A stretch of 64,000 nucleotides of DNA from the IMG/VR virus record IMGVR_UViG_3300027782_000030, positions 1 through 64,000 of that record; one strand, written 5' to 3'. Source of the DNA: a virus. Lineage: Duplodnaviria; Caudoviricetes. A program made the position numbers and the translations under genes. Within the stretch, counting starts at the first letter, position 1; every line of letters begins with the position of its first letter. The notes below the pieces were generated by a model, which was given only the letters and a program-made list of their open reading frames with translations, searched no databases and had not been told where the DNA came from. Positions 1 through 64,000 of the stretch are shown here, in pieces.

Positions 1-47
1 GCAACGGTGAATCTATTATTCTAGGAACTGATGCCTATGCTAATGTC

Positions 48-2069
48 ATGGTCAATGTTAATGGTAATGTGTATATACAAGCAGGTAATGCCGGTGGCAC
101 AAAGACTTGGAACTTTGACACAAGTGGTAACTTGGCATTACCAAATGGCGGTATCATCTATGAAACTAACATTCCAGGTGGAGTATTAACTGGCAATACT
201 ATTGTTCTAAAGCCACAGGGCGGAACCAATGCTGACCAACAGTTACTTGTTTATCCAACAGCAATTGGTGCTGACTTTAATCACTTACACTTGACTTCAG
301 GTAACTTATACAACACTGAATTGTTCTTGGGTAACGATGACTTCTATGTAAAATTAGCCAACACTGGTAACGTTATTATCAACAGCAATGATGACAATGG
401 TAATACTGCTATGTGGACATTTGACACAACCGGCAACGCAACATTCCCGGCAAACGGAACAACAGCTTTACATAATATCATAGGCAACGGTTTAGCATTG
501 TTTGGTCAAGTTCATATTGGTGGTAACTTAAATTATGCAGAAGATGCAAATCTAATAATAGTAGAAGATAAAAATAGTTTTGCAGATATTATAGCACAGA
601 ATAAAAATCCCGGTGGCAATGCATCTATGAATATAGTACTTGTCAATGATGATCCAGGTAATGTTTACATGGCTGTCGGAGTCAATTCAAGTAATTTTAC
701 TCCATTCTACAATACTCTATTTGAAATACCTAATGCTGGCTATGTTAGTCACAGTACTACCCAAATAATGGGACCGCAGAGCGCCGAATCTGGTGAATCT
801 AGAATGTTCTTTACCTACAGTAGTGGCTCTTACGCATTAGAACTTAATGATCACGGGGCTATTGGATGGGGTGCTAGTTATAATGGCAATCTAACACAAG
901 GTAATTTTGGTAATGTTGGACAAGTATTAACCAGCGCAGGTGAAAACAGTGCTCCTACTTGGAACAATACTGTTAGTGTAGTTGGCAACATCGCTGGTGG
1001 CAACATCTCAACTACCGGTCAAATAACCTCAACTCAAGCAGGTAATTTATCTACCGGTGGCGGACAGTTATATCTAAATGGCACCGGTAACAATAGAATT
1101 GACTTCAATACTAACGGAACAGGTGCACCGACATTCACTACAAGAAGTGCTGGTACTAAAGTTGTATTGTATCCAATCACCAGTGTAACCAACACAGATT
1201 ATGCACTGGGTGTTGACAGTGGGACATTGTGGTCAGGCATTCCAGCTGCTGATGCAGGTCTGTTCTTTAGATGGTATGCTGGTACAACAGAAGTAGCAAA
1301 CTTGAGTGGTACTGGTATATTAACAGTAACTGGTAATGCTAACGTAGGTAATGTAGGTGCTGCTCAGGGTATCTTTACGACAAGCGCTAACATTCCAATT
1401 ATACAAAATGGTAACTCTAATGTCACTATCACTGCAAATGCAAACATCTCAATGTTTGTTAACGGTAATGCTACCGCAAGAGCAATATTTACATCAACTG
1501 GTGCAAACATTACAGGTACACTAACTGCTACTGGCAATGTTACCGGTTTAAATCTAATATCAACTCAGGCTTCGGGTGATGAAGGCGGTGAAATTTCATT
1601 GGCAAAACCACCAAATGGGACTCTACCAGGTGGTATTACTATTGATGCGTATCAAAATACATTACGATTCTTTGAACAAGGTGGAACTGCAAGAGGCTTA
1701 TCAATAGATATTGCTAATACCCCGGCTGGTGGCGGCACTGCAATAGGTTATAGAGATATTCCTCAAGTGGCTGCAGGTAACGTTACATTGGCTGCAACCG
1801 ATGCAGGGAAACATTACTACTCAACATCAGCAGGTAACTTTACATTGACTATTCCAAATAATGCAACTACAGCATTTACAACAGGTACAGCAATCAGCAT
1901 TGTTGTTCAATCTGCTGGCAATGTCTTAGTAAATGCAGTAAGCGGTGTAACATTGTATATGGCAGGTAACTCAACAGCAGCAAATCGTGTTGTAAGTAAT
2001 TATGGTATGGCAACACTAATGAAGGTTGCAACTGATACTTGGATGATTAACGGTACTGGGGTAGCATAA
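48..2069 (+). CDS. Tail-fibre-like structural protein (5'-truncated by window)
   Basis: G/N/T-rich beta-repeats (GNV/ANV); C-terminal GYRDIPQ...MATLMKVATDTWMINGTGV fibre-type domain; frame is open back to base 3. Confidence 0.7.
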   Translation: MVNVNGNVYIQAGNAGGTKTWNFDTSGNLALPNGGIIYETNIPGGVLTGNTIVLKPQGGTNADQQLLVYPTAIGADFNHLHLTSGNLYNTELFLGNDDFYVKLANTGNVIINSNDDNGNTAMWTFDTTGNATFPANGTTALHNIIGNGLALFGQVHIGGNLNYAEDANLIIVEDKNSFADIIAQNKNPGGNASMNIVLVNDDPGNVYMAVGVNSSNFTPFYNTLFEIPNAGYVSHSTTQIMGPQSAESGESRMFFTYSSGSYALELNDHGAIGWGASYNGNLTQGNFGNVGQVLTSAGENSAPTWNNTVSVVGNIAGGNISTTGQITSTQAGNLSTGGGQLYLNGTGNNRIDFNTNGTGAPTFTTRSAGTKVVLYPITSVTNTDYALGVDSGTLWSGIPAADAGLFFRWYAGTTEVANLSGTGILTVTGNANVGNVGAAQGIFTTSANIPIIQNGNSNVTITANANISMFVNGNATARAIFTSTGANITGTLTATGNVTGLNLISTQASGDEGGEISLAKPPNGTLPGGITIDAYQNTLRFFEQGGTARGLSIDIANTPAGGGTAIGYRDIPQVAAGNVTLAATDAGKHYYSTSAGNFTLTIPNNATTAFTTGTAISIVVQSAGNVLVNAVSGVTLYMAGNSTAANRVVSNYGMATLMKVATDTWMINGTGVA

Positions 2070-2767
2070 TGAGTGGCATTATGCAAGCCACTATCGGAAG
2101 TTGGAAGTCTCTTTCTACTCCGCCGGTATTAGTTTATGATTTGGATGCGGCTAATTACTCTGCTGTTCCTGTAAATGGTTCTACCGTTGCTGGCACAGGT
2201 GCATATACTATTACTGTTGCTAATGCCAGTGGTAGTGTTGGTTGGTCGGCAACTAACGGTGGAATATTTACTAAATCCAATAATGTGGGAACAGACACTA
2301 TGTATGGTGGTCCAAACTGGGTTACTGGACAAAGTTATAGTGTGTTCATGGCATATCAGTTGACTGCAACATCAATAGGTAGATTGTTAAACACTCAAAA
2401 TGAGGCTAGCAAAGACTGGTTAATGGGTGCTTATAACGGAAATCCCAACACATTCTATCCTAATATCGCAGTGAATTTGCCCGGATCAGGCGCTGATCTT
2501 GTATGGCACTTTGGTTGGGGCACATGGAATACAACAACTAGCACAGGGCAACTGTATATTGCAACTAGTTCGCAACCTACCAATTATTCATATACAGCAA
2601 CTAATGGTGGTGGTGGTGGATTCAATCAATTAAGAATGTGGAGCCGTTCATCCGGCAGTGAAGTACAAACCGCTAATATAGGATTCATCAAAGTGTACAA
2701 CGGTGTATTAGATTTGGCTACTATCCAATCTCAATACGCAACTTACGCCTCAAGATTTGGATACTAA
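2069..2767 (+). CDS. LamG/concanavalin-A-like virion protein
   Basis: LVYDLDAANY start and IGFIKVYNGVL...IQSQY end typical of phage LamG-like domains; start overlaps the upstream stop. Confidence 0.6.
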   Translation: MSGIMQATIGSWKSLSTPPVLVYDLDAANYSAVPVNGSTVAGTGAYTITVANASGSVGWSATNGGIFTKSNNVGTDTMYGGPNWVTGQSYSVFMAYQLTATSIGRLLNTQNEASKDWLMGAYNGNPNTFYPNIAVNLPGSGADLVWHFGWGTWNTTTSTGQLYIATSSQPTNYSYTATNGGGGGFNQLRMWSRSSGSEVQTANIGFIKVYNGVLDLATIQSQYATYASRFGY

Positions 2768-2776
2768 AAACATAAT

Positions 2777-3628
2777 ATGATTAAACAAGATCCGCGTACA
2801 ATCATAGATAGTAATACAGACCATACATTTAATAAACCAATCCATAGTGTCTCTACTATTAAATTAGGTCCTAGGACACTTGCCGGTAAATTTAACCTGC
2901 AATGGACTCGTGATAAGATTGATACAAGAGACTATGTTTACAATGCGTCCAATGTAAGAGTTTCATCTACGGTAGATTTAAGGCGGTATTGTAGCCCAAT
3001 AGAAGATCAGGGCAATTTAGGCAGTTGTACAGGAAATGCTGTAGCAGGTGCGATTGAATTTCTTAACAAGAAAAATAATAACATGCTTGATGTAAGCAGG
3101 TTGTTTATTTACTACTATGTACGATTGATAGAAGGAACTGTTAATTATGATAGCGGTGCTTACATAAGAGATGCCATCAAAGCATGTTATCAATATGGCG
3201 CATCACTAGAAAGATTATGGCCATACAACATAAGTAAATTTAGGACAAAGCCATCAACTGCCGCAATCAGTGATGGGCTAAGAAGAAAAATAACTAGATA
3301 CGAACGCATTACCGATCAGTACACTGGATCAATTAACGCTCTATCTAATCAACATCCCATAATAATGGGCTTTGATGTATACAGCAGTTTTATCAGTACA
3401 GGTAGAACAGGAGTTATGCCTTACCCTAATACACGAACTGAAAGGTTGTTAGGTGGTCATGCTGTACTATTAGTAGGGTATGATATGAATAAAGAGGCAT
3501 TTATCGCTAGAAACAGTTGGGGCACTTCTTGGGGATTGAAGGGCTATTTTTATATGCCGTTCCAAGTGGTTCAGAACACTGCTATGAGTGATGACTTTTG
3601 GATAATAAAAACGGTTAACAACCCATAA
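2777..3628 (+). CDS. Papain-like C1A cysteine peptidase
   Basis: QGNLGSCTG (Cys), GGHAV (His), ARNSWG (Asn) motifs. Confidence 0.92.
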   Translation: MIKQDPRTIIDSNTDHTFNKPIHSVSTIKLGPRTLAGKFNLQWTRDKIDTRDYVYNASNVRVSSTVDLRRYCSPIEDQGNLGSCTGNAVAGAIEFLNKKNNNMLDVSRLFIYYYVRLIEGTVNYDSGAYIRDAIKACYQYGASLERLWPYNISKFRTKPSTAAISDGLRRKITRYERITDQYTGSINALSNQHPIIMGFDVYSSFISTGRTGVMPYPNTRTERLLGGHAVLLVGYDMNKEAFIARNSWGTSWGLKGYFYMPFQVVQNTAMSDDFWIIKTVNNP

Positions 3629-3652
3629 AAAAAGCCCCATAAGGGGCTTTTT
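3627..3652. terminator. Bidirectional intrinsic terminator
   Basis: AAAAAAAGCCCC-ATAA-GGGGCTTTTT between convergent genes. Confidence 0.85.
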
Positions 3653-3666
3653 GTTTTGCGAACAAG

Positions 3667-4050
3667 TTATGCGTCGGGTGAATTTACCTCTTCCAAAATT
3701 TGTTCAGGGGTTACGGTTGCTTTTTTAGCACGGGCTTTGATTGCTGCCAAACTAGGTTTAGCCTTTTCAGCCTTAACCTTTACTTCACCTTTCTTAGATT
3801 CCTTGCTCTTATCAGCAAGACAATCGGCGATAGTAGCCTGATCACTAGGGCTTTGAAACTCGGCATGCTGAGCCAAATAGTTCAGTGCCTCAATTTTAGT
3901 CATCTCACTGGGCAATTCAACGAAGTCACACCGACTTGCTCCGCCCTTAGTGAATTGTTTGATGCGACGAACCATGTCATCCGTAAAACGGACCTTGATT
4001 GAATCGCCATGAACAGTAATACCCGCAACCTTAAAAGTCTGATTAGACAT
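3667..4050 (-). CDS. Hypothetical protein
   Basis: 127-aa ORF, RBS-like AAGGAA, ends at the terminator. Confidence 0.7.
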   Translation of the reverse strand: MSNQTFKVAGITVHGDSIKVRFTDDMVRRIKQFTKGGASRCDFVELPSEMTKIEALNYLAQHAEFQSPSDQATIADCLADKSKESKKGEVKVKAEKAKPSLAAIKARAKKATVTPEQILEEVNSPDA

Positions 4051-4083
4051 TGTGATTCCTTTAAATAAAGTAGGATTTAAAAA

Positions 4084-4230
4084 TTAACACGGAGCAGCAG
4101 ATTCGGAAATCAACTGATTACCATACATTGCCCGCAACATTTGATATGCGTTATAAGGATTATCTGCTTGAACGGTAACACGCATAAAACCACCGACAAC
4201 AGTACGAACAAAAGCCCAGTAAGTATACAT
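4084..4230 (-). CDS. Small hypothetical protein (48 aa, MYTYWAFVRT...)
   Basis: Below ORF-track cutoff; GGAG RBS; downstream of a sigma70 promoter. Confidence 0.55.
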   Translation of the reverse strand: MYTYWAFVRTVVGGFMRVTVQADNPYNAYQMLRAMYGNQLISESAAPC

Positions 4231-4318
4231 ATCAGTTACTCCAAATTAGAAAAACAAACACAAAAACACTAGTCAAAATTAATGTTTCGATTGGGTAAAA
4301 CATCAACATCAGAAGTCT

Positions 4319-4347
4319 AGTATACACCCAATCCGATATTTTGTCAA
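4319..4347 (-). promoter_or_regulatory. sigma70-type promoter
   Basis: TTGACA-N17-TATACT with extended -10 TG. Confidence 0.8.
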
Positions 4348-4353
4348 GCATAA

Positions 4354-4506
4354 TCATTCCTCGTACCTGTTGTACTTTGGCTTACGCTTGTAGGAATCCT
4401 TACGCTTCACAGCCTTGGGCTTGAAGGGGGAATCCTCAGAGAAGAGGACAAAGTGTGCCCGAGTTTTGGCTCGGGGAACTTTGAACGAGATAGTTTCTTT
4501 ACGCAT
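4354..4506 (-). CDS. Small basic protein, ArfA-like (alternative ribosome-rescue factor)
   Basis: 50 aa from ATG 4506; LFSEDSPFKPKAVKRKDSYKRKPKY resembles the ArfA LF..R...K...SY.RK.KH core; the longer ORF-track start overlaps a promoter. Confidence 0.45.
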   Translation of the reverse strand: MRKETISFKVPRAKTRAHFVLFSEDSPFKPKAVKRKDSYKRKPKYNRYEE

Positions 4507-4540
4507 GATCTGTGTTGCTAGTTGCTGACTCAATATAATA

Positions 4541-4569
4541 ATTATATCACCACGGGTATTTATCGTCAA
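4541..4569 (-). promoter_or_regulatory. sigma70-type promoter
   Basis: TTGACG-N17-TATAAT. Confidence 0.75.
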
Positions 4570-4602
4570 CCTTTGGAGATGTGTTGTTTTAACGCAACAG
4601 TT

Positions 4603-6108
4603 TTATTTGAGAAGGTCTTTAGATAGAATCGGTCGATTTCCCGTGTAGATTTTAAACTTCAACGGTCCCTGATCCGAATTTGGCCCTTGGGTATTGGTTA
4701 CTGGAAATCTCACAATATCGGGAATCCCGTCCCCATTAATGTCATCATAGATATAAGACTCGCCTTGTATATAAAAACCAACATTAGGTACAATTGCGGG
4801 ATCAATTCGGTTAAATGTACCAGTTTTGTCGTTAATGTAAATTAACGGAGGCCCAAAGTAAGCAGTCATAAGAATGTCATCATACCCATCGCCATTTACA
4901 TCTTTACACTTTAAATCTGATATAGCAAGACTTTGTATTTCATTGTTTAGTTTGAACGAGGAATTCCTAGTAAGTTTTCCGTTAGTAACATTGTACGCTA
5001 CCAACCACGACTTGTTTTGCAAGTAATCCGCGTTTTCATAAATTGTTTGCCCGTGATACCCATCCTTAATTTCTGCTCCCCAAACCAAGTCCAATAGAAT
5101 TGAATCAGGATCGTCTTTTTTTAACTTCATTTCGCACATGTTTTCAAGTTGCGAAAATGGCAAATAATCCTTTCCATCAATTGTTGTCATTGAAGCGTAA
5201 TTCAATGTTCCAGTCCACGAACCAAAAAGCACCATTGAGGTTTTATTGGAAAGTTCATCTTTCTTTACCCAAGAGTTATTTTCTTTATAATATAAGGCCA
5301 TTCCTGAATTAGGATAAGGAAGCCCAGTTACCGCTATTTGAGAACCTTGGGTGCTAGATTTTCGTTTGAAAAAAGTAGTTCCCGCGCCCTCTACCCAATC
5401 ATAAAACCCCCTCAATGACCAAGAGGATAAATAGTGCCATACTTCTTGTACAAAGTTGTATCCAATTGGACTACTTATTACATCTATTCCGCCCAACTCA
5501 TTGTCTGCGGCAACCAAGCCATAGTTCCAAGCGGCTTGTCCTTGTTTTATAAAATTATATCCTCCACTACCATTGCTGGTGATGAAAATATTTTGAGCAT
5601 TAATATTTGTCGCGCCATTGTCGTTGGGTAACCTCCCGTCTTCCCTAGAGATTGAAAAAACAATGTCTGGGTATCCGTCTTTATTGAAGTCATTTACTAC
5701 TGATCTTGTTGCAATGCCCCCTAAGTCAACATAATCTACCCCAAACAAGGATCTAGTTCCATCAATAAAAGATCCATTCTTTTGTTGGAGAAAAACAATA
5801 AACTTGTTTGGAGTTGACCCGTCGTATGGCTTTCCGATTTCACTGTTACGCAGACAAAAGAATTGCAACGCAATATCTTTGTTGCCGTCTTTATTTAAAT
5901 CTACTAAAAGTGCTTGGGGAGATATATCAGTTAAATTCCCGCACAACGAATCATACAACGGACGCAAATCGGGCAGTTCAATGGGAGTACTAGAAAATAA
6001 TGGTAGATTTTCTACATTGTTTTTAACTGCTACTGAAGTCGGGGAATCAGTTGCACCACCGCCACACCCAGCAAGTGCAACCGACATTGCCGCTAAAATC
6101 TTTTTCAT
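4603..6108 (-). CDS. FG-GAP/VCBS-repeat lipoprotein
   Basis: Lipobox LAGC; four D.N.DG..DI repeats (DLNKDGNKDI, DFNKDGYPDI, DVNGDGYDDI, DINGDGIPDI). Confidence 0.8.
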   Translation of the reverse strand: MKKILAAMSVALAGCGGGATDSPTSVAVKNNVENLPLFSSTPIELPDLRPLYDSLCGNLTDISPQALLVDLNKDGNKDIALQFFCLRNSEIGKPYDGSTPNKFIVFLQQKNGSFIDGTRSLFGVDYVDLGGIATRSVVNDFNKDGYPDIVFSISREDGRLPNDNGATNINAQNIFITSNGSGGYNFIKQGQAAWNYGLVAADNELGGIDVISSPIGYNFVQEVWHYLSSWSLRGFYDWVEGAGTTFFKRKSSTQGSQIAVTGLPYPNSGMALYYKENNSWVKKDELSNKTSMVLFGSWTGTLNYASMTTIDGKDYLPFSQLENMCEMKLKKDDPDSILLDLVWGAEIKDGYHGQTIYENADYLQNKSWLVAYNVTNGKLTRNSSFKLNNEIQSLAISDLKCKDVNGDGYDDILMTAYFGPPLIYINDKTGTFNRIDPAIVPNVGFYIQGESYIYDDINGDGIPDIVRFPVTNTQGPNSDQGPLKFKIYTGNRPILSKDLLK

Positions 6109-6128
6109 GACGCATCCATAGTTATATC

Positions 6129-6148
6129 AATGCTATTATAATAGCATT
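6129..6148. promoter_or_regulatory. Perfect 20-bp palindrome over the probable -10 of the lipoprotein promoter
   Basis: AATGCTATTA|TAATAGCATT; TTGACA on the minus strand lies just upstream. Confidence 0.5.
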
Positions 6149-6163
6149 AGATACAATTTATTG

Positions 6164-6469
6164 TCAATCTTTGGTAATTGAAAAGGTAACTTTTTTTACA
6201 GATTTGATAGTAAAACTACGCCATGCTTGGGCTTCCAAATCGTAGACGGCTAGGGTATTTTCTGACTTTTTCCGTTCAGTTTTGCCCTCAGTTACAGGAG
6301 AAGGAGGAAGAATCTCGGGATCAAGAGTGCATTTCATCACCCGTTCGGATCCGTCTTTTTTGGTAAAGGTTACGGTTACTTCATTGGAATGCAATGCTCC
6401 CCTTAGCCAAGCAGTAAAGGTAGTCCAATCATTTTCGGCCCAATCTTCAGTTGGATTATACGGATTCAA
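6164..6469 (-). CDS. WYL_2/DUF2693-like Sm/SH3-fold phage protein
   Basis: VTFTKKDGSERVMKCTL and VYDLEAQAWRSF motifs. Confidence 0.7.
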   Translation of the reverse strand: MNPYNPTEDWAENDWTTFTAWLRGALHSNEVTVTFTKKDGSERVMKCTLDPEILPPSPVTEGKTERKKSENTLAVYDLEAQAWRSFTIKSVKKVTFSITKD

Positions 6470-6773
6470 TGTGTTCCTCTTTCATGGTAAAAAATTGTCC
6501 AATTTTCTGTTCTTCAGACCAACTCCTAGCATAGTCATTATCCTGATCGCATAATACCAATGCTTCTTCTTTGCTAATTACTCGGCTACTAACAATGTTC
6601 TCGCCAATGTGTTGTTGGCTGAACTCTTTTGCCGCTTCCATAGATACTGTATCTAATGCCCATTCTTTTTTGTCATGTCCATAGTTATCGATTCCAACAG
6701 GAACTTCAACCAAGTACCGAATGCGGAACATTGATACACACTCAACCAATACTAATTGCGTTTCTTCTGACAT
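6456..6773 (-). CDS. Hypothetical protein
   Basis: 105-aa ORF in a tightly packed operon. Confidence 0.6.
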   Translation of the reverse strand: MSEETQLVLVECVSMFRIRYLVEVPVGIDNYGHDKKEWALDTVSMEAAKEFSQQHIGENIVSSRVISKEEALVLCDQDNDYARSWSEEQKIGQFFTMKEEHIESV

Positions 6774-6781
6774 ATTATCCC

Positions 6782-7069
6782 TTATAAAAACATTCTAATT
6801 AAACCAACAGAATCAATGGAGACAAGCAAGAGGTAGTTAGCGAGCATACCAAATGAGCGACGAGAATAAGCACACCAGGCATAGATAGAACAACCAGTAA
6901 TCCAAGCAGGGTAAAGAACCACAAGTGGAGGGTTTGGTACTGTTCCAGCCATTGCAATAGCACACCCAATACTAAGAGCCCAAGCAACCAACTCCATAAT
7001 AAAGCGTATACGATCTGATCGGTAATCATCTATAATCCAGTGTACTGAATTATTTATAGCCTCGTTCAT
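6782..7069 (-). CDS. Small membrane protein
   Basis: Three hydrophobic segments; coupled to upstream ORF. Confidence 0.65.
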   Translation of the reverse strand: MNEAINNSVHWIIDDYRSDRIRFIMELVAWALSIGCAIAMAGTVPNPPLVVLYPAWITGCSIYAWCAYSRRSFGMLANYLLLVSIDSVGLIRMFL

Positions 7070-7563
7070 GATTCTTTGGCTATCGCCATCTCCAAAATTT
7101 GTTCAATCATTTTATTCAATGTGATATCACGCTTATGCGCTTCCATACACAATTGTAGCATAGTAGCATCATCTAAGTCAAGAGGCAATGTCACTCTGTG
7201 ATCAAAACTTAGCCCATTGAAGATAGCATGAGCCTTTTCAAGCCAATCATCTGCAACTTCTAAATCACACCAATTTGTATCATCCCAAGCATTATTAGGG
7301 TCAATTTTTTTATCGGCTGATTCAGCATAGTATGCGTCTTTATATTCAGGATTAAGCCAACGATATGGTGTTATCTTTTCGTCCTTGGCATTGACTGATG
7401 CTTCATATACCACTTGCGTTTTTGAATCAAATAACACACTAGCATGAGCATGGTCTGATTCATAATCCAAATACCTTGCGTTAGATCCGTAGCATTGCCA
7501 ATGATACTCACTACCACCGGTAATGCGGTTGTCTAATGCTTCGTTTATTTCACCTAGATACAT
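7066..7563 (-). CDS. Hypothetical protein
   Basis: 165-aa ORF in operon. Confidence 0.65.
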   Translation of the reverse strand: MYLGEINEALDNRITGGSEYHWQCYGSNARYLDYESDHAHASVLFDSKTQVVYEASVNAKDEKITPYRWLNPEYKDAYYAESADKKIDPNNAWDDTNWCDLEVADDWLEKAHAIFNGLSFDHRVTLPLDLDDATMLQLCMEAHKRDITLNKMIEQILEMAIAKES

Positions 7564-7565
7564 GA

Positions 7566-7700
7566 TTAATCTTTTCCTTTATGTTCGGGTTGTTCAACTT
7601 TAGTTTCAAATTTAGGTTCAATATATTTGTCCCATACCTTCTGTCCACTGTTCCATCCAAATACTGAGAAAAATCCAAATATTAGTGCGCTCCAAATCAT
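7566..7700 (-). CDS. Small hypothetical membrane protein (44 aa, MIWSALIFGFF...)
   Basis: Fills the gap in the operon; N-terminal hydrophobic helix. Confidence 0.45.
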   Translation of the reverse strand: MIWSALIFGFFSVFGWNSGQKVWDKYIEPKFETKVEQPEHKGKD

Positions 7701-7779
7701 TTAATATCCCCAAGAAAGTATACCACCAGTACCAGCCCAATAGTAATTATCACAACCAATTAATTGGACCGAATAAAAT

Positions 7780-8181
7780 TCATTCATGTTTTACCTCTTT
7801 AGCAATTTGTTTGTAACCTGCCCAACTAGGGTGAATTTTATCTGGTTGTAGGCGAGTGATTGGCACTACAGTATCACCGTATAAGGCAGCTATCACTTTG
7901 ACTATGCGTTGAATGTCTGGCTTGATTGCGGGCAATATCCAAAACACGCGGCCTGCTTGAACTTTTTCTCTCAAGCGTTCTAGTTCTTCTTGTGTTTTGA
8001 TGCCTTTATGATCATTGCTACCCAAACTGATGATCACCGTGTTGGCAGTGAGATCGTATTTTAAGTAGTCTCTATTCCATTGTGCAGTATTCCAACCGCC
8101 TTTGCTCAATGACTCGCATGGCGCTACATGATGATATACCCCTACTGCTATACTATCACCTAATACCAAACAGTCAATCAT
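7780..8181 (-). CDS. SGNH/GDSL hydrolase
   Basis: GDSI, SLGSND and DKIHP motifs; ATG 8181 overlaps the upstream stop. Confidence 0.8.
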   Translation of the reverse strand: MIDCLVLGDSIAVGVYHHVAPCESLSKGGWNTAQWNRDYLKYDLTANTVIISLGSNDHKGIKTQEELERLREKVQAGRVFWILPAIKPDIQRIVKVIAALYGDTVVPITRLQPDKIHPSWAGYKQIAKEVKHE

Positions 8182-8515
8182 GAGTAGTTCCAAATGTATT
8201 CAACGCTGGATTCAACTGTTTAATCAATTCTGTTTCACGGGCATGGGCTGGGCCCTTACCACGAATCGTTTCTAAGTGACCAAACACAAAAGCTTCAGGA
8301 CCATATTCACGCAGTGCGCGGCACAGGCCCCAAGTCTTGTTTTCTGTCATAGCCCGTTGTAGATGCTTCTGCATACGACGGGTAAGAGTGCGCCTTACAT
8401 TTCCGTTGTAGCACAGGGCAGTCAGACCAATGTACTGTTCTCCAGTCTTGGAATTCTGAATCATATAGATCAGGTGATTACGATCTGTTCGGCGCTTGCG
8501 TGTTGTTGTCATCAT
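8174..8515 (-). CDS. GIY-YIG endonuclease
   Basis: LIYMIQNSKTGEQYIGLT...R...H...E motif; start placed after the promoter. Confidence 0.8.
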   Translation of the reverse strand: MMTTTRKRRTDRNHLIYMIQNSKTGEQYIGLTALCYNGNVRRTLTRRMQKHLQRAMTENKTWGLCRALREYGPEAFVFGHLETIRGKGPAHARETELIKQLNPALNTFGTTHD

Positions 8516-8521
8516 GTATAT

Positions 8522-8550
8522 ATTATAGCAAACCGCCCATTTATTGTCAA
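8522..8550 (-). promoter_or_regulatory. sigma70-type promoter
   Basis: TTGACA-N17-TATAAT with TG extension. Confidence 0.85.
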
Positions 8551-8578
8551 GTGTTGTTTTATACAACACTTTCCCACT

Positions 8579-8779
8579 CTATTTGACTTTTTTCAGGTAC
8601 TCTCTGCCTATTAGGCCTTGTTCAATTTCTTGCAATGCGGTAATAGCAGTTAGATTAGTTGTTTCAACTTTAGGTTTATAACCACGCTTTAATTCTCTTT
8701 GTCTTACAGCCGCAATTAAAATTAAATCATAACAATTACCAATTGCTTTAATAGCTTTTTCAGAACTAATTCTAGGCAT
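8579..8779 (-). CDS. rpoZ: RNA polymerase omega subunit homologue
   Basis: MPRISSEKA..IGNCYDLILIAAVRQREL..G..P.V...TAITALQEIEQG matches the RpoZ pattern (IGNRFDLVL.AA.RARQL...ALREI..G). Confidence 0.8.
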   Translation of the reverse strand: MPRISSEKAIKAIGNCYDLILIAAVRQRELKRGYKPKVETTNLTAITALQEIEQGLIGREYLKKVK

Positions 8780-8795
8780 ATAATTTCCTTTTGCT

Positions 8796-9248
8796 TTATT
8801 TATTAAAAACTTTTTGTATTTTAATACCACATTTATTTAAAAAATATACCCCATCTTCAGATCGGTAATCTTCTCCGTAATAGACTTCAGATATACCTGC
8901 TTGATATATTCCTTTCGCACATTCTAAACACGGAGCATGAGTTACAAATAAAGATGCTTTATTACCTGATCCATTAGTTTTTGCTAATTTCATTAATGCA
9001 TTCATTTCAGCATGTAATACTTCAGGTCTAGTTTTTAGTGTACAAGTATTATCTAATTCTTCACAAGGTGAAACAGGTATTTCATCTTCGCAATTGTTAT
9101 CCCAGCCAGCAGGCGTACCGTTATAACCATAACTGATAACACAATCATCTTTTACGATAACTGCACCAACTTGTAGCCTACGGGCATAACTTAATTGGGC
9201 AACTCGGGTAGCCCAATCCATATATAGATTAATAAATTTTTGTTTCAT
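8796..9248 (-). CDS. dCMP deaminase
   Basis: GYNGTP, HAEMNAL and PCLEC zinc motifs. Confidence 0.92.
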   Translation of the reverse strand: MKQKFINLYMDWATRVAQLSYARRLQVGAVIVKDDCVISYGYNGTPAGWDNNCEDEIPVSPCEELDNTCTLKTRPEVLHAEMNALMKLAKTNGSGNKASLFVTHAPCLECAKGIYQAGISEVYYGEDYRSEDGVYFLNKCGIKIQKVFNK

Positions 9249-9256
9249 TTGATGTT

Positions 9257-9330
9257 TGGAGCGGGTAGCGAGAATCGAACTCGCAAATAATCCTTGGCAA
9301 GGATTCAGGTTACCTTTACATCATACCCGC
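9257..9330 (-). tRNA. trnG: tRNA-Gly(GCC)
   Basis: Cloverleaf; AATCC-TTGCCAA-GGATT anticodon arm; encoded CCA. Confidence 0.93.
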
Positions 9331-10358
9331 GCTTTCAATGTAGCATTTACTCTACGAACACTGTGACTAATACCACAGTACTGTGTACACTTTGACATAA
9401 CATTCCTTAAGTTGTCAGTACCATACCAAAATCTTTTCAAGTCACCGTATCTCTTTATTTTAAACCCAGGGAACTTATGTGAGAAGCATAAACGGGCAAT
9501 CCCATCCATATCTACCATAATATTTCTGTCGAAGGAATTACAAATCAATTTTTCAGTACCTCGACCATTCCAACCGATCACCGCATCGTTGTTTTTGTGA
9601 ACACTACGATGGTACATCTCAACTGTTTCAATCCATTCAGGATCTAAACTTAGGTTATATTTTTCATTACAATCATTTAATATTTTAAACAACCCTTCAT
9701 GATCTCTAATGACATTGTTGTCGTAAAACTTATCAGCCCGTTGTTTGCCATCTTTATCTATCAGTGTACCAAACATTGGCTGAAGCCAATTTAATTTTAA
9801 CTTATCTGCTTTTAGATCATTCAATACAAAGTCATAAAATTTATCTAAATCTCTGTAATTTTGTTCGCACATTATAGACATTGCGTATACAGGATTAGAT
9901 TTATTTAATTCTTTTCTTGCTTGAAGCAATAGACGAATAGCATTAACAGCCATATCAAATGATCCTACCATGCCTCTAGTTGAATCATGTACTTCAGGTA
10001 TATAACTGTTTAGTGATATAGTAATCTCAGTTGGACCTTCAACGATTAACTTTTTAGCCATTGACAAATCAGTAACCATTGTACCGTTCATCACTGATAA
10101 ACATCTTAGTCCTAATTGGCGACAATATCTAGTAATTGGCCAATATCTTTCAGGATTCATTAATGCTTCACCGCCACATATTACTACTGCACCATGTGGA
10201 TTTAATTCATGAAATTCCTGAATAATATTCCCGCGTTCTTCTATAGTGATATGAGTAGGTAATACAACTTCTTCCCTAGTCCAATACATGCAGGTTTTAC
10301 ATTTTAGATTACACTGTAAGTTAGTATCTAAGAATAGAAATTTTGGCGGGTGATTCAT
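9321..10358 (-). CDS. Radical SAM protein with C-terminal Cys cluster
   Basis: CNLKCKTC motif, GGEAL; stop codon lies within tRNA-Gly. Confidence 0.88.
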   Translation of the reverse strand: MNHPPKFLFLDTNLQCNLKCKTCMYWTREEVVLPTHITIEERGNIIQEFHELNPHGAVVICGGEALMNPERYWPITRYCRQLGLRCLSVMNGTMVTDLSMAKKLIVEGPTEITISLNSYIPEVHDSTRGMVGSFDMAVNAIRLLLQARKELNKSNPVYAMSIMCEQNYRDLDKFYDFVLNDLKADKLKLNWLQPMFGTLIDKDGKQRADKFYDNNVIRDHEGLFKILNDCNEKYNLSLDPEWIETVEMYHRSVHKNNDAVIGWNGRGTEKLICNSFDRNIMVDMDGIARLCFSHKFPGFKIKRYGDLKRFWYGTDNLRNVMSKCTQYCGISHSVRRVNATLKARV

Positions 10359-10366
10359 TAATCTAT

Positions 10367-11035
10367 TTATGCAGGTTTATGCCCACTACTGTCAGTACCT
10401 GTTAATATCCAAGACTTTTCATGTCCTATTTGTATTGTAGGATCTCCCCATATAGTATATCCTAATTGTTTTACTCTGTGACAAAATCCTGTATCTTCTG
10501 ATAAAAAGGTTTCTCTTTCACTATCAGAAAATACTAGAGGTTTGAACCACGGGAATGTCAATGATTCAAATACACCCTTTTGAACACCCATGAATCCCAT
10601 GCCAGTTGCTAATAATTCAATTCGCTCGCCATTAACATCGACCTCATTCCTAGGCATCCAATTCATTGTGTTTTTTTCTTTACCTTCAACTGCCTGTGCG
10701 TATATTTTATTATTGTGTTGAATATAAAATCCAGTTACAATTTTATGTTCGGGGTTACTAATTAGTTTTTCTAAATCCTTAGGTGTCCAAACGCTATCAC
10801 TATCAATCCAAACAATCCAATCGTATTTTACTTTTCCATTAAATGGCTTGAAATCTTTAGGAGGATATCCTGTTCCACCTAATAACCAATTACGGCAATT
10901 ATAAATTACAGGTGTATAAGTAGTGCTAACATTAAATGCTATACCTTCTTTGTTTAACCAATTAACCGTATTAGTCCAACATGTCACCCACGTTCTACTA
11001 AATGACATTCCAGGAAAACAAAATACTATATTCAT
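10367..11035 (-). CDS. GT-A-fold glycosyltransferase-like protein
   Basis: WIDSD (DxD), ATGMGF, SEDTGFC, GHEK motifs. Confidence 0.7.
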   Translation of the reverse strand: MNIVFCFPGMSFSRTWVTCWTNTVNWLNKEGIAFNVSTTYTPVIYNCRNWLLGGTGYPPKDFKPFNGKVKYDWIVWIDSDSVWTPKDLEKLISNPEHKIVTGFYIQHNNKIYAQAVEGKEKNTMNWMPRNEVDVNGERIELLATGMGFMGVQKGVFESLTFPWFKPLVFSDSERETFLSEDTGFCHRVKQLGYTIWGDPTIQIGHEKSWILTGTDSSGHKPA

Positions 11036-11049
11036 AATTATTATTAATT

Positions 11050-11123
11050 TGGTGCCTCGTGACAGAATCGAACTGCCGAAACCGCCGTGTAAAGACGGAG
11101 TTATACCATTTAACTAACGAGGC
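11050..11123 (-). tRNA. trnV: tRNA-Val(TAC)
   Basis: Cloverleaf; loop TT-TAC-AC; CCA. Confidence 0.92.
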
Positions 11124-11133
11124 TTTTTTACTT

Positions 11134-11262
11134 TTAACCTTGCCCTCTATATTTTTTAAAACTTCTTTTTTCTGTTTTATTTAGAGTGCTAGTCTTAACC
11201 TTTCCACCTTGACTAGTTCGTTTAACAACCGATTTTGTAGTACCCTCAGATGCCTTAGCCAT
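11134..11262 (-). CDS. Small very basic protein (42 aa, ...KRSFKKYRGQG)
   Basis: AAGGA RBS and a GTAAATA late-type motif upstream; below ORF-track cutoff. Confidence 0.6.
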   Translation of the reverse strand: MAKASEGTTKSVVKRTSQGGKVKTSTLNKTEKRSFKKYRGQG

Positions 11263-11321
11263 ATAATATCCTTTTTAAAAATGTACAGTATTTACTTAGA
11301 ATACAGATACAGAAAAAAATA

Positions 11322-11759
11322 TTAAGCTAGGTATTCGTAATTGACAGTTTCTTTATTGGCTCTGAATACCGAAGCCCCATTCTTTAAATGAAATCTACGG
11401 GCCATTTCAGTTGGTGGGCTTAATGTTACAAACCTACTAATATGGGGTTTATTGGATTTAATGTAGTCTACTGCGTTTAAAATTAAATCTCTTCCAGCAC
11501 CTGGCTTATAACTCCATATAGTATAGAATATAGCCATGTTAGGATTGCTACCAAGATTAAACAATTCACTTTCTGTTGTAGGTATTTGATCTTGATAACT
11601 AACACAAGTAATTGCTTTTACCGTATTATTTTCGTCTTTTAAAACAAATATGTCTCTATTATTTCCTATTCTAATTGAATGTGGTATATTAGGACGAACG
11701 GGGTCCTCAGCCAAACGGGTAAACAATTCATCTTGGTCTGATTTAATCAAGTATAACAT
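11322..11759 (-). CDS. GNAT-like hypothetical protein
   Basis: FYTIWSYKPGAG...VTLSP...RFHLKNGA; true start MLYLIK (ORF-track start overlaps tRNA-Leu). Confidence 0.55.
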   Translation of the reverse strand: MLYLIKSDQDELFTRLAEDPVRPNIPHSIRIGNNRDIFVLKDENNTVKAITCVSYQDQIPTTESELFNLGSNPNMAIFYTIWSYKPGAGRDLILNAVDYIKSNKPHISRFVTLSPPTEMARRFHLKNGASVFRANKETVNYEYLA

Positions 11760-11797
11760 ATTGCTATTTATTATATGTAGATATAAAAGATATATTT

Positions 11798-11881
11798 TGG
11801 TGCCCCAGGTCGGACTCGAACCGACACGCATTTCTGCACTGGCTTCTAAGACCAGCATGGCTACCGTTACATCACCGGGGC
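11798..11881 (-). tRNA. trnL: tRNA-Leu(TAG)
   Basis: Long variable arm; CT-TAG-AA loop; CCA. Confidence 0.92.
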
Positions 11882-11890
11882 TAATATAAT

Positions 11891-11964
11891 TGGAGCGGGT
11901 AGAGGGAATCGAACCCTCGTATGCAGCTTGGAAGGCTGCCGTTCTACCATTGAACTACACCCGC
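11891..11964 (-). tRNA. trnG: tRNA-Gly(TCC)
   Basis: GCAGC-CTTCCAA-GCTGC; CCA. Confidence 0.95.
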
Positions 11965-11969
11965 ACTGT

Positions 11970-12059
11970 TGGTGGAAGCGGTGAGATTCGAACTCACGGA
12001 CCCCTTTCAGGGCCTTTAGTTTTCAAGACTAACGCAATAGGCCTCTCTGCCACGCTTCC
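11970..12059 (-). tRNA. trnS: tRNA-Ser(TGA)
   Basis: TTAGT-CTTGAAA-ACTAA; long variable arm; CCA. Confidence 0.93.
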
Positions 12060-12065
12060 TATATA

Positions 12066-12316
12066 GGGTGCTCTGCGTCCCTCGGCGGTAGTTATAGTAC
12101 ATCAAGCATATAGACCTCAGAACAACAATTAGTTCTTACCACATACTATCACACATACTTCACCCGCTCACGACAGGGACCGTTCTCGCATTGCCAGCGC
12201 CGGTTAGGTTAGACCGCATGTCGCCATGTGAAGATATTACTCTTCAGAACCACCCGTACATATCACTGTACTTCATATCCTCTGGGTCAGAGTATCCGTT
12301 GATTAGACGGAACGTC
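12066..12316 (-). ncRNA. Putative ~250-nt multi-helix structured RNA, family unassigned
   Basis: ORF-free, GC-richer than flanks; nested and local helices (GGGTGGTTCTG/CAGAGCACCC, GTCCCT/AGGGAC, TCCGT/ACGGA, CTCTG/CAGAG, GTACA/TGTAC, GAAGA/TCTTC, AGAAC/GTTCT). Confidence 0.65.
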
Positions 12317-12317
12317 T

Positions 12318-12405
12318 TGGCGGAGCGTTAGGGAGTCGAACCCTATCAACGATTACTCGTTGTACAGATTAGCAATCTGCTGCCTTACCATCCGGCCCAC
12401 GCTCC
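12318..12405 (-). tRNA. trnS: tRNA-Ser(GCT)
   Basis: TT-GCT-AA loop; long variable arm; CCA. Confidence 0.93.
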
Positions 12406-12409
12406 ATAA

Positions 12410-12475
12410 TGGATGAAAGAAGTGCGGGGGAAGGAGCAGTTACTCATCATCCGTTGTTTATCCCACACTCTTTCA
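12410..12475 (-). ncRNA. Long-stem small RNA ending in NCCA
   Basis: TGAAAGA-GTGTGGG pairs with CCCGCAC-T-TCTTTCA, followed by TCCA. Confidence 0.45.
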
Positions 12476-12478
12476 ACT

Positions 12479-12555
12479 TGGTGCCTCCGGAGGGACTTGA
12501 ACCCCCAACCAACGGCTTATGAGGCCGCTGCTCTAACCGATTGAGCTACAAAGGC
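12479..12555 (-). tRNA. tRNA-Met or Ile2 (CAT)
   Basis: GCGGC-CTCATAA-GCCGT; G1-C72 pair so not initiator; Met vs lysidine-Ile not resolvable by eye. Confidence 0.88.
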
Positions 12556-12974
12556 AATTCTTTTTTGTAATACTTTGCTAAATTATTCTTAGACCAACGA
12601 CCATTTCCCCGATTTGCACCAGCGAAATTTTCTGTTTGACTATGACAATTGGGACAAAGCAATCGCAAATTCTTTGGTTCGTTATTGTCAGCATTGCCAT
12701 CTATATGATCTACCTGCAAAACAATCTCTTTGCCATTGTATTCTGAAATACTACAGCATTCACATTTATAACCTCGTAACTCTGAAAGAATCTTTCTAAT
12801 TCTAGGTCTATGTGATACTTTACCCTCCATAAATTCTTGCTTACTTTTTTCGTGTATTTGTTTGGACCTTAGTTCAAGTTGACACTTATTGTTGCAGTAC
12901 TTATGTGTATAAGTATAACCCTTAAAAGGGATAAGGCTATCGCAATTCAGACATTTAAAAATATTATTTTTCAT
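12546..12974 (-). CDS. HNH (homing) endonuclease
   Basis: CECC...VDHIDGNADNN...NLRLLCPNCHS; N-terminal C..C/YCNNKCQ zinc motif; stop inside tRNA(CAT). Confidence 0.9.
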   Translation of the reverse strand: MKNNIFKCLNCDSLIPFKGYTYTHKYCNNKCQLELRSKQIHEKSKQEFMEGKVSHRPRIRKILSELRGYKCECCSISEYNGKEIVLQVDHIDGNADNNEPKNLRLLCPNCHSQTENFAGANRGNGRWSKNNLAKYYKKELPL

Positions 12975-13012
12975 GGTTAAAGCACTCTCTACTACTTATT
13001 TATGCCTTAACC
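12975..13012 (-). promoter_or_regulatory. Late promoter inside a start-sequestering hairpin
   Basis: GGTTAAGGCA/TGCTTTAACC 10-bp stem ending at the HNH ATG; CATAAATA at 12997-13004. Confidence 0.65.
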
Positions 13013-13032
13013 GAAATAATCATTTGTATACT

Positions 13033-13118
13033 TGGTGCCCGGGGCCGGACTCGAACCGGCACGCCTTGTGAGCGAGAGATTTTAAGTCTCTTGTGTCTAC
13101 CTATTTCACCACCCGGGC
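13033..13118 (-). tRNA. trnL: tRNA-Leu(TAA)
   Basis: AGAGA-CTTAAAA-TCTCT; long variable arm; CCA. Confidence 0.95.
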
Positions 13119-13160
13119 GTTAATTTTTAAAGAACTTCTGATTTCTCAGTGTATGTATAC

Positions 13161-13189
13161 ATTGTACACGACACCTGAACATTTGTCAA
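13161..13189 (-). promoter_or_regulatory. sigma70-type promoter for a tRNA block
   Basis: TTGACA-N17-TACAAT with TG. Confidence 0.8.
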
Positions 13190-13777
13190 TTATTTTAAGA
13201 GGCTTTCTACCCGATCTACAACTAGATCCCAATGTTCAGTAAACCTGTGACCACCGTTCTCTAAGACGGTCGTTGTTGCGTAAGGAAAGCCTTCTAGCAT
13301 AGACTCATAGGGGATGACCTCATCATCTTTAGCGACAAACAAGCTTATCAAGCTAGGTTCATATATCCTACGAACATATTCTCGCATATCGTCTAGCTTA
13401 TCCAAGTGGGCTAGAGAAACCAAAAATTCTTCACCAGTATGATAGTTTTTATTGGGTCCCAACTTCTCCTTAAGAGTCTCACTGGGTGTAACACTAGGGT
13501 TGACTAACACAGCACAACTGTCATATAAGTGACCGAAATGATTTGCGTAGAATGCTCCTAGACTAGTGCCAACGAATACCAATTTTTCATCTGGTCCCCT
13601 AGTTTTCATAAAGTTATGCACAATATTGTGCATTAGCGAGAACACTTCATCGGGGTCAAAAGGAAGATCGGGAGCGATTACCTTATCGTCGCCGAACCGT
13701 TCCTTAAGCGCAGTGACCTTATCACTAGCACCTGAACTCGCAAAACCGTGTAAGTAAACTATCATGTTGATGTCCAA
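13190..13777 (-). CDS. YqiA/YcfP-family alpha/beta-hydrolase (esterase)
   Basis: YLHGFASS, GTSLG nucleophile elbow, GGHRF. Confidence 0.88.
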   Translation of the reverse strand: MDINMIVYLHGFASSGASDKVTALKERFGDDKVIAPDLPFDPDEVFSLMHNIVHNFMKTRGPDEKLVFVGTSLGAFYANHFGHLYDSCAVLVNPSVTPSETLKEKLGPNKNYHTGEEFLVSLAHLDKLDDMREYVRRIYEPSLISLFVAKDDEVIPYESMLEGFPYATTTVLENGGHRFTEHWDLVVDRVESLLK

Positions 13778-13796
13778 AAGTTTCTATCTGAACTAT

Positions 13797-13825
13797 AGTA
13801 TAGCAAACTATAAAATAATTGTCAA
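13797..13825 (-). promoter_or_regulatory. sigma70-type promoter
   Basis: TTGACA-N17-TATACT with TG. Confidence 0.8.
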
Positions 13826-14451
13826 ATTTTGGATGCGATATTATCAGGAAGATTCTTTAAATCAAAGCCTAAATTAGCTAATTTTTCTTTACCTTGTGGA
13901 CTTAATTTGACAAATCCAACTATTATCTTTTCATGCGGTTCACCCTGAATTAATCTAGTATAATGATATCCATCAGGGTTTAATTCTAATATCTTTTTAC
14001 CAGTTAAAAACTCAGCATATTTATTGTCAATTGGCTTTGCGCCTGCTTTAAGCATTATTTTTTCAGCAGGTCCGCTTACTTCTGCCCATGCTCTTTTTGT
14101 TTTAATGTCATCATTTTTGAGCATATTATAATCTTTTAATCCTTGTGTAGTGGCTTTATATTTACCTTCAGGATTAAGTTCTGTTTCAGTAGCACTAGCA
14201 ATCATTTTAAAATTATCCGTATTAGGTACTTGTTTATAAACACCTAATGCAGTTATGTGATCACCACGGCGAACTACTTTCCAATAACCAGGATCATTTG
14301 CTAATTCTTCAGGACTATTGGCACTTTTAAAGCCGCCAATCTTTTTGTAACTACGCTGAAGCATATCCCATATTTTATCCGCATACTTCATTTTTTCTTC
14401 AGGAGTATGTAGATTAAGAACCTTTTCAACTAATAATTGATGATAACGCAT
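13822..14451 (-). CDS. Hypothetical phage protein
   Basis: 209-aa ORF preceded by CATAAATA. Confidence 0.7.
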   Translation of the reverse strand: MRYHQLLVEKVLNLHTPEEKMKYADKIWDMLQRSYKKIGGFKSANSPEELANDPGYWKVVRRGDHITALGVYKQVPNTDNFKMIASATETELNPEGKYKATTQGLKDYNMLKNDDIKTKRAWAEVSGPAEKIMLKAGAKPIDNKYAEFLTGKKILELNPDGYHYTRLIQGEPHEKIIVGFVKLSPQGKEKLANLGFDLKNLPDNIASKI

Positions 14452-14455
14452 CTAG

Positions 14456-14498
14456 TATTTATGCAATGCGGCAATATCATATCTACAATGCATAAATA
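14456..14498. promoter_or_regulatory. Back-to-back T4-late-like promoters
   Basis: TATTTATGCA...TGCATAAATA 10-bp inverted repeat between divergent genes. Confidence 0.65.
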
Positions 14499-14505
14499 AC
14501 AATGT

Positions 14506-15396
14506 ATGAACAATATCTATTTAGTTTCGTTTCTTGGTGGAGGAGGTGGTGATTTTTTATGCTCTCAAATTTCTAAAGACTGTAATTTTTATCCATTAGA
14601 ATATACAATTAATTCTGTTACTAATACCTGTGATTTAACAAATCCATTTTTAAAATGGAATATTGACTTAAAAAATCATCTTAGATTTAAAGTATTAGAA
14701 ATTTCTGATGTTATCTTAGAAGAAATAGATTTATATTATAATGAAAAAAATTTAGTAGCACCTACTCATTTTTTTGGTAATCTTAGTGAAATTAAATTGC
14801 CTAGGCTTAAAGGAGTTCACCTATACACTAAACAATTTTTTCCCCTTTTCTATCTGTTGTTATGGATAAAAAGATGGGTTCTCATACAAGAGTTTGAAAA
14901 TAAAGAGATTTTTTTAAGAAAGGTAATAAGTGCTAGTAGTTTGCCCAATGATGCCTATGCTAAAATCTTTAGAGATAAAATAGCAGATAATATATTGGCA
15001 AATAGAAATTTTGTGTATGAGTTTGAACTAAGAGCCGCAACCAGATTATTTCGTAATGCTATAGATTGCGTTGAATGGTTTTATAGATATTATTGTTTTG
15101 TTTTTGCCTTTCCTAATCCTCACACCGTATCTAAAGATTGGATTCCATATAATATAGATAATCTCTACTTAGACCCAGTTAATAACTCAGAAGAATTTTG
15201 TCAACTGTTCAATATGGAAAAACCAATCGATCCTGAAATTATTGTATCATACTATTCTAAAAATTTACAGGTAATCGAAGAAATATTCGGCGAACCATAT
15301 GAAGTTTTTATTCTAGGTGACTGGTTATCAAAATTAAAAAAATGGATTGAACTTAAATGTCCAAATTCATATTCAGTCGATTTTAAAATTTTATAG
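14506..15396 (+). CDS. Hypothetical protein, paralogue 1 (GGGGGDFL N-terminus)
   Basis: 296 aa; tandem paralogue of the next ORF; Gly-rich loop suggests a P-loop/sulfotransferase-like fold (weak). Confidence 0.7.
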   Translation: MNNIYLVSFLGGGGGDFLCSQISKDCNFYPLEYTINSVTNTCDLTNPFLKWNIDLKNHLRFKVLEISDVILEEIDLYYNEKNLVAPTHFFGNLSEIKLPRLKGVHLYTKQFFPLFYLLLWIKRWVLIQEFENKEIFLRKVISASSLPNDAYAKIFRDKIADNILANRNFVYEFELRAATRLFRNAIDCVEWFYRYYCFVFAFPNPHTVSKDWIPYNIDNLYLDPVNNSEEFCQLFNMEKPIDPEIIVSYYSKNLQVIEEIFGEPYEVFILGDWLSKLKKWIELKCPNSYSVDFKIL

Positions 15397-15404
15397 GAAA
15401 ATCA

Positions 15405-16301
15405 ATGAACAATATCTATTTACTTGCATTTAATGGCGGATCAGGAGGAGATTTTTTATGCTCTCAAATCTCTAAAGATAGTGATTTTTATCCATTAGAA
15501 TATAAAATTAATCCTATTACCAATACCTATGATTTAGAAAATCCATTTGCAAAATGGAATTTAAATACAAAAAACCAATTCATGCAAGATTTACTAGTTA
15601 CTACCGACAATACATTAGAAAATATAGATTTACATTATAATGAAAAAAATTTAGTAGCACCTATTCATTTTTTTAGTTATTTTAATCAAGCGCATTTAGA
15701 TACAATATATAGATTACCTAGACTTAAGATAATTAGAGTATATAGTAATCAATTAACTCCCCTTTTTTATTTATTACTATGGATAAAAAGATGGGTTCTC
15801 ATACAAGAGTGTGAAAATAAAGAGATTTTTATTAGAGAACACATTTCAATATATACCTCTAAATTCCATATATCTACTAGAAATAAAATACTTGATAGCA
15901 TATTTGCAAATAGAAATTATTATTATGCATTTGAAATTTTAGCCATGTCAAATTTATTTAATAATTCCACGGATTTTGTTAAGAATTTTTTTTTAAAAAA
16001 ATATAATTATTATAATACCTTCGTTCAAAATAACACTGGTAAATGGATTCCATATAATATAGATAATCTCTACTTAGACCCAGTTAATAACTCAGAAGAA
16101 TTTTGTCAACTTTTAAATATGGAAAAACCAATCGATCCCGAAATTATTTCAAACTACTACTTTAGAAATTTACAGGTAATCGAAGAAACATTTGGCGAAC
16201 CATATGAAGTTTTTATTCTAGGTGATTGGTTATCAAAATTAACAGAATGGGTACAAATTCAGTGCCCAAATGCATATTCAGTCGATTTTAAAATTTTGTA
16301 A
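15405..16301 (+). CDS. Hypothetical protein, paralogue 2 (GGSGGDFL N-terminus)
   Basis: 298 aa; shares long identical tracts with 14506-15396. Confidence 0.7.
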   Translation: MNNIYLLAFNGGSGGDFLCSQISKDSDFYPLEYKINPITNTYDLENPFAKWNLNTKNQFMQDLLVTTDNTLENIDLHYNEKNLVAPIHFFSYFNQAHLDTIYRLPRLKIIRVYSNQLTPLFYLLLWIKRWVLIQECENKEIFIREHISIYTSKFHISTRNKILDSIFANRNYYYAFEILAMSNLFNNSTDFVKNFFLKKYNYYNTFVQNNTGKWIPYNIDNLYLDPVNNSEEFCQLLNMEKPIDPEIISNYYFRNLQVIEETFGEPYEVFILGDWLSKLTEWVQIQCPNAYSVDFKIL

Positions 16302-17234
16302 TATAGGAACCCATTGTTCTCTTAGTTGAGTCATACTATTTTTAAAACCAGCAGGTGTTAATTCTCTTTCTTCTATAAACATATAATTTTGATCAAAAAA
16401 CTTTTTGGCTTCAACAGATCGTATTGTACGAGAAAAGTTTTCCACATACCATTTAACTATATCCTGATCAATACCTTTGGGCAATATTATACCCCAAGCT
16501 GCATATACATTCATTCCCGGCACCCATCGATTCATCAATGGAGCATCAATTCCTGCTATAGGTTTTTCACCACATATGCCAATAAATTTAATTTTTCCAC
16601 TAGACAACAATGTAGCGGCTACCGCAGTAGGGACAATACCAAACTCAACATGACCTCCGGCAACGTCTTGTGCGGCTTGAGCAGGACCTTTATATCCCAC
16701 AGTCTTAACTAAATCACTGACTTTGACTTTGGTAGTCATATATTCAAATGCTAATTTATGAGCACCGCTACCAGCAGCAAAAGTAATAGGTTTGTCGGTA
16801 TTTTTAATTTTTTCTAATAATTCAGGCACACTATTAACAGTGCTACCACTATAAGCAATAATGGCTAATGGACTTTTGCCAATGGTAACTACATATTCAA
16901 AATCTTCTAAAGTATATTTTACAGCTGGTTTATTGAAGAATTCAGCAGTGACCCAAATTCCTTGATGACTAGGCACATATAAATGATAGCCATCTGCTGG
17001 CTTTTTGATGAATTCATTCATAGCCACCACACCATCTGCGCCTGGCTTGTTTTCAATAACGAAATTAATTTTAGGATTAGATTTTTCTAATATACTACCA
17101 ATACCACGAAACCCTATTTCATTACCCGATCCTGGTGCGAACCCTATCAGTACATTAATAGGTTTAGTTGGTTCCCAAGCTAAGGCCAACATTGATGATG
17201 TTGCTAATAGCAAACTAATAAATGCTTTTTTCAT
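16278..17234 (-). CDS. Bug/TctC tripartite tricarboxylate transporter substrate-binding protein
   Basis: Signal peptide; P.KPI...IGFAPG, ENKPGADG, YKG...AQDVAGGHV motifs. Confidence 0.88.
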   Translation of the reverse strand: MKKAFISLLLATSSMLALAWEPTKPINVLIGFAPGSGNEIGFRGIGSILEKSNPKINFVIENKPGADGVVAMNEFIKKPADGYHLYVPSHQGIWVTAEFFNKPAVKYTLEDFEYVVTIGKSPLAIIAYSGSTVNSVPELLEKIKNTDKPITFAAGSGAHKLAFEYMTTKVKVSDLVKTVGYKGPAQAAQDVAGGHVEFGIVPTAVAATLLSSGKIKFIGICGEKPIAGIDAPLMNRWVPGMNVYAAWGIILPKGIDQDIVKWYVENFSRTIRSVEAKKFFDQNYMFIEERELTPAGFKNSMTQLREQWVPILQNFKID

Positions 17235-17241
17235 ATTTTTC

Positions 17242-17499
17242 CTATTTGAAATAAAGATAAAGTAATCCGGGGATTATAATAAAAAATTGAGGAATAAAAT
17301 TAAGCATCAATGCTTTTTCTTTCCATTTATACCCAACATATATCCATCCACTAGCCCCTATCATTTGTACAATACTATTCCATGGGGTAATCCCTAAAAC
17401 ATGTAATACCATTGCACATAGTATTATTAAAGCACTAGCATATTTAATATAAAAAACATGGTCTTTCATTTTAATATAGTTACTAATATATCTGACCAT
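17242..17499 (-). CDS. Small membrane protein
   Basis: Three hydrophobic helices. Confidence 0.6.
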   Translation of the reverse strand: MVRYISNYIKMKDHVFYIKYASALIILCAMVLHVLGITPWNSIVQMIGASGWIYVGYKWKEKALMLNFIPQFFIIIPGLLYLYFK

Positions 17500-18056
17500 T
17501 TATTTTTTACCTCTATAGTTTGATTAAAGTTAGAGTCAATCCAACTTGATGTAAAGTAACTCCAAGTCAGATTATGCTTATAAGCAAATTCTAATATATG
17601 AGCATTTTGATTGCTTATTTCCCCTAACATATTGGTACTGTTTTTATACCATGTATAATCAGGATACTTAATGCTAAACCCACCTGCTTCATGCCACCAA
17701 GCATAACTAGTTATGTCCGGTCTATAAATTAACATTATCCAATCATCAGGAAAAAATGTTTTAACATCATCTAAGATGTATGCCCAATCATGGCTTTTGA
17801 TTAATCTTGTACCATCTAAATTAGACCATGCTTGATCTATGTATTCAGCATCAAGCATTGCATCGAACTCCATGTTTTGTCCGAAATACGCACCTTTATG
17901 CCCGGTGAAACCATTGTGATTATATTCTCTTTCAGGAGTGCGGTCACTTGTATTGAATCCATCTAGGCTTTCAATAGTCTGTGCTATGCCACTCCAGCGA
18001 CTTCCTGGTACTCCAGTAAAAAATATCCTTTTAGGAAGTTCTATGCCATTCTGCAT
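17466..18056 (-). CDS. Hypothetical protein, P-loop/sulfotransferase-like
   Basis: IFFTGVPGSRWSG, LIKSH, LIYRP motifs. Confidence 0.55.
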   Translation of the reverse strand: MQNGIELPKRIFFTGVPGSRWSGIAQTIESLDGFNTSDRTPEREYNHNGFTGHKGAYFGQNMEFDAMLDAEYIDQAWSNLDGTRLIKSHDWAYILDDVKTFFPDDWIMLIYRPDITSYAWWHEAGGFSIKYPDYTWYKNSTNMLGEISNQNAHILEFAYKHNLTWSYFTSSWIDSNFNQTIEVKNKWSDILVTILK

Positions 18057-18564
18057 ATAATCTAGGTCTTGTTAGATGTTCATCTATTTTTTCTACTGTT
18101 TGAACATAATTATGCTTTTTGGCAAATACATTTAATTTTTCAAAAGTCCAAGGAAAAAAAGGAACATTAAAACATTCCTTATTTTCATGATCATGCCGTC
18201 CTGGGTTTAATCTCCAATATATTCTTGATGTCGGAGCTAAACAATTTACTACTTTGTCAATTTGCCGTTCTATAATTTCGGTATTGCCAAAATTTATACT
18301 GCCCAAACAAGTGGCTACATCAAATAATCTAGTTGGTTGATAATCCTCTATTGTACATTTAAAATCAGCTTGATCAAATGCAGGATCTATGCCTATAACA
18401 TTTTTTACTAGAGATTTAAAAGGATTAGTGCCACATCCTACATCTAACAACCATTCATTATCATTAATGAAGGTTGAGATTCTTGCGGGGCTAGTTAATC
18501 CTCTTGAGTCACCTGATACCCAATGTTTAGAAAAATATTTATTTATTAACGTTTGATCATGCAT
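18031..18564 (-). CDS. Class I SAM-dependent methyltransferase
   Basis: LLDVGCG, VIGID. Confidence 0.78.
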   Translation of the reverse strand: MHDQTLINKYFSKHWVSGDSRGLTSPARISTFINDNEWLLDVGCGTNPFKSLVKNVIGIDPAFDQADFKCTIEDYQPTRLFDVATCLGSINFGNTEIIERQIDKVVNCLAPTSRIYWRLNPGRHDHENKECFNVPFFPWTFEKLNVFAKKHNYVQTVEKIDEHLTRPRLYAEWHRTS

Positions 18565-18626
18565 TTAATCATTTACCGCAATTAGAAAAATATTTATTAT
18601 CTTATCTATACACGGAAAATATTATT

Positions 18627-18704
18627 TGGAAGTGCGGGTGGGATTCGCACCCACGGCTTTACGGATTTGCAATCCGTTCCATTGGACTACTCTGGCACCG
18701 CACT
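18627..18704 (-). tRNA. trnC: tRNA-Cys(GCA) with atypical T-loop
   Basis: ACGGA-TTGCAAA-TCCGT; U discriminator; T-loop TGCGAAT. Confidence 0.85.
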
Positions 18705-18705
18705 A

Positions 18706-18761
18706 TAGATCAGGCTTCGCACCTGACTGGACATTTGCTAGCGCACTCAGTTTAATGTCTA
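18706..18761 (-). ncRNA. tRNA-like small element with T-arm mimic
   Basis: TCAGG-TGCGAAG-CCTGA hairpin, GACATT/AATGTC stem, TAGA/TCTA closure. Confidence 0.4.
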
Positions 18762-18772
18762 AATCATCAACT

Positions 18773-18846
18773 TGGCAGGGGTATAGGGACTTGAACCCCA
18801 ACGAACGGAATCAAAATCCGGTATGCTACCATTACATCATACCCCA
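18773..18846 (-). tRNA. trnQ: tRNA-Gln(TTG)
   Basis: TT-TTG-AT loop; CCA. Confidence 0.9.
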
Positions 18847-18853
18847 ATTGTCT

Positions 18854-18930
18854 TGGTGGGTCCACCCGGACTCGAACCGGGAACTCTCAGTTTAAAAGAC
18901 TGATACTCTGACCAATTGAGTTATGGACCC
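18854..18930 (-). tRNA. trnK: tRNA-Lys(TTT)
   Basis: TCAGT-CTTTTAA-ACTGA; CCA. Confidence 0.93.
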
Positions 18931-18944
18931 GAAAACTTAGCTCC

Positions 18945-19054
18945 CCATTATAGAAGCACACTCGCATCTGCCTTTGGAGCCGCGTGTTCTCCGCCCTTGA
19001 TTCTAGACTAGTACTAGGGGCGTGTGCTCATTTACACCAGTGCTTCTATAATGG
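18945..19054 (-). ncRNA. tRNA-trailer structured RNA, copy type A
   Basis: Perfect 15-bp closing stem CCATTATAGAAGCAC/GTGCTTCTATAATGG with internal hairpins. Confidence 0.55.
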
Positions 19055-19127
19055 CTCCCCGGGGTAGGATCGAACTACCGACACCCTGATTAACAGTCAG
19101 GTGCAACTACCGCTGTGCTACCGGGGA
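19052..19127 (-). tRNA. trnN: tRNA-Asn(GTT)
   Basis: CCTGA-CTGTTAA-TCAGG; CCA. Confidence 0.93.
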
Positions 19128-19133
19128 ATAAAC

Positions 19134-19340
19134 TTACAACTCTACACGCTCACGAAAATAAGAGTCCCAACCCTCTTCAGGAGGAGCTCCTATTACACGA
19201 GTTTCAACAAAAAATCGGTAATCTCCAAAAGTTACAGTGTATTCACGGGCGGCGTCAACTGCCTGTGAACGTGATTCATAGACACCAAGAACTTCTGTCC
19301 CTTCAGGACCTTCATCAGTGACTAGAACATATACTTGCAT
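19134..19340 (-). CDS. Small hypothetical protein
   Basis: 68 aa; AAGGA RBS; consensus promoter upstream. Confidence 0.65.
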   Translation of the reverse strand: MQVYVLVTDEGPEGTEVLGVYESRSQAVDAAREYTVTFGDYRFFVETRVIGAPPEEGWDSYFRERVEL

Positions 19341-19381
19341 GATCGTTCCTTTGCTGTTCGTTTTTTCTCACTACAGAAACT

Positions 19382-19410
19382 ATTATACATGCCTACCGAT
19401 TAATTGTCAA
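19382..19410 (-). promoter_or_regulatory. sigma70-type promoter
   Basis: TTGACA-N17-TATAAT with TG. Confidence 0.85.
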
Positions 19411-19448
19411 ACGCTTGTTGCTAGTTGTTTTTTAGCAACAATTAAATT

Positions 19449-19525
19449 TGGTGCCTCCACCTGGATTTGAACCAGGGACTTCCACCTTATCAAGATGGCA
19501 CTCTGACCAACTGAGTTATAGAGGC
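19449..19525 (-). tRNA. trnI: tRNA-Ile(GAT)
   Basis: TT-GAT-AA loop; CCA. Confidence 0.93.
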
Positions 19526-19529
19526 TATT

Positions 19530-19604
19530 TGGTACTCGGTACGGGAGTCGAACCCGTCTTTCCAACGTGAAAGGCTAGCGTCCTAACCAATAGACGAACC
19601 GAGC
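19530..19604 (-). tRNA. trnE: tRNA-Glu(TTC)
   Basis: CT-TTC-AC loop; CCA. Confidence 0.92.
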
Positions 19605-19628
19605 AATAGTTGAGGGATAAATATTGCT

Positions 19629-20327
19629 ATGTTTAATTATAACTCAATATACATTAATTATGCAAATATGAGCATACCCTGGTGTCCAATGGACACGGCA
19701 CAACTCTATATGAAAAATCGTATTAAAAATATCAAAATGTTAAAACAAAACGGTTGGATAAATAATACTTTTGATTATTCATTTAATTCTAAAGGATTTA
19801 GATGTAAAGAGTTCACATCTGATCCTACAATTATGTTTTTAGGCTGTAGTTATACCTGTGGTATTGGGTTACCTGTTGAAACTATTTGGCCTGAATTAGT
19901 AGCCAAATCATTAAAAATGAAATGTGCTAATTTGGGACAGGGCGCAGGATCGTGTGATACTGCATTTAGATTATGTTTGGGATATATTGATAAAATTAAA
20001 CCAAAAATTGTTATTTTTTTACAGCCACCAAATATTCGTTGGGAATTAGTTTCAAAAAATAATATAAATTTATTAGGTATATGGGCAGTAGATAAGATTA
20101 GTAATTATAAAAGTTATATACAAGACTATAGCATTGACGAAAATAATAACTATTTTAATAGTTATAAAAATATTCTAGCAGTTGAATCGTTGTGTGAAAA
20201 AAGGCAAATAAAATTTTTGCATTTTGATTCATATAATCATGGCAAATCTGATTTAGCAAGAGATTTAGTACATCCCGGAATTGAGGCTAACTTACAATTT
20301 TCTACCATGGTATTATCTAAATTATAA
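19629..20327 (+). CDS. Hypothetical protein, SGNH-like
   Basis: FLGCSYTCG...DLARDLVHPG; own ATAAATA motif; antisense to flanking tRNAs. Confidence 0.6.
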   Translation: MFNYNSIYINYANMSIPWCPMDTAQLYMKNRIKNIKMLKQNGWINNTFDYSFNSKGFRCKEFTSDPTIMFLGCSYTCGIGLPVETIWPELVAKSLKMKCANLGQGAGSCDTAFRLCLGYIDKIKPKIVIFLQPPNIRWELVSKNNINLLGIWAVDKISNYKSYIQDYSIDENNNYFNSYKNILAVESLCEKRQIKFLHFDSYNHGKSDLARDLVHPGIEANLQFSTMVLSKL

Positions 20328-20337
20328 GGTTAATTTT

Positions 20338-20415
20338 TGGTCGGGGATGCAGGATTCGAACCTGCGACCTTCTGCTCCCAAAGCAGACCGTCTAACCGGA
20401 CTGACGTAATCCCCG
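20338..20415 (-). tRNA. trnP: tRNA-Pro(TGG)
   Basis: TCTGC-TTTGGGA-GCAGA; CCA. Confidence 0.93.
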
Positions 20416-20527
20416 AATTCTATGGCTCCGGTGGATGGAATCGAACCACCACTAGCGGTTTTGGAGACCGCCGCACTGCCATTATACTACACCGGAATTG
20501 TTTGGTGGAGTGTACTGGGATCGAACC
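20416..20527. repeat. 112-bp direct repeat A, copy 1 (tRNA-Trp plus 3' end of tRNA-Tyr)
   Basis: Identical to 21814-21925. Confidence 0.9.
20423..20496 (-). tRNA. trnW: tRNA-Trp(CCA), copy 1
   Basis: GCGGT-CTCCAAA-ACCGC; CCA. Confidence 0.92.
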
Positions 20528-20577
20528 CGTCTTTCCAGCGTGAAAGGCTAGCGTCCTAACCAATAGACGAACCGAGC
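20503..20577 (-). pseudogene. Chimeric tRNA: 5' tRNA-Glu(TTC) fused in the T-loop to 3' tRNA-Tyr
   Basis: 5' strand GCTCGGT cannot pair with 3' ACACTCC; junction in shared TTCGA. Confidence 0.85.
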
Positions 20578-20602
20578 AATTTATGTGTTATTAAGGTTTT
20601 AT
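20565..20602. repeat. 38-bp direct repeat B, copy 1 (tRNA-Glu 5' end plus leader)
   Basis: Matches 21276-21313 with one mismatch. Confidence 0.85.
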
Positions 20603-20655
20603 GTAATAATGGCTATATACAAATTTATTTTTATCAATAGTACTAAATAGTTAGT

Positions 20656-21276
20656 ATGAACCTCTATTCTACAACTCTTAAATTTGATTTACCTCTTTTT
20701 AAAACTAACCTAACACCCGTAGAATTTTTAAAAAATCATCCACTATGGGAAGATAGTATTAAAAAAAATCCTAACTCAATGAGTCATATTAAGTTAGACT
20801 GGCAAACTAATTTAAGTGACCAACTAAATCAATTCTTTTTAGATCATGATCTAGAAATTCGATTGTGCGAGGTTCTTTATAAGCCACCCAATGCATTTAG
20901 TAAAATACATATTGACGGTAACGATCCCTCCAAAAACGATTTAACTAAAATAAATTGGGTTATAGGCGGTGAAGATAGTAAAATGGTTTGGTATGATATC
21001 AAAGATTCCTATTACGCTAAGCCTTTAAGTGATTCATTGGTTAAAACCTCGACTTCATACGCGGCATATGCTATTGTTTATATACCAGAAGATGTCAATG
21101 AAGTATATAGTGAAAATATTCGAGGTCCTTCATTAGTACAAGTTGGTATACCTCACAATGTCATCACCAACAGTCAAGCACGTTGGTGTATGAGTATAAT
21201 TTTTAGAGATCTTAAACTTGGACGACGACCTACAATGATGGAAGCTAGAGAGATATTCAAACAGTATCTACCTTAA
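20656..21276 (+). CDS. 2OG-Fe(II) oxygenase-like (DSBH) protein
   Basis: HID...PHNV...RWCMSIIF (HxD...H...R). Confidence 0.6.
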   Translation: MNLYSTTLKFDLPLFKTNLTPVEFLKNHPLWEDSIKKNPNSMSHIKLDWQTNLSDQLNQFFLDHDLEIRLCEVLYKPPNAFSKIHIDGNDPSKNDLTKINWVIGGEDSKMVWYDIKDSYYAKPLSDSLVKTSTSYAAYAIVYIPEDVNEVYSENIRGPSLVQVGIPHNVITNSQARWCMSIIFRDLKLGRRPTMMEAREIFKQYLP

Positions 21277-21313
21277 GACGAACCGAGCAATTTATGTGTT
21301 ATAAAGGTTTTAT
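21276..21313. repeat. 38-bp direct repeat B, copy 2
   Basis: Matches 20565-20602. Confidence 0.85.
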
Positions 21314-21798
21314 TTATTAAGTACTTCTTTGATGTAATTCCAATCTTCATATAAACTTAAAGAGAATATAAATCTTGTTTCTGATGTTGGATTATTCACA
21401 CTGTGAATTACCGTAGTGTTAATTACACTAGGAAAAAGCTCATTGTAGGCATGTTCACAAATTAAATTAAGGTTTTCCGTACGAAAACATACAGGACTTT
21501 TACTCCAAGTTCCAATCAATGGAAAATTAATTGATGCTTTTCTAACTACATCTTTATGTGGTATTAAAACTTTGTACGGACTCAACTCTGAAAAAAATGT
21601 TTTTCTTAACTCAATTTCAAAAAAAGGAAATTGTTTATACAAATCTTCAAATACAGTGTTAAAGTTTGGTCTCAAATATTTAGTAGTTTTAATTTCATTT
21701 ACCCAAGATTCCTTAGGATAACTTTGCATTATATCAATAAGTGCTTGCTTATCCCATTTAATATTTGGCAATTCAATATAGCAATCATCATCGTTCAT
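21310..21798 (-). CDS. 2OG-Fe(II) oxygenase-like protein
   Basis: PHKD...SINFPL...IHSVNN...RFIFSLS. Confidence 0.65.
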   Translation of the reverse strand: MNDDDCYIELPNIKWDKQALIDIMQSYPKESWVNEIKTTKYLRPNFNTVFEDLYKQFPFFEIELRKTFFSELSPYKVLIPHKDVVRKASINFPLIGTWSKSPVCFRTENLNLICEHAYNELFPSVINTTVIHSVNNPTSETRFIFSLSLYEDWNYIKEVLNK

Positions 21799-21813
21799 TT
21801 TACTCTCTTTTAA

Positions 21814-21925
21814 AATTCTATGGCTCCGGTGGATGGAATCGAACCACCACTAGCGGTTTTGGAGACCGCCGCACTGCCATTATACTACACCGGAATTGTT
21901 TGGTGGAGTGTACTGGGATCGAACC
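21814..21925. repeat. 112-bp direct repeat A, copy 2
   Basis: Identical to 20416-20527. Confidence 0.9.
21821..21894 (-). tRNA. trnW: tRNA-Trp(CCA), copy 2
   Basis: Identical to 20423-20496. Confidence 0.92.
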
Positions 21926-21986
21926 AGTCGTGCCATAAAGACGGCGGATTTACAGTCCACTGCATCACCATTGATGCTTCCACTCC
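21901..21986 (-). tRNA. trnY: tRNA-Tyr(GTA)
   Basis: CT-GTA-AA loop; long variable arm; CCA. Confidence 0.93.
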
Positions 21987-22053
21987 ATATTGAAACACAC
22001 TCTTCTCTTTATGGTCGCCGCCTAGGTTCGGCTCAGAATGTGCTTCAATATGG
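21985..22053 (-). ncRNA. tRNA-trailer structured RNA, copy type B
   Basis: 15-bp stem CCATATTGAAGCACA/TGTGTTTCAATATGG with one G-U pair that works only on the minus strand; related to 18945-19054. Confidence 0.5.
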
Positions 22054-22126
22054 CGCGACTGGAGAGATTCGAACTCCCGACAGACCGGGTAGAAGCCGGA
22101 TACTCTATCCACTGAGTTACAGTCGC
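22051..22126 (-). tRNA. trnR: tRNA-Arg(TCT)
   Basis: CT-TCT-AC loop; CCA. Confidence 0.9.
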
Positions 22127-22130
22127 AATA

Positions 22131-22206
22131 TGGCTCCTCGACCTGGGCTCGAACCAGGGACCAACGGATTAACAGTCCGGCACTCTACCAACTGAGCTAT
22201 CGAGGA
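22131..22206 (-). tRNA. trnN: tRNA-Asn(GTT), second divergent copy
   Basis: CT-GTT-AA loop; CCA; sequence differs from 19052-19127. Confidence 0.93.
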
Positions 22207-23015
22207 AAAAATTTTGTAAATGTGTTATTTAATAACGTTGTATTTAAACCTCTAAAACTTAAATATTCTATCAAGAAAGATAAACTATTATTATTTTCTT
22301 TAATACGCAAATTTCTATGTATTCCTAAAACAAAACTGTTTTCATATATCTTTTCTAAGACTTTTTCTGTAGGCAATGAAGTTCGGTAATTCATAAACAA
22401 CTTATTCATGCCGCTACTACATTGTAGTAATTCTGAATTAGGTAAAAACATATTATATAATGCAAACTCACTTGGCAATTCATCCTCAAAAAATAATGAC
22501 GTATAATCAGTACAAATTATAGAATTGACTATAGATGCATTCATCTTATAAGGAGTCATATATTCAATATGAAGTTTTGGAATTTCTTTATTATATTTTT
22601 TAGAAGCTTTTTCTAAAAAAACATCTACATCCATTCGTTTTTTATTACCTTTATAATAAATGAACAAAGATCCATTACCGTGAGGTACATTCCAATCAGT
22701 AAGAGTGAATGGCTTTATAAAAAAATTCCTAGTATCTAATATCAAATAATTTTCAGTATTAATTTTTTTAGCAATTTCTAATTTTAGAATTTGCTGTTGC
22801 CGCCAGCCACATTGTAATACTAAATCGTTTTGTATTAGTACTAATTTATGTCTAGTATAATACGGCGACAATGCAGATTGCCACTGATTTAATTCAATTT
22901 TAGTATCCTGAATTATAACAAAATGAGTTACATTGTCTACTACAAATTCCAAACTTGATGCTTGCAATAACATTGCATCAAAATCGGTACTAAAGGTAAC
23001 AGTAACAAAATTCAT
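22197..23015 (-). CDS. DUF6492-like nucleotide-diphospho-sugar transferase
   Basis: GWRQQQILKL...NYLILDTRNFFIKP; stop inside tRNA-Asn. Confidence 0.55.
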   Translation of the reverse strand: MNFVTVTFSTDFDAMLLQASSLEFVVDNVTHFVIIQDTKIELNQWQSALSPYYTRHKLVLIQNDLVLQCGWRQQQILKLEIAKKINTENYLILDTRNFFIKPFTLTDWNVPHGNGSLFIYYKGNKKRMDVDVFLEKASKKYNKEIPKLHIEYMTPYKMNASIVNSIICTDYTSLFFEDELPSEFALYNMFLPNSELLQCSSGMNKLFMNYRTSLPTEKVLEKIYENSFVLGIHRNLRIKENNNSLSFLIEYLSFRGLNTTLLNNTFTKFFPR

Positions 23016-23046
23016 ATTTAAATTACTGTCAGTAATGAGGAGCTAT

Positions 23047-23250
23047 CTATTTCATCAAAACCATTACTTTTTCAAAAGTTTCCTCAACTTCCCATGTACC
23101 GTGGGGAGGAGCAAACACAAAAGTAACTTCTTCTGATGTTCCATCTTCACGCAAGATAGTACTTCTATGTACCGTTGCAATCAAATCTTTTCTAATTGCG
23201 ACTTTTTTCCCTTTATGTGCGGGGTTAGCGTTGGTGAGTTTAATAAACAT
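23047..23250 (-). CDS. Small protein, FlbD-like
   Basis: MFIKLTN...DLIATV...V.ET.E.V pattern (weak). Confidence 0.5.
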   Translation of the reverse strand: MFIKLTNANPAHKGKKVAIRKDLIATVHRSTILREDGTSEEVTFVFAPPHGTWEVEETFEKVMVLMK

Positions 23251-23272
23251 TGTATTTTCTTTTAAAGTAAAT

Positions 23273-23348
23273 TGGTGCCCCCTGACGGATTCGAACCGCC
23301 GACCTACTGATTACAAATCAGTTGCGCTACCAGCTGTGCCAAGAGGGC
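23273..23348 (-). tRNA. trnT: tRNA-Thr(TGT)
   Basis: ACTGA-TTTGTAA-TCAGT; CCA. Confidence 0.95.
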
Positions 23349-23372
23349 GTGTTAATATTTAATTAGTATACA

Positions 23373-23933
23373 CTAACTCAATAAAATTCTACTATGTTTT
23401 GGTAATCCTGCTCTTAAATAATCCATCTGATCAGCCAAAATATTACGATTTTGTAATATCATATTTTCAAAATGATTTGGCACATATGGAACATATAGAA
23501 GTTCCATTCTTGCCTCTTTAAGAGTTTTACACCCTTTCATAGCGTTACAATCTCTACACGCCGTAACTACATTCATCCATACATTTTCCCCACCTTTGCT
23601 TTTGGGGATAATATGGTCTCTGCTTAGGCTGTTAACATTGGGAAAATAATCACCACAATATGCACAGATATGTCTATCTCTACCAAACAATGTTCTATTG
23701 CCTAGTGCTACTTTACTATGCTTAGTTGGATTAAATCCATGTCCTTTGATAGCAATAATTGATTGAGTTTCAATGTAACTTAGTTCGCCATTGCGTTGAA
23801 TTCCACCACGATATTTAGCCACAATTTCACCCATAGTCCATGCAACACTTTTGGTTGCATGGTAAAGAATTGCGTTATCATATGAAATCCACTGTCGGGG
23901 CGTTCCCGATATATCCAGTGCTAAAACTGACAT
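23373..23933 (-). CDS. HNH endonuclease (McrA-like)
   Basis: RDRHICAYCG...DHIIPKSKGG...NVVTACRDCN..KG. Confidence 0.9.
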   Translation of the reverse strand: MSVLALDISGTPRQWISYDNAILYHATKSVAWTMGEIVAKYRGGIQRNGELSYIETQSIIAIKGHGFNPTKHSKVALGNRTLFGRDRHICAYCGDYFPNVNSLSRDHIIPKSKGGENVWMNVVTACRDCNAMKGCKTLKEARMELLYVPYVPNHFENMILQNRNILADQMDYLRAGLPKHSRILLS

Positions 23934-23963
23934 TAAAAACTCCTTTTTACTAACTATTTACAT

Positions 23964-24030
23964 TATGGACAATTTGGTAGAAATATCTATATGATACGCA
24001 CCGCATTATACTAAATATATCTACACCATA
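23964..24030 (-). ncRNA. Interrupted hairpin in the tRNA-Arg trailer
   Basis: TATGG/CCATA and GTAGA/TCTAC nested stems. Confidence 0.3.
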
Positions 24031-24033
24031 CTA

Positions 24034-24110
24034 TGGTGCACCCTGAGAGATTCGAACTCCCGACCTTTGGTTTCGAAGACCAACACTCTAATCCACTGAG
24101 TTAAGGATGC
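24034..24110 (-). tRNA. trnR: tRNA-Arg(TCG)
   Basis: TTGGT-CTTCGAA-ACCAA; CCA. Confidence 0.92.
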
Positions 24111-24112
24111 AA

Positions 24113-24292
24113 TTATGCAAGTTTACTTTCTGGTATTTTTTTAAGAGAATCTTTGCGAACCAAACAATCTCTTTGAGTACCATATTTAAACACACGCAAA
24201 TATTCAATACCATCAATCAACCTAATGTCGTTAGGGTTCTTACATGAATATTTTTCTTTATTAACTAAATTTTCAAAATATGTTGTTTTCAT
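24113..24292 (-). CDS. Small hypothetical protein (59 aa, MKTTYFENL...)
   Basis: AAGGAG RBS; below ORF-track cutoff. Confidence 0.6.
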   Translation of the reverse strand: MKTTYFENLVNKEKYSCKNPNDIRLIDGIEYLRVFKYGTQRDCLVRKDSLKKIPESKLA

Positions 24293-24310
24293 GATTACTC
24301 CTTATAATGA

Positions 24311-24495
24311 ACACTCTGGGGCCTCGCCTTACCAGGGCAAGCCTATGTCCGTCCCAAAGTGTGTAGTAAAACATACTACAATGTAATATGCTTTACTACT
24401 CGGTATTTTTCAAGCCACATGAGACTATCCATCCACCGCGCCGCCCGTTTCTCCTATTTATAGTGCGGAGTAGGTCCTCGTTACCTTACACTGTC
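24311..24495 (-). ncRNA. Putative structured RNA or 5' leader directly after a sigma70 promoter
   Basis: 13-bp stem GTAGTAAAGCATA/TATGTTTTACTAC, 10-bp ACACTTTGGG/CCCAGAGTGT, GGCTTGCC/GGCGAGGCC, AGGT/ACCT; no ORF. Confidence 0.6.
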
Positions 24496-24500
24496 TTTCA

Positions 24501-24529
24501 ATTGTATCTCAATCTTCCTTTTCTGTCAA
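24501..24529 (-). promoter_or_regulatory. sigma70-type promoter at the head of the tRNA array
   Basis: TTGACA-N17-TACAAT. Confidence 0.8.
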
Positions 24530-24533
24530 CCAT

Positions 24534-24560
24534 AAAAAAACCTCGGAATATTCCGAGGTT
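24534..24560 (-). terminator. Intrinsic terminator (attenuator terminator)
   Basis: AACCTCGGAA-TA-TTCCGAGG followed by a T7 tract. Confidence 0.85.
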
Positions 24561-24584
24561 CTGATAATTTGTATGATTTACTTG

Positions 24585-24680
24585 TTATCCAAACCTCGGA
24601 GTAGCCCTTCTATTAGATAGAGGATAGGCTGTCTCCAACGACCATGATTTAATATAGGTTGATAAGAAACAAGTTTTCAT
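24585..24680 (-). CDS. Putative 31-aa attenuator leader peptide MKTCFLSTYIKSWSLETAYPLSNRRATPRFG
   Basis: Its last 16 nt are complementary (15/16) to the terminator 5' arm and flank; follows CATAAATA. Confidence 0.6.
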   Translation of the reverse strand: MKTCFLSTYIKSWSLETAYPLSNRRATPRFG

Positions 24681-24685
24681 AAAGC

Positions 24686-24693
24686 TATTTATG
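24686..24693 (-). promoter_or_regulatory. T4-late-like promoter
   Basis: CATAAATA 5 nt upstream of the leader ATG. Confidence 0.6.
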
Positions 24694-24715
24694 CCTCATA
24701 AATTATTTTAAATAA

Positions 24716-25318
24716 TTACCAACTAGCTAACACACAATACCTAGTGTATACTTCCAATGGCAATGTCCAAGCATCTTCTATTTTAAATCCACGAGCTACT
24801 AACTCTTGTATCAAAGGATCGGTACTAGTAACTGTATTAATATGTGTATCTATTTGAAAATCGGTGCTTTGTAGATAAACATATCCTGAATCAGACTTTT
24901 TAAAGTTTAGCCAATCATAGTTCATGTGTTCACATGACGTATTAACTATCAATGTCTCATTCTTAATATTATCTTCCCACGCATTACATTGAGTTACATC
25001 GGCGATGATTGATTTAAAGTCCCAATCATAGTTTAATTTTCTACTGAAATTAGCCCAAAAATGATCTAGTTCAATTCCTATAGCACTTTTGATAATATCA
25101 TGTTCATGTAACATATGGGGCAGCATACCATGCCACTGACCCATAAAGATACAATAATAATCAGTTAAATTAGATAGATGTTTAACTGCACCTATCTTGC
25201 TATGCAGTTGTGAATAAGTTAACCCATGTCTTAGATGCCTATGTGTGGCTTCATCAACATTTAAACCCCATTCACTAACTTGTATGAGTCGCCCAATTGA
25301 ATTGGCTAGTTTTTCCAT
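24716..25318 (-). CDS. Class I methyltransferase-like phage protein
   Basis: MGQWHG...GIELD...VNTSCEHM. Confidence 0.6.
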   Translation of the reverse strand: MEKLANSIGRLIQVSEWGLNVDEATHRHLRHGLTYSQLHSKIGAVKHLSNLTDYYCIFMGQWHGMLPHMLHEHDIIKSAIGIELDHFWANFSRKLNYDWDFKSIIADVTQCNAWEDNIKNETLIVNTSCEHMNYDWLNFKKSDSGYVYLQSTDFQIDTHINTVTSTDPLIQELVARGFKIEDAWTLPLEVYTRYCVLASW

Positions 25319-25364
25319 ATACTATATTTAATATATGAGTTAGGTTTAATAATATAAATATTGT

Positions 25365-26036
25365 ATGCCAAAAATAAATTATTTTTTAGATTCATACAAA
25401 TATTTTTGCCAATTAAACCAAGAGCCAATCACAGGTTCCGTATTAGACTATGGCTGTAACTATGGTAGATTTTTAGAAAGTAGCAGAAGTTTATTCCCTG
25501 AAAACATGTACACTGGCATAGATGTAGATTTACAAGCTTTACAAGCTGGGGAGATAATGTTTCCAAATGCAAAATTTATTCATTATGACAAACATAATTT
25601 TATGTACAATCCAACCGGGGCTAAAAGCTTTTGGCCCGAGATTAATGACCAATTTGACTGTATTATAAGCTATAGCGTTATAACGCATACCACAAAAGAA
25701 GACATGTTAGATGCTATTGCATGGCTCTATACTAAGTTGAAATCAGGTAAAAAAATGTTTATTACTTGGTTAGATCATGAAAATAAAATAGCTTTAGCTT
25801 ACTTTTATCAAAAACGTATGAAAGATTTTGGTAGTTGTGATAGGATTCAAACAGAAGATTACGTTTACCTCATTGACAATAAAACATCCAAAGTACCCAA
25901 TGATGGAATGTTTTTAGCTTTTTACAAAAAAGAATATTTGGCTAGCTTGTTGTCCGATTATAATTTTTCTTTAGAGCAATCACCTGATTTTACTAATAGA
26001 TGTTTTCAAGACTGTATAATTATAAAGAAAATATAA
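25365..26036 (+). CDS. Class I SAM-dependent methyltransferase
   Basis: VLDYGCNYG, YTGIDVD, YSVITHT. Confidence 0.82.
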   Translation: MPKINYFLDSYKYFCQLNQEPITGSVLDYGCNYGRFLESSRSLFPENMYTGIDVDLQALQAGEIMFPNAKFIHYDKHNFMYNPTGAKSFWPEINDQFDCIISYSVITHTTKEDMLDAIAWLYTKLKSGKKMFITWLDHENKIALAYFYQKRMKDFGSCDRIQTEDYVYLIDNKTSKVPNDGMFLAFYKKEYLASLLSDYNFSLEQSPDFTNRCFQDCIIIKKI

Positions 26037-26569
26037 TGAAATATTATTTTAAAGTTAATTTTTTAGAGACTAGGAAGTACACTGATTATTTTTTAAAATT
26101 AATTTCCTCGACAGTTTTTATTAATAACAGTGTTGCTTCGGTGTCATTTAATATCAATGATCCGATGATAAAAGAAATTTCTTCAACATTGAAAGAACTG
26201 CAATTACCTATGATTGGTCAATTTATATTTTTTAAACATCACCGTAATCAAGATATACACAAAGAAGATATCAGATGTAGTTTAAATTTGCCTTTAATAG
26301 GATATGAAAACTCATTGATGCATTTTTATCAAATTAATGCTTTACCTATAAAGAAAAAAAGTGCTTATTATTATAAAGAAACTGATGAAAAAACAATAAT
26401 AGAGACTTTACCAGGTACAAACGAATGGGTTTTGGTTGATTCTTCCGTACCACATTGCATTGTTAACAGCGATTTTAATAATCCTAGATGTACGATAGCC
26501 TTAAGATTTTTAGGAAACCCGACACTGGAAGAATTGAAATTTAAAATTAAACAATTACAGCAACATTAA
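26000..26569 (+). CDS. 2OG-Fe(II) oxygenase-like protein
   Basis: IHKED...SLNLPL...PHCIVN...RCTIALRF; likely start MKYYFK. Confidence 0.55.
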   Translation: MFSRLYNYKENIMKYYFKVNFLETRKYTDYFLKLISSTVFINNSVASVSFNINDPMIKEISSTLKELQLPMIGQFIFFKHHRNQDIHKEDIRCSLNLPLIGYENSLMHFYQINALPIKKKSAYYYKETDEKTIIETLPGTNEWVLVDSSVPHCIVNSDFNNPRCTIALRFLGNPTLEELKFKIKQLQQH

Positions 26570-28024
26570 TTTTTCATAATATTGATTTTTTAATATTACC
26601 GTTTTTTCATCTAATTTTTTACCAAATGATTCAAAAGTTAAAGTATCATCTTGTAGAAATTTAAATAAATCTTCCATAGTATATCCTAAATTAAGAATTC
26701 TTCCTACCCAAGTAGCAGCGCCAAATTTATTTTTCTTTTGAACTCTTGGGTCGTTTCTAATATCTTTTACTAAAGCAACTGCTTCTTGAAAAGTCATATC
26801 ATCATTTTCCCACGGACGATCCTTTTCTATTTTAAACCCGAATTTTTTAGGATCCCTATCTATTTTACTAGAATTTCTTCCATCTGGAGAGTCTCTAACA
26901 GTAAGAGGCAAAAATCCAAATACATCAAGAGGACAATCATCACTAACTAAGTAATCTACGCTAGCCAGTATACTTTCCCTACTTTCACCAGGAAGTCCGG
27001 CAATAAAAGTACTACTCGCAATAATATTATTTTTCCATAACTCATTACAATAACTTAAAGTTTCTTTAATTCTATTTGGGCCCAGTCCTTTACCTATTTT
27101 TTTACCTGCTTCTTCATTAAGTGTTTCTATGCCAAAGTGAAGACTTTTTGCACCGCTTTCCAAAAGCAATTCTCTCATCTCAGGAAACTTCCAAATTAAA
27201 TCTAATCTCGCATAACTAGTATATGTTAATTTAAATGGTAATTTAGTTAATACACTATGTATGAATTCCATTTTAGGGACACTTTCATTGATTAGTTCAT
27301 CAGTAAACATATAATGAGTAGTGCCATATAGTTCATAATTTCTAAGTAATTCTGATTTTAAAGTTTCTCCATTTTTTTGCCAATCACCTGCTTTTTTGCC
27401 GATCAGGTCAAATCTGCAAAATGCACAACTAAAAATGCATCCTCTGGCTATTTCTACAGGTAATGATTCCCCTTGAAAAATGATATCATGGGGTTCATAT
27501 ATGATTTGACTATGAGCAAATTGTTCTTGAGTATAAAAATAATCATTTCCATCGATATATGCACATTGATCTTTTTTCATTATTTTTATATCATCACCGT
27601 CTTTGAGATGTTTAATCAATTTAATTATAACATTATCAGCCTTGTTTAGTATTATGTAATCAGTTCCTTCCCAAAAACAATTATCGGTTAGTCTTGCTCC
27701 TCCTAAACAAATTTTAACTTTTGAGTTTTTAGATTTAGCATAATTGGCTATACTAGTAAATTCTTCATTAGGTCTTCCAAAATTCAAAACTTTTCCGTTG
27801 ATTCTTTTTTCCATCAAAGTAGCACCAAACCCCACTAACAAAGTATCTTTGGTTACAAATTTGTCAATGATTTTTTCTAACTGGCTATATTGATAAAAAC
27901 TAAAAAGATCGATAACTTGGCAGGTGTAACCATGTTTTCTTATTTCAGTAGCTACTTTATAAGTACCTGCATATTTTCCATATCCATATGTATCAGCAAC
28001 GTCAGTAAATAATATTATCTGCAT
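26555..28024 (-). CDS. B12-binding radical SAM protein (class B methyltransferase-like)
   Basis: N-terminal cobalamin-binding-like domain; EIARGCIFSCAFC, FTDE, FGIETL. Confidence 0.85.
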   Translation of the reverse strand: MQIILFTDVADTYGYGKYAGTYKVATEIRKHGYTCQVIDLFSFYQYSQLEKIIDKFVTKDTLLVGFGATLMEKRINGKVLNFGRPNEEFTSIANYAKSKNSKVKICLGGARLTDNCFWEGTDYIILNKADNVIIKLIKHLKDGDDIKIMKKDQCAYIDGNDYFYTQEQFAHSQIIYEPHDIIFQGESLPVEIARGCIFSCAFCRFDLIGKKAGDWQKNGETLKSELLRNYELYGTTHYMFTDELINESVPKMEFIHSVLTKLPFKLTYTSYARLDLIWKFPEMRELLLESGAKSLHFGIETLNEEAGKKIGKGLGPNRIKETLSYCNELWKNNIIASSTFIAGLPGESRESILASVDYLVSDDCPLDVFGFLPLTVRDSPDGRNSSKIDRDPKKFGFKIEKDRPWENDDMTFQEAVALVKDIRNDPRVQKKNKFGAATWVGRILNLGYTMEDLFKFLQDDTLTFESFGKKLDEKTVILKNQYYEKLMLL

Positions 28025-28049
28025 GTCATATTTCGATTGGTAAAAAGCC

Positions 28050-28071
28050 GTAGATAAATATACTTATCTAC
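28050..28071. promoter_or_regulatory. Palindromic divergent late-promoter element
   Basis: GTAGATAA-ATATAC-TTATCTAC; GATAAATA on +, GATAAGTA on -. Confidence 0.5.
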
Positions 28072-28093
28072 AGTAGCGGTATTAGATAATTAA

Positions 28094-28597
28094 ATGATAA
28101 AAATATTAGATCAAATTGAAGTAAGTAAAGTTTTAGAGGCATATTATGCTCTAGAAAACGGGATAGTTTGGACTGAATATGGTCAGAATAGTAGACAGAC
28201 AGGTCTTCAATATAAATTAGATGAGGATCCTTGGACAAGCGGTGTAGGTAAAAGTAAGGGACATGAGTTAGAGTATGATATAATTAATCCCTTTTTTAAA
28301 GACACAATATTTGAAAATATTATTGAAAAGTATTCTTTAAAAAGAGCTAGGTTCATGTGGCTTGGACCACATTCTTGTTATAGTATGCATAGGGATTATA
28401 CAATAAGGATTCATATTCCAATAATAACAAATCCAGACTGCTATTTTGTTTTTAAATTAGGGGAAGTTATTCATTTGCCAGTTGACAGTGTTTATCAAGT
28501 TACTACTACTCAACTTCATACTTTTATTAATTGTTCCAACAGCTATCGATTACATTTAATAGGAATACCAACATTTGCTAATATTAGGTCAAGTTAA
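28094..28597 (+). CDS. Aspartyl/asparaginyl beta-hydroxylase-like 2OG oxygenase
   Basis: RARFM...MHRD...RIHIPIITNP...LHTFIN...RLHLIG. Confidence 0.75.
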   Translation: MIKILDQIEVSKVLEAYYALENGIVWTEYGQNSRQTGLQYKLDEDPWTSGVGKSKGHELEYDIINPFFKDTIFENIIEKYSLKRARFMWLGPHSCYSMHRDYTIRIHIPIITNPDCYFVFKLGEVIHLPVDSVYQVTTTQLHTFINCSNSYRLHLIGIPTFANIRSS

Positions 28598-28602
28598 GTA
28601 AA

Positions 28603-29229
28603 ATGTTTACAATTAAAAGTATTTTTGATAATGATTATTATCTAACGCATAAATCTCAATTATTGAATTATTTTTATAATGTTTATCAGGAAAAGACCTA
28701 TCCTAGCCATATTAATATGTGGGATGAAAATTGGGAAAAAAAAAATTTCACTTTGCCTTACTTAATTTACAAAAGTGAAAGGTTTATAAATGGACATGGT
28801 GACATGCATATTATACTCGATGAGCAAGAAAATATTATTGCCAATGCAGGAGTCAACATATCTGATTTCGATCCTTATGTAGCTTTAGCCGGTGTTAGAT
28901 CTTGGGTAAATAAAAAGTATAGAACACAACTTTTAATAGCCAAATATATTTTACCTAAGCAATTGAGTTGGGCGAAAGAAAAAAATTTAAAAAGCATTGC
29001 CATATCGTTTAATGACTATAATAAAAATTTAGTAAAGTATATAACAAGATCAGGACTAGGTATTAAGAAAAGAAGAGGGCCACATAGTATGTTTTATAAT
29101 GGACATCATGAAGTTGAATTCCCAGTAACTATTAACTATGCTAAACAATGGGTTGTATATCATAAAATAGACGAGGATTATATCCCAAATTGGGAATCAA
29201 TAAAATATATAGAAAATGAAAATGAATAA
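28603..29229 (+). CDS. Hypothetical protein, GNAT-like
   Basis: IIANAGV...GVRSWVNKKYR pattern. Confidence 0.5.
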   Translation: MFTIKSIFDNDYYLTHKSQLLNYFYNVYQEKTYPSHINMWDENWEKKNFTLPYLIYKSERFINGHGDMHIILDEQENIIANAGVNISDFDPYVALAGVRSWVNKKYRTQLLIAKYILPKQLSWAKEKNLKSIAISFNDYNKNLVKYITRSGLGIKKRRGPHSMFYNGHHEVEFPVTINYAKQWVVYHKIDEDYIPNWESIKYIENENE

Positions 29230-29989
29230 ACTTATCTCTAATAATACACTAGTAACCCAACTTTTTTTAATTATAGCAATTATAGGAGGGATCTTTGGAA
29301 TCTATGTTTATGAAATTACCATAAACAACTTAATTTTAATTATCGTTGGGTATTTTTTATACAGTTGCTTAGGCATTGTAGTAACATTTCATAGGCAATT
29401 GACTCACCAAAGTTATAATACGTATCCTATACTAAATAACTTCTTTAGTTTTTTAGGTTGTATGGCTAATACTGGAAGCTCAATATCGTGGGTTGCCACA
29501 CATATCAAACACCATTTGCATTCTGATAGACCGGGCGATCCACATAGTCCATGGATTTCAAAATGGAGAATATTCCTTCTTGATTACCCCAGTGACAGTG
29601 AAATCAAATGGAGAATGCGTAATCTTATTAGGAATCCCTTTCATTTATTTTTACATAGATATTACAATCTTTTAATTATCTCGTATAGTTTGGTATTGTT
29701 TGTAGTAGGAGGCTGGGAATTAATGATATTTTTACATTGGATCCCAAGTATAATAGTAGCATTAATGAGCAATATTGTGAACTATGCAGGACATAAAGAT
29801 AATTGGTACGGGTCATATAGAAACTTTAATCTAAATGATCATAGTGCTAATAGTTGGATATTTGCTATACCGAGTTGGGGAGAAACTTGGCATAATAATC
29901 ATCATAGATATCCAAAGAAATATACCACTAGATATCGTTGGTATGAATTAGATATATCTGGTTTAATTATACAACTTATTAAAAAATGA
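29216..29989 (+). CDS. Delta-9-type fatty acid desaturase
   Basis: His boxes HRQLTH, HIKHH, HNNHH; transmembrane helices. Confidence 0.9.
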   Translation: MKMNKLISNNTLVTQLFLIIAIIGGIFGIYVYEITINNLILIIVGYFLYSCLGIVVTFHRQLTHQSYNTYPILNNFFSFLGCMANTGSSISWVATHIKHHLHSDRPGDPHSPWISKWRIFLLDYPSDSEIKWRMRNLIRNPFHLFLHRYYNLLIISYSLVLFVVGGWELMIFLHWIPSIIVALMSNIVNYAGHKDNWYGSYRNFNLNDHSANSWIFAIPSWGETWHNNHHRYPKKYTTRYRWYELDISGLIIQLIKK

Positions 29990-30027
29990 GGTAAAAAATG
30001 AATTATTCAATATTATCAAAAATAAAT

Positions 30028-30939
30028 TTATTTGATATTTAAATCGTTAAGAATTTTTTGATGTTGTTTTAAAATTTTTATGCTTTCAATTTTAGCAGCC
30101 TCACCAAATATGCCAATTGGGATAGACCCTTTACTTAGCATATCTCTTCTAGTCTCTGCTGAATTCATTTCAGTTTGAAAGTCATTGATAATTTTTTCTT
30201 TAACAGATAAAGGTAATGACTTATCAACAACTACCCCTAAAGTTAATTGCGTTGGAAATTTTTCTTTATACTCTTCGACCCAAGTATTAACCTTTACACC
30301 CGTAAAAGAAATATCGTGAGTAGAAATTATTAAATTTATTTTGTCATTATTGATGAAAGAGAGTATTGTAGGTAAATTTGCAAAATAGCAATCTACATGT
30401 CCTCCCAACAAATCAAGTGTTGGTTTATTTCCACCCGTAATATAGTTAACTATTTGATGATCTTTGTTTATTTTATTAAAAAATATTTTAGAAGTTATTT
30501 CTTCTACCCCGTTAACAGCGGTACTTGCAAAATTCAAATCCTTTTTATAATTTGATATATCACGAACATTTTTAAATCCCAAATCTGTCCTACATGCTAA
30601 TACAGCCGGACTTGATGCAATTAATCCAATTATCTCAAGGTCATCTACATTGTAAATTAAATTTTCCTTATATATAATTTTATTAGTAACAAATGTATTT
30701 TCCATGACAACGAATGACATAGATTTTTTTTCTTGCATTTCTCGTATACCAAGCTGACCGTTTGCCCCTGGTTTATTAGTAACTATATAATTTAATGATA
30801 ACTTATTTTTTATCAATGCTCTAGCTATAATATCAGTATTACCACCAACCGCATACCCAACAATTAGTTCTTGTTGACGATTAGCAAAGCTATTTGTTAT
30901 TAACCCAAAAATTAAAACTAATTTAATTAGAACTTTCAT
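30028..30939 (-). CDS. Bug/TctC-family substrate-binding protein
   Basis: Signal peptide; VGYAVGGNTDIIAR, NKPGANG, DLLGGHVD. Confidence 0.82.
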   Translation of the reverse strand: MKVLIKLVLIFGLITNSFANRQQELIVGYAVGGNTDIIARALIKNKLSLNYIVTNKPGANGQLGIREMQEKKSMSFVVMENTFVTNKIIYKENLIYNVDDLEIIGLIASSPAVLACRTDLGFKNVRDISNYKKDLNFASTAVNGVEEITSKIFFNKINKDHQIVNYITGGNKPTLDLLGGHVDCYFANLPTILSFINNDKINLIISTHDISFTGVKVNTWVEEYKEKFPTQLTLGVVVDKSLPLSVKEKIINDFQTEMNSAETRRDMLSKGSIPIGIFGEAAKIESIKILKQHQKILNDLNIK

Positions 30940-32077
30940 TTTTCATTTTTCCTACTCTGTAAATTTTTTTAAATGATACGAGGCCCTCAGGACCGTTGTC
31001 ATTTGTATACACATATTTACTAGCCATTTTAACCATAGAGTTTATTCCCTCTTTCCAAATTTGGTAGGCTCTAGATTCTGTATGGTTGATTAAAAACCAA
31101 TGGTCATACTCTCTATTCCAATCTAAGATTGGCTTATCAGCTTGAAACCAATTATTATTCCAAGTTGAATAAATTATATTTCTCAGCATTTTCTCATGAA
31201 TAAGATTATAAACTTTAGTACCAATTGGTACAGTCCAAATTTTTTGATGTACAGGATTTAACTCTAAGTATTTTTTAATAACATGTGCTTGTTTACATAT
31301 TATTTCAAATGCATTTGGGTTCCAGTAAAAATACTCTACTGTTGCATTATCATATCCTTGAAGGTAATTTTCTACCCCCGAATTAGTAGCTCTATCGGTA
31401 AAACCAACAACAAAATCATTAAATTTATTAATAGCAGATCTAGGTTTACATACACCTAATATTACACCAATTTTTTGATTTTTATCTAAAACTTTTCTTA
31501 CATCATCAATAGCAGCAATATCCCACCTGACCCCACTGACCGGGCTTAGTAATTCTCTCCGATTTTCAATCCATCCATCGTCATTGCTTTTTAAATAAGA
31601 ATCAAAGACATGGTCAGTTAAATCCGATACCGTAATTTTTATATCAGGATATAAATTGTGAATATCTTTCAGCCTAGGTATTGTTTGTAAAACATGCTCA
31701 GAATATAATGAATTGGATGAAGATTGATCGTTTTTATCTAAGTTTTTTACTGAAACTGTTCCTTTTTCAAAATGAATAACTAGCAGTTCATCAACCTTTA
31801 AATTTTGACGAAGGAAGCTAGTTAACAAATTATGTGAGTCTGCTCCACCACTATATAGAATTATAATATAATCATATTTTTCCCGCAATTCCCTGGCTCT
31901 TTTGTCATATAACTCATCAAGAGTTTGGTTAGGTTCTACTGTCCAATCAAATTTATCAAAAGCATTATCATAAAACGCCCATTCTACTTCTTGATTAGTT
32001 TCGGTAGCATGAATGCAAGCTAAAATTTTATTAGTAAATGTTTTAGATCCTACACGGTAGTAGCTGTTATTTTTCAT
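30923..32077 (-). CDS. PP-loop (N-type ATP pyrophosphatase / asparagine-synthase-like) protein
   Basis: LYSGGADSHN motif. Confidence 0.7.
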   Translation of the reverse strand: MKNNSYYRVGSKTFTNKILACIHATETNQEVEWAFYDNAFDKFDWTVEPNQTLDELYDKRARELREKYDYIIILYSGGADSHNLLTSFLRQNLKVDELLVIHFEKGTVSVKNLDKNDQSSSNSLYSEHVLQTIPRLKDIHNLYPDIKITVSDLTDHVFDSYLKSNDDGWIENRRELLSPVSGVRWDIAAIDDVRKVLDKNQKIGVILGVCKPRSAINKFNDFVVGFTDRATNSGVENYLQGYDNATVEYFYWNPNAFEIICKQAHVIKKYLELNPVHQKIWTVPIGTKVYNLIHEKMLRNIIYSTWNNNWFQADKPILDWNREYDHWFLINHTESRAYQIWKEGINSMVKMASKYVYTNDNGPEGLVSFKKIYRVGKMKNESSN

Positions 32078-32122
32078 ATTATGTATTTATTGAGTAAATA
32101 ATAGTAGTTTATATTTCATCGA

Positions 32123-33292
32123 ATGAATCCAAAAACCTGTATGTTTCCTTTCACTTCATTGAGTGTGTCGCCCCGAGGCGCAATCAGACCATGCTGCATG
32201 TATAATAGTCCTGATATGCCCACTTGGGAAAATATCAAAGACTTAACATCGGAAGTACCATGGCCTAGCAAATCTATTAAGATACTTCAAGAAAAAATGT
32301 TGAGTGATCGCATAGAAGAATTAACTCCATTGTGCAACTCTTGTTGGGAACCTGAAAATGCAGGACTTGATAGTCATAGATTAAGATACCAAAGATTATT
32401 AGCACTTCCAAATGAAGAGTTAATTAAAACCCCTAAACTAACATTTTTAGATTTACAGTTTGGATACTTATGTAATTTAAGTTGTATTATGTGCCATCCC
32501 GAAGAAAGTTCACAGGTTCAAAAAACAATTTTCAAATTAATAGACAATACTTCAAATACTAAACAAAAAAAAATTTACCAATCTAAGGTAAATTTATATG
32601 ACAACCATGATTGGACTGTAGATGAAAATTCGTATCAAAAAGTTTTGGAATTATGCCAGCCTGTCAAGAATATTAAAATATCAGGGGGAGAGCCATTTTT
32701 TAATCCAAAATTTAAACCTTTCTTAGAATTTTTATTATCAAAAAAAGTTCCAATTGAATACTTACATGTGACCACAAATTTAACTATATACGATAAAGAC
32801 ATTGTTGAACTGTTAAATAGGTTTACTAATGTTAGATTTAGATTCAGTTTAGAATCAATTGAGAAGGAAGATGATTTCCTCAGATGGCCTAGCAGATGGG
32901 AGGACAAACAAGAAAATTTACATGCATATTTAAATCAGTTACACACAAAAAACATTGTTTCTAGTACATGCATTCAAAGTCTAAATTTATTTTCTTTTTT
33001 CAAAACAACCAATTATTTGAAGAATCTAAATTATAATATAACCATTCAACACCAAATCGCTGAAAATTCGTTGGCTGGACTCTATTATTCTGATAAACAA
33101 TATATTCAATATTATTTAAAAAATAATGACACAAATTTTATTTCTAATTACTTAGAAAAAATAATGAATCATAATAATAATTCAGAATTTCAAGTGAATT
33201 ATTTTTTAGATATGGCTAAATTACAAAACAAAAGTATGCAAAATGAATTTCCAATTTGGTATGAATATCATAATAAATACATGTATGAATGA
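32123..33292 (+). CDS. Twitch/SPASM-type radical SAM protein
   Basis: N-terminal C..PF...PCC...CNSC; CNLSCIMC; SGGEPF. Confidence 0.88.
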   Translation: MNPKTCMFPFTSLSVSPRGAIRPCCMYNSPDMPTWENIKDLTSEVPWPSKSIKILQEKMLSDRIEELTPLCNSCWEPENAGLDSHRLRYQRLLALPNEELIKTPKLTFLDLQFGYLCNLSCIMCHPEESSQVQKTIFKLIDNTSNTKQKKIYQSKVNLYDNHDWTVDENSYQKVLELCQPVKNIKISGGEPFFNPKFKPFLEFLLSKKVPIEYLHVTTNLTIYDKDIVELLNRFTNVRFRFSLESIEKEDDFLRWPSRWEDKQENLHAYLNQLHTKNIVSSTCIQSLNLFSFFKTTNYLKNLNYNITIQHQIAENSLAGLYYSDKQYIQYYLKNNDTNFISNYLEKIMNHNNNSEFQVNYFLDMAKLQNKSMQNEFPIWYEYHNKYMYE

Positions 33293-34016
33293 TATTTATA
33301 GGCCCATAACAGGACGTTACGTCTTTAATTCAGAAATTTTAAAAAAAGAAATAGATGAATTAATAAAGAATCGTGCTGAAGAAAGAACATTACCTTTTAA
33401 AAACGGGAGAAGTATTTACGATCCAAATGGATTATTGTCTATTGCGTCCGAATCAGATTTAAATGACACTACAAGATATTATCTTAACGAAAATCAAGAA
33501 AGAGTACCTATTATAGGAAAATTTAAAACTTATCATGTTTTTAATTTAACCTATTTACCTGAGGAACCGGAATCGTTAATAGACATATATAAAAAAGACG
33601 ATCCAAAAAAAACAATTTTTTGGCACAAATATAAAAAACCTTTCACATGGCGAAATGAGCTATTATCAACTGAAATTAAAAAATCTGTGGAACAATTACC
33701 GCTTGAATACATTCAATGTGTAAGATTAATATACATGAGTCCACCTAGTATTGGTCAAATTCATGTTGACAGTCATTATACTTCTAATGTTAGATATTAT
33801 AAAGAAGGATTTGCTAGCATTAGTTTTAACATAGATCATGGTGAAGGGACGTTAAATTATCTAGATAGAAAAGGTGCTCAACATTCGGTTGACAATAATG
33901 TTAAAATTTTTCATTTTGATGACAGTGCGCCTCACGGAGTAACCCCAATTAAAAAAAATAGATATCAATTAAGAATATGGGGCAAATTAGCGATTCCTTA
34001 TGAGGATCTATTTTGA
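33243..34016 (+). CDS. 2OG-Fe(II) oxygenase-like protein
   Basis: IHVD...FDDSAPHGV...RYQLRIWG; likely start MNDIYRP at 33285. Confidence 0.6.
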   Translation: MNFQFGMNIIINTCMNDIYRPITGRYVFNSEILKKEIDELIKNRAEERTLPFKNGRSIYDPNGLLSIASESDLNDTTRYYLNENQERVPIIGKFKTYHVFNLTYLPEEPESLIDIYKKDDPKKTIFWHKYKKPFTWRNELLSTEIKKSVEQLPLEYIQCVRLIYMSPPSIGQIHVDSHYTSNVRYYKEGFASISFNIDHGEGTLNYLDRKGAQHSVDNNVKIFHFDDSAPHGVTPIKKNRYQLRIWGKLAIPYEDLF

Positions 34017-34510
34017 AATATTATTCCCCATTAAAAATTCAATCTAAAATTGTTAAAAATATATTAGATAAGGTTGAGATTTCTAAAGATTCTGATTGGA
34101 TATTTCATTCTACTCAAGATATTTTTTTATTATCAATAGACGATTTTAAATTAGATCCCAAAATAGTGGAAATTATTGAGGAATTTGGGGATAAAAAAAG
34201 AATTGGTGTATATAAATTAGCGCCTAATGTCTGTTATAATTGGCACTTCGATGGAAAACGAAAATCGTCAATAAATATGCTGCTAGACGGGTTTGATAGT
34301 CTTTGTATATTTGGAACTGACATTGGCGATAATAGATTGTCTAATTTAGATGTACTTACATATCATCCAAATACATATTACTTGATGAATGTAAAAGAAC
34401 TGCATACTGTTTTGAATTTTAATAACATGCGATATGTATTAAGTATCAGTTTGCCAAATTACGATTATGAAGACCTTTTAAAAATTTTTGAAATAAAAAA
34501 ATTATTGTAA
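34013..34510 (+). CDS. 2OG-Fe(II) oxygenase-like protein
   Basis: WHFD...SINMLL...LHTVLN...RYVLSIS. Confidence 0.7.
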   Translation: MKYYSPLKIQSKIVKNILDKVEISKDSDWIFHSTQDIFLLSIDDFKLDPKIVEIIEEFGDKKRIGVYKLAPNVCYNWHFDGKRKSSINMLLDGFDSLCIFGTDIGDNRLSNLDVLTYHPNTYYLMNVKELHTVLNFNNMRYVLSISLPNYDYEDLLKIFEIKKLL

Positions 34511-35221
34511 TTTTAATTCAAAATTTTTATTAATTTTATGAAGATATTCATAAAATTCATCATTTAATCTTGATTTATGCCTATTAGTAAATGTAATTAC
34601 TAATGCAATCCTTTTATCTGTTAAAAATTTAGCACCGTGAACAATGTCAGTTCTAAAGTAATACCAAGTTTTTGGTTTTAAAATTGTATTAGTTATTTCT
34701 TTCCACCCTCTTATATCTCGTATATTTTTCATTGTTTCATGTTTATATAACGAGCTATTTGGATCATGGTACCAACTAGTAACAATGTTTTCACCGCCCA
34801 AATCTATAAAATATATAAGTTCACCGGCTCTTCCCATATCAACATGTGGGGTTTGCCAACCAGTTTTTTCTGTGGATTTGGGCCATGTTGTTTGAAGATG
34901 AACCATCCAATCACCTATTGGATCTTCCACCCCGCCATATTTATATGGAAATTCAGAAAGTAAAGGAAAGGTTTTTTTAGCCCATTCAATCATAGGTTCT
35001 AATTCATTTGGATCTAGCTTATGATGTAAGAAATAAGCGATATTTGAAAATCTTCCATCATCAGTATCAACATATGCTCTTCTATTAGGATCATTTAATT
35101 GATCTAGTTCATTAGCTATTAATCGTTGCGGATCAGGTTTATAGTTTTTAGGAACAGGGGTCTCCAAATTTCTATCCCCTAAGTTCATATCCATATAGCA
35201 AAGAATTTTAGAATAGTCCAT
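34502..35221 (-). CDS. 2OG-Fe(II) oxygenase-like protein
   Basis: PHVD...YFIDLGG...FRTDIVHGA...RIALVI. Confidence 0.65.
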   Translation of the reverse strand: MDYSKILCYMDMNLGDRNLETPVPKNYKPDPQRLIANELDQLNDPNRRAYVDTDDGRFSNIAYFLHHKLDPNELEPMIEWAKKTFPLLSEFPYKYGGVEDPIGDWMVHLQTTWPKSTEKTGWQTPHVDMGRAGELIYFIDLGGENIVTSWYHDPNSSLYKHETMKNIRDIRGWKEITNTILKPKTWYYFRTDIVHGAKFLTDKRIALVITFTNRHKSRLNDEFYEYLHKINKNFELKLQ

Positions 35222-35228
35222 TTTGTCT

Positions 35229-35246
35229 CATAAATATCTATTTATA
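35229..35246. promoter_or_regulatory. Back-to-back late promoters
   Basis: CATAAATA (+) and TATAAATA (-) between divergent genes. Confidence 0.6.
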
Positions 35247-35260
35247 ATAAGAGAAGTTAA

Positions 35261-36205
35261 ATGTTTTTTACTGGCCATAATAATTGGTATCAATGGGGGT
35301 ATGACAATAAAAATTGGTTAGGAAGACGAGATTCGATAAATCAAACATTTAGTAGTAGATATGTTATTGATGAAATAAAATCAATGCCATTTGCAGAAGC
35401 TTTGGATTATAACTTAAAGACCTTTGTTAATGACTTTCCAAATGAAAAATATGCATTGTTATTGTCCGGAGGGTCAGAAAGTGAAACAGTGTTCCGAACC
35501 TTTATAAAAAATAAAGTTGACTTTACTCCATATATTTTTCGTTATGAAAACGACATAAACATTTACGATGTATCATACGCTATTACACTGTGTGAATCAC
35601 ATGAGAAAAAATATAGGTTAATTGATCTAAATTTAAAAAAATTTTTTGAACATGATGCCGAAAAAATAAGCGAATATGCTCAAATTGACAACCCCCGTTT
35701 GTTACCACAATTAAAGTTTTTAGATTATATTGATGAAATGCCAATTGGCTGTCACGGTGAACCGAGCTGGCATAGGCTTAATCATAGTTACGAAGAGCCT
35801 GGTATATGGGTTAATTCTGAATTTGAATTTGAAATGGGATGGGACAAATATATTCAACGCACCAATCGAACATCTATAATGTTATGGTTTAAATATACCC
35901 CCGAACTTGCATTAGCATATAACCAAACACCGTGGATTAATACGTTAATAAATGACGGATTTTATGGTAAGCTTGGGCCTAGAAGTACAAAAATTCAAGC
36001 ATATAAACAAGTTTACCCTGAAATGCTTTTTAGAAAAAAACAAACCGGATTTGAAAAAATTGAATTCGTTATTGACGAATTTGAAAAATTTTTATATCAA
36101 AAGTATAATGGATTTTTATACCGAGGAATAGTACAACGATCTAGAGAGGAAGTTTTTAAAATATTATTGAAAAATGTAAATACTTTTATGACGTTACTGC
36201 CGTAA
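35261..36205 (+). CDS. PP-loop / asparagine-synthase-like protein
   Basis: LLLSGGSESE motif. Confidence 0.6.
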   Translation: MFFTGHNNWYQWGYDNKNWLGRRDSINQTFSSRYVIDEIKSMPFAEALDYNLKTFVNDFPNEKYALLLSGGSESETVFRTFIKNKVDFTPYIFRYENDINIYDVSYAITLCESHEKKYRLIDLNLKKFFEHDAEKISEYAQIDNPRLLPQLKFLDYIDEMPIGCHGEPSWHRLNHSYEEPGIWVNSEFEFEMGWDKYIQRTNRTSIMLWFKYTPELALAYNQTPWINTLINDGFYGKLGPRSTKIQAYKQVYPEMLFRKKQTGFEKIEFVIDEFEKFLYQKYNGFLYRGIVQRSREEVFKILLKNVNTFMTLLP

Positions 36206-36512
36206 CTAATTGATGCGTAATATTATTTTCCAAACAATAAGCGTCTATTAAAGATTCAAATCTTGCCAAACCTAAAGGATCCGATTTAAAGTTTAGATAT
36301 TGCTCTTCACTTTGCCAAATATTATGCATAGTAAGAGTTAGATTATCTTCTGAATATTCAAACTGTGAGGTTAACCAAAACATAGTCTGTACATAATTAT
36401 TACTAAAGTTTATACAGTATTCAATTTCCTCCGGTGAAGAAAATGACCATTGTGGTATATAAAAATTTACTGAAGTGCTAGGTCTTACTTGAGTTCTTGT
36501 CACAGTGTACAT
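36186..36512 (-). CDS. Small hypothetical protein
   Basis: 108 aa; ATAAATA motif and GGGAG RBS upstream. Confidence 0.65.
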   Translation of the reverse strand: MYTVTRTQVRPSTSVNFYIPQWSFSSPEEIEYCINFSNNYVQTMFWLTSQFEYSEDNLTLTMHNIWQSEEQYLNFKSDPLGLARFESLIDAYCLENNITHQLVTAVTS

Positions 36513-36549
36513 ACTATTCTCCCATTATAATGTATTTATTATAATTAGA

Positions 36550-36578
36550 ATTAAACCTTTGGTTACCAAAGGTTTAAT
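36550..36578. terminator. Perfect 13-bp hairpin after rubredoxin
   Basis: ATTAAACCTTTGG-TTA-CCAAAGGTTTAAT. Confidence 0.55.
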
Positions 36579-36584
36579 AGTCCA

Positions 36585-36722
36585 TCACAGAAGTTCGTAG
36601 TCCTGTTTACCTACTCCACATTCAGGACAAGCAAAATCATCAGGTAAATCTTCCCAATGACCTTCTAGTTCTTCATTGTGGACATGACCACATACGATAC
36701 AAACGTGTTCTTGATTAGCCAT
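36585..36722 (-). CDS. Rubredoxin (45 aa)
   Basis: CIVCG...WEDLPDDFACPECG; overlaps the rubrerythrin stop; below ORF-track cutoff. Confidence 0.92.
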   Translation of the reverse strand: MANQEHVCIVCGHVHNEELEGHWEDLPDDFACPECGVGKQDYELL

Positions 36723-37173
36723 GAGTTAACTCCTCCAATTTTTGTAGATAGGCGGCCGCATGACGTTCTTCAACTCGCTTAAGAGCGGCAAAACGTTTTT
36801 CTGCCTTAGCTAAAATTTGTGCAAATTGTTCAGCATGCTCTCGGCTTTCTTCAATTTGTTCACCAAATTCTTTGACTGCATGACCATACATTTCATCGGA
36901 TGCTTGTCCTTGGAACGTTGGATACATTTCCATGTATTCGTAAGTTTCCCCTTCAATGGCTTTAGTTAAACATTCTACAGTATTGGGCTTGCCAATAAGT
37001 AATTCAAGATGCCCCCAAGCATGTTTGAGTTCTTGGTCCGCTGTATGCTCAAAATGTTGGGCAATATCTTCATGCCCTTCTTCACGAGCGATCCGAGCAA
37101 AATAGCGATATTTAATATGAGCCATTGATTCGCCTGCCAATGCGCTCTCTAAGTTCTTAAGTGTGTTTGACAT
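36715..37173 (-). CDS. rbr: Rubrerythrin (diiron domain)
   Basis: NLESALAGES.A..KY..FA..AREEG...E..HA; EGETYE...E.REH. Confidence 0.92.
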   Translation of the reverse strand: MSNTLKNLESALAGESMAHIKYRYFARIAREEGHEDIAQHFEHTADQELKHAWGHLELLIGKPNTVECLTKAIEGETYEYMEMYPTFQGQASDEMYGHAVKEFGEQIEESREHAEQFAQILAKAEKRFAALKRVEERHAAAYLQKLEELTHG

Positions 37174-37205
37174 AATGTCTCCTTTGTGTGTGATGTTATT
37201 TAGTC

Positions 37206-37229
37206 AAAAAGGGCCGTACGGCCCTTTTT
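37206..37229. terminator. Intrinsic terminator
   Basis: AAAAAGGGCC-GTAC-GGCCCTTTTT. Confidence 0.85.
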
Positions 37230-37245
37230 ATCATTTTAAATTAGT

Positions 37246-37827
37246 TTAAAATGAGTGAGTGTACGCTACGTTATAGCTGTGATTGAAACTGTCACCACGA
37301 ACTAGGTCATAACGAAGACCAACACTATCATGCTTAGTGATAGCATAACTAACACCTGCACGAGCAGTATGAGTTGTGTCAAGATTGCCGTTCGTGCCAA
37401 AACCATTGCGGAAACGATAACCAACTTTAGCGGTTAGCTTGTCAAACATGGTGTATGTAACACCTGGCTCAACACTATAGTAACCAAAATTAGCGCCATT
37501 AGTAAACTTCTCACCTGTAGCAACACGGGTGTAAACACCAACTGGGCCAACTGGCATAGAGCCAGTAACACCAATTTCAATACGGTCGCTAAGTGCTTTA
37601 GTACCAGCCTGTTGATAGGCAGTAAAGCCAATATCACCAGCAAACATTTTGCCAAATGATTCTTTAACGCTGAGTTGATAGTTGCTGCTGTCGCGGGCAC
37701 CACGATCACCCTTTTGGATTTGATCTTCAAGAGTAATGCTGGCTGCATTGGCTAGACCAGTAACAGCCATTAGTGCTGCGATTGCGAAAACTTTCTTCAT
37801 ATAGATATCTCCTTTAAAAAGTTTCAT
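37246..37827 (-). CDS. Outer-membrane beta-barrel protein
   Basis: Signal peptide, amphipathic strands, C-terminal Y.H.F BAM signal. Confidence 0.75.
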   Translation of the reverse strand: MKLFKGDIYMKKVFAIAALMAVTGLANAASITLEDQIQKGDRGARDSSNYQLSVKESFGKMFAGDIGFTAYQQAGTKALSDRIEIGVTGSMPVGPVGVYTRVATGEKFTNGANFGYYSVEPGVTYTMFDKLTAKVGYRFRNGFGTNGNLDTTHTARAGVSYAITKHDSVGLRYDLVRGDSFNHSYNVAYTHSF

Positions 37828-37829
37828 AC

Positions 37830-37858
37830 AGTATATATTTATTCTAAAGTGGTGTCAA
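37830..37858 (-). promoter_or_regulatory. sigma70-type promoter containing an ATAAATA motif
   Basis: TTGACA-N17-TATACT. Confidence 0.7.
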
Positions 37859-37907
37859 TATAATTTTTACCCATAAAAAATGTATAAATATTAAAAAAGG
37901 ACAATAT

Positions 37908-38534
37908 ATGAGTGAGATTGTAATACCTTCAATTCGTGAAACATTGCGTATACAACGTTGGGACGATCATAGATACTATCATCATAGCAGAATTAATCAA
38001 TTCTTACATTTGATTTCGGCTACCAGTTTCTTGGTAGCATATGTATATTTGTTCATTAATCCTGTTATCAGTTCTTACATCGCTTGGTTCATTGCTATGA
38101 CAACACGCCAAATTGGGCATTTCTTTTTTGAACCCGATGGTTACGATGAATATAATAAGGCCACTTTTGAATACAAAGAAAAAATCAAAGTAGGTTTCAA
38201 TCTCAAACGTAAACGAGTGTTACTAGCATGTTGGGCAGCAGTACCTATACTAGCTTACTTTGATGCCGAACTTTTTAACTTTATCATGCCCGATGCTAGC
38301 CCAGATACACTGTTTAATCGTATTGGGTGGGGTTGGTTATGGTTGGGTGTAGCAGGTGTAGTATTTAGAATGATTCAACTTACCGCAATCGATAGTCGCC
38401 GAACTGCTATTACTTGGTGTATTAAGATCATAACAGATCCATTCCATGACGTAATTATCTATCGTAACAGTTGGTTATATTTGTTGCGGGGCCAACTCAT
38501 TGACCCCGACTTAAGACAAGACTACGAAGATTAA
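37908..38534 (+). CDS. Mpo1/DUF962-like membrane protein
   Basis: HRYYH..RINQFLH...IGHFFFE; transmembrane helices. Confidence 0.65.
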   Translation: MSEIVIPSIRETLRIQRWDDHRYYHHSRINQFLHLISATSFLVAYVYLFINPVISSYIAWFIAMTTRQIGHFFFEPDGYDEYNKATFEYKEKIKVGFNLKRKRVLLACWAAVPILAYFDAELFNFIMPDASPDTLFNRIGWGWLWLGVAGVVFRMIQLTAIDSRRTAITWCIKIITDPFHDVIIYRNSWLYLLRGQLIDPDLRQDYED

Positions 38535-38538
38535 TTTT
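38517..38538. repeat. 22-bp direct repeat C, copy 1
   Basis: CAAGACTACGAAGATTAATTTT identical to 39148-39169. Confidence 0.9.
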
Positions 38539-38562
38539 CAAGACTTAGATATTAAATAACTG

Positions 38563-39135
38563 ATGTACTATTTAGAATTGCCTAATTTTCCAACAGATGT
38601 ACTGACCGAGCAGTATCAACGTCCAGGCTCGTATGATATTAAAGTTAATTATTGGAATGTTAAAATAGAATTTTTTAAAAAACAGATAATTGATTTTTTT
38701 GTAAGTCATAATCTAGAATTAAAAGATGGAGAAATATTTAAGAAAAGTCCCGGAATAATAGGTATTGTTCATACTGATGTTGTTTGGGATAGTTTTCAAT
38801 CTGCATGGACCCGTTGGCATTGTGCTGTTAATATTAACCTTGACAACACTAATTCATTGATGTATTGGTTTTCAACTACCGATACTGAAGTGTATCCCAT
38901 GCCAGGAGCAACTGGATTAAGAGGAATTCATTATGGCACTAAAAATAATAACAACTTTCATGACCGTGATGAATATACAGTCCTCGATAGTTTTTGCATT
39001 AATGGTCCAACGCTAGTAAGAACCAGTGTTCCTCACTTGGTTAAGAATTTAGATAATAAAGATCGATGGTGCCTTAGTCTAAGATTTAAGGGAAACCCAA
39101 CTTTTGAAGAATGTGCTAAGAAATTGCTCCTTTAA
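38563..39135 (+). CDS. 2OG-Fe(II) oxygenase-like protein
   Basis: VHTD...AVNINL...VPHLVKN...RWCLSLRF. Confidence 0.65.
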   Translation: MYYLELPNFPTDVLTEQYQRPGSYDIKVNYWNVKIEFFKKQIIDFFVSHNLELKDGEIFKKSPGIIGIVHTDVVWDSFQSAWTRWHCAVNINLDNTNSLMYWFSTTDTEVYPMPGATGLRGIHYGTKNNNNFHDRDEYTVLDSFCINGPTLVRTSVPHLVKNLDNKDRWCLSLRFKGNPTFEECAKKLLL

Positions 39136-39147
39136 AGTGATCTACAC

Positions 39148-39169
39148 CAAGACTACGAAGATTAATTTT
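39148..39169. repeat. 22-bp direct repeat C, copy 2
   Basis: Identical to 38517-38538. Confidence 0.9.
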
Positions 39170-39515
39170 TAGACATTGACCCAATTTTATTAGGCATATT
39201 CATTCTGTCTTCAATGACGGCAATATGCTGACGATTCTCAGCAATCATGTCACGATTCTTTTGAATCTCTTTCTCTAAGTCTTGTCTTAGTTTCTCTCTC
39301 GCTAACTCTGCACCTGAGTTGGTTGCTTGTTTGTTATCACTAGTAACCACTAGAGAAATCTTACCATTTAATATAGTAACATCGTGGCTGAGATTTTGTA
39401 GGGCACTCATTAGATAAACTACACATGAGAATAATAATGGTAATAGAGCAAAACTAATCTTTTCAATTAATTGGCTTTTGGCGTGTGCTTGGTCAACTTT
39501 TTCCTGCATATCCAT
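39162..39515 (-). CDS. Membrane-anchored coiled-coil protein
   Basis: One TM helix plus heptads. Confidence 0.65.
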   Translation of the reverse strand: MDMQEKVDQAHAKSQLIEKISFALLPLLFSCVVYLMSALQNLSHDVTILNGKISLVVTSDNKQATNSGAELAREKLRQDLEKEIQKNRDMIAENRQHIAVIEDRMNMPNKIGSMSKN

Positions 39516-39547
39516 AATCTCCTCTTTTAACTATTTATTATAATATA

Positions 39548-40168
39548 CTATTTACCAGCTAGTGGATTATCTATAGCTTTTTGAATCTTTTGGTCAACTT
39601 CTCTTTTTAGTACTTCTACTTCACGGTTTATTTCTCTACGGGCAGTAGTAAACTCTGAATTAATCTCTTTACGAGTTTGTTCCATATCTTTGCGTATGGT
39701 AGCAGCCTCACTACGGGCTCTTTCTAAATCTTCACGCACTGCTTTACGCATATCACGCATTTCTTGTTCAGTTTCACGCTGTGCTTGTTTAACGCTGCGT
39801 TCTACTTGTTCTGTAACACTTTCATTACGACGGATATCATTCTTTAAATCGTTTTTGATATCTCTAGTATAGTCACTAGTCTTGCCTGAATTTTCTTCCA
39901 TTACAGCCAATCGTTTATCAAAGCCCGACAGATCAGGAGCAGTGTATTCAGAAATCTTTTTCTTCATACTTTGATAGTCTTTATATACTTCAAAACAGCC
40001 ATATAAGCCACCCAATGTACTACTAACAATAGTAAATGCTACCATAAGTTTAGCAGGGGTAAATTCATAGCCACCAATACTAATTACAGTATCTTTGCTA
40101 GCATATTTTTTTACTGCGGCTTCGGCGTCATCAATCTTAGCGTCTACGCTTTTAATTTCTTCAGTCAT
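39548..40168 (-). CDS. Membrane-anchored coiled-coil protein
   Basis: One TM helix plus a long charged coiled coil. Confidence 0.7.
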   Translation of the reverse strand: MTEEIKSVDAKIDDAEAAVKKYASKDTVISIGGYEFTPAKLMVAFTIVSSTLGGLYGCFEVYKDYQSMKKKISEYTAPDLSGFDKRLAVMEENSGKTSDYTRDIKNDLKNDIRRNESVTEQVERSVKQAQRETEQEMRDMRKAVREDLERARSEAATIRKDMEQTRKEINSEFTTARREINREVEVLKREVDQKIQKAIDNPLAGK

Positions 40169-40169
40169 A

Positions 40170-42548
40170 TCATCTCCTATACTGTTGTTCTATCATCTGT
40201 TGATGCAGGCGGTCTGTTGATAACTGTCTTAACGCTCTAGCATTATCAACTGGTACTTGATTCTTATAGATTTCTTTTGGTTCATACATTTTCCCATCTT
40301 TGAGTACTAAATTAGTATAGTTACTGTAACCAACTGGAGTAGTAGCCATCTTATTAATATCTACATTACCTGCTAGTTCGTTTGCTGCGACATTAGTTTT
40401 TACTTTTTGATTTGACTCTGTAGTAGAATTTGTAGTTACAATCGGTTTTGTTTCAACTACTTCATTAAGTGGGTCTGTGCGATTAGTCACAAATCCTGCT
40501 GTACTGCTAACCTGTTCTACTTCCGCTTGTCTAGTAAAACTCACCTGCTGTGCTGTGGTCTGTTGCTGCTGTTCAACAGGTGCTGCTGCCATAGCATAAA
40601 ACAATGTGTTCTGAGGTTGTACATAGGCAAACGTCATAGAAGATTGTTGATCGGTTGAAGATTGTGAAAATACAGGTGTATTTGGTGTAGTAATTGTTGA
40701 AGTTACTGCGGTCGCCACTGTTGTATTAGCAGATTTGTTAGGTTGCGGGGGTAGACTACTTGTTACTGTAATTTGAACAGGTTGAGTTGATTGTACCCTG
40801 TTAAAATAAGTTTGAGCAGCAGATATCATGCTATATTGTGAATCATTAGCCGTTGATGTAGTAGGTGACACAGCAGCAACTACGGGTGTAGATACTCTCA
40901 ATGGGGCGGTTTGAACAGTTGTTGCCACTGTGACAGATTTATTTTCTGTATTAAGGGATGCTGCATTAATCATTGATGGACCTGATTGCGCTTGGCTAAC
41001 AGGCGCATTCGCAGTAGCAGTATTGGCTTGTCGTTGAGTCTGTACCGATAAGTTGGATAATGTTTGGCTCATTGTCACTGCGGCTGCGGCCACTGACACT
41101 GCCTGTTGTTGAACCTGATCCCCAGTTGCTGCTGCTTCTGTTATAGCCATTTGCACTGCGGAATTTTGTATTGTCTGCTCACGTTGTTGGTTCTTGGCAA
41201 TTGTGCTGAGTGCTGCTGCTACAGTTTTGGATTGAGGACTGCCTTTGGTCGTTGTGGTATTACTTGTTTGCTGTGGGGGCAATGATTGGACAACGTTAAC
41301 AGTGGTACTAGATACAGACGGTTCTATTGTTGGCGTAGATACTGTATTGCTAGCACTAAGTTTAGCAGCCATTGCTTGAGCAAAGCCACTACAGTCGGAA
41401 CTATACAATGGATTCTTAACGCAAGGATCTGGTGTATAGATTAAGCTCATTGAATAATTGCCAATTGAAGACCCTACACCAGATGCTCCTCCTGAAAGTC
41501 TAATATTGCCCAGTGAAGTTTGATTCATACTGCTTGATAGTAGAAGTTGTGAATTTACTGTTCCACTAGTACCTTCACTGTTGAAACTATGATTTCTTGA
41601 AATTAGTGTTTGATTATTACTGTTGGTCATTGAAGCACTAGCACTTACATATGCTGGAGTGTTCATCATCCAACTACATGACCCATCTTGATTCCAAGCA
41701 GTACATCCAAAGAACCCTTGCCCTACTGTATAATCAAATTTATAATTAAAGCCATGTACTGTAGCACCAAACCCAGCACTTTTTAATGCTGTGTTAATAG
41801 CAACTACTTGAGTCATTGAAGTAGATACAGCATCAGGATTTGGGGCAAGATTGCCGGTAGTTATTATGTTACCAAATCCCGAGCAAGTAGAACTGTAAGC
41901 AGGATTTAATTTACAAGGATCTACCGTGTATAGCAAATTGAAACTGTCAACATGAACTCTAGGGCCATAATAGCCTAGCCAAGTATTTTGATCCTTTCCA
42001 GTAAAACTAACTGTTAGGCTACTAGCTGAAGCAATATCATAGCGATTATTAAAAAATTGCGTACCCGAAAATGAAGTAAAGCTTGGCAAGTTTTGATTAT
42101 AGTTGTAGTTGAAACTTTCTATAATATTACCAGTAGCTCCCTTTAGCGATACATTACCGGTCAGTGTTCCCCTATTACCCTCGTAATTGTTGAGGTCATT
42201 ATTGATTTGCCATAGGTATCTGTATCCACTAAGTTGAACTCCTGCTCCAGCATTTGCCAATGCTTGATTAATAGCAACTGTTTGACTAACAGTGCGAGAA
42301 GCATAACTAAAGATGATGTTACCCGTGCCAGGATTATATGCTGGTGTAGGTCCACCACTGGTTCCACCTGCCTCACCAGTAACAGTATTGTTCCATGGTA
42401 GTCCCCCACCTAAATTCAGTATATTATTAGTACTGTTAAGTTGTAGTCCTGTAACTGGATCTAGATTTTGAGCATTAATGGAAGCCGAATAGCTTGAAAG
42501 CAACCATGCCCAACAAACTACCCAACCCAATTTTCTTAAGAGAATCAT
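40170..42548 (-). CDS. Secreted/anchored protein with two tandem beta domains and an S/T/Q/A-rich stalk
   Basis: N-terminal hydrophobic segment; two repeats ending DPC..NP.YSS.CSGF. Confidence 0.7.
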   Translation of the reverse strand: MILLRKLGWVVCWAWLLSSYSASINAQNLDPVTGLQLNSTNNILNLGGGLPWNNTVTGEAGGTSGGPTPAYNPGTGNIIFSYASRTVSQTVAINQALANAGAGVQLSGYRYLWQINNDLNNYEGNRGTLTGNVSLKGATGNIIESFNYNYNQNLPSFTSFSGTQFFNNRYDIASASSLTVSFTGKDQNTWLGYYGPRVHVDSFNLLYTVDPCKLNPAYSSTCSGFGNIITTGNLAPNPDAVSTSMTQVVAINTALKSAGFGATVHGFNYKFDYTVGQGFFGCTAWNQDGSCSWMMNTPAYVSASASMTNSNNQTLISRNHSFNSEGTSGTVNSQLLLSSSMNQTSLGNIRLSGGASGVGSSIGNYSMSLIYTPDPCVKNPLYSSDCSGFAQAMAAKLSASNTVSTPTIEPSVSSTTVNVVQSLPPQQTSNTTTTKGSPQSKTVAAALSTIAKNQQREQTIQNSAVQMAITEAAATGDQVQQQAVSVAAAAVTMSQTLSNLSVQTQRQANTATANAPVSQAQSGPSMINAASLNTENKSVTVATTVQTAPLRVSTPVVAAVSPTTSTANDSQYSMISAAQTYFNRVQSTQPVQITVTSSLPPQPNKSANTTVATAVTSTITTPNTPVFSQSSTDQQSSMTFAYVQPQNTLFYAMAAAPVEQQQQTTAQQVSFTRQAEVEQVSSTAGFVTNRTDPLNEVVETKPIVTTNSTTESNQKVKTNVAANELAGNVDINKMATTPVGYSNYTNLVLKDGKMYEPKEIYKNQVPVDNARALRQLSTDRLHQQMIEQQYRR

Positions 42549-44013
42549 CTTCTTTTACCTCTATTGCTACTGGCATTTTTTCAGGATTAGCCTCCCATGC
42601 TGCTCTTGCTGCTTCACCTATCTTACCTTCATACGGGCAAGGTGTGCCTGCGCTCCACATAGCATCAAACACACGGCGATCCTGACACATTGTGGCAACT
42701 GCTGCTACCTTCATACCCATATCGTAAAGTGTTTTGGCTAACTTTAGTCTTTCGCAATTAACATCTCTAATAGTAGAACCACTACTAACACCAAAGATTT
42801 GTGTTTGAACAGCACCACTTACACCAGTGGTACATAGGTCAGCATTACCACCACTCATCATTGTGGGGGCAATGGCTGTGGGAGGAGGTTGAATGACTCG
42901 TTGTGTAATTTCTGATGAGTTAATATTGCGGTTAGTCATGTCACCAGTTTGTACGTTTTGATTGACATTGTTGCTATTATTAACATTATTGCTAGTACTT
43001 GCACTTACACTAGTGTTGACATTATTGTTATTGTTAGTCATTGTACCAGTGTTAATGTTATTATTGGTATTGACATTACTATTTGTGCTGGTACTAGTAT
43101 TAATATTTCTATTGGTCATACTGCCACTAGTAATATTATTATTGGTGTTGACATTTGTGCTTGTGCTTGTGCTGGCATTGTTATTATTGTAAGTCATTGT
43201 GCCAGTGTTCACATTAATGTTTTTATTAGTACTTGTGCTAGTATTGACATTATTATTGTTATTAGTCATTGTACCATAGTTGAAATTGGTACTGGTATTA
43301 ATGTTTTTATTTGTGCTTGTACTGGTATTGATATTTTTATTAACGTTGTTGCTAGTACTGACATTATTATTATTGTATGTCATTGTACCAGTATTGACAT
43401 TGATGTTTTTATTGGTATTAGTGCTGGTACTTGTGCTGGTATTGTTATTATTATATGTCATCGTACCTGAATTAATATTATTATTGGTATTAACACTAGT
43501 ACTAGTACTAGTACTAGTACTAACATTGTTGTTATTATTAGTCATTGTACCACTATTGACATTATTGTTGTTGTATGTCATTGTACCACTATTAACATTG
43601 TTATTAGTATTAACACTGGTACTGACATTGTTATTATTGTTAGTCATTGTACCGGTGTTTACATTGTTATTGTTGTAGGTTACTGTTCCACTATTAACAT
43701 TATTATTGTTATTATTGTAGGTAACCGTACCACTGTTGACATTGTTATTGGTTACAGTGCCACTTTGAATATTATTATTTGTATTGACACTGGTATTGAG
43801 ATTAGTACTATTACTGTTTACTGTACTAGCACTGGTGCTGGTACTATTACTGGTGCTGGTATTATTGGTATTAACCGTACTGGTGCTATTACTTGTACTA
43901 TTGGTGTCTACTAATGTCTTAGAATCGTATCCACCTTGATTAATTAAGGTTTGAGCATTAACCGTAATTGCAGACAACAATATACTGGTATATACCAATA
44001 TTTTTTTAAGCAT
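42475..44013 (-). CDS. Secreted Asn/Thr-rich repeat protein with a Cys-containing C-terminal domain
   Basis: Signal peptide; many N(V/I)N(S/T)GT(M/V)T(Y/N)NNNN repeats; C-terminal hydrophobic tail. Confidence 0.75.
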   Translation of the reverse strand: MLKKILVYTSILLSAITVNAQTLINQGGYDSKTLVDTNSTSNSTSTVNTNNTSTSNSTSTSASTVNSNSTNLNTSVNTNNNIQSGTVTNNNVNSGTVTYNNNNNNVNSGTVTYNNNNVNTGTMTNNNNNVSTSVNTNNNVNSGTMTYNNNNVNSGTMTNNNNNVSTSTSTSTSVNTNNNINSGTMTYNNNNTSTSTSTNTNKNINVNTGTMTYNNNNVSTSNNVNKNINTSTSTNKNINTSTNFNYGTMTNNNNNVNTSTSTNKNINVNTGTMTYNNNNASTSTSTNVNTNNNITSGSMTNRNINTSTSTNSNVNTNNNINTGTMTNNNNNVNTSVSASTSNNVNNSNNVNQNVQTGDMTNRNINSSEITQRVIQPPPTAIAPTMMSGGNADLCTTGVSGAVQTQIFGVSSGSTIRDVNCERLKLAKTLYDMGMKVAAVATMCQDRRVFDAMWSAGTPCPYEGKIGEAARAAWEANPEKMPVAIEVKEDDSLKKIGLGSLLGMVAFKLFGFH

Positions 44014-44064
44014 AAACTTTTCCCCTATTGTTAGAGAAGTTACTTAATATTTACTCTATTATCA

Positions 44065-45072
44065 TTAACATTTATCTACTAAGTTATCTCTGAAGATGCG
44101 CCAACATTCTTCCCAACTCCAACGTAGGCTAGCTTCTTCTACACGAATACGATCCAATCTTAAACATTGATCTATGGCTGTTTTTAAATCTTCATCCATA
44201 TAGCCTGTAACACCTTGATCTATAACATCTTTAGGTCCAACAACTGGATATGCTGCTACTGGTGTACCACAGGCCATTGCTTCAATCATTACTATACCAA
44301 ATGTATCCCAACGACTGGGGAATACAAATACATCAGCATCGGCATAATATTTGGCTAGTTCTGCCCCACGCTTCACCCCAACGAATTCAACATCAGGGTA
44401 TTCACGCTCCATACGGCGCCGGCATGGGCCATCACCTACTACTATTTTGGTAGCACCGGGATATGCTAACCTACAAAACTCATCTAAATTCTTTTCTTTA
44501 CTAACACGCCCTACGCTTAACAATATGGGTTGTGACTGTTCTGTAGCTGTTCTAGTGCTACTACCAAATATGCTACGATCAACCCCGCGAGTCCAAGGTT
44601 TAATATCAGTTCTAAATCCACGATTGGCTAGATCATCCACCATGCTTTGTGTAGTAGTTAGTACACGACCGCTGTGTTTATGAAACCAGCGTAAATAGCG
44701 ATAACTCCAACTTGTTGGTATGCCCGCAATCTTTTCTAGTGCTTCGGGGAAACGAGTGTGATAACTGGTATTGTAACACCAACCCCAATAGTCCATCCAA
44801 CAACGAGCAGCGAAGCCTACTGGCCCTTCTGTAGCAATGTGTATGTAGTCAGGATTTACTTTTTCAATAATCCTGCCAATCCCCCAAGTCCAACTAAGTT
44901 TGATCTCATTATAACCAGGGCAGGGAATATTATGGAACTGCCTGGGGTCAAGATAAACAAAATCATACCCATCACGCTCAGCCAAAACTTCCAAGTTATG
45001 AAATGTTGTAACAACGCCATTGATTTGTGCAGGTTCATTGTCGGTTATGATTAATACTGTTTTCATTTTCAC
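44065..45072 (-). CDS. agt: GT4 glycosyltransferase, Agt-like (diacylglycerol glycosyltransferase)
   Basis: NGVV.T, HIATEGPVG, TSYHTRFPE, FPSRWDTFGIVMIEAMACGTPV; coupled downstream of plcP-like gene. Confidence 0.75.
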   Translation of the reverse strand: MKMKTVLIITDNEPAQINGVVTTFHNLEVLAERDGYDFVYLDPRQFHNIPCPGYNEIKLSWTWGIGRIIEKVNPDYIHIATEGPVGFAARCWMDYWGWCYNTSYHTRFPEALEKIAGIPTSWSYRYLRWFHKHSGRVLTTTQSMVDDLANRGFRTDIKPWTRGVDRSIFGSSTRTATEQSQPILLSVGRVSKEKNLDEFCRLAYPGATKIVVGDGPCRRRMEREYPDVEFVGVKRGAELAKYYADADVFVFPSRWDTFGIVMIEAMACGTPVAAYPVVGPKDVIDQGVTGYMDEDLKTAIDQCLRLDRIRVEEASLRWSWEECWRIFRDNLVDKC

Positions 45073-45835
45073 GCACCTCTGACCAAGTTATAATTTCCCA
45101 ACGACCATCCCAATGTTCAACTAGTGCGGTACAACTTTCACACCAGTCACCATCGTTCATGTAGATTACGCCGTTGATTTCTTTGATTTCAGCCTTATGT
45201 ATATGCCCACAGATCACACCATCGTAGCCCTTCTTTTTGCAATAACCGGCTAGATTTTGTTCAAATTGAAACATAAAGTCTACCGCTTTTTTGACCCGGT
45301 GCTTAAGGTACAAGCTAAGGCTCCAGTAGCCAAAACCCAAACGATGACGAATCCAATTGAGTTTAGTATTGATATTGAGTACGCAGTCATATGCTTTGTC
45401 TCCTAATATGCTGAGCCAAGGGGCCAGCCTAGTAATACCATCAAATAAATCACCATGAACTACAAGATACCTTTTTCCATCTATACCGGTGTGAATAGCC
45501 TGATTACAGATTTTAATACGACCAAAACTAACACCATATGGTATAAGTGGGCGTAAAAATTCATCATGATTGCCTGCTACATAAACTACCTGTGTTCCGT
45601 GTTTAGCATGTCCTAATACACGGCGAATGACATTGGTATGGCTTTGATGCCACTTTAATGTGTTTTGTTTCATTTTCCACGCATCTATTATGTCACCCAC
45701 TAGATACAGTGTTTCACATGTATTATGTTTAAGAAAGTTGTTTAGATAGTCTGCTTTACAGGCTTTGGTACCGAGATGTACATCACTGATAGAGATTGTA
45801 CGATAAGTTTTTTGCGCCATACTACTATTTAACAA
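45035..45835 (-). CDS. plcP: PlcP-like phospholipase C (LpxH-like metallophosphoesterase)
   Basis: SDVHLG, LVGDIID.W, GNHDEFLR, HGDLFD, YWSLS..LK..VKKAV, CGHIH, GDWCESCTALVE. Confidence 0.8.
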   Translation of the reverse strand: MLNSSMAQKTYRTISISDVHLGTKACKADYLNNFLKHNTCETLYLVGDIIDAWKMKQNTLKWHQSHTNVIRRVLGHAKHGTQVVYVAGNHDEFLRPLIPYGVSFGRIKICNQAIHTGIDGKRYLVVHGDLFDGITRLAPWLSILGDKAYDCVLNINTKLNWIRHRLGFGYWSLSLYLKHRVKKAVDFMFQFEQNLAGYCKKKGYDGVICGHIHKAEIKEINGVIYMNDGDWCESCTALVEHWDGRWEIITWSEVRENENSINHNRQ

Positions 45836-45860
45836 TAGTTATATTACAAACCTATTACAT
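45826..45860 (-). promoter_or_regulatory. Pho-box-like repeat plus TTAAATA
   Basis: ATGTAAT-AGGT-TTGTAAT-N10-TTAAATA. Confidence 0.7.
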
Positions 45861-45887
45861 ATAAAAGCAACAACATAAAGAAATTAA

Positions 45888-46499
45888 TTATGTATGGTAA
45901 GTTACTATTATTTCTTCTTTTTCAAAACTCGGGAATATGAATTCATTATTATGATGCATTCTTTTATTCTTTTCTAAATTTTCAAATCCAATTCCTAACA
46001 TTACTAATGGATTATCTTCTAAATTTAATATTTCTTTTATTACTTGATTATTAAAACAAGAACAAAATCCGGTGTAATACCCTAGAATATGGGATATCAT
46101 ATTTATATATCCAAGAGCGATTCCTATTGAAATATAAGCATCTCTTACATAAGAACTATCGGTAGATTCTCTAATCTGATCAGGATATCTTTTTTTATTA
46201 ATTATTGAATCGCTTGGCGATTTACGTTCAAACACTAATAATAGATTAGCTAAAACTTGAGGATTTGTATAAATGTGACCAAACCCTAAAGTGTTTTCAT
46301 GTATTTTTTCAATAATTTCCCTGTTCGTAATAGCATGAATTTTATAATGTGCAATATTTTGTTTACTTGGACATTGGGTAGCAGCCGTTATAATTACATC
46401 TAAATCTTCTTTTGAAATTTCTTTAGATAGATTCCAATTCCTCTGACAATGCTGGCTTCGATTAATAATATTCTTAAGTTCAGGTTGATCTAATATCAT
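45888..46499 (-). CDS. Nitroreductase-family protein
   Basis: RSQHCQRNW, ATQCPSKQN, GYYTGFC motifs. Confidence 0.75.
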   Translation of the reverse strand: MILDQPELKNIINRSQHCQRNWNLSKEISKEDLDVIITAATQCPSKQNIAHYKIHAITNREIIEKIHENTLGFGHIYTNPQVLANLLLVFERKSPSDSIINKKRYPDQIRESTDSSYVRDAYISIGIALGYINMISHILGYYTGFCSCFNNQVIKEILNLEDNPLVMLGIGFENLEKNKRMHHNNEFIFPSFEKEEIIVTYHT

Positions 46500-46538
46500 T
46501 TACTCATTCTCTTAATCCTAAGTATTTATTCTAACCAT

Positions 46539-46562
46539 AAAAAAAGAGCCTCACGGCCCTTT
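46539..46562 (-). terminator. Intrinsic terminator
   Basis: AAAGGGCC-GTGA-GGCTCTTTTTTT. Confidence 0.8.
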
Positions 46563-46645
46563 AGTGCTGGTTACGAGCTTCCAGCGATCCCTCTATCATG
46601 GGTCCGTTTTAAACAACCTTTTAATCCATATTCTTAATCTAAGTA

Positions 46646-47287
46646 TTACTTTCCCAATAAACTGTCGACCTTTGCTTCAACTGCATCTAACCGATGTTCA
46701 ATTTCATCTAGTGCAGGATCTGCTGGAGCGGAAACTGCTTCAAATATTTGTTGATGGACTTCAGAATTAACTGCTTCTCCTGTTGCTGTTGAAACAATAT
46801 GAGCTACCGCAGCGGCAATTTCTTCTGTACCTGCAGTTGGTGCAGGCATTTCAGCAACTGCTGCTGTAATAGCGGCTGTAATTGCTTCAGGGTCTGTGAC
46901 AACTTCAGGCTCTGCTGTAACAACTGCTAGTACCGCTGCTTTTACAATATCAGCAACTTCAGGGTTAACAATTGCATCTGCTTCGTGTTGAGCAGCTACT
47001 ACATCGCCAACAATGCCTGCGGCTTCTGCATGGTCAGCACTTGGTGAAAGTGCTAGTACATCTTCAACAGAAACTGGTGCTTCATCAGCTACGGAATAAA
47101 CAATGGCGTCAATATGGCTCTCAGTTTTTTCAGCGATCAAATGATCAACTTGAACTTCAACAACTGACAATCTGGTGTCTAGTTCTTCAATGCTTGTGGC
47201 ATAATCTGTGTTAACTTCTGTGCCAGTTAGTGTTGCTAACTTAGCTTCTACTGCTACTAATCTTGCGGCTAAATCTTGTAATCTCAT
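46646..47287 (-). CDS. Acidic Ala/Glu-rich protein with RL.(A/V)VE coiled-coil motifs
   Basis: AAGGAG RBS before MRLQDL; three related heptad motifs. Confidence 0.7.
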   Translation of the reverse strand: MRLQDLAARLVAVEAKLATLTGTEVNTDYATSIEELDTRLSVVEVQVDHLIAEKTESHIDAIVYSVADEAPVSVEDVLALSPSADHAEAAGIVGDVVAAQHEADAIVNPEVADIVKAAVLAVVTAEPEVVTDPEAITAAITAAVAEMPAPTAGTEEIAAAVAHIVSTATGEAVNSEVHQQIFEAVSAPADPALDEIEHRLDAVEAKVDSLLGK

Positions 47288-47333
47288 GGGTTGCTCCTTT
47301 AGGTTAGGTGAGTGAATCATGTCCACTCACCCT

Positions 47334-47368
47334 TATTTAACTGCTACTATATTAAAGTAATATTACAA
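47334..47368 (-). promoter_or_regulatory. Pho-box-like repeat plus TTAAATA
   Basis: TTGTAAT-ATTA-CTTTAAT-N10-TTAAATA. Confidence 0.6.
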
Positions 47369-47372
47369 AATA

Positions 47373-48947
47373 TCAGAAACTCAATAATAGTAGCTGTCCA
47401 CCTTCAACCAGTTCAGCAGCATTAGTACCAGTGGCTAGTTTATGATTTTGATCAACCAACAAGAAGTAACGCTTGCCATCTGTACGACCTAAGATACTAG
47501 TGATTTCAATGATACCGCTGGTTTCTTCGTCATTGGTCTCAGTTCCAACAACACCTGTGTAATAATCACCAAACAGCTTCTCATCATGTTGAGCAAGTAG
47601 TGTCAATGCCTTAGTAACAGGATTGTATTTCCAAATCTTACCATTGTGATTGTTACCACCAACATCCTCTTGTAGAATGATTGTGCCATCGCTAGCAACA
47701 GTCATGTTGTCAAACATCTGTGTTCCATGAATACGGCCGGCAACTGTAACAGTTTCAGTACCATCGAGCACCATTTCAAGGATGCCACCCGATTCAGGAC
47801 GGGTTAAATCAGTAAATGTCATGCTCCAAAGGCGTGTGCGACCAACTTGAGCAGTATTAGTAATACTGGTATTGATCTTGCCCCCGGTGTTGTCTTTAGC
47901 AGCATCTACTGTGTTGGTTGTTACAAAGTAGTAGCGGTTCTTGTTAACTGTATCCCAAGCACCATCTTCTGGACGCAAGAAACTTGTACCAGCAACACCA
48001 GTTACTGGGACATTAGGAACAAAACTAAATGTAGCAGTCTTATTGACCAGTCCTAGTCCAGCATCAACAGCGGTAGTTTCATTAGCAGCAACACCGCCAA
48101 CATTGACCACAGCACGATATAGCGTACCATTAGTTAGACCTGCTTTATCAACTTCAGTAGCACCAGTCTTGTTTTTAGTGCCAACATACATATAAACACC
48201 ATTGCTGCCACTGTCGCTATTGGCCATAACAATGGTCTTGTCACCGCTGTTGGGATGTGCGATTAGATTTTCCCAGCCTACACCAAATGTGGTAAATCCA
48301 CCAAAGTGTGGGAGAATGTATGCTTTGCCTTTGTCTGCTCCGCTGGCCACGATAGCAAGACCGCGTCCCATTGTAACAGTACCGTTAGCGGTTTCTTCAC
48401 CAGTCATAAACATTTTAACCGAAGAACCATTGCCTGTTGCTGAGTTGAAGAAAGCGCCGGCTGCTGGTAGATCGGCTGAACAGAAACGCTGAAATGCTAC
48501 AGCAGTTTGCTCGGCCCAAGCACCATTGACCTGTGCATAAACTTTTTTCATTAGGTCACTACCGCTCTTGACCTGTAGAGTAGTTTTATCAATAACCCAC
48601 TCACTAACAAAAGCACCAATACCACCATGAGCACGGGCAATACCAACAGTGTTGGCCAGTTCATGAGCCATTAGCACGGTGAATGTGTTGTCACCATTAT
48701 CATAAGCACCCAGTCCATCTGGAATACCCACCATGCGATAAGTGCCAACAGCGTCACCAACGGTTAAGATACTGGCAACTTTAACGCTGCTGTCAATTGG
48801 AACAATGTAGGGATCTACTGAACTGCTAACTGCTTTGCCTGATGTAAAACCAGTAACTTCTTTAGGTGCTGCTACAGTGGTGTCATCGCTACCACATGCT
48901 GTTAATAGAGCCGTTGCTACGGCTACTGCTAGAACGGTATATTTCAT
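47373..48947 (-). CDS. phoX: PhoX/DUF839-family alkaline phosphatase lipoprotein
   Basis: Lipobox LTAC; RFCS, GEE, RPEDG, DNMTV...QED motifs; directly after pstS. Confidence 0.72.
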   Translation of the reverse strand: MKYTVLAVAVATALLTACGSDDTTVAAPKEVTGFTSGKAVSSSVDPYIVPIDSSVKVASILTVGDAVGTYRMVGIPDGLGAYDNGDNTFTVLMAHELANTVGIARAHGGIGAFVSEWVIDKTTLQVKSGSDLMKKVYAQVNGAWAEQTAVAFQRFCSADLPAAGAFFNSATGNGSSVKMFMTGEETANGTVTMGRGLAIVASGADKGKAYILPHFGGFTTFGVGWENLIAHPNSGDKTIVMANSDSGSNGVYMYVGTKNKTGATEVDKAGLTNGTLYRAVVNVGGVAANETTAVDAGLGLVNKTATFSFVPNVPVTGVAGTSFLRPEDGAWDTVNKNRYYFVTTNTVDAAKDNTGGKINTSITNTAQVGRTRLWSMTFTDLTRPESGGILEMVLDGTETVTVAGRIHGTQMFDNMTVASDGTIILQEDVGGNNHNGKIWKYNPVTKALTLLAQHDEKLFGDYYTGVVGTETNDEETSGIIEITSILGRTDGKRYFLLVDQNHKLATGTNAAELVEGGQLLLLSF

Positions 48948-48972
48948 TTTAAAACTCCTTTTGTATGTTTGT

Positions 48973-49953
48973 TTATTTGACTAACTTTGCCCAATCGGCA
49001 CGAACTTGATCCTTAACCTTTTGGGGTAATGGAACATAATCTAGGTCTGTAGCGTCCTTGTCACCCTTTGTATAGACCCAATCAAAAAATTTGGTAACTT
49101 GTTTTGTTCGCTCTCCAGTAGGATATATGAGAATAAATGTAGCGGCAGTAATAGGCCATCCATCTAAATCATTGAGATTAACTGCCATGTTGGGCACTGA
49201 CCAGTCAGCAGTCTTGGCACTTTCAGCAAATGTTAAGTCATCTGGTTGAACTACAGCACCTTTGCGGTTCTTCATGGCCACATGAGTTAGTTTGCTCTGT
49301 TTAGCAAATGCGTACTCAACATAACCAATTGATCCTGCTAGTTGTTGAACGTTAGCAGCAACACCAGCATTACCTTTACCTGCTGAAAGACTTGTTGGCT
49401 TCCAAGTAACAGTTTTACCTGTACCAGTACCTGTTTTGAACTCAGGACTTACTTTACTCAAGTAATCAGTAAACACAGCAGTTGTACCTGATCCATCAGC
49501 ACGAACCACTACATTGATAGCAGCATCAGGAAGTGCTAGACCTGGGTTAAGTTTAACAATAGCAGCATCGTTCCACTTGCTGATTTTACCTTGATAAATG
49601 TCAGCTAGTGTCTTGCCATCAAGAATCATTTTACCTGGCTCAATACCTTTGATATTGATTACAGCAACAACTCCACCGATAACTGATGGGAATTGATATA
49701 GTCCAACTTCTTTTAATTTAGTATCTGGTGTAGGATCATCACTAGCACCAAAGTCTACGGTTTTAGCAATGATTTGAGCGACACCGCCACCACTTCCGAT
49801 TGGATTGTAGTTAACAGTAGTACCAGTTTCTTTGTTGTAGGCTGCTGCCCATTTTGAATAAATAGGAGCCGGGAAAGTTGCCCCGGCTCCAGTAATCTGT
49901 GCTTGTGCAGCAAATGCGGCTGCGGCTAATAGAATTCCAACAATTTTTTTCAT
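48973..49953 (-). CDS. pstS: Phosphate ABC transporter substrate-binding protein
   Basis: GAGATFPAPIY.KW, GSGGG, DFGASD, RADGSGTT, IGYVEY. Confidence 0.96.
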   Translation of the reverse strand: MKKIVGILLAAAAFAAQAQITGAGATFPAPIYSKWAAAYNKETGTTVNYNPIGSGGGVAQIIAKTVDFGASDDPTPDTKLKEVGLYQFPSVIGGVVAVINIKGIEPGKMILDGKTLADIYQGKISKWNDAAIVKLNPGLALPDAAINVVVRADGSGTTAVFTDYLSKVSPEFKTGTGTGKTVTWKPTSLSAGKGNAGVAANVQQLAGSIGYVEYAFAKQSKLTHVAMKNRKGAVVQPDDLTFAESAKTADWSVPNMAVNLNDLDGWPITAATFILIYPTGERTKQVTKFFDWVYTKGDKDATDLDYVPLPQKVKDQVRADWAKLVK

Positions 49954-49990
49954 CTAATTTCCTTTATAGTATTGTGCATTTGCACAATAC

Positions 49991-50025
49991 TATTTAAACA
50001 TATTAATGTTACAGGAATATTACAA
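49991..50025 (-). promoter_or_regulatory. Pho-box-like repeat plus TTAAATA
   Basis: TTGTAAT-ATTC-CTGTAAC-N10-TTAAATA, followed by a 13-bp hairpin (49966-49993). Confidence 0.75.
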
Positions 50026-50061
50026 GGCGCCCAAAATAGGTAATATTTTTAGAAAATTAAA

Positions 50062-50442
50062 TTAGACAGATTGTTTTGATTTATAATCTTCAATAGCCGA
50101 CTTGATTGCGTCTTCTGCTAAGATTGAGCAGTGGATTTTGACTGGCGGGAGGGCGAGTTCTTCTGCAATCTGTGTGTTTCTAATTGTTGCTGCCTCGTCG
50201 AGGGTTTTGCCTTTAACCCACTCTGTGACAAGACTTGAGCTAGCAATCGCTGACCCGCACCCATACGTTTTAAATCTAGCATCTTCTATTACTCCATTTT
50301 CATTTACTTTAATTTGAAGTTTCATCACATCACCGCATGCTGGGGCTCCGACTAGTCCAGTACCTATTGTATTGTCAATTTCAAATTTTCCAACATTGCG
50401 TGGGTTTTCATAATGCGATAATACTTGTGGTGAATAAGCCAT
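50062..50442 (-). CDS. iscU: Fe-S cluster scaffold
   Basis: HYENPRNVG, APACGDVMKL, GCGSAIAS, LPPVKIHCSILAEDA. Confidence 0.97.
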   Translation of the reverse strand: MAYSPQVLSHYENPRNVGKFEIDNTIGTGLVGAPACGDVMKLQIKVNENGVIEDARFKTYGCGSAIASSSLVTEWVKGKTLDEAATIRNTQIAEELALPPVKIHCSILAEDAIKSAIEDYKSKQSV

Positions 50443-50463
50443 TGAAGTTCTCCTTTGTTGTAT

Positions 50464-50991
50464 TTAGTCATTAGTGGGAGATTCAAAAACTAACCACCCC
50501 AATTTAAATAAGTCATCTTTAATTTCTTCCGTGATTACACTTTCACTAACATAGCCCTTCATACCATCTTCGTCACCATTACCGAGACCACTGCCCATAC
50601 CAGAACAATACCAATCCATGTAGTCACCTTGTTCTCTGATATCCGCTACGATGCCACCGGCATATCTCCAAGAACAACTCCATGTTTTTTCTTCAAGAAT
50701 CGGCCATACTTCATTTTTTATAAACTGATTATTACATAGTGCGGCATAAAGAGTCTGAGCATACCTATCATCTTTACATTTTTCTGCCATCCAATCGGAA
50801 GTCAACAAATCATATTCCATATTGTTTTCTTGCCATGCAGCACTGCGCTCATTAATCAATCGTTCACCTATCATCTTTTCCCAAAAATTTAAGTAGTCTT
50901 GGTTAGGTTCTTGATCCTTTTCTTTACATCTTTCTATGTAACTTTGACGCTGAAAGGTGTACTTATCAGGACTAGAACGAAGTTTAGACAT
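50464..50991 (-). CDS. Hypothetical phage protein
   Basis: 175-aa ORF in operon. Confidence 0.7.
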   Translation of the reverse strand: MSKLRSSPDKYTFQRQSYIERCKEKDQEPNQDYLNFWEKMIGERLINERSAAWQENNMEYDLLTSDWMAEKCKDDRYAQTLYAALCNNQFIKNEVWPILEEKTWSCSWRYAGGIVADIREQGDYMDWYCSGMGSGLGNGDEDGMKGYVSESVITEEIKDDLFKLGWLVFESPTND

Positions 50992-51306
50992 TTACTTAAA
51001 ATAGATAAGCACCAGTGCCATTGCTTGAAGCATAAATCCTACGCCAATAGTAGCGATATTAAGCAAGTCTTTAAGCAAAATTGCACGGAAAAATAACAAA
51101 CATAGTGCAGACCACAACATCAATACAACATCTACATTAGGGGCTTTGTCAGTTAACCCTGTCATCAGTGCTAACAAAGATGGCAGAGTAGCCGCATGAA
51201 GCGCAATATTTGCTAGCCAACCTAAAGTATCCGCAGAAATTTTGTGTAGTTTAGTGGTAAAAAATTCAATTAAAGATGTATAAAGGTCTACTAACTTAGT
51301 CATCAT
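50992..51306 (-). CDS. Membrane protein
   Basis: Three hydrophobic helices. Confidence 0.65.
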   Translation of the reverse strand: MMTKLVDLYTSLIEFFTTKLHKISADTLGWLANIALHAATLPSLLALMTGLTDKAPNVDVVLMLWSALCLLFFRAILLKDLLNIATIGVGFMLQAMALVLIYFK

Positions 51307-51851
51307 GCTTTGTCCTTGTAAAAAATATGATTGCCGATTTTGTTAATTTTTTGGTATGGCCAAGCTGGGTTTACATACACAGCATGATAATACAGTGCAT
51401 CGTGCAAACTGTCAAGTCTAAATCCTTCTAACAACACTTTTTTGGCTACCGCATAACTTTCTTTATATGCTTCGTCTGTGGGCTTATTTTTATTCTTGCC
51501 TATACAATACCAACTAAATTGGCATACTACCTTTTCCATGATGATGTTCTTTTGGTAAACTACAGCACATACATCTTTGGGAAATCTAGGATCATCTACA
51601 CGATTAAGGGTTACTTGAGCAACTGCTACTTTACCCTCAAACGACTCTTGCGCCGCTTCTTTATAAATATTCATAGCCAAACAATCTAGTGTTCTGTCTA
51701 CATTTTTTGCGGATACATATGACCGAGGTTTTTCTAAAGCCACTTCTTGAACAGAGCCAAACTTAAAAGCGGTTACTGCGTTAATAACTACTGCAAGTAA
51801 TAAAATACCAAAAATACTATTAATCATTCTGATTGAAAATGCCATTTTCAA
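51303..51851 (-). CDS. SleB-like cell wall hydrolase
   Basis: CLAMNIYKEA, AVAQVTLNRV, QFSW, YYHA, IGNHIFY. Confidence 0.9.
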   Translation of the reverse strand: MKMAFSIRMINSIFGILLLAVVINAVTAFKFGSVQEVALEKPRSYVSAKNVDRTLDCLAMNIYKEAAQESFEGKVAVAQVTLNRVDDPRFPKDVCAVVYQKNIIMEKVVCQFSWYCIGKNKNKPTDEAYKESYAVAKKVLLEGFRLDSLHDALYYHAVYVNPAWPYQKINKIGNHIFYKDKA

Positions 51852-51924
51852 CTCCTTTTAGTAAAAGTAACTCGTCGGATGAGTATATCATCCTTTCCAA
51901 TTCCACTCAATAGAAACGGGTTAC

Positions 51925-53676
51925 TTAATTTATCCAACAGTCACAATTGCACTTGATGACTTCTTCAATTGCATCTGCTACATTGTAAACTGATGGCGAC
52001 AAAACTGCTGCGGTCAGAGCCGCATTTAGATTTGGTGGAATAAGGTTGCTCACCGGTGATCCGGCTAAACTACCTGGGAACGCAGGTCCTCCTATATCTA
52101 ATGGAGTACCTTGTGAATTTGGACCTCCTGCTATAACAGCAATAGGTTCTAACCCAGCTGATCCAGCTTCTAAAATTGCAGAAACTAAACCTGATCTGGG
52201 GTTAACTGATGGTTTGGAAATACCACCTGCAATAGGACTAGTAGCCGATATGATAGGTTGAGCGGGCCCTGTTCCATTTTTAGCAGGTCCTAATAAATTT
52301 TTATTATTAGGATTATTTCGTGCTGTATTTAAAATTTGTTTAATAGGTGATATAGGCTGAGTTGTTGCTAACTTAAATTGAGTAGTATTAGGGTCATAAT
52401 ACCCAATTGGCTGAGCAACAGAATTGCTAGGTAAAGTAAAGGTAGTATTTGGGTTATCAAAGTCTCCGTTAATACCTGTAACTGTAATTCCCTCTATGCC
52501 TGTAGGTAGTGTGCCATTAGAAATCAAAATTTCTATTTCTTGTTGATCCAATTCACCTGGTATATTATTGTCTAACTCTATACCGATCTCTTGTAATCTA
52601 GCACCATTTCTTTCTTGTCGCATCATTGCTACGATGCTTTGACCACCAACTGTAGTTAAATCACTAATAGCCTCTAGCGTTTGAGCATACATATGAGGTA
52701 GAGTGCTTTTTGCAATAGTAGGTATTGAGTCAACAAATACATATAGAGAAGTTGGATACAAGTTTAGCCAAATATCTCTTGTAGGGCTAGGAACTGGAGC
52801 TATACCTGTGTACCTAGTTCTTTGTTCTATAGTAAGTTGCGTACCAAATGCATCATATATCGTGTTTAAATCTACACTGAGTATAGGATTAACTGTCCGT
52901 ATAACTGCTATCTCTGCATTAGCAGCATCAATATAGTATTGTACCGCTGTATTCATTCCTGGCCATCCTGCACTACCATAAGTAGTTGGAGGATTGGCTA
53001 CTGTTCCTGTAGGTACTATCACCGTAACTGGCCCTGCTGAAGTTAGCGCAACTGAAAGTATTCTACCATAAGTAGATAAATCATTAGGATCAGTGCCGAT
53101 AGTAGTACTACCCGTCCCGCCGTTACTTAAAGTAATGCTAGGCGCAGCAGCACCTTCTCTACCATACCCGCCACCTGAATCAGTTAATGTTATTCCTGTA
53201 ACAGTATAGTTTCCAAACCCATCATCAGTATATTGAACAGAAACAGTACCAACTTCCCATATAACTGCTAGATATAAATTTTGATATATGTTTACTAATG
53301 TAGTTGTTTGTAGCGACTGAATACTTGATTGAATGTCAGTCCAAGCATATGGTAAACCACTCATACAACCTAAAAAATCACTCATGGTATAGGTGCCATA
53401 TGGACCGCTCCCCAAAGCAATACGATCATATGCTGCTGAAGCTAAATTAGTACTAGTTGGCACATCTGTACCATTAACTTGATCTAATCCTTTAGTTGTT
53501 TCAATGTTAAAAACTACTTGAGAAAATTTCTCAAAGTCAACGTTGCGGATATTTCTAATCTGCTGCATAGTAGCAGAGAAGGCTCCTGCTGTAACCGCTA
53601 TTTCATCAGGTAGTATCCCTGATAAATATGAACCAAAGCCTTCTTTTGCTACTTGAAAATTTAATGTATCTGCCAT
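51925..53676 (-). CDS. Probable baseplate/tail structural protein
   Basis: 583 aa; operon downstream of PAAR. Confidence 0.55.
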   Translation of the reverse strand: MADTLNFQVAKEGFGSYLSGILPDEIAVTAGAFSATMQQIRNIRNVDFEKFSQVVFNIETTKGLDQVNGTDVPTSTNLASAAYDRIALGSGPYGTYTMSDFLGCMSGLPYAWTDIQSSIQSLQTTTLVNIYQNLYLAVIWEVGTVSVQYTDDGFGNYTVTGITLTDSGGGYGREGAAAPSITLSNGGTGSTTIGTDPNDLSTYGRILSVALTSAGPVTVIVPTGTVANPPTTYGSAGWPGMNTAVQYYIDAANAEIAVIRTVNPILSVDLNTIYDAFGTQLTIEQRTRYTGIAPVPSPTRDIWLNLYPTSLYVFVDSIPTIAKSTLPHMYAQTLEAISDLTTVGGQSIVAMMRQERNGARLQEIGIELDNNIPGELDQQEIEILISNGTLPTGIEGITVTGINGDFDNPNTTFTLPSNSVAQPIGYYDPNTTQFKLATTQPISPIKQILNTARNNPNNKNLLGPAKNGTGPAQPIISATSPIAGGISKPSVNPRSGLVSAILEAGSAGLEPIAVIAGGPNSQGTPLDIGGPAFPGSLAGSPVSNLIPPNLNAALTAAVLSPSVYNVADAIEEVIKCNCDCWIN

Positions 53677-53678
53677 AA

Positions 53679-55373
53679 TTAGTTTAGAACCTCATTAGTA
53701 CCTATCACCTGTTTGACATTATGAGATACTAACCCTTCTGTCAAATAAGTATGAGCATCTGCTACAGTAATCTTTACTACTTCCCCAAAAGAATGTGGTT
53801 TAGTATATTTTACTACTGCTAACTTATTATGGGATGTGATAATATCCCCTGGCATTAATCTTTCAATTTCTATCCAACCTTCTTCTGTTAACATCCTATG
53901 ATTGGCCGAACCTACAAATATAGTATCGTCAACTACTACTTGCCATCTATTAGCATTTTCAAATGATACTGCGGTTACGGGGTACTCACCCCATTCTTTA
54001 GTAGTTTCATGCTGAGTATAAACTAACATACCCTCTTTAACATCTTTGGCATGTATTGAAGTTTTGTCTGCCAACATAATATTGATCCACGGTGCAGGAC
54101 ATCCACCACCTCTATATCGTTCAAGAGGAACTGCGGTTGGGGCTACTTCAGGTGGAATCGGAGCAGGTGGTTCTACTATAGCAGGTGGGCCAGGTGGGAT
54201 AATTACACCTATTTGTTCAACTATTGCAGGTGCTTCTAGCCTAGAACTCACTGAAGTATTGTCAAATATAGGATAGTATGTTTTAGAATTAGTTGGTCCT
54301 GGATTAGCATTATAGATAGGCACAGTCAATGATTGATAACTGTTAGGAAACAATTTCTTAATGTTTAACAAATCAGCAAGAGACTCTAATCCTTGGGTTT
54401 TACAATTTAATGGTATTAATATGTCATCTAAATCTTGACCTATAATAATTAAAAATGCCCCGTATATCTGTTGCTCTTGTAATTTAGTAGGGGTTAACAA
54501 TCTTCCACTAGCAATATCATCAATATCTTGTGATGCCAATCCTGCTGACAATAGCGACAATGCTAATGACTGTGTTATTGTATTATACTTTTTAATAGTT
54601 TGTAGTAGTACTGAGGGTAAACCAAACTTTAGTATCTTTGATAAGTCTATTACCTTACCTGCGGTAATACAGTCTTGACCAAACGCTTGAGTTGCTAGAC
54701 TAACACCAGTTACATCAGCACTGATGAGGTCATTCATATTACTATAAGTGCCTTTAAGGAACTTGCTAGATCCTTGTATTGCATTGATTGTAGTATTAGA
54801 ATAATCTATAAAATTTTGAGCATTTAGAAAACTTGATACAAAATCTTTATACTCAGGCATGCCTGAACCTGCTACAATGCCATTCCAATTAAATTCATTC
54901 CAAGCTTGAAGAGCATATAATCTCAAAAATCCCCATTGGGTAACACTTTTGTTATTATTAGTAGTATCATAAGGAATCCAAGTTGCACTTTGTCCATCGC
55001 CAGTATCACCAGCTGTTGAATAACCAGTCGTTGCCTCTCCTTGCCATTGACCAGTAGGGTCACTAGTAGTGTATCCTGGGCTTTTTGCATTACCTAATGC
55101 AGGGATAATATCTTCACCTATAGCAATTAAATTGTCATAGGTCGAAGTTCCTGTAGGAGTTTTAGCAACATTGCCATTATACGCAGCATATATGGCATAG
55201 GTCAAAGGTTTTAAACATGTGTTGTTAACTAGACTACCCGGAGTGTAAGTAGTATTTGTCTTACTGGTTCCTATGTACCCTTGATTAGTAGGGTTAATAC
55301 ATAGCCCTATATTTTGTAATAAGGAACTATTTACATTTACACCTAATGGACTTTGTTTACCTGTAATACTCAT
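53679..55373 (-). CDS. Probable baseplate/tail protein with C-terminal Hint domain
   Basis: Follows PAAR; C-terminal C(1)...NHR...VSHN Hint signature at 53718-54101. Confidence 0.65.
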   Translation of the reverse strand: MSITGKQSPLGVNVNSSLLQNIGLCINPTNQGYIGTSKTNTTYTPGSLVNNTCLKPLTYAIYAAYNGNVAKTPTGTSTYDNLIAIGEDIIPALGNAKSPGYTTSDPTGQWQGEATTGYSTAGDTGDGQSATWIPYDTTNNNKSVTQWGFLRLYALQAWNEFNWNGIVAGSGMPEYKDFVSSFLNAQNFIDYSNTTINAIQGSSKFLKGTYSNMNDLISADVTGVSLATQAFGQDCITAGKVIDLSKILKFGLPSVLLQTIKKYNTITQSLALSLLSAGLASQDIDDIASGRLLTPTKLQEQQIYGAFLIIIGQDLDDILIPLNCKTQGLESLADLLNIKKLFPNSYQSLTVPIYNANPGPTNSKTYYPIFDNTSVSSRLEAPAIVEQIGVIIPPGPPAIVEPPAPIPPEVAPTAVPLERYRGGGCPAPWINIMLADKTSIHAKDVKEGMLVYTQHETTKEWGEYPVTAVSFENANRWQVVVDDTIFVGSANHRMLTEEGWIEIERLMPGDIITSHNKLAVVKYTKPHSFGEVVKITVADAHTYLTEGLVSHNVKQVIGTNEVLN

Positions 55374-55651
55374 GGGCAGTATACGTCCGGGCTACCATCT
55401 ACGATAGGATGACCGCATGTATTACCTGAACCAGTTCTTAATACAGGTTCTCCTTCAGCAAAAACAGTAGGACTACCTGATGTAGTTCTAGCAGCACTAT
55501 GCGGAGGATGGGGTTTTCCAAACGGAGCATGGGGAGTCATTACACTTACATGTAATCCCACAGGTATACCATTAGCGAATACCGTGCCGGCTCCCCGCAT
55601 AATTTTTCCACCTGCGGAATTTGCATCACCCTGTCTGCTCAATTGCGCCAT
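55370..55651 (-). CDS. PAAR spike-tip protein
   Basis: SRQGD, PHAP..PH, V.AEG.PV.R.G...CGH. Confidence 0.9.
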   Translation of the reverse strand: MAQLSRQGDANSAGGKIMRGAGTVFANGIPVGLHVSVMTPHAPFGKPHPPHSAARTTSGSPTVFAEGEPVLRTGSGNTCGHPIVDGSPDVYCP

Positions 55652-55652
55652 A

Positions 55653-55949
55653 TTATCCTAAGATTAATTTTTTATTAGGTACTGCTATTCCAGTTGTTGC
55701 TTGAGTATATTTTGCTTGTATACTCTCATCCGTTATTCCATAAATTGCAATACTATTAGTATTTAGCTTTATTTCACCCTCGGGATTTGCGGTAAACAGA
55801 CTAGGAACTAGTCCTAACCCCTGTGGTCCGGGTGCTACTGATACTGGATCAAAAATAGTAATAAAATCTGTTTCTACTTTAATTACTTTAGCGATCAATT
55901 CTTCTCCACTGTTTAATTTAAACGTGTAAATTTCATCTTTATTAAGCAT
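55653..55949 (-). CDS. Sm-like phage protein
   Basis: FKLNSGEELIAKV pattern. Confidence 0.6.
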   Translation of the reverse strand: MLNKDEIYTFKLNSGEELIAKVIKVETDFITIFDPVSVAPGPQGLGLVPSLFTANPEGEIKLNTNSIAIYGITDESIQAKYTQATTGIAVPNKKLILG

Positions 55950-55957
55950 TATATTCC

Positions 55958-56182
55958 TTAGGCTGCTAATTTTTGTTTGAGTTCTGGAAACCCACCCACA
56001 TACTCTTCACCGAGAAAAATTTGTGGCACTGATCGGGCAGTTGGTACTGCCTCTAATAATTCTTCTTTTGTCCAACCTTCACCAATTTTCTTTTCTTCAA
56101 ATTGAATTCCTTTGCTTGTTAGCAATGCTTTTGCTTGGTCACAATAAGAACAATTGTTTTTACTCCATACTGTAGCTTTCAT
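55958..56182 (-). CDS. grx: Glutaredoxin
   Basis: CSYC, SVPQIF, GGF. Confidence 0.93.
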   Translation of the reverse strand: MKATVWSKNNCSYCDQAKALLTSKGIQFEEKKIGEGWTKEELLEAVPTARSVPQIFLGEEYVGGFPELKQKLAA

Positions 56183-56196
56183 TTTCTTTCTCCTTT

Positions 56197-57300
56197 TTAT
56201 ACCTTAGGTAATTGGTCATAATCAAGTGATTCACTCATTACGCCCAATACATAGTTAGTTGATTCATTTTCCTGTAATGCTGTTTGTTTTTTACTTGTGT
56301 CACTGTGTTTATTAAACCAAGGGATCGGAGTAGTTTTTGGAACATTAGTATTGGTGTATTTGATTCCAATATCTTTTAATGCATGTAATGCGGTATAATC
56401 TACAAAATCTCGTAGAATGTTAGGATTAAGTCCAATTACAGGACCCATTTTAAACAAATAAGTAGCCCAATCTTTTTCTTCTCTAATAACATCCATATAC
56501 ATACTGTATACTTCTTGCTCACACTCTTGTTTTGCTTGAGCAAATCTAGGATCTTCTTTTACTACTTGATTAATCATCCAAGCAGTCCATTCTTTATGTA
56601 AAAGTTCATCCTGTAAAATTAGACTAATAATGTTACCATTGCCAATAAAGATTTTATTCTCGACCATAGCAAGACTAGTAGCAAAGCTAACCATAAAACG
56701 AAATGCTTCAAGCGCATAACTAGCATTAAGTGCTAGCCAAATAGCTCTTACATGTACCTTTTCACTGATTGCCTCGCCAAGTTCTTTATGGCAATTAATC
56801 ATATGCAATTGATCATAATAGTTACCCACACTGCTTGCCATGTCCACAATCTCTTTAGTGTCATGAATGGTGTTAAACACATCCTTTGGCACATTATAGA
56901 TATTACGAATGATATGACTATAACTGCGACTATGTATGTTAGTTTCAAAGAAGCTCCAATTATACATTAGTGCTTCTAGTTCAGGTAGACTAACAACAGG
57001 TGTAAAAACCTGTGCTGGCCCACGACCTTGAATACTATCAAGTGCGGTTTGTCTTAATAAGTTACTAGTAAAGATATGCTTAACTGCATCACTGGCATCT
57101 TTAAAATCATTAGCATCTTTAGATAGAGAAATTTCTTCGGGTACCCAAAAGAATCCCCTAGCTGTTTGTTCTATCTTTTGTAATTTATTATACTTGACTT
57201 CTTCAAAGCGTTGAATTGTAACAGGACCTTCAGGGTCTAGAAACATTTTACGATTTATATAGTCTGTTTTAGTGTTTAGGTTGTATTGGTGTTTTGACAT
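56197..57300 (-). CDS. nrdB: Class Ia ribonucleotide reductase beta subunit
   Basis: FFWVPEEI, DSIQGR, ETNIHSRSY, EAFRFMVSF, DELLH, QENES.NY. Confidence 0.96.
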   Translation of the reverse strand: MSKHQYNLNTKTDYINRKMFLDPEGPVTIQRFEEVKYNKLQKIEQTARGFFWVPEEISLSKDANDFKDASDAVKHIFTSNLLRQTALDSIQGRGPAQVFTPVVSLPELEALMYNWSFFETNIHSRSYSHIIRNIYNVPKDVFNTIHDTKEIVDMASSVGNYYDQLHMINCHKELGEAISEKVHVRAIWLALNASYALEAFRFMVSFATSLAMVENKIFIGNGNIISLILQDELLHKEWTAWMINQVVKEDPRFAQAKQECEQEVYSMYMDVIREEKDWATYLFKMGPVIGLNPNILRDFVDYTALHALKDIGIKYTNTNVPKTTPIPWFNKHSDTSKKQTALQENESTNYVLGVMSESLDYDQLPKV

Positions 57301-57311
57301 AGTTTTCTATT

Positions 57312-57797
57312 TTAGTTATAATTATCGTCTTTGTCAAGCTCTATCCACGTATAGTCGCCTAACCATTTCACCTTGCATATGTACTCATAATGACTTGGTG
57401 GTCCGCTACTCCAATCATCAGGTCCATTATGTGTCAATATTGTGCATTTATCTACATGATTAAATGCTAGCCAATATATCTGCCCATGATATATTTGAAA
57501 GTTATATTTAGCACTATGCACTGATTCGGTAATATCTAGTCTACGTTTAATACTGGCTGCTTGTTTCTGTAGTACATTAACCAAATCCATAATACGATTA
57601 TATTCTTGTTGGGCGTGCATTTTGGCTACATTGACCATAATGTCTTTTTGTTTTTCAACAGGAATCAAATCAAATTTAGGCCCACTAGATTCTGTAGGAT
57701 AAGGAGTAATATTTCTATTGAAAAATTCAACCAAGCCTGTACTTAATTCAGCATCATAGCTCTCTCTGCCTTGTGCTAAATTACTTCTAGCGGTCAT
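57312..57797 (-). CDS. DUF2452-like protein
   Basis: Coiled coil followed by AKYNFQ..HGQIYWL. Confidence 0.55.
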   Translation of the reverse strand: MTARSNLAQGRESYDAELSTGLVEFFNRNITPYPTESSGPKFDLIPVEKQKDIMVNVAKMHAQQEYNRIMDLVNVLQKQAASIKRRLDITESVHSAKYNFQIYHGQIYWLAFNHVDKCTILTHNGPDDWSSGPPSHYEYICKVKWLGDYTWIELDKDDNYN

Positions 57798-57809
57798 TGA
57801 TATGTCCTG

Positions 57810-58472
57810 TTATTCATTTTTTTCGTCAATAGTGTAAAACCAATCATCTCCGGCAATCCATTTGCGTGTGCCATCCACTGTGAAAATAGTCTGCGCGGCT
57901 TTGAAGTCTGGGAATTTTACTTTGCCTGAAATCAAACTTTGATCATACCACAAACATCGATTGTTAGGCTGACAAGCAAACTGACCGTTTTCTAGACGAA
58001 TAAAATTAAATGACTTATGTTCTTCAGCAACCTCAGTAAAGCCAGTATCAACATCCATTCCGTCAGCACAAAAGTCTACTGTAAATAAATATATTCCGTG
58101 ATGCCATGCACGATCTTTTCCTAAAAACTTAACACCTAGATTACGCAGACCTATTTTTTCAATAATAGTAAAGCGATATCCCATGCAATCCCAAAGCTGT
58201 AAAGTATCTATAGGTAAATTTCCCGTATAGTTTTCTTGCCATACATAAGCGTGGATAGGTAGTTTATCATATAGTGCTCCGTAATTAGGTAATAATGATT
58301 CAATACGAAACACTTGCCCTCGTAGGGCTTTGAGGCTAACCCATATTGCAGGTTCTAACTCACCGTGACCTTTTTCAAAGTTATAAAGAAATTCTCTTTT
58401 AACAAAACATTTGATTGGTGGCAACGATCCGATAATATAACTCATATTGTATGTTGTCCTTATAATTTGCAA
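57810..58472 (-). CDS. Conserved hypothetical phage protein
   Basis: 220-aa ORF in the nrd operon. Confidence 0.7.
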   Translation of the reverse strand: MQIIRTTYNMSYIIGSLPPIKCFVKREFLYNFEKGHGELEPAIWVSLKALRGQVFRIESLLPNYGALYDKLPIHAYVWQENYTGNLPIDTLQLWDCMGYRFTIIEKIGLRNLGVKFLGKDRAWHHGIYLFTVDFCADGMDVDTGFTEVAEEHKSFNFIRLENGQFACQPNNRCLWYDQSLISGKVKFPDFKAAQTIFTVDGTRKWIAGDDWFYTIDEKNE

Positions 58473-60778
58473 GCTTCACAGTCAGACTCATCATCAAAAT
58501 CGATAGGGACAAGAGGCGCTTCTTCGGTAACTGATTTACTTCCTGCTTTATTAATCAAACTATAATAAAAAGTTTTTAGGCCCCAAATATGAGCTTGCAT
58601 CAGATTTTTAGCTATAAGTGTTGTAGGAACTTTACGATCAGGGAAAAATGCCGGATTGTAGAAAGTGTTAGTACTAATGCTTTGGTCTATATAAGCAGCC
58701 AATACAGCGGCGGTTTTGATGTAACCATCACAGTCTCGCTGATCCCACATTAGTTGATATTTGTTTTTTAGTTTTTGATATTCAGGTACTACTTGAACGA
58801 AAGAACCAGCTTTGCTTTCTTTTACAGAGATTAAACTCATTGGCATCTCAATACCATTTGTAGAGTTAATAACTACTGAGGAAGATTCAACTGGTGCTAT
58901 AGCCATTAATGTAGCATTACGAACACCGTGTTTCATCATGTTTTCTCTGAGAGTTTCCCAATCAAGTTCAGGACTAAATTCTGCCAAATCGTTAACTGCT
59001 TCGGCTCGTAACTCCCACGGAAAGATACCTTGTCCATATCGTGTTCTAGCACTTTCTCTGCAAGGTCCACGTTCTTTGGCTAATTCTACAGTGGCTTCTG
59101 TTAGATAATATGCTTGATGCTCAACCCAAGTTTTAACATCTTGAAGTGCATCCTTTTCACCGTACTTGTAACCACGTTTGGCATGCCAGTAGGCCAAGTT
59201 AGTTACTCCAATGCCAAGTGGTTGAATTTCTTCATTACTTAGTTTAGATTGGATACTAAGGTAGTCCTGATAATCAAGGATATTGCACAGGCTGCGCTGG
59301 AGAATGCGACAAGCACGACGCATATCCTCAGGATTTCTGAACGCACCCCAGTTAATCGATCCCAAGGTACAAAGAGCGATACGGCCATCGCTGTCATCCA
59401 AACGCTTAAAAGGACGGGTAGGGAGTAGAATTTCACAGCAAAGATTACTTTGGTAAATTGTATGGTACTCGGGATCAAATGGACCCTGCTTCATAACATT
59501 GTCAATGAACACTAAGTAGATACGTCCTGTATCTGTGCGTTCTTTTAATATGCCACTCTTAAATACTTCTTCAGCACTGATAGTTTTTTTACGAAGACCA
59601 TCTTGGTGTTCGTATTTTACATAGAGTTTTTCAAAGAGTTCGGTGTTTTTGTAGAAGGCTTCGTAGAGGTCCGGTACTTGGTTTGGGTCGAAGAACGTAA
59701 TATTTTCTTTGTTCTTAAACCTACGCCAGAAGAATGCTGAGAGTACGACACCATAGTCCATATGTCTGACTCGGGTTTCTTCTGTTCCTTGATTATTTTT
59801 GAGCACAATAAGGTCATCAAATTGGTGATGCCAAATCGGATAGAACACAGTCGCAGAAGCATTTCTAATCCCTCCTTGTGAACAGGAACGTAAGTCCCCA
59901 AACCATTTCTTTAAGAACGGAATCATGCCAGTATGCATGATCTCGCCTCCCCTAATTGGACTACCCAATGGGCGTAGCCTACCAATCTCTAAACCTATGC
60001 CAGCACGTTTACTAGCATATTTAGCCATCATTTCTCCACTAGCAAATATGGAGTCAAGATCATCATCACTGCGTATGAGAACACAACTAGAAAACTGCTT
60101 TGTAGGAGTCCCAAGCCCAGCAAGAACAGGAGTAGCGAGAGTAAATAAACCGTCAGAGGCTGCATTGTAATATTCCTTAATATATTTTAATCTTGCTGAA
60201 AGTGGTTCTTCTTTATGAAATATTGTCGCGGCAGCGATCATATAACGAATTTGTGGCGTTTCATAAATTTCTTTTGAACTACGATTTCGTACCAAATACT
60301 TTTCAATTAACTGTTCAATAGCCGCATAACTATATTGTTCATCCCTTCCATGATCAATAAAGGCTTCCATTTTATTCCAATCATCTTCGCTATACCATTC
60401 TAATAATTCGGGGGTATATAAACCCACTTTTATATTTCGTACAACAACATCATAGAGTTTAGGAACAGTGTAGCTTCCATAAACATCTTTGCGTAGCATA
60501 CTTAGTCGCTGTTTACCTGCAACATACTGATAATTAGTATGACCTACATCAGGATTGGTCTCAACGTCAATCAAGTCAACAATAGCCCTTAATGTAATTT
60601 CATCAATTTCTTTAGTCGTTATGCCATCATAAAAATGTGGTTGCGCTTTGATTTCTATCATACTTTGGCTTACATCGGCAATTCCTGTACATATATTTGC
60701 TATCTGTGCCTGCCATTTTTCTATTGTAAGGGGCTCTTTTAAGCCTGAACGCTTAACGACATTTATTCTCATGTTCAA
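58460..60778 (-). CDS. nrdA: Class Ia ribonucleotide reductase alpha subunit
   Basis: ATP cone (VVKRSG), QFSSCVL, SNLCCEI, LCTLGS, KTFYY, C-terminal CEAC. Confidence 0.97.
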   Translation of the reverse strand: MNMRINVVKRSGLKEPLTIEKWQAQIANICTGIADVSQSMIEIKAQPHFYDGITTKEIDEITLRAIVDLIDVETNPDVGHTNYQYVAGKQRLSMLRKDVYGSYTVPKLYDVVVRNIKVGLYTPELLEWYSEDDWNKMEAFIDHGRDEQYSYAAIEQLIEKYLVRNRSSKEIYETPQIRYMIAAATIFHKEEPLSARLKYIKEYYNAASDGLFTLATPVLAGLGTPTKQFSSCVLIRSDDDLDSIFASGEMMAKYASKRAGIGLEIGRLRPLGSPIRGGEIMHTGMIPFLKKWFGDLRSCSQGGIRNASATVFYPIWHHQFDDLIVLKNNQGTEETRVRHMDYGVVLSAFFWRRFKNKENITFFDPNQVPDLYEAFYKNTELFEKLYVKYEHQDGLRKKTISAEEVFKSGILKERTDTGRIYLVFIDNVMKQGPFDPEYHTIYQSNLCCEILLPTRPFKRLDDSDGRIALCTLGSINWGAFRNPEDMRRACRILQRSLCNILDYQDYLSIQSKLSNEEIQPLGIGVTNLAYWHAKRGYKYGEKDALQDVKTWVEHQAYYLTEATVELAKERGPCRESARTRYGQGIFPWELRAEAVNDLAEFSPELDWETLRENMMKHGVRNATLMAIAPVESSSVVINSTNGIEMPMSLISVKESKAGSFVQVVPEYQKLKNKYQLMWDQRDCDGYIKTAAVLAAYIDQSISTNTFYNPAFFPDRKVPTTLIAKNLMQAHIWGLKTFYYSLINKAGSKSVTEEAPLVPIDFDDESDCEACKL

Positions 60779-61215
60779 CCTATTTTTTTAATTATTTTAG
60801 AAATATCTATTAATTTAGAAATTTTAAAATCTTGTAGACAACTATTTACTACCATATTGGGCCAGTAATTAAGTATATATTTTGCATCATCTACCAAAAC
60901 CAACACAACATCTTCATTATTGTAGTCTTTAGCGTGGGCAAAGTCAACACGATCCACACCCAATAGTAATAGAGTGTACACCATACCCAAACCACGAGCA
61001 ATAGTACAGTAGTTATTTTCTGCTAATAATTCCCATGGATTGGGCCAATCATTAATAAAATCAGTATGAAGGTAGTGATTCACTAGTGGTGCATGTTGCC
61101 ACCACCGATCAATTTCTACACAGGTAGTTTTTAACTCTGTATCTTCTAACGACTGTCGTAGACGATACCAACTCTTTAATCTAGTATCATATGCTGATTG
61201 AAATACATTGGACAT
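60775..61215 (-). CDS. Hypothetical protein
   Basis: 146-aa ORF coupled to nrdA. Confidence 0.65.
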   Translation of the reverse strand: MSNVFQSAYDTRLKSWYRLRQSLEDTELKTTCVEIDRWWQHAPLVNHYLHTDFINDWPNPWELLAENNYCTIARGLGMVYTLLLLGVDRVDFAHAKDYNNEDVVLVLVDDAKYILNYWPNMVVNSCLQDFKISKLIDISKIIKKIG

Positions 61216-61668
61216 TTATTTGAGTTCAACGCCAAATGACTCAAGTGCTTCTAATACTACATCATGAGTAACAAATGCTTCAGCGTTGAATTCACATTGT
61301 TCCCATAACCAAAATTGTTTTTCTCTTAGGTATTTTCTATCTTTAAGTAAATTAACATTTTCAGGGTGACCAAATATTACAGGATCGCTTTGGCCCCAAA
61401 GTACTATACCTGGTTTACCCTGATCCCAACAATAATGTTGGAAAAAACTATCAATACCCATCCAAGTCTTACATTCTTTAATCAATTCAGCGAGGTCTTC
61501 TAACGATAAATTTTGTCTAAAATCAGCCACTAGCGGTACTTCACCTTCTACCCCAACTTGAACGATATGCTCTTTGACTTGAGCAATTACTTCTTCCCAA
61601 TATGGATAATTTTTAGGATGTTGTTTTCCATTACGCATTGTCTTTGCGTAGGGTGATAAAATAATCAT
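61216..61668 (-). CDS. GT9 (heptosyltransferase)-like single domain
   Basis: KNYPYW, GIDSFFQH, PGIVLWG. Confidence 0.7.
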   Translation of the reverse strand: MIILSPYAKTMRNGKQHPKNYPYWEEVIAQVKEHIVQVGVEGEVPLVADFRQNLSLEDLAELIKECKTWMGIDSFFQHYCWDQGKPGIVLWGQSDPVIFGHPENVNLLKDRKYLREKQFWLWEQCEFNAEAFVTHDVVLEALESFGVELK

Positions 61669-62156
61669 TTAAATGCTTCCACAGTTAAAAATAAATGAGC
61701 AGGATAATGCTCTAGGTACTTGCTAGCAGCAGGTAATCTATTTACAGTATTAAACCCTGTCCACATTAGATGAGTACGGAGTTGGTCTTCGGTAAATAAA
61801 AACAAATGTTCCTGACCCTTTATCCATGGCATTGAGAAAAAATGTCCATATAAATGTACTCTATAGTCAGGTGATCCGTTAACGAAATCTCTACAACTTG
61901 CTAAGAAATCAGGTGTTTCTAAATATAATCTACCGTTTGGTTTTAAAACCCTATGCCATTCTTTAAGTACATCTTTACCCTTATGCCAATCAAAATGTTC
62001 AATTATATGAAACGCTTTTATTTCATCTACTGAATTATCTTCATATGGAATTGTACTTACATCAAATCTAGCATCAACTTTTCCATCATGGTATAAGTCT
62101 ACATTGGTATACCCATCTAGGTAATCATCTCCGCAGGCTAAATTTAATTTAATCAT
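61665..62156 (-). CDS. Class I methyltransferase (type 11-like)
   Basis: KLNLACG...TNVD, HIIEH, RVLKPNG. Confidence 0.85.
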   Translation of the reverse strand: MIKLNLACGDDYLDGYTNVDLYHDGKVDARFDVSTIPYEDNSVDEIKAFHIIEHFDWHKGKDVLKEWHRVLKPNGRLYLETPDFLASCRDFVNGSPDYRVHLYGHFFSMPWIKGQEHLFLFTEDQLRTHLMWTGFNTVNRLPAASKYLEHYPAHLFLTVEAFK

Positions 62157-63136
62157 GATTTATCCACATATAGTTTTCTAAATCCATCTTCTAAACTGCC
62201 CGTCCAATTCCATTGATCCATCTTCTGATATACATTGAAATGTTCAATTGCGCCAAATAACTGTTTAGCTTCGGCAATACTTCTACCAGGAACAATGTCA
62301 GGATAGCAAGTAAAAATGATAGGATTTTTAATATCAGGTAATACTTTCTTAAACACTATATGATCACCCATACCACAGTCTAATACAACTATAGTACTAT
62401 CTCCAAGATTCATTATGTTTTTAAATATCTGCTCATCATGCATGAACATTTCATAGTGACCATCTCTGATACCACCATCTTTGTTTTTTAAATGCCAAGT
62501 AACTGCATTTGGTACTATAAGATTTTTATAGCCCCGCTGTTTTAGTGCATAGGTAAATAGTGTTTCTTCTCTATGTGCTATTCTACTTAAGCCCAAATGA
62601 TAATCTGCTATTCCTGCTCTATATAAAAATGAACAATGTAAATGGTCTACTTCTTGTTTTTCTTTAATATAATACCACTGTAAATTGCCTTCATTATAAA
62701 TGTCTTCAATTTTACCAGTAGCCTGTATTTCTCCACCTAATGGAGGTGTTAATACACTACCACCTACTCCACCAACATCGTCGGCTATATGAGAGTATAA
62801 TACTTCTAAAGTATTGGCTTCGGCAACTGTATCGTCATCCATGCGCCAAACCCATTTATATCCCATTCTATTTGCTTTGTCATGATTAAAATGTTGACCT
62901 TTCTTTTCAGCAAATAACCATTCCCATTGAATGCCTTTTTGATCTAGCATTTGAAAAATGTATAGATAATGCTGATGTTCTCTTACATCAATAGGTTCTA
63001 CATTATCATCAAATACAATGAGTTTATCGGGCTTCATTGTTTGATTAACTACACTCATCATTGCTAATGGCAATGTAGTATCGTATCTACCTCTAGTAGA
63101 TATAGAACATAATATATTTTTACTCATCTTTTCCAA
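62153..63136 (-). CDS. GT2-family glycosyltransferase
   Basis: WRMDDD DxD motif, HLHCSFLYR, HREET. Confidence 0.75.
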   Translation of the reverse strand: MEKMSKNILCSISTRGRYDTTLPLAMMSVVNQTMKPDKLIVFDDNVEPIDVREHQHYLYIFQMLDQKGIQWEWLFAEKKGQHFNHDKANRMGYKWVWRMDDDTVAEANTLEVLYSHIADDVGGVGGSVLTPPLGGEIQATGKIEDIYNEGNLQWYYIKEKQEVDHLHCSFLYRAGIADYHLGLSRIAHREETLFTYALKQRGYKNLIVPNAVTWHLKNKDGGIRDGHYEMFMHDEQIFKNIMNLGDSTIVVLDCGMGDHIVFKKVLPDIKNPIIFTCYPDIVPGRSIAEAKQLFGAIEHFNVYQKMDQWNWTGSLEDGFRKLYVDKS

Positions 63137-63990
63137 CGTTGGTTACAATAAGGAAGTTCTTTCCAATTAAATTTATTACCCAAATGATCTACTTCATACC
63201 AATATATTTGATCCGATCTTACATTAGTAAATCCAAATTCTTTTAATTTGTTTTCTATTATTTCTTTACCTTTAAATGTAGGATGTAAATCAGTATGAAT
63301 TTCTAATACTATTTCGTTAATCCTATCCATTTCTTCTTGGGTAGCATTTAATAATACATCGTACTCAGCACCCTCACAATCAAGCTTTAATAATATGTTA
63401 TTACCTTCTATCATTTTTAAAATAGTAGTTAATGATAGGCTACGGACCATTTCACTATTTTCAGCAACATTATACATACTATTAGCACCAGCATTATCAT
63501 TATCGTTGCTAATCTGAAAATACTTTCCATGCTCTGCGGATACTACGTTTTTCAATGCTATAATAGAAGATAATCCTGATCGTTTTACATTAGATTGAAA
63601 AATATTAAAAGTTTTAGTGACAGGTTCTATTCCTATTACTTTTTTAGCTCCAAGTGATGCTGCTAATAATGAAAACGCTCCAATATTTGCACCTACATCA
63701 ATCACTGATCTACCTATCAATTCTTCTTTAGTAAGATTATATTGATTTGACTCAATGACTTCACGATGCATATTGGCATCTTGCTCTTTCAACCAACTTA
63801 AATCTATTTGTTCATCTTTATCCCAAATACATAGCATCAGATTTATATTATCAGGATCACCTCTTACTAAAGGTGCGTCTAATAATGCACCATCAGGCGC
63901 TATATATTTGAATTTAAAACTAGGAAAATACGATTCATCTAACATATGTAGTTTATGATGCGGACCCCATTTGCCCGGTGGCTCAAGCAT
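63124..63990 (-). CDS. FkbM-family methyltransferase (5'-truncated by window)
   Basis: IDVGANIG, IEP, LKLDCEGAE; frame is open to the window edge. Confidence 0.85.
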   Translation of the reverse strand: MLEPPGKWGPHHKLHMLDESYFPSFKFKYIAPDGALLDAPLVRGDPDNINLMLCIWDKDEQIDLSWLKEQDANMHREVIESNQYNLTKEELIGRSVIDVGANIGAFSLLAASLGAKKVIGIEPVTKTFNIFQSNVKRSGLSSIIALKNVVSAEHGKYFQISNDNDNAGANSMYNVAENSEMVRSLSLTTILKMIEGNNILLKLDCEGAEYDVLLNATQEEMDRINEIVLEIHTDLHPTFKGKEIIENKLKEFGFTNVRSDQIYWYEVDHLGNKFNWKELPYCNQRWKR

Positions 63991-64000
63991 AGGAACAGTT

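What the first reader, a model, noticed from the sequence alone, without database searches (positions are those of the whole stretch)
44065..45835. Phage-encoded PlcP-Agt membrane lipid remodelling: mining host phospholipids for phosphate
Seen: an overlapping gene pair, a metallophosphoesterase with GNHD (LpxH proper has GNRD) and a GT4 glycosyltransferase, behind a Pho-box-like site and about 1.5-4 kb from phoX and pstS. Established: in P-starved heterotrophic bacteria (SAR11, Roseobacter, rhizobia) PlcP cleaves phospholipids to diacylglycerol and Agt converts it to P-free glycolipids. Inference: the phage liberates head-group phosphate (finished by PhoX, recaptured via PstS) to feed nrdAB-driven DNA synthesis while keeping the membrane intact. 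Phage pstS/phoA are known; I am not aware of this pair being characterised in a phage but cannot check.
Basis: partly seen in the sequence, partly recalled or inferred. Interest (0 to 1): 0.85.

Follow-up and report, generated by a model that had tools for sequence, protein, structure and literature searches.

The report
Giant-phage PlcP–Agt lipid-remodelling genes
A very large freshwater T4-like phage carries close copies of the two bacterial enzymes that replace phosphate-containing membrane lipids with sugar lipids. They sit behind a phosphate-starvation-type control site shared with phage pstS, so the virus probably mines its host's membrane for phosphorus; this has not been tested.

Summary
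On the minus strand, a 261-aa metallophosphoesterase (45035-45820, GNHD motif) overlaps a 333-aa GT4 glycosyltransferase (44065-45066) by 32 nt.

The contig is a 200-kb IMG/VR record, estimated 58% complete. It encodes a T4-type capsid protein and portal and 21 tRNAs, so it is a giant phage.

The enzymes are PlcP/Agt orthologues, not LpxH:
- They are 53% (E 3e-95) and 44% (E 2e-93) identical to the Pseudomonas aeruginosa plcP-agt1 pair.
- All metal ligands and the published Agt motifs are present.
- LpxH models score far below their cut-offs, and true LpxH sits across a very long tree branch.

A direct-repeat site (TGTAAYA-N4-TGTAAYA, 10 nt, TAAATA) occurs exactly three times in 200 kb: before pstS, before an unknown acidic gene, and before plcP. 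Related phages keep it, some with canonical TGTCA half-sites.

The "phoX" ORF is a divergent PhoX-fold lipoprotein. It is exported, whereas PlcP has no export signal, so the proposed PlcP-to-PhoX-to-PstS relay is unlikely.

Both genes are under purifying selection (dN/dS 0.05-0.11) in a clade of 300-570-kb lake phages. Enzyme activity, regulation and benefit to the phage are all inferred.

I found no paper on phage PlcP, and virome surveys list such genes as lpxH. This scan had already flagged similar cassettes in at least 27 other genomes.

The parts
49991..50024 (-). Pho-box-like direct repeat (50024-50007), 10 nt, then TAAATA (49996-49991), upstream of pstS
   Evidence: The same site is conserved upstream of pstS in relatives L102 (first half-site is the canonical CTGTCAT) and L086.
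48973..49953 (-). pstS, periplasmic phosphate-binding protein
   Evidence: NCBIfam NF008171 scores 403.5 bits against a cut-off of 339, and the protein matches Pfam PBP_like_2. Pieces of it occur in three lake metatranscriptome assemblies.
47373..48947 (-). Divergent PhoX-fold lipoprotein (524 aa), 25 nt downstream of pstS with its own ribosome-binding site
   Evidence: It has no Pfam hit of its own. Atlas features score 0.96 to PhoX clusters. 12 of 21 homologues hit PF05787, best E 2.6e-12. The AF2 model has pLDDT 85.8, and its best PDB matches are P. fluorescens PhoX 3zwu and 4a9v at E 3e-14, with the next fold at 6.5e-07. The N-terminus has a lipobox, LLTAC.
47334..47367 (-). Second copy of the Pho-box-like repeat plus TAAATA, upstream of the acidic ORF
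   Evidence: It is conserved in L009.
46646..47326 (-). Acidic Ala/Val-rich protein of unknown function. The real start is probably the Met near 47287, which follows AAAGGAG in relative L009.
   Evidence: There is no family hit. Pieces of it are present in a lake RNA library.
46538..46632 (-). Conserved two-hairpin element followed by an intrinsic terminator (46562-46543)
   Evidence: There is no Rfam match.
45888..46499 (-). Nitroreductase-family gene, absent at this position in relatives L009 and L010, so a probable insertion
   Evidence: Pfam PF00881; comparison of loci.
45826..45859 (-). Third copy of the Pho-box-like repeat (45859-45842), 10 nt, then TAAATA (45831-45826), only 5 nt before the plcP ATG
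   Evidence: It is conserved before plcP in L009, L010, L011 and L102. In the 513-kb relative L105, TGTCACAGAATTGTCATA lies ahead of plcP (-51 rather than -40 in the scan).
45035..45820 (-). plcP: PlcP-type Mn-metallophosphoesterase (phospholipase C), 261 aa
   Evidence: It is 53% identical (E 3e-95) to P. aeruginosa PlcP. D13, H15, D43, N84, H122, H206 and H208 are invariant. LpxH models score 43.5 against a cut-off of 134 and 33.3 against 190. See also the tree and the LpxH-like fold with a helical lid. dN/dS is 0.05-0.11.
44065..45066 (-). agt: Agt/GTcp-type GT4 diacylglycerol glycosyltransferase, 333 aa, overlapping plcP by 32 nt
   Evidence: It is 44% identical (E 2e-93) to P. aeruginosa Agt1. 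The published motifs are present: GRVSKEKN, FPSRWDTFG, H103, D254 and E262 (against PMC8231724). dN/dS is 0.05-0.09 against close relatives.

Best explanation
This is a virus-encoded copy of the bacterial PlcP-Agt lipid-renovation pathway, held in a small phage-borne phosphate-starvation gene cluster.

Proposed mechanism: PlcP, a cytoplasm-facing Mn-dependent metallophosphoesterase with a lipid-binding helical lid, cuts the phospho-head group off host glycerophospholipids and leaves diacylglycerol. Agt, a GT4 enzyme translated from the overlapping reading frame, transfers glucose or glucuronic acid from a UDP-sugar to the diacylglycerol. The membrane is thus kept intact with phosphorus-free glycolipid. 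The released phospho-head groups stay in the cytoplasm, where host phosphatases can free phosphate for nucleotide synthesis.

The three transcription units (pstS plus the PhoX-like gene, the acidic ORF, and plcP-agt) share a PhoB-type direct-repeat site at a fixed distance from a TAAATA element. They are therefore probably switched on together when the infected host's PhoR/PhoB system senses phosphate shortage.

Shown here: gene identity, orthology, phage carriage, the conserved site, and purifying selection. Inferred: enzyme activities, PhoB control, and benefit to the phage.
For: Phage carriage:
- The record encodes T4-type gp23 (326 bits) and portal (344 bits) at 67-73 kb, 21 tRNAs and nrdA/nrdB.
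- The nearest capsid proteins belong to 287-469-kb jumbo phages.

Orthology:
- 53% and 44% identity to the P. aeruginosa plcP-agt1 operon. That operon has been validated experimentally (PMC8528852).
- These values equal or exceed the identities among validated members (46-51% and 41-43%; PMC8528852, PMC9239053).
- The metal ligands and the Agt motifs are intact.

Not LpxH:
- Scores are below both curated cut-offs and the motif is GNHD, not GNRD.
- True LpxH co-occurs with PlcP-like paralogues in the same genomes and is at most 27% identical to the phage protein.
- A branch of 6.5 substitutions per site separates the two groups in the tree.

Synteny and selection:
- 9 of the 12 best bacterial PlcP loci have an Agt-like gene directly downstream.
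- The pair is kept in related phage contigs of up to 513 and 570 kb.
- dN/dS is 0.05-0.11.

Regulation:
- The composite site occurs 3 times in 200 kb, always before these genes.
- It is conserved in relatives, with TGTCA and TGTAA interchanging.
Against: - No activity, lipid or infection data exist.
- The window's half-sites read TGTAA rather than the canonical TGTCA.
- TAAATA is also the core of this phage's likely late-promoter motif. ATAAATA lies within 60 nt upstream of 27 of 140 long ORFs, so control could be phage-specific rather than by PhoB.
- The host is unknown.
- In the RNA-library assemblies, only one 142-nt piece matches plcP and none matches agt, whereas pstS, the PhoX-like gene and the acidic ORF are covered. 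These are contigs, so this says little either way.
- I compared against a P. aeruginosa record filed as a plasmid. I identified it as the PA3219/PA3218 locus from its gene order, not from locus tags.
Confidence: 0.65

Rival explanations
1. The enzymes are PlcP/Agt-type, but their benefit to the phage is envelope remodelling rather than phosphorus supply. Changing the host's membrane lipids could block superinfection, alter receptor display, or stabilise the envelope of a starving cell until lysis.
For: Lipid renovation is reported to change the interaction of bacteria with phages and grazers (abstracts of PMC9938194, PMC9804370 and PMC9457565, listed). The pelagimyophage literature reads phage glycosyltransferases as surface modifiers (PMC7029224).
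Against: The module shares its control site with pstS and a PhoX-like gene and sits next to them, which ties it to phosphate. The products would be inner-membrane glycolipids, not surface glycans. The two roles are not mutually exclusive.
Confidence: 0.15
2. The repeated site is not a host PhoB box. It would instead bind a phage-encoded factor, or simply be part of a subclass of phage late promoters, so the cluster is expressed on a fixed infection schedule whatever the phosphate level.
For: TAAATA follows every copy at exactly 10 nt, and ATAAATA is enriched about 16-fold upstream of long ORFs in this genome. The window's half-sites differ from TGTCA at the fifth base.
Against: Two 7-bp direct repeats with 11-bp periodicity placed about 10 nt before a -10-like element is the layout of PhoB-dependent promoters (consensus CTGTCATNNNNCTGTCAT, PMC8528852). 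Relatives carry canonical CTGTCAT or TGTCA half-sites in the same place. The site occurs only before phosphate-related genes.
Confidence: 0.2
3. The pair acts on lipid A or LPS: an LpxH-type UDP-diacylglucosamine hydrolase plus an LPS glycosyltransferase. This is how public annotations and virome surveys label such genes.
For: JGI names for the homologues, and the annotations of phages Mosig and S-SRM01, read LpxH. LpxH is the only solved relative and the best fold match.
Against: Both curated LpxH models score far below their cut-offs. The motif is GNHD where LpxH has GNRD. The proteins fall in separate clades and occur as paralogues in single genomes. The pair is 53%/44% identical to a validated PlcP-Agt1 pair.
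Confidence: 0.03
4. The stretch is cellular DNA: a bacterial fragment or a mis-binned contig, not a phage genome.
For: Some IMG/VR contigs that carry solo plcP cluster tightly with SAR86 bacterial genes and share nothing else with this phage.
Against: The capsid and portal genes lie on the same contig 20 kb away. The region has 21 tRNAs, nrdAB and many ORFs with no family hit. The gene order is shared with relatives that carry phage genes, such as GP38.
Confidence: 0.02

Closest known systems
Bacterial PlcP-Agt lipid-renovation operon: P. aeruginosa PA3219/PA3218, SAR11 HTCC7211 PB7211_983/PB7211_960 (GTcp), Phaeobacter MED193 MED193_17359, S. meliloti PlcP, A. tumefaciens Agt atu2297, Methylosinus OB3b
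   Same: The gene order is the same (plcP then agt, overlapping or abutting; the 'type 2' arrangement of PMC4796936). Identity to the P. aeruginosa pair is 53% and 44%. The metal ligands and Agt motifs match, and a Pho-box-type site lies upstream.
   Different: Here the pair is carried by a giant T4-like phage and clustered with phage pstS and a PhoX-like gene. The half-sites read TGTAA. plcP has almost no 5' leader. The phage proteins form their own clade, and the best of 401 sampled Proteobacteria reaches only 58% identity.
LpxH (UDP-2,3-diacylglucosamine pyrophosphatase of lipid A synthesis)
   Same: It has the same metallophosphoesterase fold, with a helical lipid-binding lid inserted at the same place. 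The top 25 PDB matches are all LpxH.
   Different: Identity is about 20%. The motif is GNHD, not GNRD. Scores fall below the curated family cut-offs. LpxH forms a separate clade and co-occurs as a paralogue with PlcP-like genes in the same bacteria.
Cyanophage pstS/phoA controlled by the host PhoR/PhoB system (Zeng and Chisholm 2012; recalled from memory, not read here)
   Same: The phage carries Pho-regulon genes behind Pho-box-like sites, presumably so that the host's starvation signal switches them on.
   Different: Those phages carry uptake and phosphatase genes only. Here a membrane-lipid pathway is added, and the phage is a 300+ kb freshwater jumbo phage whose host is unknown.
Pelagibacter phage Mosig EXVC030M gene Mosig_00120 ('putative UDP-2,3-diacylglucosamine hydrolase')
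   Same: It is a PlcP-like gene (48.6% identical) in an isolated T4-like phage, transcribed divergently from a phosphate ABC-transporter (pstS) gene.
   Different: No glycosyltransferase is adjacent. It is annotated as LpxH, and the pelagimyophage paper read here does not discuss it.
GT2-plcP arrangement of SAR86 bacteria and of 33 of 80 IMG/VR loci
   Same: plcP is paired tightly with a glycosyltransferase, and many of the carriers are T4-like phage contigs.
   Different: The glycosyltransferase is a 235-aa GT2/GT21-like protein that lies upstream, not a GT4 Agt downstream. The PlcP is about 50% identical to the window's and belongs to a different branch.

Membership tests
PlcP (lipid-remodelling phospholipase C) | Strong similarity to an experimentally validated PlcP. 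The published survey criterion is BLASTP E < 1e-40 against MED193 PlcP (PMC4796936). | tested here: met
   53% identity over 250 aa, E 3e-95, to the P. aeruginosa PA3219-type protein. The MED193 protein itself was not available, so the test is against another validated member.
PlcP (lipid-remodelling phospholipase C) | Complete calcineurin-type metal-binding motif set, with GNHD | tested here: met
   D13, H15, D43, N84-H85-D86, H122, H206 and H208 are invariant across 37 phage and bacterial sequences.
PlcP (lipid-remodelling phospholipase C) | Phylogenetically separate from LpxH | tested here: met
   In the maximum-likelihood tree, 13 LpxH sequences lie across a branch of 6.47 with 100/100 support. 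The LpxH equivalog models score below their cut-offs.
PlcP (lipid-remodelling phospholipase C) | Operon with a diacylglycerol glycosyltransferase and an upstream Pho box | tested here: met
   The gene overlaps an Agt-type GT by 32 nt, and a Pho-box-like repeat lies 21 nt upstream. PhoB binding itself was not tested.
PlcP (lipid-remodelling phospholipase C) | Mn-dependent hydrolysis of PE, PG or PC to diacylglycerol | not testable with these tools
   This needs a biochemical assay.
Agt / GTcp clade of GT4 | Clade-level identity to a validated Agt. Clade members are 46-58% identical to GTcp and under 25% to other GT4 enzymes (PMC8231724). | tested here: met
   44% identity over 329 aa, E 2e-93, to P. 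aeruginosa Agt1. Identity is 40-48% to Agt-like genes next to bacterial plcP. The best match in any deposited phage is 32% or less.
Agt / GTcp clade of GT4 | Published motifs: His-Asp dyad, GRVAXEKN, FPSXTDTFG, Gly-rich motifs and the Glu after DTFG | tested here: met
   H103, D254, GRVSKEKN (186-193), FPSRWDTFG (249-257), G17, EGPVG (80-84) and E262 are present, at offsets of 1-3 residues from GTcp numbering. One position differs (W for T). The motifs were compared with the paper's text, not with the GTcp sequence.
Agt / GTcp clade of GT4 | Synthesis of MGlc-DAG or MGlcA-DAG from diacylglycerol and a UDP-sugar | not testable with these tools
   This needs heterologous expression with lipidomics.
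LpxH | Score above the curated equivalog cut-offs, and the GNRD motif | tested here: not met
   NF003743 scores 43.5 against a cut-off of 134, and TIGR01854 scores 33.3 against 190. The motif is GNHD where LpxH has GNRD.
PhoX alkaline phosphatase (ORF 47373-48947) | Match to Pfam PF05787, and the PhoX beta-propeller fold | tested here: inconclusive
   The protein has no hit even at E 10, and the PDB profile search found nothing. However, 12 of 21 homologues hit PF05787. The model's top two PDB matches are PhoX, at E 3e-14 with TM 0.51-0.56. Active-site residues were not checked.
PstS | Score above the curated equivalog cut-off | tested here: met
   NF008171 scores 403.5 against 339, and TIGR00975 scores 340 against 205.
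Pho box (PhoB binding site) | Two 7-bp direct repeats 11 bp apart, resembling CTGTCATNNNNCTGTCAT, about 10 nt before the -10 element | tested here: inconclusive
   The layout matches and is conserved. The window's copies read (C/T)TGTAA(T/C), while relatives have CTGTCAT or TGTCA half-sites at the same place. Protein binding is not testable here.

The most novel reading that the evidence does not exclude
A widespread clade of 300-570-kb freshwater phages carries a host-PhoB-controlled mini Pho regulon. Its plcP-agt arm converts the infected cell's phospholipids into glycolipids, which frees enough phosphorus to matter for very large viral genomes and makes viruses a direct source of phosphorus-free glycolipids in phosphate-poor waters.
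Probability: 0.4. Interest if true: 0.8.

Novelty: new member of a known kind. Interest (0 to 1): 0.65.

Why it matters
Known phosphate-related phage genes act on uptake (pstS), on external esters (phoA) or have an unknown role (phoH). A phage-borne membrane-lipid pathway would add an internal phosphorus reservoir to what viruses can tap.

The scale is plausible. At an estimated 350 kb, each genome copy of this phage needs about 7e5 phosphorus atoms. From memory, an E. coli-sized cell holds roughly 2e7 phospholipids, and small lake bacteria hold several-fold fewer. Membrane phosphorus could therefore cover a large share of a small burst; this is my own rough estimate.

The finding also corrects an annotation habit. 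These genes are labelled lpxH and counted under LPS synthesis in deposited phage genomes and in two virome surveys. That labelling hides a possible link between viral infection, phosphate limitation and aquatic glycolipid pools.

The hypothesis can be tested directly by heterologous expression and lipidomics.

Tried and rejected
- Megablast of 43000-50000 against deposited phages found nothing.
- PMC6052262, the PlcP biochemistry paper, is not held. PlcP residue-level claims therefore rest on motif conservation alone.
- Rfam found only tRNAs in the window and nothing at 45700-47500.
- RNA evidence is thin. Three lake metatranscriptome assemblies hold pieces of pstS, the PhoX-like gene and the acidic ORF. 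For plcP there is one 142-nt piece (X24, 45283-45424) and for agt none. These are contigs from RNA libraries that may contain DNA, so I draw no conclusion about whether plcP-agt is expressed or silent.
- Searches for the PhoX-like ORF found nothing with Pfam at E 10, with phmmer against the PDB, or with a 21-sequence profile against the PDB.
- A consensus fold of the conserved element at 46538-46632 gave only weak support, with one compensatory pair among four sequences.
- I sent no complex prediction for PlcP and Agt, because the report does not claim that they bind each other.
Full report
WHAT IS THERE

Reading the DNA and comparing with homologues puts the starts at the ATG at 45820 (261 aa) and the ATG at 45066 (333 aa, preceded by GAGG). 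The genes therefore overlap by 32 nt. Pfam assigns Metallophos/Metallophos_2 to the first, and Glyco_transf_4 plus Glycos_transf_1 (GT4) to the second.

THE CARRIER IS A PHAGE

The window is the first 64 kb of a 200,570-bp IMG/VR record that CheckV rates 58% complete. The record encodes a T4-type major capsid protein (PF07068, 326 bits) and a T4-type portal (PF07230, 344 bits) at 67-73 kb. The window itself holds 21 tRNA genes and nrdA and nrdB.

The capsid protein is 66-73% identical to those of jumbo phages: Sinorhizobium phage Phosso (469 kb), Vibrio phage 2.275.O (349 kb), Pseudomonas phage PA5oct (287 kb) and two Erwinia phages (355 kb). Near-identical DNA occurs in freshwater metagenomes from about 20 studies.

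ARE THE ENZYMES PlcP AND Agt?

The curated LpxH equivalog models score 43.5 and 33.3 bits against cut-offs of 134 and 190. The only solved relatives by sequence are LpxH, at E about 4e-4. At the aligned motif LpxH has GNRD where the phage protein has GNHD.

A named anchor came from PLSDB. A P. aeruginosa record filed as a plasmid holds a 270-aa 'UDP-2,3-diacylglucosamine diphosphatase' that overlaps a 351-aa glycosyltransferase by 4 nt and is followed by an adenylate cyclase. This is the arrangement described for PA3219 (PlcP) and PA3218 (Agt1). That study gave lipidomic, proteomic and genetic evidence for the pathway and showed that Agt1 makes MGDG in E. coli (PMC8528852).

The phage proteins are 53% identical (E 3e-95) to that PlcP and 44% identical (E 2e-93) to that Agt1. 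Validated members are no closer to each other:
- PA3219 is 47% identical to MED193 PlcP and 46% to S. meliloti PlcP.
- PA3218 is 41% identical to MED193 Agt (PMC8528852).
- The OB3b proteins are 51% and 43% identical to the HTCC7211 proteins (PMC9239053).

All seven metal-ligand positions (D13, H15, D43, N84, H122, H206, H208) are invariant in 37 phage and bacterial PlcP-like sequences. The Agt features published for GTcp all have counterparts at offsets of 1-3 residues: the His-Asp dyad, GRVAXEKN, FPSXTDTFG, the Gly motifs and the downstream Glu (PMC8231724).

The AlphaFold model of PlcP (pLDDT 81.6) matches LpxH structures first, with the top 25 hits at E about 1e-10. The match includes a helical insertion at residues 123-197, the position of LpxH's lipid-binding lid.

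PARALOGY WITH LpxH, AND SYNTENY

Of 401 sampled Proteobacteria, 124 have a PlcP-like gene at 37-58% identity. Several of these genomes also have a bona fide LpxH above the cut-off elsewhere (G069, G001, G009 and others). Those LpxH proteins are at most 27% identical to the phage protein.

In a maximum-likelihood tree, 13 LpxH sequences sit across a branch of 6.5 substitutions per site with 100/100 support. The window's protein groups with phage loci L009, L010, L102 and L011 (support 100/95). One LpxH row (L123) was a bad ORF call and can be ignored.

Nine of the twelve best bacterial PlcP loci have an Agt-like gene (40-47% identical) directly downstream on the same strand. This is the 'type 2' arrangement of Sebastian et al. 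(PMC4796936).

DISTRIBUTION IN VIRUSES

Only five deposited phage records hold a PlcP-like gene. They include Pelagibacter phage Mosig (48.6% identical, divergent from its pstS) and Synechococcus phage S-SRM01 (35.5%); both are annotated as LpxH. No deposited phage has an Agt-like protein above 32% identity.

IMG/VR holds at least 85 contigs with a PlcP-like gene. Of the 80 fetched:
- 8 carry the GT4 Agt next to plcP.
- 33 carry a 235-aa GT2/GT21-like gene abutting plcP upstream. SAR86 bacteria have the same arrangement.

The neighbours of these loci include T4-type clamp loader, DNA polymerase B, UvsX-like RecA and gp15. A few contigs cluster with SAR86 genes and may be cellular.

The closest protein relatives (73-94% identity) include some on contigs of 300-570 kb. 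The two such contexts I inspected look like phage DNA and share many genes with this record. Within this lineage both genes are under strong purifying selection, with dN/dS 0.05-0.11.

THE CONTROL SITE

Upstream of pstS, of the acidic ORF and of plcP lies the same composite: TGTAAYA, 4 nt, TGTAAYA, 10 nt, TAAATA.
- With at most one mismatch the repeat occurs 4 times in the window against 0.5 expected, and none of 100 shuffles reached 4.
- With TAAATA at +10 it occurs exactly three times in the whole 200-kb record, each time in front of one of these genes.
- It is conserved before plcP in L009, L010, L011 and L102, and before pstS in L102 and L086.
- In L102 the first pstS half-site is the canonical CTGTCAT. 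In the 513-kb relative L105, TGTCACAGAATTGTCATA lies ahead of plcP, about 11 nt further upstream than the site in L009, L010 and L102.

This matches the consensus CTGTCATNNNNCTGTCAT quoted for the P. aeruginosa plcP operon (PMC8528852). It also matches the usual layout of PhoB-dependent promoters, which is my own knowledge.

There is a caveat. ATAAATA lies within 60 nt upstream of 27 of 140 long ORFs and is probably this phage's late-promoter core. The site could therefore be a composite, or could be read by a phage factor.

The TAAATA before plcP ends 5 nt from the ATG, so the plcP message may be nearly leaderless. This is inference.

THE NEIGHBOURS

pstS is certain.

The 'phoX' ORF has no family hit of its own. 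The evidence that it is PhoX-like is indirect:
- Language-model features point to PhoX clusters, score 0.96.
- 12 of 21 homologues at 39-54% identity hit PF05787.
- Its model (pLDDT 85.8) matches P. fluorescens PhoX at E 3e-14, seven orders better than the next beta-propeller.

It begins with a lipoprotein signal peptide. PlcP has no signal peptide, so its phospho-head-group products are cytoplasmic. An exported PhoX and a periplasmic PstS therefore cannot be the next steps. I read them as a separate module for scavenging external phosphate that shares the same switch.

LITERATURE

Searches for PlcP with phage or viral terms, for lipid remodelling with AMG terms, and of the pelagimyophage papers found no description of a phage-encoded PlcP or Agt.

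Two virome studies list lpxH (K03269) among viral 'LPS biosynthesis' genes. One found it in surface oligotrophic seawater and the other in Lake Baikal viral metatranscriptomes. I could not check whether those genes are PlcP-type.

EARLIER NOTES OF THIS SCAN

The scan has flagged similar phage PlcP cassettes in at least 27 other genomes, and follow-up agents reached similar readings. These are unchecked AI notes. My tests agree with them but do not depend on them, except for two leads that I then tested: the three-fold composite promoter and the lpxH mislabelling.

VERDICT

The biological role, phosphate-starvation-triggered mining of host membrane phosphorus by a giant phage, is the most economical reading, but no step of it has been tested.

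Noticed in passing
window 46538-46632 (-); also L009:1322-1416, L010:1876-1970, L086:7906-7990: A conserved element of about 60 nt with two short hairpins (loops GATAGAG and CGTAAC) is followed in most copies by an intrinsic terminator. It lies between the acidic ORF and the plcP promoter region. In L086 it sits directly in front of plcP and its stems appear to carry compensatory changes on manual reading (the automatic fold counted only one such pair among four sequences). It has no Rfam match.
   Followed up: partly
window 45888-46499 (-): The nitroreductase-family gene is missing at this position in the close relatives L009 and L010, where the terminator runs straight into the plcP Pho box. 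It looks like a single-gene insertion with its own ATAAATA motif.
   Followed up: partly
L102:7840-8025 (+); also L011, L012, L086, L105: A conserved 61-aa ORF with a hydrophobic N-terminus (motif ...NPxDIPGRVxLxF...KFDxFxxEGRC) overlaps the end of plcP and the start of agt in most relatives. It is absent from the window and from L009, where plcP and agt overlap directly.
   Followed up: partly
L016-L082 (33 of 80 IMG/VR loci); SAR86 loci L004-L008: A second phage arrangement exists: a 235-aa GT2/GT21-like glycosyltransferase abuts plcP upstream. SAR86 bacteria have the same arrangement (62-68% identical GT2). One locus (L078) also has a UDP-glucose dehydrogenase just upstream.
   Followed up: partly
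window 46646-47326 (-): An acidic Ala/Val/Glu-rich protein with no family hit has its own copy of the Pho-box-like site and a 5' hairpin. Pieces at 94-100% identity occur in a lake metatranscriptome assembly. It has homologues at 51-74% identity next to plcP in five other viral loci.
   Followed up: partly
P0256-P0282 (homologues of window 47373-48947): The PhoX-like domain occurs up to four times within giant proteins of 1000-4358 aa. Six of 21 single-domain homologues carry PEP-CTERM tags and one a Por secretion tail, so the family is mostly cell-surface or exported.
   Followed up: no
L081 and L062 (contigs of 267 and 43 kb): These relatives of the same giant-phage lineage (structural genes 62-84% identical) carry the other plcP type (48% identical, with GT2 upstream) instead of plcP-agt. 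This suggests that related phages acquired or replaced the module independently.
   Followed up: partly
window 29216-29989 (+), 37908-38534 (+), 37246-37827 (-): The same phage carries further membrane-related genes: a fatty-acid desaturase (PF00487, 67 bits), a weak Mpo1-like match (E 1.4e-4, below the cut-off; an Mpo1-like gene also lies near plcP in P. aeruginosa) and a porin-like protein (PF13609, 31 bits).
   Followed up: no
L071, L077, L053: These IMG/VR 'viral' contigs hold a plcP that nests with SAR86 bacterial sequences. They share almost nothing with phage genomes in the fetched flanks and may be cellular DNA in the viral collection.
   Followed up: partly

What the first reader, a model, noticed from the sequence alone, without database searches (positions are those of the whole stretch)
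45826..50025. Three identical-geometry hybrid promoters: Pho box, exactly 10 nt, TTAAATA
Seen upstream of pstS-phoX (TTGTAAT-N4-CTGTAAC), the acidic protein (TTGTAAT-N4-CTTTAAT) and plcP-agt (ATGTAAT-N4-TTGTAAT): an 11-bp-period repeat, then exactly 10 nt, then TTAAATA. Established: PhoB boxes are 11-bp-period repeats (CTGTCAT consensus) about 10 nt upstream of the -10, and TAAATA is the T4-type late core. Inference: either host PhoB activates the phage late-sigma holoenzyme (an AND gate of late stage and P starvation, which would be a new activator-sigma pairing), or one element serves both sigma70-PhoB and late transcription.
Basis: partly seen in the sequence, partly recalled or inferred. 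Interest (0 to 1): 0.8.

Follow-up and report, generated by a model that had tools for sequence, protein, structure and literature searches.

The report
Phosphate-sensor boxes on phage late promoters
A large uncultured freshwater phage puts a binding site for its host's phosphate-starvation regulator (PhoB) at a fixed distance in front of its own late-promoter core, upstream of three phosphate-related gene units; many related phages share the design, but which RNA polymerase form reads it is still open.

Summary
Three minus-strand sites (45826-45859, 47334-47367, 49991-50024) each read Pho-box repeat, 10 nt, TTAAATA. Shuffles of the window give none, and these are the only intergenic Pho boxes in the 200-kb record.

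The phage is T4-like. It has a gp55-type late sigma and a late motif, consensus ATAAATA, in front of virion genes. Classic TTGACA-N17-TATAAT early promoters are a separate class.

The nearest bacterial pstS genes (Burkholderiales) carry the same box and the same 10-nt spacer, followed by TAnnnT and never by TAAATA. A pattern scan of IMG/VR returned 115 distinct box-N11-TAAATA sites. Of the 82 with an ORF just downstream, 69 precede homologues of plcP, pstS or the acidic protein. plcP starts 4-8 nt after the motif, as this phage's leaderless late genes do.

The composite module is therefore real, conserved and selected. The tools cannot say which sigma PhoB works with. My best reading (0.45) is one core read by two holoenzymes. 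A PhoB-plus-late-sigma AND gate (0.2) and a plain sigma70 promoter (0.2) remain open.

Host PhoB control of phage P genes is already known from cyanophages. I found no paper describing its fusion to a late-type core. This scan had already noted the same design on other phage genomes.

The parts
50008..50025 (-). P1 Pho box (TTGTAAT-ATTC-CTGTAAC), upstream of pstS
   Evidence: Same repeat type and period as Burkholderiales pstS promoters.
49991..49997 (-). P1 late-type core TTAAATA, 10 nt after the box (spacer 49998-50007)
   Evidence: Conserved with a diverged spacer in L001, L003, L004, L008, L021 and L119.
49969..49990 (-). Hairpin (9 bp) at the predicted 5' end of the P1 leader; it does not cover the ribosome site
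   Evidence: -12.4 kcal/mol, z -4.95. Similar hairpins with other sequences occur in relatives.
48973..49953 (-). pstS, phosphate-binding protein
   Evidence: PRK10918, E 6.5e-121; PBP_like_2.
47373..48947 (-). 524-aa lipoprotein-like ORF, possibly PhoX-like, 25 nt after pstS (same transcription unit)
   Evidence: No Pfam, NCBIfam or PDB hit. Atlas features are nearest PhoX/DUF839 at 0.96. Treat as a lead only.
47351..47368 (-). P2 Pho box (TTGTAAT-ATTA-CTTTAAT)
47334..47340 (-). P2 late-type core TTAAATA, 10 nt after the box
   Evidence: Homologous promoters in L125/L126 carry ATAAATA at the same place, and L127 and L042 carry TTAAATA.
46646..47290 (-). Acidic 214-aa protein of a virus-only family, function unknown. 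It has a Shine-Dalgarno site and an 11-bp leader hairpin at 47306-47332.
46543..46562 (-). Intrinsic terminator that ends the P2 unit
46523..46529 (-). Canonical late motif ATAAATA with no Pho box, driving the nitroreductase gene (45888-46499)
   Evidence: This is an internal contrast: a neighbouring non-P gene has the consensus late core and no box.
45843..45860 (-). P3 Pho box (ATGTAAT-AGGT-TTGTAAT)
45826..45832 (-). P3 late-type core TTAAATA, 10 nt after the box and 5 nt before the plcP ATG (leaderless geometry)
   Evidence: The same geometry holds in L042, L043 and about 30 further plcP promoters.
45035..45820 (-). plcP-like calcineurin/LpxH-type phosphoesterase
44065..45072 (-). agt-like GT4 glycosyltransferase. 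It overlaps the end of plcP and has no promoter of its own.
   Evidence: 21 of 21 homologues have neither box nor TAAATA upstream.

Best explanation
These are composite promoters. A host-type Pho box sits where a -35 element would be, and the -10 position is filled by the phage's own late-promoter core (xTAAATA) instead of a bacterial TAnnnT. The most likely working is one core read by two holoenzymes. In a phosphate-starved host, PhoB~P on the box recruits sigma70 RNA polymerase to this weak -10-like element and switches on pstS plus the PhoX-like gene, the acidic protein, and plcP-agt. Late in infection the gp55-type sigma reads the same core and starts at the same +1, which gives phosphate-independent expression. 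Both modes share one start site, and at plcP that site is the A of the ATG (a leaderless mRNA). Shown here: the two elements, their fixed spacing, their conservation, their link to P genes, and the gp55 homologue. Inferred: PhoB binding, phosphate induction, and which sigma is used.
For: (1) The box matches bacterial Pho boxes. In Burkholderiales and other proteobacterial pstS promoters fetched by protein homology, TGTCAY/TGTAAY-N5-TGTCAY is followed by exactly 10 nt and then TAnnnT in about 26 of 30 promoter-proximal boxes.
(2) The phage sites keep that box and spacer but carry xTAAATA. There are 13 distinct examples in protein-selected viral loci. Their spacers are fully diverged and TAAATA is invariant.
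(3) xTAAATA is the phage's late-type motif. ATAAATA occurs 42 times in the 80 nt upstream of genes against 3.4 expected. It lies before baseplate wedge, portal, terminase, virion and fibre genes. A gp55 homologue is encoded (phrog_12791 E 4e-72; PDB 7d7c_F).
(4) In the IMG/VR pattern scan, 69 of 82 sites with a downstream ORF precede plcP (36), pstS (25) or acidic-protein (8) homologues.
(5) plcP starts 4-8 nt after TAAATA. That is the same distance distribution as the leaderless late genes without a box, so both modes must share the late-type start site.
(6) L046 keeps CTAAATA plus 5 nt plus ATG at plcP with no box, so the core can probably drive the gene alone.
(7) The phage's sigma70-type early promoters (TTGACA-N17-TATAAT/TATACT) are a separate class.
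(8) Host PhoBR control of cyanophage P genes is established experimentally (PMC10976474).
Against: As a sigma70 -10 the element is poor in either register. TTAAAT lacks the A at -11, and TAAATA lacks the T at -7. Every bacterial Pho promoter examined has both. Box-bearing leaderless sites avoid the consensus A before TAAATA (3 of 25 against 30 of 57 without a box, Fisher p 5e-4, not corrected for relatedness). A promoter meant to work well in late mode would not be expected to do this. Other ATAAATA-using phages drive pstS from box + 10 nt + TATATA or TAAATT, so the fusion is lineage-specific and not required.
Confidence: 0.45

Rival explanations
1. AND gate. PhoB~P bound at the box activates RNA polymerase carrying the phage gp55-type late sigma, through contacts with core subunits and not with sigma region 4. 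The genes would then fire only late and only in P-starved cells.
For: The -10 position holds the late core and never TAnnnT. The start geometry equals that of generic late promoters. Box-bearing sites avoid the optimal A before TAAATA, as expected for weak cores that depend on an activator. A second spacing class exists, with the box one helical turn further away (21-22 nt: L044, L248, L264, L265, L294). That fits face-of-helix contact better than a fixed sigma-4 contact. OmpR/PhoB-family activators also touch the beta flap, alpha NTD and alpha CTD in cryo-EM activation complexes (PMC11825685).
Against: The established route of PhoB activation is recruitment of sigma70 region 4 (Blanco et al. 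2011, cited in PMC11825685; otherwise my own knowledge). gp55 aligns only to the sigma-2-like part. In T4, gp33 occupies the beta flap (my own knowledge). No host activator is known to work with a T4-type late sigma; the literature search for gp55 with PhoB found nothing relevant. Non-A variants of the core also serve ordinary late genes with no box.
Confidence: 0.2
2. Plain PhoB/sigma70 promoters. The TAAATA is just an A+T-rich -10 hexamer, 11 nt from the box, that happens to look like the late core, and the late sigma does not use it.
For: The box sequence, period and spacer are canonical. The position before TAAATA is unconstrained in box-bearing sites, as expected for position -13 of a sigma70 promoter. 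Other phage lineages have box + 10 nt + TAAATT, TATAAT or TATATA; the TATATA type shows that an A at the last hexamer position is tolerated. Activator-dependent promoters usually have poor -10 elements (general knowledge).
Against: All six bases of TAAATA stay invariant while the spacers randomise. That is more constraint than TAnnnT needs. In this register 9 of 25 plcP sites leave only 4 nt between hexamer and ATG. That is too short for a sigma70 start at the A of a leaderless AUG, yet it is typical of this phage's late sites. No bacterial Pho promoter examined uses TAAATA. L046 keeps the core without any box.
Confidence: 0.2
3. The repeats bind a factor other than host PhoB, for example a phage-encoded regulator, and only mimic a Pho box.
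For: Binding is untested. The record is only about 58% complete, so a phage regulator could lie in the missing part. The authors of the S-PM2d study warn that predicting Pho boxes in phages from sequence is unreliable (PMC10976474).
Against: Relatives use TGTCAC/TGTCAT boxes identical to the bacterial ones. The controlled genes are classic Pho-regulon functions. No OmpR/PhoB-type winged-helix domain (PF00486) is found in the 200 kb held.
Confidence: 0.05

Closest known systems
Host PhoBR control of cyanophage P genes (P-SSM2 pstS/phoA, Zeng and Chisholm 2012 as cited in PMC10976474; S-PM2d genes with PhoB gel shifts, PMC10976474)
   Same: A lytic T4-like phage carries host-derived P-acquisition genes behind host-type Pho boxes, so the host's phosphate sensor sets their expression.
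   Different: Here the boxes are of the proteobacterial CTGTCAT type and not the cyanobacterial PyTTAAPyPy(T/A) type. They sit at a fixed 10 nt from the phage's late core instead of a sigma70 -10. The regulon includes plcP-agt and a virus-only acidic protein. Nothing is tested experimentally. The S-PM2d paper does not mention late promoters.
Bacterial Pho-regulon promoters (E. coli pstS, phoA, phoE; Burkholderiales pstS promoters read here)
   Same: Two 7-bp direct repeats with an 11-bp period replace the -35 element. The box ends 10 nt before the -10 position (PMC3978041).
   Different: Bacterial promoters have TAnnnT at that position. The phage has [T/A/G/C]TAAATA, which breaks the sigma70 rule in either register.
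T4-type late promoters (TATAAATA read by gp55, with gp33 and the gp45 clamp; PDB 7D7C/7D7D)
   Same: The same core family occurs before virion genes. A gp55 homologue is present. The distance from core to start site fits.
   Different: T4 late promoters have no upstream sequence element (my own knowledge). These three have a conserved activator site. The base before TAAATA departs from the phage's consensus A. This sigma carries an insertion of about 170 aa.
T4 middle promoters (MotA box at -30 with AsiA-remodelled sigma70)
   Same: An activator site replaces the -35 element at a fixed distance from a -10 element in a T4-like phage.
   Different: The partners are reversed. There a phage activator works with the host sigma; here a host activator sits in front of a phage-type core. 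No MotA or AsiA was looked for here.

Membership tests
PhoB-dependent (Pho box) promoter | Two 7-bp direct repeats resembling CTGTCAT, with an 11-bp period | tested here: met
   Same form as the bacterial boxes.
PhoB-dependent (Pho box) promoter | The box replaces the -35 element and ends 10 nt upstream of the -10 element | tested here: met
   Exactly 10 nt at all three sites and in 19 of 20 relatives when 8-13 nt to TAAATA was allowed.
PhoB-dependent (Pho box) promoter | A sigma70 -10 hexamer of the TAnnnT type | tested here: not met
   The element reads TTAAAT at 10 nt or TAAATA at 11 nt. The bacterial comparison set has TAnnnT in about 26 of 30 boxes.
PhoB-dependent (Pho box) promoter | Downstream genes serve phosphate acquisition or phosphate sparing | tested here: met
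   pstS; plcP-like and GT4 agt-like genes; 69 of 82 sites in IMG/VR precede these gene families.
PhoB-dependent (Pho box) promoter | PhoB~P binds the site and expression rises under P limitation | not testable with these tools
T4-type late promoter | A TATAAATA-like core about 10 bp upstream of the start site | tested here: inconclusive
   TAAATA matches fully. The preceding base is T where the phage consensus is A, at 64% of generic sites. TTAAATA also serves three other leaderless genes in this genome.
T4-type late promoter | The phage encodes a gp55-type sigma | tested here: met
   G000:C1:82848-83747(-): phrog_12791 E 4e-72; PDB 7d7c_F gp55 E 1.4e-4.
T4-type late promoter | The motif marks virion and packaging genes | tested here: met
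   (portal, large terminase, baseplate wedge, fibre and virion proteins).
T4-type late promoter | No upstream promoter element; activation comes from the sliding clamp | tested here: not met
   A conserved box lies upstream. A BLAST search with T4 gp45 found nothing, but the record is only 58% complete, so this is uninformative.
T4-type late promoter | Late timing and dependence on the late sigma | not testable with these tools
   No transcript data were available.

The most novel reading that the evidence does not exclude
Host PhoB~P directly activates RNA polymerase carrying the phage's gp55-type late sigma. The contacts would be with core subunits and independent of sigma region 4. Phosphate-scavenging and lipid-remodelling genes would then fire only when infection is late and the cell is P-starved. 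This would be a host activator paired with a phage sigma, for which I know no precedent.
Probability: 0.2. Interest if true: 0.85.

Novelty: new variant of a known kind. Interest (0 to 1): 0.66.

Why it matters
It is known from cyanophages that phages read host nutrient status through host regulators. Here the sensor site is welded to the phage's own promoter type. It controls phosphate uptake, a phospholipid-to-glycolipid remodelling pair and an unknown phage protein, and it recurs in a large group of uncultured freshwater phages.

If PhoB works with the late sigma, that is a new way to activate a sigma that has no -35-reading domain. If the core is dual-use, it is a compact way to combine conditional and programmed expression from a single start site, including leaderless mRNAs. 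Either way the design gives clean, short templates for in vitro transcription. It also offers a sequence signature for finding phage Pho regulons in metagenomes.

Tried and rejected

2. Chance: rejected. The window gives 0.00 expected hits, and the IMG/VR hits are overwhelmingly upstream of three gene families.

I used protein-selected loci instead.

4. The idea that any phage with ATAAATA late promoters will have TAAATA-type Pho promoters: rejected. The lineage with box + 10 nt + TATATA also shows ATAAATA enriched upstream of its ORFs.

5. The idea that T before TAAATA is selected for sigma70 position -12: not supported for plcP sites, where G is commonest. The signal there is avoidance of A.

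6. A phage-borne PhoB: no PF00486 match was found, though the record is incomplete.

7. A BLAST search with T4 gp45 found nothing, which is uninformative. gp33, AsiA and MotA were not searched.

8. A PHROG scan of small in-window ORFs for gp55 was negative. The gene lies outside the window.

10. Cultured relatives: the nearest plcP in an isolate is Pelagibacter phage Mosig at 48.6% identity. IMG/VR plcP homologues at a similar identity (47-50%) have neither box nor core upstream.

11. Complex prediction of PhoB with the late sigma was not run. The host is unknown and a stand-in PhoB would not have moved my odds.


Full report
**What is there**

The window is the first 64 kb of a 200,570-bp IMG/VR phage record (35.9% G+C; CheckV completeness about 58%). 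All genes of the finding lie on the minus strand. Read on that strand, the three sites are exactly as described:
- P1: TTGTAAT-ATTC-CTGTAAC, 10 nt, TTAAATA, 37 nt before the pstS ATG.
- P2: TTGTAAT-ATTA-CTTTAAT, 10 nt, TTAAATA, before the acidic-protein gene.
- P3: ATGTAAT-AGGT-TTGTAAT, 10 nt, TTAAATA, only 5 nt before the plcP ATG at 45820.

The composite pattern hits 45826-45859, 47334-47367 and 49991-50024. Shuffles of the window give 0.00 hits. It occurs nowhere else in the record. Of 8 relaxed Pho boxes in the 200 kb, only these three are followed by the core upstream of a gene.

**The transcription units**

- P1 drives pstS (NCBIfam PRK10918, E 6.5e-121) and a 524-aa ORF 25 nt downstream. 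The 'phoX' label for that ORF rests only on language-model features (0.96 to PhoX/DUF839). Pfam, NCBIfam and PDB searches find nothing.
- P2 drives a 214-aa acidic protein of a virus-only family and ends at a terminator at 46543-46562.
- Next comes a nitroreductase gene behind a canonical ATAAATA with no box.
- P3 drives a calcineurin/LpxH-type phosphoesterase (plcP-like) and an overlapping GT4 glycosyltransferase (agt-like).

**What the two elements are**

The phage has two clear promoter classes. About 15 sites read TTGACA-N17-TATAAT or TATACT, the sigma70 early type. Separately, ATAAATA occurs 42 times in the 80 nt upstream of genes against 3.4 expected. CTAAATA, GTAAATA and TTAAATA are minor variants.

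The motif precedes baseplate wedge, portal, large terminase, virion and tail-fibre genes. A gp55 homologue lies at G000:C1:82848-83747 (phrog_12791 E 4e-72; PDB 7d7c_F aligns to residues 6-27 and 200-267). TAAATA is therefore the core of a T4-type late promoter, and TTAAATA is a real but minor form. Besides P3, three ordinary genes carry TTAAATA 4-6 nt before their ATG.

The repeats are host Pho boxes by every sequence test available. The nearest bacterial PstS proteins are from freshwater Burkholderiales (57-60% identity). Their pstS promoters carry TGTCAY/TGTAAY-N5-TGTCAY, then exactly 10 nt, then TAnnnT, in about 26 of 30 promoter-proximal boxes. None carries TAAATA. The phage keeps box and spacer and swaps the -10 element.

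**Conservation**

In viral loci fetched by protein homology, and so not selected by motif, there are 13 distinct promoters with box + 10 nt + xTAAATA. They precede pstS, plcP and acidic-protein homologues. Their spacers are unrelated and TAAATA is invariant. Some carry the full consensus ATAAATA (L095, L114, L125, L127).

Of 115 distinct sites, 82 have an ORF starting within 90 nt. Of those, 69 are homologues of plcP (36), pstS (25) or the acidic protein (8), and others look like phosphate permeases.

Other phage lineages drive pstS from box + 10 nt + TAAATT, TATAAT or TATATA. The TATATA lineage also shows ATAAATA enriched upstream of its ORFs. The fusion is therefore a lineage-specific design and not a necessity.

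Variants also exist:
- L046 keeps CTAAATA + 5 nt + ATG with no box.
- L010 and L294 have TAAGTA in place of TAAATA.
- L044, L248, L264, L265 and L294 have the box 21-22 nt from the core, one helical turn further out.

**Start-site geometry**

In this genome 18 of 43 upstream ATAAATA sites end 4-8 nt before an ATG, including the portal gene. With a T4-type core centred near -10 (my own knowledge), that places +1 on the A of the ATG, so these would be leaderless mRNAs. plcP promoters with a box show the same distances (4 nt: 9 sites; 5: 9; 6: 4; 7: 2; 8: 1) as box-less leaderless sites in the same loci (mode 5).

A sigma70 start from TAAATA taken as the hexamer would need about 6 nt to the start site, so the many 4-nt cases fit badly. 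The alternative register (xTAAAT) lacks the A at -11. This favours late-type initiation, at least at plcP.

Against a simple 'also a good late promoter' view, box-bearing leaderless sites avoid the consensus A before TAAATA. The count is 3 of 25 against 30 of 57 (Fisher p 5e-4, not corrected for relatedness).

**Mechanism**

Established knowledge says PhoB activates by recruiting sigma70 region 4 (Blanco et al. 2011, cited in PMC11825685). gp55 has only the sigma-2-like part. Cryo-EM complexes of an OmpR/PhoB-family activator also show contacts with the beta flap, alpha NTD and alpha CTD (PMC11825685), so a route independent of region 4 is conceivable.

My odds are:
- 0.45 for one core read by sigma70 + PhoB under P stress and by the late sigma on schedule.
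- 0.20 for PhoB acting on the late holoenzyme (AND gate).
- 0.20 for a plain PhoB/sigma70 promoter that only resembles the late core.
- 0.05 for a binder other than PhoB.
- The remainder is unassigned.

No OmpR-type DNA-binding domain is encoded in the 200 kb held.

**Novelty**

Host PhoBR control of cyanophage genes is established, with gel shifts for S-PM2d (PMC10976474). That paper never mentions late promoters. Searches for gp55 with PhoB, and for Pho box with late promoter in phages, found no description of this fusion. No paper returned by the search that combined plcP with phage terms mentions plcP at all.

This scan had already noted the same design on other phage genomes (17 notes in at least 12 genomes). 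Follow-up reports on two of them reached a similar reading. I reached mine from my own calls before reading theirs.

My verdict: a new variant of a known kind, with a 0.2 chance of being a new pairing of a host activator with a phage sigma.

Noticed in passing
window 9321-10358(-), 13822-14451(-), 19629-20327(+), 25365-26036(+), 30923-32077(-); G000 71544-73331(-) portal: Many genes start 4-8 nt after the late motif, with no Shine-Dalgarno site. This applies to 18 of 43 upstream ATAAATA sites, and the same holds in relatives. Leaderless late mRNAs seem to be routine in this phage group. I found no paper describing this for T4-like phages.
   Followed up: partly
window 49969-49990(-) and 47306-47332(-): Stable hairpins sit at the predicted 5' ends of the pstS and acidic-protein mRNAs (-12.4 and -17.3 kcal/mol). 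All 8 acidic-protein leaders and about half of the pstS leaders in relatives have one, with different sequences and often a TGTGC...GCACA stem. They do not cover the ribosome site. They may be 5'-end stabilisers.
   Followed up: partly
window 45888-46529(-): A nitroreductase-family gene with its own consensus late motif lies between the P2 terminator and P3. In close relatives L042 and L043 the terminator abuts the plcP Pho box directly, so this gene looks like a recent insertion.
   Followed up: partly
G000:C1:82848-83747(-), outside the window: The gp55-type late sigma is 299 aa, against 185 aa in T4. T4 gp55 aligns to residues 6-27 and 200-267, which leaves an insertion of about 170 aa of unknown function.
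   Followed up: partly
L044, L248, L264, L265, L294 (plcP promoters of relatives): A second spacing class exists. The Pho box lies 21-22 nt from TAAATA (TAAGTA in L294) instead of 11, one helical turn further out, and the leaderless core is kept.
   Followed up: partly
window 30028-30939(-): A TctC/Bug-family solute-binding protein gene (Pfam PF03401, E 1.1e-16). My own knowledge is that this family is greatly expanded in Burkholderiales, which fits the PstS affinities and points to such a host.
   Followed up: no
window 47373-48947(-): The 524-aa ORF after pstS has a lipoprotein-like N-terminus and no Pfam, NCBIfam, PHROG or PDB match. Language-model features place it next to PhoX/DUF839. It may be a very divergent phage PhoX.
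   Followed up: partly
window 50062-50442(-): An IscU/NifU-like iron-sulfur scaffold gene (Pfam NifU_N, E 6e-52) sits behind CTAAATA. No terminator separates it from P1, so late read-through into pstS is possible.
   Followed up: no
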